Origin: a virus
Taxonomy: Duplodnaviria > Heunggongvirae > Uroviricota > Caudoviricetes
Virus record (IMG/VR): IMGVR_UViG_2534682222_000019
Span: 1 to 7,169 of that record
Strand: one strand, 5' to 3'
Length of the DNA: 7,169 nt
The notes under the pieces: model-generated
What the model was told of the DNA's origin: nothing
The model's database searches: none
Seen by the model: the letters and a program-made list of their open reading frames with translations, nothing else
Shown here: positions 1-7,169 of the stretch, in pieces
Numbering within the stretch: the stretch's first letter is position 1
Layout: every line of letters starts with the position of its first letter
Program-made: the position numbers and the translations under genes

Positions 1-258
1 ATGCAAACCGTTATTTTTGGTCGTTCGGGTTGCCCTTACTGTGTGCGTGCAAAAGATCTGGCTGAGAAATTGAGCAATGAACGCGATGATTTTCAGTATC
101 AGTATGTAGATATTCGTGCGGAAGGGATCACTAAAGAAGATCTACAACAAAAGGCAGGTAAACCCGTAGAAACCGTGCCGCAGATTTTTGTCGATCAGCA
201 ACATATCGGCGGCTATACCGATTTTGCTGCATGGGTGAAAGAAAATCTGGACGCCTGA
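1..258 (+). CDS. grxA: Glutaredoxin 1, complete 85-aa ORF
   Basis: ATG at position 1, stop at 256-258. The translation MQTVIFGRSGCPYCVRAKDLAEK... carries the CPYC dithiol active site and matches E. coli GrxA as I recall it. The promoter lies outside the window. Confidence 0.95.
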   Translation: MQTVIFGRSGCPYCVRAKDLAEKLSNERDDFQYQYVDIRAEGITKEDLQQKAGKPVETVPQIFVDQQHIGGYTDFAAWVKENLDA

Positions 259-267
259 TCGTCTGAC

Positions 268-300
268 AAGCCCTCGCGTTGAGGGCTTTACTGATTTTTT
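268..300 (+). terminator. Rho-independent terminator downstream of grxA
   Basis: Perfect 8-bp stem AAGCCCTC (268-275) / GAGGGCTT (281-288) with a 5-nt loop, followed by a T-rich tract ending in TTTTTT at 295-300. It overlaps the stop codon of the convergent ybjM. Confidence 0.55.
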
Positions 301-665
301 CTGTGCTGTGGTTTAAACAAACTACTGATAAATAAGAAACACAGTGCCCCCAGCGCACACCAGAACACCGCGCTTAGTAACCATGCCAGCTCTTGCCAGA
401 ATGAGCGGGTCGGTGAAAAAAACAGCCGCATAATAAGCATTGAACAGGGTGCCGCCAGCATTGCGCCAAATAGAGGTTTCAGGACTTCTCTACGCTGTGA
501 AAAGAAACTGGCAACTGCTCCAGGAAGAATGAAAAACAGCAAGCCGATTTCAGGATGCCCGGCAGCCCGAAAAGCGCCTTTCATGTGCGTCGCCAGAAAA
601 AGGCACACCACAATGAAGAGGACAAAACAGCAGATTGCCCCCGCCCAACGTTGTTTATGTTTCAC
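288..665 (-). CDS. ybjM: Small inner-membrane protein YbjM (125 aa)
   Basis: Six-frame ORF of 125 aa, strongly hydrophobic with about four predicted transmembrane segments. Sequence and position between grxA and ybjL match the E. coli grxA-ybjM-ybjL neighbourhood. The only in-frame start is GTG. Confidence 0.8.
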   Translation of the reverse strand: MKHKQRWAGAICCFVLFIVVCLFLATHMKGAFRAAGHPEIGLLFFILPGAVASFFSQRREVLKPLFGAMLAAPCSMLIMRLFFSPTRSFWQELAWLLSAVFWCALGALCFLFISSLFKPQHRKNQ

Positions 666-934
666 TCGTTCCTCCTGACACTGCGTCTATCGAACACATT
701 TTTCGCCAGTGTGGCGTTCAGTAAGATAAAGCCGCTTCGCATTCCATGCTAATATAGGCCAACGCAATTCATATAGCCGTTGATACCTAATGTGATTACA
801 CTAGTAAAATATATTGTTACTTTACTATCGTTTAGGTGCGCTGAATGAATCTGCGCCCTGAATTCTGGTAAAAAACATTATCGTAAATTACCATTTCTTT
901 CAACAGCTTACTAGTAAACAAGAAGTTAGCCTCC

Positions 935-2620
935 GTGAATATAAACGTCGCCGAATTGTTAAATGGGAATTACATTCTGTTATTATTTGTGGTCCTCGCG
1001 CTTGGGCTATGTCTCGGAAAGTTACGACTTGGTTCGATCCAACTGGGTAATTCCATTGGCGTTTTGGTCGTATCACTGTTATTAGGCCAACAACATTTCA
1101 GCATTAACACCGACGCGCTTAATCTTGGCTTTATGCTGTTTATTTTCTGCGTCGGGGTCGAAGCCGGACCGAACTTTTTTTCCATTTTTTTTCGCGATGG
1201 GAAAAATTACCTAATGTTAGCACTGGTGATGGTTGGCAGTGCGCTGGTGATCGCCTTAGGGTTAGGTAAGCTGTTTGGCTGGGATATTGGCCTGACGGCC
1301 GGTATGTTAGCAGGCTCTATGACGTCGACACCGGTTCTGGTCGGTGCTGGCGATACACTGCGTCATTCCGGCATGGAAAGCAGGCAGCTCTCACTGGCAC
1401 TGGATAATCTGAGCCTCGGGTATGCCTTAACCTATTTAATCGGTCTGGTGAGTTTGATTGTTGGTGCGCGTTACTTGCCGAAATTGCAGCATCAGGACTT
1501 ACAGACCAGCGCCCAGCAAATCGCCCGCGAACGTGGCCTGGACACTGATGCCAACCGTAAGGTTTATTTACCGGTGATCCGCGCCTATCGCGTCGGCCCG
1601 GAGCTGGTGGCCTGGACCGACGGCAAAAATCTGCGTGAACTGGGTATTTATCGACAAACCGGCTGCTACATTGAACGTATTCGACGTAACGGGATTCTGG
1701 CAAATCCAGACGGTGATGCCGTGCTACAAATGGGCGATGAAATAGCGTTGGTAGGCTATCCCGACGCCCATGCCCGACTCGATCCCAGCTTCCGTAACGG
1801 TAAAGAAGTTTTCGATCGTGACCTTCTCGACATGCGTATCGTCACTGAAGAAGTGGTCGTTAAAAACCATAACGCTGTAGGTAAACGTCTCGCACAACTG
1901 AAGTTGACCGATCACGGTTGCTTCCTTAACCGCGTCATTCGTAGCCAGATTGAGATGCCGATAGATGACAACGTCGTGCTTAACAAAGGTGACGTTTTAC
2001 AAGTCAGCGGTGATGCCCGTCGCGTAAAAACCATCGCCGATCGCATCGGCTTTATCTCGATTCACAGCCAGGTCACTGACCTGCTGGCATTTTGCGCCTT
2101 CTTTGTTATTGGGCTGATGATCGGGATGATCACCTTCCAGTTCAGCACATTCAGTTTCGGCATGGGGAACGCTGCCGGGTTGTTATTCGCCGGAATTATG
2201 CTGGGCTTTATGCGTGCTAACCACCCGACCTTCGGTTACATTCCGCAAGGTGCATTAAGCATGGTGAAAGAGTTCGGCTTGATGGTGTTTATGGCAGGCG
2301 TTGGTCTGAGCGCCGGTAGCGGTATTAATAACGGCCTGGGCGCGATTGGCGGTCAGATGTTGATTGCCGGATTAATTGTCAGTCTTGTGCCCGTGGTTAT
2401 CTGTTTCTTGTTCGGTGCTTATGTATTGCGAATGAACCGCGCACTGTTGTTCGGCGCAATGATGGGCGCACGCACCTGCGCGCCGGCAATGGAGATCATC
2501 AGTGATACAGCTCGCAGTAACATCCCTGCGCTGGGCTATGCGGGCACCTACGCAATCGCCAACGTCCTGCTGACGCTGGCAGGGACAATCATCGTCATGG
2601 TATGGCCAGGATTAGGATAA
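935..2620 (+). CDS. ybjL: Putative AAE-family transporter YbjL with two central RCK_C/TrkA-C-like domains (561 aa)
   Basis: 561-aa ORF with GTG start and TAA stop at 2618-2620. Hydrophobic N- and C-terminal membrane domains flank a soluble central region. Sequence matches E. coli YbjL as recalled. Confidence 0.92.
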
Positions 2621-2732
2621 AACTGAAGTTGCCCTGAAAATGAAATTTTTTTGCACAACCGCAGAACTTTTCCGCAGGGCATCAGTCTTAATTAGTGCCA
2701 CTGCTTTTCTTTGATGTCCCCATTTTGTGGAG

Positions 2733-2775
2733 CCCATCAACCCCGCCATTTCGGTTCAAGGTTGATGGGTTTTTT
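2733..2775 (+). terminator. Rho-independent terminator, probably for ybjL
   Basis: Perfect 10-bp stem CCCATCAACC (2733-2742) / GGTTGATGGG (2760-2769) with a 17-nt loop, followed by TTTTTT (2770-2775). The orientation is productive only for plus-strand transcripts. Confidence 0.6.
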
Positions 2776-2855
2776 GTTGCCTGAAATTTAAGCTGTTTAA
2801 AATCATGATGTTAGAAACACTGTTTTTTAACGATGGCGACAAAATGGCGGCAGCG

Positions 2856-3074
2856 TCAAAGAGAGAGCGCCACCTGTCCTGATTTCATTGGATGCGGCTG
2901 AACCGGATTTGACTCTTTTGGCGTTGCAATCGAACGAACAAAAGTTTCATGGGTAACAAAAGTATGGCTGCAGTTAATGTTCTGGCACTGGTTGTAACGC
3001 TCTTTGGTCAATGAAGATACCTGAAAACTGCTGCGAGTATGGGCGGCACTTCCACACAGTGGGCAAATCATCAT
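2856..3074 (-). CDS. ogr: Ogr/Delta-family zinc-finger late-gene transcriptional activator (72 aa)
   Basis: Start trimmed from the six-frame ORF to the ATG at 3074, which has a GGGGAG Shine-Dalgarno about 10 nt upstream. The product MMICPLCGSAAHTRSS...KERYNQCQNINCSHTF carries the Ogr-type C-X2-C-X22-C-X4-C zinc-binding motif and has the same length as P2 Ogr. Confidence 0.9.
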   Translation of the reverse strand: MMICPLCGSAAHTRSSFQVSSLTKERYNQCQNINCSHTFVTHETFVRSIATPKESNPVQPHPMKSGQVALSL

Positions 3075-3111
3075 TTTTCGAGTTCTCCCCATTTTTGCTA
3101 AATTCACAATA

Positions 3112-3138
3112 ATGATACCGCATTATTCCATTTTGCAA
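3112..3138 (-). promoter_or_regulatory. Candidate sigma70 promoter for ogr
   Basis: On the minus strand, TTGCAA (plus 3133-3138) and TATCAT (plus 3112-3117) lie in the 90-nt gap between L and ogr. The 15-nt spacing is suboptimal. This is a weak, sequence-only call. Confidence 0.2.
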
Positions 3139-3164
3139 ACTTAAAAGTTCTCCATTGCGAAGAA

Positions 3165-3704
3165 TCATTCCATTTCGAAATCATCAATCCTCACTTCAAG
3201 CTCCAGACTGGTTGTAAAACCGTTATCGGGGCTGACGGTATGCGTCAGAGTCGTAATGGTCCATTCCGCATCATCTACCCGGCTGATGGCCCAGCGGGCG
3301 TCACGCCATAAATCACCGCTGGCTTCCGCCAGTTCCTCGCCCCGCTTCACACCGGATGCCGTGGTGTCATAGTCCTGGTAACGTTCGTTGAGCATGGCGC
3401 GTGCCCAGCAGTAAACCGCGTTGAAATAGTGCTGAATGCGCTCACTTTTGCCGTCCAGCTGTTCCGCCGGAACCTCTGCCAGCGAGGCATACCCCAGCAT
3501 CTGCTGGCGTCTGCGAAACTCATACAGCTCTGCGTTGACCTCCGAAATTGCCGACAGCGCAACCTGCTTTAAACGCGGCTGCGTCACCGTGCCGTCAGTG
3601 CGCATGACACTGCGAAACTCCGACAGGTCCACATCAGGCCAGAACGGCGTATTTCTGATGATTTCCGCCTGTTCCGGTGCCTGTTCTGGCGCAACAAACT
3701 TCAT
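3165..3704 (-). CDS. L: P2 gpL-like head completion/stabilisation protein (179 aa)
   Basis: Start trimmed to the ATG at 3704, preceded by AGGAG 8 nt upstream; the six-frame ORF extends further to a non-ATG start. Similar to remembered P2 gpL, including the ELWRDARWAI and NTPFWPDVD motifs. Confidence 0.85.
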   Translation of the reverse strand: MKFVAPEQAPEQAEIIRNTPFWPDVDLSEFRSVMRTDGTVTQPRLKQVALSAISEVNAELYEFRRRQQMLGYASLAEVPAEQLDGKSERIQHYFNAVYCWARAMLNERYQDYDTTASGVKRGEELAEASGDLWRDARWAISRVDDAEWTITTLTHTVSPDNGFTTSLELEVRIDDFEME

Positions 3705-3799
3705 GCTGCTTTCTCCTGAAATAGAGGGCGGTGGACGGGGTTTTGATGTGGCAGTGCCTTTCGCCACCCCGTGCCGCCCGTGCGCGGGGGCACGTTCTG

Positions 3800-4450
3800 T
3801 CAGCGGCTGTCATTGCGCAGTCTGCGCTCCAGCTGCTGTTTGTCTTTTTTCACGCCACAGCGGGGATCGAGCTGTAACGCATGGTTGAGATGATTAAGGG
3901 CAGACGCCGGATTGCTTTCACTCAGGACCGCGCCAATCGCTTTATGCAGACGCGCCCGTGACTGGTCCGGCATATCCAGACCGTCTGTCAGCTCCAGCGT
4001 CTGCAGCAACAGATCGGCATCAAAGCCGGTGGTGGCAAGCATTGCGCTCTGCGCGGCGTCTGCCATTTCCTCTGCCAGCACGGTCTGCACGTTGCGGTTA
4101 CCCAGCGGCATCACCCAGCCATGACGCAGGGCATGACGCCCGATCTCCAGCGCTCCGGCATAATCTCCGGCATCAATGCGCCACAGCATCACGTACATCA
4201 GCACGTCATCCTGTTGAGCGCCTCCGGCAGCCAGGACACCCTCTGCCCAGGCGGCGTACTTCGGCAGCAGCTCCACCTTGATTTCCGCTTTTTTGACCGT
4301 GGACTGAACGCCCTTGAGACGGCGGCGGTCTTCCGCCAGTTGCAGCAGCATCAGGTCATAGCCCGATGCGTGGCGAACACTGCCGCCCTCGCGGGCGGCC
4401 TGTTCAGCCTGAACGCGCAGGCGATGCTGCCGTGCGGGACTCAGGCTCAT
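3800..4450 (-). CDS. M: P2 gpM-like terminase small (endonuclease/DNA-recognition) subunit (216 aa)
   Basis: ATG at 4450 with GGAG 9 nt upstream; the start lies 3 nt after the N stop. Similar to remembered P2 gpM (LLPKY...GAQDD.LM.VMLWR.D.GD.AGALEI...LDMPD). Confidence 0.85.
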   Translation of the reverse strand: MSLSPARQHRLRVQAEQAAREGGSVRHASGYDLMLLQLAEDRRRLKGVQSTVKKAEIKVELLPKYAAWAEGVLAAGGAQQDDVLMYVMLWRIDAGDYAGALEIGRHALRHGWVMPLGNRNVQTVLAEEMADAAQSAMLATTGFDADLLLQTLELTDGLDMPDQSRARLHKAIGAVLSESNPASALNHLNHALQLDPRCGVKKDKQQLERRLRNDSR

Positions 4451-4453
4451 GGA

Positions 4454-5512
4454 TTACGCTCCGGTTTCGGCTGCGGCGGCGCTGAAATCACCAATCTGGA
4501 TGTTTTCCACCAGTGCGGCGCAGCGGTAGTCCTCAACCACATAGGCTTCGTTAACGGATTCAAAGTTTTCAATCCGGTCACGTTTCGGGTTGTCGATAAC
4601 TGAACGGCGGCGGGTGTCTTCCTGCCAGTAGATGGACAGGTTATCCAGACGGGTGATCAGCAGCGCATTCGGCGGGAAGAACGGCGCACGCACGGCCTGC
4701 AGGCCACCCATGCGTTTCTGACTGATGATCATATCGGCAGCCAGTTTTTCACTGTTTTCCTGCTCTTTGTTGACCAGCGGGAAATACTTGTCAGACAGCA
4801 GTTCACGACCGCAAATCACCACCAGATCGTCATCGTCCTGATAGACCACGTCGATAAGCTCATTAACGGCATCCATCACCACGGCGTCCAGGTTGGCATA
4901 TTCGCCACCTTTCCCGACTTTCACCGCACCCGGTGTGGTTTCACCGCCCGTGGTGGTGCTGCCCATGACGTGATCCGGTGCATCCTCACGGATTTTCTGC
5001 AGCCAGCCTTTATTCACATCCTGCAGTAACGGGTTTTCGCTACGGTTGGAGGTTTTCGCACGCTTCACGCCGTTAAAGCCAATCATGATGCGGTCCAGTG
5101 CCTGACGTTTCACGATGGCGTCACGGATACGCACCTGAAAATCCTGAAACTTCGCCCACAGGTCCAGCTTCGCGTAGGTCAGTACCGTGTCAAAGTTGGT
5201 CTGCTCGCATTTATATTCCACATCGACCATCAGCGTCGGATCGACAGGTTCACGCTCTTTCGCGGTGGTATCAGTGGTTCCGGCAATGGTGCTGCCAACT
5301 CCCAACCCCAGCAGCTGACCGGACTGCTCAGTCACTGGCGTGACGTTAATCAGCGTCAGGAAAGCGGCGGACTGCTGGATCTGGTCTTCCAATGTCTGCT
5401 GCACGGACGGCTCTACGGTGAACTTGCTGGACAGTTCTTCAACTGCCACACCGTTCAGACGCGCCAGTTGCTGCAGGTAAGCGTTAAAAGCAAAGCGGGT
5501 ATTCTTCTTCAT
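4454..5512 (-). CDS. N: P2 gpN-like major capsid protein (352 aa)
   Basis: ATG at 5512 and TAA stop at 4454-4456. Similar to remembered P2 gpN along its whole length (TRFAFNAYL...KFTVEPSV...MIGFNGVKRA...GKGGEYANLDA.VMDA...KYFP.VNKEQ.NSE.LAAD.IISQKR...NLSIY...VEDY...GDFS). Confidence 0.92.
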   Translation of the reverse strand: MKKNTRFAFNAYLQQLARLNGVAVEELSSKFTVEPSVQQTLEDQIQQSAAFLTLINVTPVTEQSGQLLGLGVGSTIAGTTDTTAKEREPVDPTLMVDVEYKCEQTNFDTVLTYAKLDLWAKFQDFQVRIRDAIVKRQALDRIMIGFNGVKRAKTSNRSENPLLQDVNKGWLQKIREDAPDHVMGSTTTGGETTPGAVKVGKGGEYANLDAVVMDAVNELIDVVYQDDDDLVVICGRELLSDKYFPLVNKEQENSEKLAADMIISQKRMGGLQAVRAPFFPPNALLITRLDNLSIYWQEDTRRRSVIDNPKRDRIENFESVNEAYVVEDYRCAALVENIQIGDFSAAAAETGA

Positions 5513-5539
5513 CAGGTTTTGTGCTCCATCAGCAATTGG

Positions 5540-6025
5540 TCAGAGTGTCAGCGGGGGCGTCAACCACACAAACCGCAGGCGGGGAAAGCCTTCATTCAAG
5601 GTTGTAGGTTTGTGCCATGAACACCACACTGACACCCGCAGATCTCGATCCCCGTCGGCAGGCCATGCTGCTGTACTTTCAGGGATACCGCGTACCGCAC
5701 CTGCAGCAACACGCCCGATCTCTGCGGTTGCACTCATGACGTAATGTGGCAGTTTCTCTTTTGCCACCTCATTAATCGGTACGCATGGCAGGCAGTGAAT
5801 CTGAGCCAGAAAACCATCTACCAGCGTTGAATCTTCAGTCAGATCGGTAAGCAGCCAGATTTCTGGTGCGGTTAATAAATGAGGTTGCGCTGGGTTCAAC
5901 TTGTTCCGCAGAATCTGCACATTCATGCCAGCACGTTCTGCCAGTTGCACCAGGTTGTGGCGCAATGCGAATGCACGACAGGCTTCATCAAAATGTGGAT
6001 GTTTGGAAACTTGGTAATCAAACAT
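5540..6025 (-). CDS. cII: Phage 186 CII-like (CP76 family) regulatory protein (161 aa)
   Basis: Start trimmed from a TTG to the ATG at 6025, with GAGG upstream. The N-terminal roughly 120 aa ([24 protein letters not shown]...[25 protein letters not shown]...) match the 186 CII / CP76 family as recalled. The C-terminal roughly 40 aa look atypical and overlap the cos-like sequence. Confidence 0.8.
5567..5614. other. cos-like core (AGGCGGGGAAAGC, 5577-5589) inside an 8-bp inverted repeat (CACAAACC 5567-5574 / GGTTTGTG 5607-5614)
   Basis: The 13-mer is identical to the central part of the 19-nt P2/P4 cohesive end as I remember it (GGCGAGGCGGGGAAAGCAC). The flanking inverted repeat is read directly from the sequence. 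It sits at the cII 3' end, upstream of N. Confidence 0.4.
5611..5628 (-). promoter_or_regulatory. TGT-N12-ACA dyad; possible Ogr-responsive late-promoter element upstream of N
   Basis: The minus strand reads TGTGGTGTTCATGGCACA, about 100 nt upstream of the N start. This fits the P2 late-promoter dyad consensus, but the motif is short and could occur by chance. Confidence 0.2.
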
Positions 6026-6057
6026 GGTCAATGCCTCTGATGTATTTCAGAATCGAA

Positions 6058-6279
6058 CTAATTAAGGTTTAGATTGCATTCTGAAAGCGCATCAACGGTC
6101 ATTGCTGCTATGTTGATCATCACTTTTTCGCGTTTTTTATCTTTGCGCAGACGGTGACGGATAAGGCGTCCATCAGCCAACATGTCATTGATGGTATCGA
6201 TGGATAGCCCTGTCAGCTCGCTATAGCGTTCAATAGTCACATGGGGGGTGGTAAGAGTGATTGAAATGTTAGGTCTCAT
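6058..6279 (-). CDS. Cox/Apl-like small helix-turn-helix excisionase/regulator (73 aa)
   Basis: ATG at 6279 with GAGG upstream. It is the first gene of the leftward operon and sits immediately upstream of cII, as apl does in 186. The HTH segment [24 protein letters not shown] resembles the P2 Cox DNA-binding region. Confidence 0.65.
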
Positions 6280-6404
6280 GATGCAACATTCCTCGTTTAA
6301 TGATGATTAATCAGGACGAATACGGATCGTTTGTATTTTGTGAACACCATAAACATACGATCGCACAGTGAAATCGTAAAGATAAAAGTTCACTTGGAGT
6401 GACC
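6280..6404. promoter_or_regulatory. Immunity switch region between the divergent cox/apl-cII operon and cI
   Basis: 125-bp AT-rich intergenic region between divergently transcribed regulators. It contains a perfect 10-bp palindrome TGATTAATCA (6304-6313), a CGATCG palindrome (6358-6363) and an imperfect direct repeat ATACGGATCG / ATACGATCG (6320-6329 and 6355-6363). Exact promoters were not resolved. Confidence 0.5.
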
Positions 6405-6974
6405 ATGAATTTGGAGAAAGGCGGACGAGGCGCTATAGAGCGCATGGTAGAAGCTTATGGATTCAAGACTCGACAGGCGTTGTGCGATCATTTAGGAATC
6501 TCTAAAAGTACACTCGCCACACGCTACATGCGTGACTCATTCCCAGCAGAATGGGTAATCCAGTGCGCCCTTGAAACAGGCACCTCGCTTAATTGGCTCA
6601 CAACCGGGCATGGTTCAAAGCAAACTTCAGGTAATACAAATACTATGGAAGTTGCTAAATATGTATTATCTGATGGGGCCTTGTGTGAAGACGGTTTTTA
6701 TATTTTCGATAGAGAATTTCTACCGTCGGCATTCAAGAATCTTTTTGTAATCACAGATAATAATTCTGAATTTATTTGTGATAAGGAATTTGATGATATA
6801 CGTGATGGTAAATGGGTAATAAGTATTGATGGCGAAATAACGATCCGTGACATTACTCGTTTACCCGGTGGAAGAATCTTCGTCGAGGGTGGAAACAGAG
6901 CCTTCGAGTGCAAGATAGAAGATGTTGAAATAATTGGGAAAATTATAAGTTTAACAATTAAGTACGTTAGGTAA
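6405..6974 (+). CDS. cI: Phage 186-type CI repressor (189 aa)
   Basis: Start trimmed from a GTG to the ATG at 6405, with GGAG 5 nt upstream. The N-terminal HTH domain (EAYGF...L..HLGISKSTLATRY.R...P....IQCALETGTSLNWLTTG) matches the 186 CI family as recalled, and the length is close to the 192 aa of 186 CI. Confidence 0.85.
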   Translation: MNLEKGGRGAIERMVEAYGFKTRQALCDHLGISKSTLATRYMRDSFPAEWVIQCALETGTSLNWLTTGHGSKQTSGNTNTMEVAKYVLSDGALCEDGFYIFDREFLPSAFKNLFVITDNNSEFICDKEFDDIRDGKWVISIDGEITIRDITRLPGGRIFVEGGNRAFECKIEDVEIIGKIISLTIKYVR

Positions 6975-6989
6975 TACCGGGAGGAAACT

Positions 6990-7169
6990 ATGCTTGGTAA
7001 GGTATTTTTTGTGGTTTTATCATGCTCTTTGTTATTAAACCCACTAACTACCTATGCTAAAAATTATCCTTGTTCTGGGAAAAAGGGAGGTGTCTCTCAC
7101 TGTACCTCCGATGGAAAGTTCGTTTGCAATGATGGAACTATTAGTAAATCAAAAAAAATCTGGGTAATG
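6990..7169 (+). CDS. 5' part of an ORF for a small signal-peptide-bearing, Cys-containing protein (truncated by window end)
   Basis: ATG at 6990 with GGGAGG 5 nt upstream and no stop before the window end. The product [23 protein letters not shown]|[26 protein letters not shown]... has a typical N-terminal signal peptide. No family was recognised. Confidence 0.5.

Follow-up and report, generated by a model that had tools for sequence, protein, structure and literature searches.

The scaffold gene O and the late promoter were very probably taken from the front of the capsid gene N by an 888-bp deletion in a decaying prophage; the dyad at 5611–5628, in which the initial annotation had seen a possible late promoter for N-M-L, is then an unrelated chance motif. 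The analysis covered the whole stretch of DNA (7,169 nt, referred to below as the window).

Layout of the window and gene content of the prophage remnant

Bases 1–2790 are ordinary chromosomal DNA of E. coli, carrying grxA, ybjM, ybjL and the rybB sRNA gene, and P2/186-type genes are packed from about position 2790 to the end of the window. In prophage-free E. coli genomes the match to the window stops at 2778–2790. Beyond the window the carrier genomes continue with an IS1 insertion, followed by an integrase gene and then by rcdA; the attachment site is flanked by rybB/ybjL on one side and by rcdA on the other, and intact or larger relatives were found at the same site. Felsduovirus prophages are known to integrate within rybB in E. 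coli (published hotspot #29, Hochhauser et al. 2023, PMC10121019). Positions 2779–7169 are accordingly read here as a Felsduovirus-type (P2/186-like) prophage remnant integrated at rybB, the copy comprising about 4.4 kb plus int beyond an IS1. The following features were assigned:

2700–2778, plus strand: rybB sRNA gene, adjoining the prophage end (Rfam RF00110, 105.3 bits, E 1.4e-21)
2856–3074, minus strand: ogr, late-gene activator, 72 aa, apparently intact (Pfam Ogr_Delta, E 6.7e-22; a 72-aa gene is also called in the carriers)
3112–3139, minus strand: sigma-70-like site TTTGCA-16-TATCAT, probable ogr promoter (consensus scan, 9/12; putative function)
3165–3275, minus strand: final 36 codons and stop of tail gene D, joined in frame to L (same as the D fragment of E. 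coli 22F46)
3276–3704, minus strand: L', head completion gene, native codons 1–143 (Pfam Phage_GPL, E 4.1e-47; intact L has 154 aa)
3800–4450, minus strand: M, terminase small/endonuclease subunit, full length (Pfam Phage_term_smal, E 1.4e-40; length as in intact relatives)
4454–5512, minus strand: N, major capsid protein, 352 aa, full length (Pfam Phage_cap_P2, E 3.5e-152)
5695–6025, minus strand: cII', native codons 1–111 (Pfam Phage_CP76 on residues 12–113 only; intact cII has 169 aa)
6058–6279, minus strand: apl/cox-like gene, 73 aa (adjoins CI in intact relatives; annotated as Cox in ON470620)
6352–6380, minus strand: putative pR-like early promoter TTTACG-17-TATGTT, upstream of apl (relaxed scan, 8/12; position corresponds to 186 pR)
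6405–6974, plus strand: CI repressor, 186 type, 189 aa, intact (Pfam Phage_CI_repr, E 2.8e-33; Phage_CI_C, E 8.7e-27; length as in relatives)
6990–7169, plus strand: small ydcA-like ORF, cut short by an IS1 insertion at the end of the window (gene lists of carriers L006–L008)

RybB was the only hit of the Rfam scan of the window, and no match was obtained in the phage part. The site at 3112–3139 lies where the ogr/B promoters are annotated in P2 and 186. The apl/cox-like gene gave no Pfam hit, and in an exact-protein look-up the cII' ORF was matched with an ATG start and unmatched with a TTG start. In carriers L006–L008 the IS1 transposase genes follow immediately past the ydcA-like ORF, which is represented by a 63-aa gene in sister alleles without IS1.

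The features expected of a defective prophage were all found. The phage-end genes are in place (ogr at one end, int at the other), and gene borders are formed by junctions that, on comparison with intact relatives, are deletions giving rise to truncated or chimeric ORFs. Essential lytic functions are missing, and among related alleles decay has taken other courses or gone further. Genes for replication, portal, large terminase, scaffold, lysis and tail are all absent from the remnant, and a search for the P2/186 cos that allowed up to 3 mismatches gave no hit.

The deletion scar upstream of N

P2-like phages transcribe P and O in opposite directions from a common intergenic control region. The corresponding region of the window was mapped by alignment with intact relatives (the E. 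coli EC24.26 prophage, phage vB_EcoM-813R9 and L262). On the minus strand the order was found to be cII codons 1–111 (6025–5695), gpP codons 26–1 in antisense (5694–5617), 56 nt of the P/O intergenic region (5616–5561), the 3' end of O with the spacer (5560–5513), and N. The outer pieces of the P/O-derived segment are:

5513–5560, minus strand: last 32 nt of O (5529–5560) plus the native O-N spacer with the N ribosome-binding site (alignment with intact relatives; contiguous with N in L262 at 100% identity)
5617–5694, plus strand: gpP' stub, first 26 codons of the terminase ATPase subunit (Pfam Terminase_5 positions 1–19, E 3.3e-6)

The O deletion has its junction at 5560/5561 and corresponds to L262 positions 7257–8144 (888 bp), a loss of 86 nt of intergenic DNA and 802 of the 834 nt of O. 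A second deletion (junction at about 5694/5695) joined cII codon 111 to gpP codon 26, the stub being the same as in intact relatives up to 5694. By a third, L was joined in frame to the end of D (junction 3267–3285, which is the extent of the L'/'D overlap).

The description from which the initial annotation started was correct in outline and was modified in each of its parts. N is indeed not preceded by a full O gene, but the last 32 nt of O persist at 5529–5560. The distance of 27 nt between the preceding stop and N was reproduced (ORF stop at 5540, N ATG at 5512), but the 3' end of this ORF is not cII: past cII residue 111 the called ORF (5540–6025) consists of a 50-residue nonsense tail that runs through the antisense gpP stub, the P/O remnant and the end of O. 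As for the retention of N-M-L, N and M are of full length, whereas in the L-like ORF called at 3165–3704 (minus strand) the last 11 residues of L have been lost and replaced by 36 residues of the gpD C-terminus.

O was found directly before N, with P divergent, in 76/76 other loci with full flank (species-representative genomes). This arrangement of a functional head operon is absent from the window, where O is reduced to 32 nt and P to 26 codons. From the alignments, 5513–5640 is a composite deletion scar rather than a regulatory module.

The genuine activator site of the late promoters

Reference activator sites and their geometry were taken from the feature annotation of the P2 and 186 GenBank records (P2 pO, pP and pF; 186 pV and pJ), and the Ogr-site consensus of P2 was taken from PMC3931495. 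The background invoked in the initial annotation, namely that O is first in the late operon of P2 with an activator site near −55, was confirmed by the annotation of the P2 record (NC_001895), in which pO and pP, whose transcripts begin at 3127 and 3016, have one activator site (3057–3087) in common; the 18-mer TGTGTCAGTGATAAGCCA in this site has its centre 55.5 nt from each start. In the 186 record (NC_001317) a B-protein site is annotated at 3798–3817 (TGTGTGGGCGGTTGTCCA) for pV and p12. The distance from the site centre to the ATG of the scaffold gene is 95.5 nt in P2 and 87.5 nt in 186 and PSP3.

Intact relatives of the window lineage carry a perfect TGTGTGGTTGTCGGTACA centred 87.5 nt upstream of the O ATG, the same distance as in phage 186. 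A perfect dyad was present at the activator position in 80/80 IMG/VR loci of the lineage, in all seven diverged Yersinia, Salmonella and Klebsiella phages (with a variable interior) and in 48 of the 76 species-representative genomes, where its centre is invariably 55.5 nt away from the A of the gpP ATG. The O deletion falls inside this site, between TGTGTGGTTG and TCGGTACA; 10 of the 18 nt survive and are followed by the 3' end of O:

5561–5570, minus strand: surviving half TGTGTGGTTG of the activator site TGTGTGGTTGTCGGTACA (alignment; homologous to the annotated P2 and 186 sites)

Across 41 distinct sequences the core elements of PO, GTTGTTTC and GCAA(A/C)CATAAG, are conserved, and the latter matches in position GGAAACTG, the −10 of P2 pO and 186 pV. 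Both are absent from the window, and an intact PO, with a full activator dyad and the conserved core, was accordingly not found there. By homology to the annotated P2 and 186 sites, the bisected site appears to be the genuine late-promoter activator site of the lineage. Because the deletion that removed O also took the complete PO core and one half of the dyad, N-M-L' would be left without a late promoter of their own.

The P2 pO/pP site resembles the bisected site in that it lies mid-intergenic between divergent P and O and has the form TGTGT...(C/A)CA, and in both cases about 55.5 nt separate the activator site from the start to either side. The distance from the activator site to the gpP ATG is 55.5 nt in the window lineage versus 78.5 nt in P2, and the window, unlike P2, is without PO and retains the site at 10 of 18 nt.

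The dyad at 5611–5628

5611–5628, no strand assigned: dyad TGTGCCATGAACACCACA, at about −6 to +12 of PP, covering the gpP ATG and codon 4 (ACA) (motif scan, relatives compared)

The TGT-N12-ACA dyad itself was verified as TGTGCCATGAACACCACA, with its centre 107.5 nt from the N ATG. It has the motif of an Ogr/B/Delta late promoter and conforms in addition to TGTG-N10-CACA, a perfect 8-nt palindrome. TGT-N12-ACA alone is at chance level, since 72 of 200 shuffles reach 3 or more, the window containing 3 against 2.1 expected. TGTG-N10-CACA was found once window-wide against 0.16 expected (31/200 shuffles with at least one), and the chance probability of the palindrome in a 128-nt target is about 0.3–3%.

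That this dyad binds Ogr and acts as a functional late promoter for N-M-L was judged to be very improbable. The motif is perfect, an apparently intact ogr gene is present in the same remnant, and the TGTG...(C/A)CA form is shared by the genuine sites of the family; TGTG-N10-CACA equals or betters those sites, and Ogr may be able to bind it in vitro. Since a perfect TGTG...CACA is not dismissible from sequence alone, position and conservation must decide.

The geometry was judged by a dyad centre about 55–58 nt upstream of the start and a −10-like hexamer beginning about 43.5 nt from that centre. A start 55.5–58.5 nt downstream of the dyad centre would fall at 5561–5564, on the deletion junction; the expected −10 window reads GCGGTT/CGGTTT, and 5565–5585 (N strand) contains no A. 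A −10-like A2/T6 hexamer was not found 43–45 nt from the centre (the nearest start 27.5 and 70.5 nt away), nor was a sigma-70-like site scoring at least 7/12 found on the N strand in 5513–5800 by consensus scan.

Position and conservation were equally unfavourable to an Ogr-dependent promoter at this place. In intact relatives, as in the progenitor-state allele, the distance from this dyad to the O ATG is 145.5 nt, and the motif overlaps the start codon of gpP, its centre falling 2.5 nt within P; no counterpart was found in P2, 186 or PSP3. Since 5611–5628 spans about −6 to +12 of PP, it is not the activator position for either late promoter. The dyad is lost in 5/7 diverged relatives and perfect in 11 of the 76 loci. 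Among 43 distinct sequences, TGT was present at −6 to −4 in 15 and ACA at codon 4 in 27; both together were observed in 10, against 9.4 expected under independence (n=43), an approximate figure given that the sequences are phylogenetically related. Recurrence of the dyad in 11/76 loci was considered as a sign of selection and rejected, because the two halves occur independently. ACA is over-represented at gpP codon 4 (63% vs 7% of Thr codons elsewhere in the gene), and this position is constrained by something.

Out of four testable features of a late promoter, the dyad shows the bare motif and lacks the other three. On these grounds (geometry, positional homology and conservation) the proposal of a late promoter embedded in the 3' end of cII was not supported, the genuine site lying elsewhere and being bisected. 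The motif at 5611–5628 appears to be the chance sum of TGTGCC just upstream of the gpP ATG and ACA as the fourth codon. A variant in which TGTG-N10-CACA is a second Ogr operator of the sub-lineage, placed upstream of N by the deletion, with the remnant serving as an accidental defence, is barely credible. Were it true, Ogr (that of the remnant or that of a superinfecting P2-like phage) would switch on N as a scaffold-less capsid protein, M and the L-D chimera, and these products would interfere with head assembly of the incoming phage.

The PP core promoter and the start of gpP

5561–5616, plus strand: P/O intergenic remnant with the PP core promoter, −10 TAGGTT at 5605–5610 (predicted start at the gpP ATG)

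A TAnnnT hexamer was found 6 nt upstream of the gpP ATG in 43/43 distinct Enterobacterales sequences. Because this hexamer is fixed and the activator site lies 55.5 nt from the gpP ATG, PP is predicted to start at or next to this ATG, so that the terminase mRNA of Felsduovirus-type phages would have no leader. In the P2 record, gene V is likewise annotated as leaderless.

The retained PP core (5561–5616), with the promoter-proximal half-site, is unlikely still to fire, with or without Ogr, and such activity would be compatible with the deletion-scar explanation. The transcript would run rightward from about 5617, antisense to cII' and apl and opposite to N. Neither the −10 TAGGTT nor the conserved CGGGGAAAG block upstream has been damaged, and the half-site nearest PP is retained, but half of the activator dyad has been replaced by unrelated sequence, and P2-family late promoters are described as activator dependent (PMC3931495).

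Transcription of N-M-L'

All promoter and terminator calls were made by consensus scans, and on the N-sense strand neither a promoter-like nor a terminator-like site was detected between apl/cII' and N. The 888-bp deletion eliminated the O-proximal half of the Ogr-binding dyad, the PO core, the transcription start, the leader and the O start codon. Because PO is lost and the N strand carries no promoter or terminator between apl and N, any N-M-L' RNA would be expected to come from transcription that starts at the early promoter ahead of apl and continues into N; with CI intact, this promoter should be repressed. Such read-through, which the initial annotation had offered as a very unusual early expression of capsid genes, is left by elimination as the sole alternative, but as a by-product of deletion in a dead prophage and not as a regulatory design.

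Sister alleles and the course of decay

The L'-'D fusion protein was found on 234 contigs and the cII' chimera on 80. L262 and L267 are 100% identical to window positions 1–5560 and show no mismatches over 5561–5694, and both keep O and the full promoter region; the DNA of N is likewise 100% identical in alleles still carrying O. Because L262 and L267 match the window at 100% yet keep O, the O deletion is very recent. Other alleles with the L'-'D scar are arranged differently. A...Q-P, the divergent O and N-M-L' are kept in L262, L265, L268 and L270, and apl is joined to a truncated P in L267. L264 and L266 carry a Fil::O fusion with a 77-aa N fragment, L269 retains a 57-aa N fragment, and in L261 cII is joined directly to L', N and M being gone. 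A genome of the window type (L007) has lost a further 631 bp across M and L'. From the neighbourhoods of the L'-'D scar, these alleles at the rybB site form a decay series that goes back to a single ancestor.

A further reading, in which int-CI-apl-cII'-N-M-L'-ogr is a selected mini-element (a satellite, or an anti-phage module that poisons P2-like assembly with scaffold-less capsid protein), was regarded as extremely improbable. It could appeal to the full length of N, M, ogr, CI and apl, to the presence of the allele on about 80 contigs and to the tidy gene spacing. All three junctions, however, lie inside genes and give nonsense or chimeric tails, and cos, a replication module, portal, large terminase and scaffold are lacking. 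Sister alleles kept quite different gene subsets, one window-type allele is already short of parts of M/L', and O stands before N in all 76 other loci. Since the progenitor-state alleles are 100% identical over 5.5 kb, selection would not yet be visible. A satellite of the P4-like or cfPICI kind was rejected specifically, as no cos, replication or hijacking genes are present and the junctions lie inside ORFs. The O-less arrangement is best described as ordinary recent prophage decay, with no evidence of selection.

Comparison with known systems

The remnant shares its integration site with the Felsduovirus prophages at the E. coli rybB hotspot, and the P/O region of the window lineage is 93–94% identical to that of Salmonella phages RE-2010 and SEN8, both assigned to Felsduovirus. 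With phage 186 it shares the 186-type CI/apl/cII immunity region; unlike the remnant, 186 is intact, has a 23-nt leader on the side of the P homologue and contains tum and replication genes.

E. coli K-12 carries a cryptic P2-type remnant, ogrK/yegZ (D'), in which ogr lies next to a gpD C-terminal fragment at an attachment site, most of the prophage having been deleted. The present remnant differs from it in its chromosomal site and in having also kept N, M, L' and the immunity region. The late promoters of P4 follow the same TGT-N12-ACA logic as those of P2. P4 and the capsid-forming PICIs are, like the remnant, small integrated elements linked to P2-type helpers; unlike them, the remnant has no cos, no replication/primase module and no sid/psu/delta-type hijacking genes.

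Significance

Had 5611–5628 contained a functional promoter, the control of capsid genes in a mini-element would have been rewired in an unusual way. The evidence shows instead the commonplace decay of a prophage at an established hotspot, of which progenitor and sibling alleles are still in circulation. The fixed 55.5-nt spacing and the −10 hexamer present in 43/43 sequences may be of modest use to specialists in the P2 family. The real regulatory element lies 50 nt from the 5611–5628 dyad and has been bisected; the case calls for caution, since a tidy order of genes (cII-N-M-L-ogr) can result from recent deletions, and so can a perfect consensus motif.

Predicted start of the gpP transcript

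The predicted promoter of gpP (PP) was compared across the divergent P/O control regions of species-representative genomes, which comprise 43 distinct Enterobacterales sequences (L184-L260). In all 43 of these, a TAnnnT -10 element lies exactly 6 nt 5' of the gpP ATG (window 5561-5619), and across the same set of distinct regions the spacing between the centre of the Ogr/B-type activator dyad and the first base of this start codon is exactly 55.5 nt. Judged by these two spacings, the large-terminase mRNA of the window lineage looks leaderless. The corresponding distance from the dyad to the ATG of the P homologue is 78.5 nt in P2, 186 and PSP3, which have a 23-nt leader, whereas it is 55.5 nt in the window lineage.

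Codon 4 of gpP (window 5626-5628) is ACA in 27 of the 43 distinct sequences, although further into these genes (codons 5-200) only 7% of the Thr codons are ACA. The preference marks an unexplained constraint close to the start of the probably leaderless mRNA.

Window 5577-5589 (+ strand) reads AGGCGGGGAAAGC, and all 13 nt match exactly the core of the cohesive end of P2, GGCGAGGCGGGGAAAGCAC. The match occupies the -35 region of PP, where many relatives keep CGGGGAAAGC, and the full cos pattern was not matched. AGGCGGGGAAAGC could be a coincidence, or an element related to the terminase or to the promoter.

Prophage boundaries and decay

The following features of the remnant and its flank were located:

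2700-2778, + strand, rybB sRNA gene, adjoining the prophage end
3165-3704, - strand, L'-'D chimera, in which 143 codons of L are followed in frame by the final 36 codons of tail gene D

The match of prophage-free genomes to the window stops at 2778-2790, which places the attachment core either across or next to the 3' end of rybB, a site described in the literature as an integration hotspot in E. coli for Felsduovirus only (PMC10121019). The intact-type relative used in the comparison (ON470620.1, 'Escherichia phage vB_EcoM-813R9') is flanked by the host genes artP...ybjT on one side and rcdA...dacC on the other. Listed in GenBank as a 'phage', the record covers a prophage region and is incomplete as a phage genome, because the tail sheath-to-D genes and ogr itself are missing.

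An identical L'-'D protein was found on 234 contigs. Its database label is merely 'head completion/stabilization protein'.

The window end (7163-7169) is the terminal repeat of an IS1 copy that continues beyond it (8100-8860 in the window-type carrier L006) and is inserted into a ydcA-like ORF between CI and int; this insertion is absent from the sister alleles L261, L264 and L267. A sister allele, present at L264 and L266 (8080-8877), carries a 265-aa Fil::O fusion ORF (Phage_186_Fil + Phage_GPO_N) with a 77-aa fragment of N after it, and represents a separate deletion route out of the common ancestor. A further window-type allele (L007, GCA_037022885.1) has an extra 631-bp deletion, equivalent to window 3587-4217, which fuses shortened forms of M (95 aa) and of L (111 aa) and shows that decay is still under way.

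Follow-up and report, generated by a model that had tools for sequence, protein, structure and literature searches.

Among P2/186-type phages, the lytic promoter is covered by the main operators of the repressor, and those of Apl/Cox are situated between the two transcription start sites (PMC7498355). The P2 C repressor is about half as large as CI and not alignable with it (PMC3448106), and it binds direct repeats (PMC2995052). Regulatory regions of the 186 type were listed by Nilsson et al. 2011 (PMC3448106) for PhiECO1 (E. coli HS), PhiECO2 (E. coli C ATCC 8739) and PhiSEN1 (S. Typhi CT18); the three are treated there as a single probable immunity class, in which CI identity exceeds 96% and the 125-nt spacers are 98–100% identical (PMC3448106). 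Membership of PhiECO2 and PhiSEN1 in this class was taken from that paper (PMC3448106), and the sequence comparison made here was with E. coli HS only. Here, one copy of such a region is described from the window, by which we mean the whole stretch of DNA analysed (7169 nt):

6280–6404, no strand: cI/apl spacer, switch region of the PhiECO1 immunity class, 125 nt

An earlier note on this DNA had marked the span 6280–6404, which is exactly the spacer from the apl/cox start codon (complement, 6277–6279) to the cI ATG (6405), and had read it as a 186-type switch with cI and apl/cox-cII on opposite strands. This is supported by the CI domains, the CII identity, the gene order and the promoter geometry, and the region is very probably a transcriptional switch of the 186 type (CI-Apl/Cox-CII) from a temperate phage of the PhiECO1 immunity class, surviving in a deletion remnant beside ybjL, with facing promoters, CI acting over pR and the Cox-like protein between the starts. 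The spacer is identical at 124/125 positions to that of PhiECO1 of E. coli HS (region fetched), the single difference being position 6378 (A in the window, C in HS); the apl-position proteins are 100% identical and CI agrees at 187/189 residues. Since the spacer is one base from PhiECO1, which Nilsson et al. 2011 had listed, the switch is already known, as a member of this catalogued immunity class, and the window copy is unlike that of E. coli HS in its gene losses and in the 6378 C->A change. The same switch was found in 657/5426 complete E. coli genomes, E. coli B/BL21 included. The same-class sample used below consisted of 55 distinct sequences and the diverged same-class relatives L006, L009 and L010 (~11% spacer divergence), together with L007.

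Phage 186 has the same gene order, the same two CI domains and the same inverted repeat at its CII site, and differs in the low identity of its CI (32%) and in having a spacer that cannot be aligned with that of the window. P2 resembles the window in its facing promoters (Pe, Pc) and in having a Cox-type excisionase/repressor as the first lytic gene, but is without CII, whereas the window has a 189-aa CI-type repressor and cII; a P2-type (C-Cox) switch was rejected on the basis of the latter two features, and a connection with P2 Hy dis, a defective prophage of E. coli B, was rejected because the switch of that prophage has P2-type C repressors. The regulatory region of the Fels-2/SopEphi group (Felsduovirus) is of the 186 type, its early operon contains a dam gene and its pR reads TTGACG-17-TAGTAT; the group differs in immunity class and spacer and in its 82-aa Apl, and SopEphi is without GATC in the pR spacer.

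Prophage remnant and regulatory genes

The left part of the window is made up of the E. coli genes grxA, ybjM and ybjL, and a decayed P2/186-family prophage occupies the window from ~2770 onward. Its features outside the regulatory region are the following:

2856–3107, minus strand: ogr
3165–3767, minus strand: fusion ORF, L-like (head completion) N-terminal part and putative late-control gene D end, 200 aa
3800–4450, minus strand: M
4454–5512, minus strand: N
~5693, no strand: deletion junction, cII (after ~codon 111) joined to a fragment of scaffold gene O

Scaffold gene O is present as a fragment only, between N and the junction at ~5693, and the order after the junction is truncated cII, apl/cox, cI and a small YdcA-family ORF. 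The C-terminal part of the fusion ORF appears to be the end of late-control gene D; D-family proteins are annotated beneath the matches of the window in E. coli genomes. Judged by its gene content, the prophage is a deletion remnant, and it appears to contain two internal deletions, one at the cII/O junction (~5693) and one at the apparent L–D fusion (3165–3767). Alignment to the window begins only at 5693–5695 in all fetched relatives, and matches to intact prophages reach 5694–5699, the features annotated there including a capsid scaffolding protein of the GPO family. Both deletions in one place were absent from every complete E. coli genome in the collection searched. Compared with the intact relative E. 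coli CFSAN061762, the genes lost include fil, dam, the replication endonuclease gene, portal, terminase and tail genes; the window copy thus has no early or replication genes, has lost some of those for the head and lacks most of those for the tail. In intact relatives (e.g. E. coli CFSAN061762) the prophage lies between ybjL and rcdA; the window shows the ybjL junction only, and the prophage of E. coli HS adjoins rcdA, which is the far side of the site in CFSAN061762.

The 14-bp attachment core ATGGGTTTTTTGTT was found at both prophage ends (window 2765–2778; L106 ~11937–11950). Beside each copy of the core stands ATGGCGACAAARTGGCGGCAGCG (window 2832–2856; L106 11821–11845), which agrees with the 186 Int arm-site consensus YAYCGCCAYTY read in reverse complement, and attL contains two 13-bp direct repeats (AACTTATTGTTTT) 21 bp apart. 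Directly after cI, at the place of int in 186, there is a small ORF (6990–7169) with a signal-peptide-like start, which the annotation of relatives assigns to the YdcA family and which belongs to PHROG 6000 (function unknown); it has the appearance of a cargo gene transcribed together with cI. As the alignments of all relatives end at 7162, the window differs from them in its last 7 bases. Between its portal gene and its early region, the E. coli B copy (L108, strain C2566; 1907–3955 and 5541–6986) carries a retron (St85-family reverse transcriptase and effector), and it has an independent deletion likewise ending inside cII, by which cII is fused to a truncated replication endonuclease gene.

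It had also been proposed that the element is mosaic, with P2-like structural genes, and this did not hold: N, M and L are equally distant from 186 and P2, with identities to the 186/P2 homologues of 59/59% (N), 49/49% (M) and 40/39% (L part), and the structural genes of 186 are themselves annotated as P2 homologues. By these identities, the element is a separate lineage of the family and not a P2–186 hybrid.

The regulatory features are:

6405–6974, plus strand: cI, 186-type two-domain immunity repressor, 189 aa
6058–6279, minus strand: apl/cox-position gene, Cox-like excisionase/repressor by profile, 73 aa
5540–6025, minus strand: cII, truncated, homology stopping near 5693 (~codon 111)
5999–6025, no strand: inverted repeat ATGTTTG-N13-CAAACAT, counterpart of the 186 CII-binding site at pE

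In the ORF map, cI is divergent from apl/cox-cII, as annotated in 186 and relatives. CI (WP_001047321) matched PF07022 (E=3e-33) and PF16452 (E=9e-27), both above the cut-offs, as well as the 186 CI structures PDB 2FJR (E=4e-31) and 2FKD (E=3e-14), and can be compared with 186 CI end to end (175 aa, 32% identity). No peptidase S24 domain in CI passed the cut-off (PF00717, 16.7 bits against a cut-off of 23.3 bits), and a self-cleaving repressor of the lambda/LexA type was rejected on this ground. The recognition-helix sequences of CI are near-identical across immunity classes with wholly different spacers. The apl-position protein was placed in PHROG 575 'Cox-like excisionase and repressor' (E=6e-31); it gave no Pfam match and only a weak 20-residue match to 186 Apl, and it represents another Cox/Apl subgroup (73 aa), without real similarity to the 186 protein. 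A single-sequence AlphaFold model of the Cox-like protein (pLDDT 52) was too poor for use and was discarded. CII matched PF06892 (E=2e-37; profile positions 1–111 of 146 covered) and is 78% identical to 186 CII over residues 1–111. Past ~codon 111, the reading frame runs into unrelated sequence from the deletion reaching the capsid-scaffold gene, and the truncated CII is probably inactive in this copy. The inverted repeat at the cII start is the strongest dyad in 5990–6800, and the same arms are found inside the annotated 186 CII site.

Predicted promoters and candidate CI operators

Promoters were predicted with a relaxed consensus scan and by comparison across 22 relatives, a procedure which recovers the annotated 186 pR (TTTACT-17-TATATT in the 186 record) and pL (TTGCGA-17-CATGAT) as top matches. 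With the standard promoter scan (threshold 9/12), nothing was obtained in the spacer. Two elements were predicted:

6261–6289, plus strand: predicted lysogenic promoter (pL-like), −35 TTGAAA 6261–6266, 17-nt spacer, −10 CAACAT 6284–6289
6352–6380, minus strand: predicted lytic promoter (pR-like), −35 TTTACG 6380–6375, 17-nt spacer, −10 TATGTT 6357–6352

Both match only 8/12 consensus positions, and the predicted starts (~6296 for pL, ~6345 for pR) rest on consensus and conservation. Relative to the apl start codon, the pL-like element is placed just as the annotated 186 pL is, the −35 hexamer lying inside the first apl codons at equal spacing to the start codon in both phages. The pL block is invariant in heteroimmune relatives, although the adjacent coding DNA is ~20% diverged: TTGAAA-17-CAACAT is the best plus-strand match in 9 relatives, in 12 more the variant TTGAAA-17-CAGTAT/CAATAT ranks first or second on the plus strand, and a pL-type match is thus within the top two plus-strand matches in 21/22 relatives scanned. 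For pR, the element of the window is the best minus-strand match in the scan, and TTGAC(G/A)-17-TAnnnT is the best minus-strand match in 19/22 relatives, L009 and L010 showing it with a weaker hexamer. The pR −35 hexamer is TTGACG in most same-class sequences and TTTACG in the window; the 6378 C->A change responsible for this is of the down type. Among close relatives, the A at 6378 is shared by L027 only, and the diverged L009 also reads TTTACG. The earlier note had named the facing, interfering promoters of 186 and P2 as something to test here, and a facing arrangement is what the in silico predictions give, with the geometry of the annotated 186 pL and pR. The predicted transcripts overlap by ~50 nt (~63 nt from the annotated 186 hexamers), and the promoters of the window are ~14 bp closer than those of 186 (62 vs 76 nt between the −10 hexamers).

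Four features in and beside the predicted lytic promoter bear on the operators:

6325–6362, no strand: 38-bp imperfect palindrome GATCGTTTGTATTTTGTG-AA-CACCATAAACATACGATC, centre 6343.5, on the predicted pR start
6356–6378, no strand: 23-bp dyad TACGATCGCAC-A-GTGAAATCGTA, 1 bp from the midpoint of the pR spacer, including CGATCG
6363–6369, no strand: variable spot at the centre of the 23-bp dyad, mainly 6367–6368
6388–6404, no strand: FL/FR-like near-palindrome GTTCACTTGGAGTGACC, overlapping the cI ribosome-binding site

The 38-bp palindrome pairs at 14/18 arm positions (78% complementary) around a 2-nt loop (P 0.002–0.003, shuffles), is kept in L006, L009 and L010 at 13–14/18, and is flanked by two GATC sites (6325–6328 and 6359–6362). 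In the 23-bp dyad, 9/11 arm positions pair (82%), and the experimentally defined central operator of 186 likewise pairs at 9/11 at the same position, 1 bp from the midpoint of a 17-nt pR spacer. The dyad gave P=0.0017 in a promoter-centred test but only P=0.06 in an unbiased test across the spacer, and its symmetry is lifted from 8/11 to 9/11 by the 6378 C->A change. A general rule by which each class would have a dyad at the middle of its pR spacer was rejected, as such a dyad was seen only in this class, L024 and 186, with the others at chance level. The variable spot is the most variable of the 1470 bp shared with 81 close relatives, with 14 different 7-mers among the 55 distinct sequences (next highest anywhere, 7). 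Symmetry-preserving change at the dyad centre was considered and rejected: CATCATG is the sole compensatory allele, and most variants break the innermost pair. CACAGT, CACGGT, CATCAT and CACAAT are among the natural alleles at the centre.

The third candidate, GTTCACTTGGAGTGACC, agrees at 9/10 positions (match 6389–6403) with the 186 FL/FR pattern TTCAC-N5-GTGAA, which the annotated 186 FL and FR both fit perfectly, and a site of this type is thus common to 186 and the window. It is the only match in the window with <=1 mismatch (0.19 expected), and the half-site pentamer occurs 3 times in the spacer (0.26 expected, P=0.002). The site is present in L006, L007, L009 and L010 and absent from the heteroimmune classes. 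Distal CI sites like FL and FR, which in 186 stand ~300 bp to each side of pR, were searched for with the 186 pattern and with the 23-bp dyad and were not found: within 1.4 kb of pR there was no second TTCAC-N5-GTGAA match (<=2 mismatches), and distal matches to the dyad were limited to chance-level ones with 3 mismatches. The window also contains no B-type CAATTG palindrome of the kind present in 186. The centres of the three candidates (6343.5, 6367 and 6396) are 23.5 and 29 bp apart and not 21, whereas the three pR operators of 186 are two helical turns apart, and the candidates share no common sequence and are unlike one another. The 38-bp palindrome, over the predicted pR start and −10, the 23-bp dyad and the FL/FR-like site are nevertheless the most likely candidates for CI targets.

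Strong palindromes were also observed near pR in other immunity classes. In the spacer of L002 (phage vB_EcoM-813R9) there is GTACCCAATTGGGTAC, close to the TCTCCCAATTGAGAGA core of 186; the pR spacer of L011 contains the palindrome ACCAAATGGT and that of L024 the dyad ACGACCACTT-A-AAGTGATCGT. Other classes thus have strong palindromes of their own at this place, with the CI recognition helix nearly constant.

Other readings of the spacer

The perfect 10-bp palindrome TGATTAATCA (6304–6313) and the CGATCG palindrome (6358–6363) had been located correctly in the earlier note, and the imperfect direct repeats which it mentioned are present (ATACGGATCG at 6320–6329 and ATACGATCG at 6355–6363), as are further imperfect repeats at 6295 (GTTTAAT), 6305 (GATTAAT) and 6315 (GACGAAT). 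The latter three make up a further feature:

6295–6321, plus strand: three 7-mers in 10-bp phase (GTTTAAT, GATTAAT, GACGAAT), tentative Cox/Apl box array

As one possible reading, to be taken as tentative and on balance unlikely, TGATTAATCA would belong to a direct-repeat array of the Cox-like protein, with repeats about one helical turn apart between the two starts; bound to 6295–6321, the Cox-like protein would repress the cI promoter and perhaps pR, like Apl in 186. The position of the array and its 10-bp phasing agree with the rule for Apl/Cox operators (PMC7498355), a 186-type array being expected to have direct repeats every 10–11 bp. The corresponding zone of five heteroimmune spacer types, all with a near-identical N-terminal half of Cox, again contains a GATTA core. 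Against this, a 10-bp-phased chain of three is not significant (P=0.13), the GATTA motif was selected after the sequences had been inspected, and L002 and L004 have it on the other strand. As the excisionase must also bind at attL, an array would be expected there too, but the attL arm of an intact relative showed no motif enrichment or phasing (8 matches vs ~6 expected).

A second reading, which we consider doubtful, starts from GATC at positions 13–16 of the 17-nt pR spacer: as a Dam site, it would allow methylation to modulate the lytic promoter or repressor binding. GATC stands at exactly this position in 22/22 promoter-scanned relatives and in L007 (23/23 fetched, L002–L025), the rest of the spacer differing, and it forms no TG extended −10 element; the second GATC bounds the 38-bp palindrome. 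A dam gene is found in the early operon of intact relatives, and by tblastn in the flanks of 11 further heteroimmune relatives (within L011–L025), and Dam has been reported to favour SopEphi excision via an unknown target (PMC7380047). The site is not universal, however, as SopEphi has GATT there and 186 has no GATC (the window being set apart from 186 by its GATC sites at pR as by its truncated cII), and GATC may just be part of a conserved operator arm (ACGAT/ATCGT). The pR GATC was rejected as the cause of the Dam dependence of SopEphi excision, SopEphi reading GATT at that position. An extended version is less probable again, namely that the two GATC sites make the switch Dam-sensitive, with hemi- or unmethylated DNA read differently by CI or RNA polymerase, and that the variability at 6363–6369 reflects an arms race over operator affinity between related phages. 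If this were true, the switch would read unmethylated or hemimethylated DNA differently just after infection or replication.

The third reading takes up the earlier note, which had offered TGATTAATCA and CGATCG as candidate CI or Apl operators; that the two are themselves the CI operators is improbable to a still higher degree. Both sequences are truly palindromic, TGATTAATCA is unchanged in 55/55 distinct same-class sequences and in the diverged L006, L009 and L010, and CGATCG lies inside the predicted pR spacer. Neither, however, beats chance: a perfect palindrome of >=10 bp was obtained in 13.8% of shuffles of the 125-bp spacer (P=0.14), the whole window contains five of these, and 6-bp palindromes number 2 in the spacer (2.2 expected). 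An unchanged 10-bp sequence is not unusual either, because spacer divergence is only ~11%. CGATCG is altered to CGATCA in L006, L009 and L010, where only the GATC core is kept, and is the GATC-containing end of larger dyads. As to position, TGATTAATCA lies between the predicted starts (~6296 and ~6345), ~32–41 bp downstream of the predicted pR start and thus outside both promoters, whereas main repressor operators cover the lytic promoter (PMC7498355). The comparison with the 186 operators, proposed in the earlier note as a check, was also negative, with neither palindrome resembling the annotated 186 CI sites.

Finally, action of the symmetric sequences as RNA hairpins (in the cI/apl leader or overlapping antisense transcripts, or by masking of the cI ribosome-binding site) is very improbable, since neither predicted leader gains in folding over its shuffled versions (z=−0.19 each), although TCACT-TGG-AGTGA (6390–6402) could form a 5-bp stem over the Shine-Dalgarno sequence.

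Proposed working of the switch

The preferred reading remains a switch of the 186 type with CI over pR. By analogy with 186, a weak lysogenic promoter on the plus strand would drive cI, and a lytic promoter on the minus strand, its start ~50 bp from the other, would drive apl-cII. CI would bind over the lytic promoter, by which pR would be turned off and its interference with the cI promoter relieved, and the Cox-like protein would bind between the two start sites. The homologies and order of the genes, the promoter-like sequences with their conservation and the repeat statistics are results of this analysis; the binding assignments and the promoter interference are inferred.

In this copy, as far as can be read from its genes and promoters, the lytic arm is dead, because cII is truncated, the genes from cII to O (replication genes included) are deleted and the pR −35 hexamer carries a down-type change. 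The switch probably now does little here beyond keeping CI expressed, and would thereby confer superinfection immunity.

By this analysis, a very common E. coli prophage remnant is assigned to a known switch family and immunity class, which is of little significance beyond annotation, and testable promoter and operator coordinates are supplied for the 186-type class. Experiments might be worthwhile on two points only, the conserved GATC at the predicted lytic promoter and the mutational hot spot in the middle of the dyad.

Follow-up and report, generated by a model that had tools for sequence, protein, structure and literature searches.

An IS1-interrupted YdcA-family gene directly behind the cI repressor gene of a 186-like prophage remnant

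In the P2-family Vibrio phage K139, the lysogenic operon runs PL, cI, orf2, glo, int and encodes Glo, a soluble periplasmic superinfection-exclusion protein with a signal peptide, which is made in lysogens (PMC3952083). Glo counts 137 aa with one Cys pair at most, and orf2 stands between cI and its gene. The cI-int interval has been described as a hotspot in K139-like Vibrio phages (PMC9122126) and, more globally, P2-like phages carry variable lysogeny-expressed cargo and defence genes in this interval, on the int-to-primase side (Rousset et al., 2022, PMC9122126; PMC13586616). On bacterial chromosomes, YdcA is a predicted periplasmic protein of 57 aa and of unknown function (PMC11340327); ydcA has been reported as acid-induced through YdcI, and E. 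coli W becomes sensitive to 3-hydroxypropionate when ydcA is deleted (PMC7642389). [quoted passage not shown]

The locus considered here lies at the very end of a window of 7,169 nucleotides, i.e. the whole stretch of viral DNA that was analysed, where a short ORF follows the cI repressor gene. Like glo, this ORF is coded 3' of the repressor gene as part of the lysogenic operon, and K139 Glo is the closest functional precedent by position; homology between the two was nonetheless rejected, as hhalign gave a probability of 8% with the signal peptides alone being aligned. With the hotspots of P2-like phages, the locus has in common a place for lysogeny-expressed cargo between cI and int, but YdcA is no recognised defence gene and is a near-constant companion of this type of cI rather than a variable insert. 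The reading favoured here, with a probability of roughly three in four, is that the ORF is a YdcA gene cut by IS1, which would be lysogeny cargo coding for an exported, disulfide-pinned peptide, its role in the envelope being a guess. The surrounding prophage is a heavily deleted, dead remnant sitting between the host genes ybjL and rcdA, in which only ogr, a gpL/gpD chimera, gpM, gpN abutting a truncated cII, apl, cI, ydcA', IS1 and int remain (Table 1); the deleted-prophage region described corresponds to positions 2856-6279 of the window.

Table 1. Coordinates of the features discussed, in positions of the window
Feature	Position	Strand	Remark
ogr	2856-3107	minus	
gpL/gpD chimera	3165-3767	minus	
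Capsid gene gpN	4454-5512	minus	
Truncated cII fusion ORF	5540-6031	minus	Abuts gpN
CI repressor gene, 186/HP1-type	6405-6974	plus	189 aa from the ATG at 6405; GTG at 6399 also open
Shine-Dalgarno-like GGGAGG	6979-6984	plus	5 nt 5' of the ATG; direct reading
Predicted Sec-type signal peptide, codons 1-23	6990-7058	plus	Hydropathy and conserved Ala at -1; predicted cleavage after Ala23
Native part of the mature YdcA domain	7059-7162	plus	34 residues and 2 nt of codon 58; three of the four conserved Cys
A8 homopolymer within the ORF	7151-7158	plus	Rare frameshift alleles in other genomes
9-bp IS1 target-site duplication, left copy, AAAAATCTG	7154-7162	plus	Repeated after IS1 in contig L003; single copy in the intact relative L001
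IS1 start GGTAATG	7163-7169	plus	Junction relative to intact relatives; sequence of L003

Judged by its sequence, the ORF is a YdcA-family gene that had already been catalogued, with its function uncharacterised in the catalogues, and its identity and anatomy can be regarded as secure. A profile search, which the first-pass annotation had proposed as a check, marks it as a genuine gene, since the window fragment reaches 108.4 bits and the intact allele 116.1 bits with the NCBIfam model NF007463 (cut-off 93). PHROG 6000, a family of unknown function, is matched as well (4.6e-34, and 4e-33 for the native part in the window), the precomputed Pfam label on the exact 64-aa product is PF27300 (YdcA), and RefSeq names the intact product 'YdcA family protein' (WP_001321204.1). 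In a local copy of Pfam-A older than PF27300, no family was found at E ≤ 1 except a chance match to GULLO2, and a literature search with 'YdcA family', PF27300 or the protein accession found nothing. As in E. coli YdcA (b1419 region; PF27300 / PRK10040 / PHROG 6000), a signal peptide is followed by a four-Cys core, and the core common to both proteins reads PCSGxKGG(V/I)SHC...GKFVCNDG(S/T)xSxSKKxC, the prophage protein being 57% identical to the chromosomal one (cybB-ydcA-ydcI context). The two differ in that the prophage subfamily matches NF007463 and not the K-12 equivalog NF007462 (68 bits, below the cut-off of 118), and in that the prophage gene sits in a phage lysogeny operon, the window copy having moreover lost the fourth Cys to IS1.

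In an alignment of 38 homologues, nine columns are invariant, eleven more are nearly so, and the mature core with its four conserved Cys is nearly fixed. Over the 32 codons of the core, two E. coli prophage lineages differ at 18 synonymous and 2 non-synonymous positions (pS = 0.86, pN = 0.03), and the mature core is thus under very strong purifying selection. Searching 1.84 billion representative sequences with the family profile retrieved 466 clusters at 50% identity; the species-level loci belong to Enterobacterales, Pasteurellaceae, Moraxella, Acinetobacter, Neisseria, Comamonas, Rhizobium and others, with members on Acinetobacter and Rhizobium plasmids as well as in phages of Moraxella, Acinetobacter, Pseudomonas and Haemophilus. 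Besides the short members, some betaproteobacterial proteins of about 101-162 aa (P0056, P0057, P0060-P0062 and P0227) exhibit an extra Cys-rich C-terminal tail, the motif of which, C-x-C...C-x-GPRGG-x-(Y/F)C, echoes a motif of the YdcA core, and P0079-P0081 are tandem repeats of the entire domain. Two further relationships were considered and dropped. One was a resemblance to a circularly permuted DUF3761, for which hmmscan at E ≤ 1 gave no support. The other was the match to the lpg1681 family, which was too weak (NCBIfam E of about 0.06-0.1), lpg1681 itself being described as a protein with two transmembrane helices (PMC6598767).

Regarding the layout of the ORF, most of what the first-pass annotation had read in the letters holds, namely a strong ribosome-binding site, a position 15 nt after the cI stop in the orientation of the repressor, a signal peptide, a mature segment rich in Lys, Cys and Gly, and a composition richer in AT than that of the capsid genes. 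By direct reading, the cI stop codon TAA occupies 6972-6974 and the ATG starts at 6990 on the same strand, with the GGGAGG motif in the gap between them, and the Lys, Cys and Gly residues can be read from the translation. The ORF is in frame with cI, TAA and five codons in a shared frame making up the passage from stop to start (6972-6992), probably without consequence. The GC content amounts to 35% in the ORF, 41% in cI, 55% in the capsid gene and 50% in the whole window. The product of the upstream gene matches Pfam Phage_CI_repr (2.8e-33) and Phage_CI_C (8.7e-27) and is labelled 'phage repressor protein CI' in annotated relatives. Since neither a terminator-like nor a promoter-like site was detected in the gap separating cI from the ORF, expression of the latter from the lysogenic promoter would be the simplest reading; a search of Rfam over 6000-7169 returned no family.

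The 60 codons of the ORF that lie within the window divide into a predicted signal-peptide part of 23 residues and a mature part of 37 residues. Nine-residue hydropathy windows peak at 2.5-2.7 across residues 5-16, and the T-Y-A that comes next is consistent with the -3/-1 rule and with cleavage by signal peptidase I; in the alignment of homologues, the Ala at -1 is conserved in at least 90% of the sequences, with the hydrophobic region free to vary. The product thus appears to possess the N-terminal cleavable signal peptide of its family. With about 8 Lys and 1 Arg for 2 Asp, the mature peptide has a pI of about 9.5 and a net charge of about +6 to +7.

The last seven nucleotides of the window do not belong to the gene. 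The native sequence ends at 7162, and 7163-7169 are the first 7 nt of a 768-bp IS1, as the contig L003 allows to establish, where the ORF runs into IS1 with a flanking duplication. Contigs L003 and L005, reached via the fusion protein specific to the deleted prophage, are 100% identical to the whole window, and the order in L003 is ORF, IS1, original tail of the ORF, then integrase. In this contig, positions 8096-8863 form a 768-bp element with AAAAATCTG on either side, which exhibits the terminal inverted repeats, insA, insB and 9-bp duplication of an IS1; gene calls therein are DDE_Tnp_IS1, Zn_ribbon_InsA and HTH_Tnp_IS1, and DNA matching the element carries the RefSeq labels 'IS1-like element', IS1A or IS1B. 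Through the insertion, codon 58 reads TGG (Trp) instead of TGT (Cys), and the last six native codons, CTKNSR, are replaced by WVMTPTY, so that the product becomes a 64-aa protein ending in ...KKIWVMTPTY*, the frame stopping 4 codons past the edge of the window. Of the four Cys characteristic of the family (C28, C38, C46 and C58), the window allele has only the first three, whereas the ancestral allele, WP_001321204.1, retains all of them. As the near-invariant C58 was replaced through IS1, the window copy is a disrupted member of the family and, judging from the loss of this one conserved Cys, most likely an inactive relic.

The intact gene, as found for instance in CFSAN061762 and BLR(DE3), counts 63 codons and ends in ...SKKICTKNSR*. 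The first-pass annotation had taken the ORF to continue past the window, whereas the native gene is not a long ORF, and had counted an end within a few codons against its own reading; the frame does end that early (64 codons here, 63 natively), but this size is natural for the family. Nor does the ORF occupy the place of the integrase, as had also been proposed, since int is still present, 186 nt 3' of the ORF and followed by the host gene rcdA in intact relatives, and after IS1 in L003. In the intact relative L001, a sigma-70-like site (TTGACA-17-AAAAAT, 10/12 matches) is found at 8016-8044, about 25 nt before the integrase start; from this near-consensus site, the integrase may have a promoter of its own besides read-through from cI-ydcA. 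The intact allele is present in BL21 and other E. coli B strains. In the form of this prophage that E. coli B carries (BLR(DE3), L002, 1647-3695), a reverse transcriptase of the retron St85 family and its effector stand beside portal and terminase genes.

With an 870-nt query running up to the window edge, matches were obtained in 658 complete E. coli genomes and, among the matches listed, every E. coli alignment ends at 7162, seven bases before the end of the query. The ORF-IS1 junction occurs in none of 5426 complete E. coli genomes; the IS1 allele was found on 71 draft contigs named E. coli and the intact allele on more than 1000. Besides IS1, a run of eight A affects the same place, as in the variants P0002 and P0004 the frame shifts after SKSKK, at this run. 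The A8 run overlaps the AT-rich IS1 target AAAAATCTG (7151-7162 for both together), and this coincidence of a frameshift site with an insertion target gives the tiny gene a fragile spot.

As to the position behind cI, ydcA is again found between cI and int in E. coli, Klebsiella, Yersinia and Hafnia, an additional cargo gene being present at some of these loci, and cI together with this ORF is present in 648 of the 5426 complete E. coli genomes. In Haemophilus phages HP2 and S2, an unannotated family member of 60 aa lies directly 3' of cI, its ATG overlapping the cI stop as TAATG, with orf1(S) and int coming next. In related phages, the interval between cI and int serves as a slot for cargo and for candidate or known defence genes. 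E. coli and Klebsiella relatives have a KAP NTPase inserted 3' of ydcA, which matches PADLOC PDC-S20 (E = 1e-171; L009-L013, 4198-5529), an uncharacterised 347-aa gene follows ydcA in Hafnia, and in other 186-like phages the ydcA slot is filled by an uncharacterised gene or by a PD-Lambda-1 homologue (E = 3e-120 in L017, 3085-4761). In PADLOC-DB 2.0, no defence model matches YdcA itself at E ≤ 0.01, in contrast to the neighbouring cargo genes of relatives. A 186/HP1-type cI stands directly upstream in 8 of the 80 species-level loci, the remainder, about 70, being in other contexts; since most members are not next to cI, YdcA is not confined to phages, and it does not have to be a factor of exclusion.

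No conserved partner gene was found downstream of ydcA, the genes at this place in HP2, Hafnia, Klebsiella phage 4LV2017, Herbaspirillum and Acinetobacter being mutually unrelated. A two-gene system made of ydcA and the KAP NTPase was rejected, because the NTPase is missing at many ydcA loci and lies 3' of int in Yersinia. A shared downstream neighbour was encountered only in a Moraxella phage and a Moraxella chromosome. This membrane-anchored protein, with a region rich in Glu, Lys and Ala, is encoded in phage Mcat17 and in the M. bovoculi chromosome (L007, 4126-4578; L020, 3686-4384) with N-termini about 55% identical, and together with ydcA it may form a two-gene cassette specific to that genus.

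At the structural level, the AlphaFold model is of fair quality, with a mean pLDDT of 77 that rises to 88-90 in the core, and its sole meaningful Foldseek neighbour is chain AN of 7MUC/7MUD (probability 0.98, 38% identity), i.e. Dis2 (Lpg0823) of the Legionella Dot/Icm T4SS; against viral structures (BFVD), Foldseek returned nothing below E = 0.9. The Dis2 chain is also the only PDB sequence match of the family profile (E = 4e-5, but no better than E = 0.036 with a profile restricted to the mature region), hhalign gives the YdcA-Dis2 pair a probability of 80%, and a Dis2-like metagenomic protein bears the precomputed label PF27300. Each lobe of Dis2 contains the motif CCSKMGGINYC...GRLVCNNGFYS, which is like the YdcA core, and the likeness would extend to a disulfide-pinned fold in the periplasm, close to the outer membrane. 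The two differ in that Dis2 has two lobes and ten Cys forming five disulfides in 124 aa and is a T4SS part encoded in a Dot/Icm genome, whereas YdcA has a single lobe and four Cys, and its neighbours here are phage genes with no T4SS genes nearby. Models and profiles together give a mixed picture, and a relationship between YdcA and Dis2 seems probable but is not established.

Put together, these elements allow a course of events to be proposed for the intact gene. The ydcA gene would be transcribed together with cI from the lysogenic promoter, and YdcA would by virtue of this co-transcription be made in lysogens; the precursor would be exported via Sec and cut after Ala23, releasing into the periplasm a strongly basic mature peptide of 40 residues with two disulfides. 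Export, disulfides and co-transcription are what we infer from the sequence, and the proposal of the first-pass annotation that the gene is lysogeny-expressed cargo appears reasonable on the same footing. As a best guess, drawing on the likeness to Dis2, on the slot shared with Glo and on the 3-hydroxypropionate phenotype of chromosomal ydcA, the intact protein might work within the envelope, close to the periplasmic side of the outer membrane, and might dock there as a small adaptor on a conserved envelope component. The lysogen might then gain either exclusion of incoming DNA or phage in the manner of Glo, or tolerance of envelope or acid stress in the manner of chromosomal ydcA; the biological role, be it exclusion or envelope-stress tolerance, is a guess by analogy.

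Several other explanations have to be weighed against this cargo reading. That the ORF is a chance frame or a non-coding spacer between cI and int could be argued from its shortness, its AT-richness and its treatment in annotations, where it is absent in HP2 and S2 and a 'hypothetical protein' in many RefSeq records, but the excess of synonymous over non-synonymous differences refutes this, the curated family model is passed, the profile finds its clusters across Proteobacteria, and the region has no Rfam match, which altogether leaves the idea a probability close to nil. A lipoprotein-type exclusion protein comparable to Cor or Llp, anchored through Cys12, is scarcely credible either: residues 8-12, VVLSC, superficially look like a lipobox, yet only 7 hydrophobic residues separate Lys4 from Cys12, the hydrophobic stretch goes on past this Cys, this Cys is either missing from close homologues or preceded in them by Ile, Val or Phe, and the conserved cleavage motif is of the Ala-x-Ala type at residue 23. 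The lipoprotein reading was accordingly rejected, the pattern [LVI][ASTVI][GAS]C failing and Cys12 being unconserved in the alignment.

The possibility that the cargo serves host fitness, the prophage copy being a periplasmic stress protein for acid or organic-acid tolerance like that of chromosomal ydcA and making the lysogen fitter, deserves more attention, although it is considered doubtful. It agrees with the identity to chromosomal YdcA, with the sensitivity of E. coli W to 3-hydroxypropionate upon ydcA loss and the YdcI-linked acid induction (PMC7642389), and with a family that is mostly chromosomal or plasmid-borne rather than phage-borne; the 3-hydroxypropionate phenotype is however a single report without mechanism, anti-phage genes occupy the cI-int slot of relatives, and a copy is already present on the host chromosome, so that a second one would add little unless dosage or timing matters. 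Decidedly less probable is a nucleic-acid-directed module, in which the basic domain would bind DNA or position nucleases in the periplasm and thereby hinder DNA entering by phage infection, conjugation or transformation. Five of the 49 long members fuse the domain to nucleases of three unrelated families (Endonuclease_NS in three, SNase in one and PLDc_2 in one), the mature peptide is strongly charged, and naturally transformable genera such as Haemophilus, Moraxella, Acinetobacter and Neisseria are among the carriers, but these fusions are rare metagenomic singletons in which the domain could equally serve as a localisation tag, the invariant residues (Cys, Gly, Ser, Phe and Asp) have the look of structural ones, and some members, e.g. 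P0079, do not share the basic charge. More speculative still, and to be taken as a long shot, is the proposal that the YdcA mini-proteins are single-lobe relatives of Dis2, i.e. a widespread periplasmic docking module that is carried by mobile elements and binds outer-membrane lipoprotein or OmpA-like complexes. Where P2-family prophages, from those of E. coli to those of Haemophilus, encode it behind cI, this module would form a soluble barrier in the periplasm against incoming DNA.

Coming back to the reading of an IS1-cut cargo gene, the gene is an ordinary and already known one, and this copy is probably dead. As an annotated small gene broken by a common insertion sequence in a dead prophage, the copy in the window matters little. 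The family as a whole is of greater interest, with a core of 32 residues almost frozen by selection, carried by phages, plasmids and chromosomes across Proteobacteria and retained immediately after the repressor gene in P2-family prophages whose hosts are distant from one another. As BL21 and the other E. coli B strains have the intact allele, a role in lysogens is easily testable. YdcA possibly shares its fold with a T4SS component that was thought to be without relatives and, if it did act as a docking module that bars incoming DNA, superinfection-exclusion or anti-uptake factors would gain a new class.
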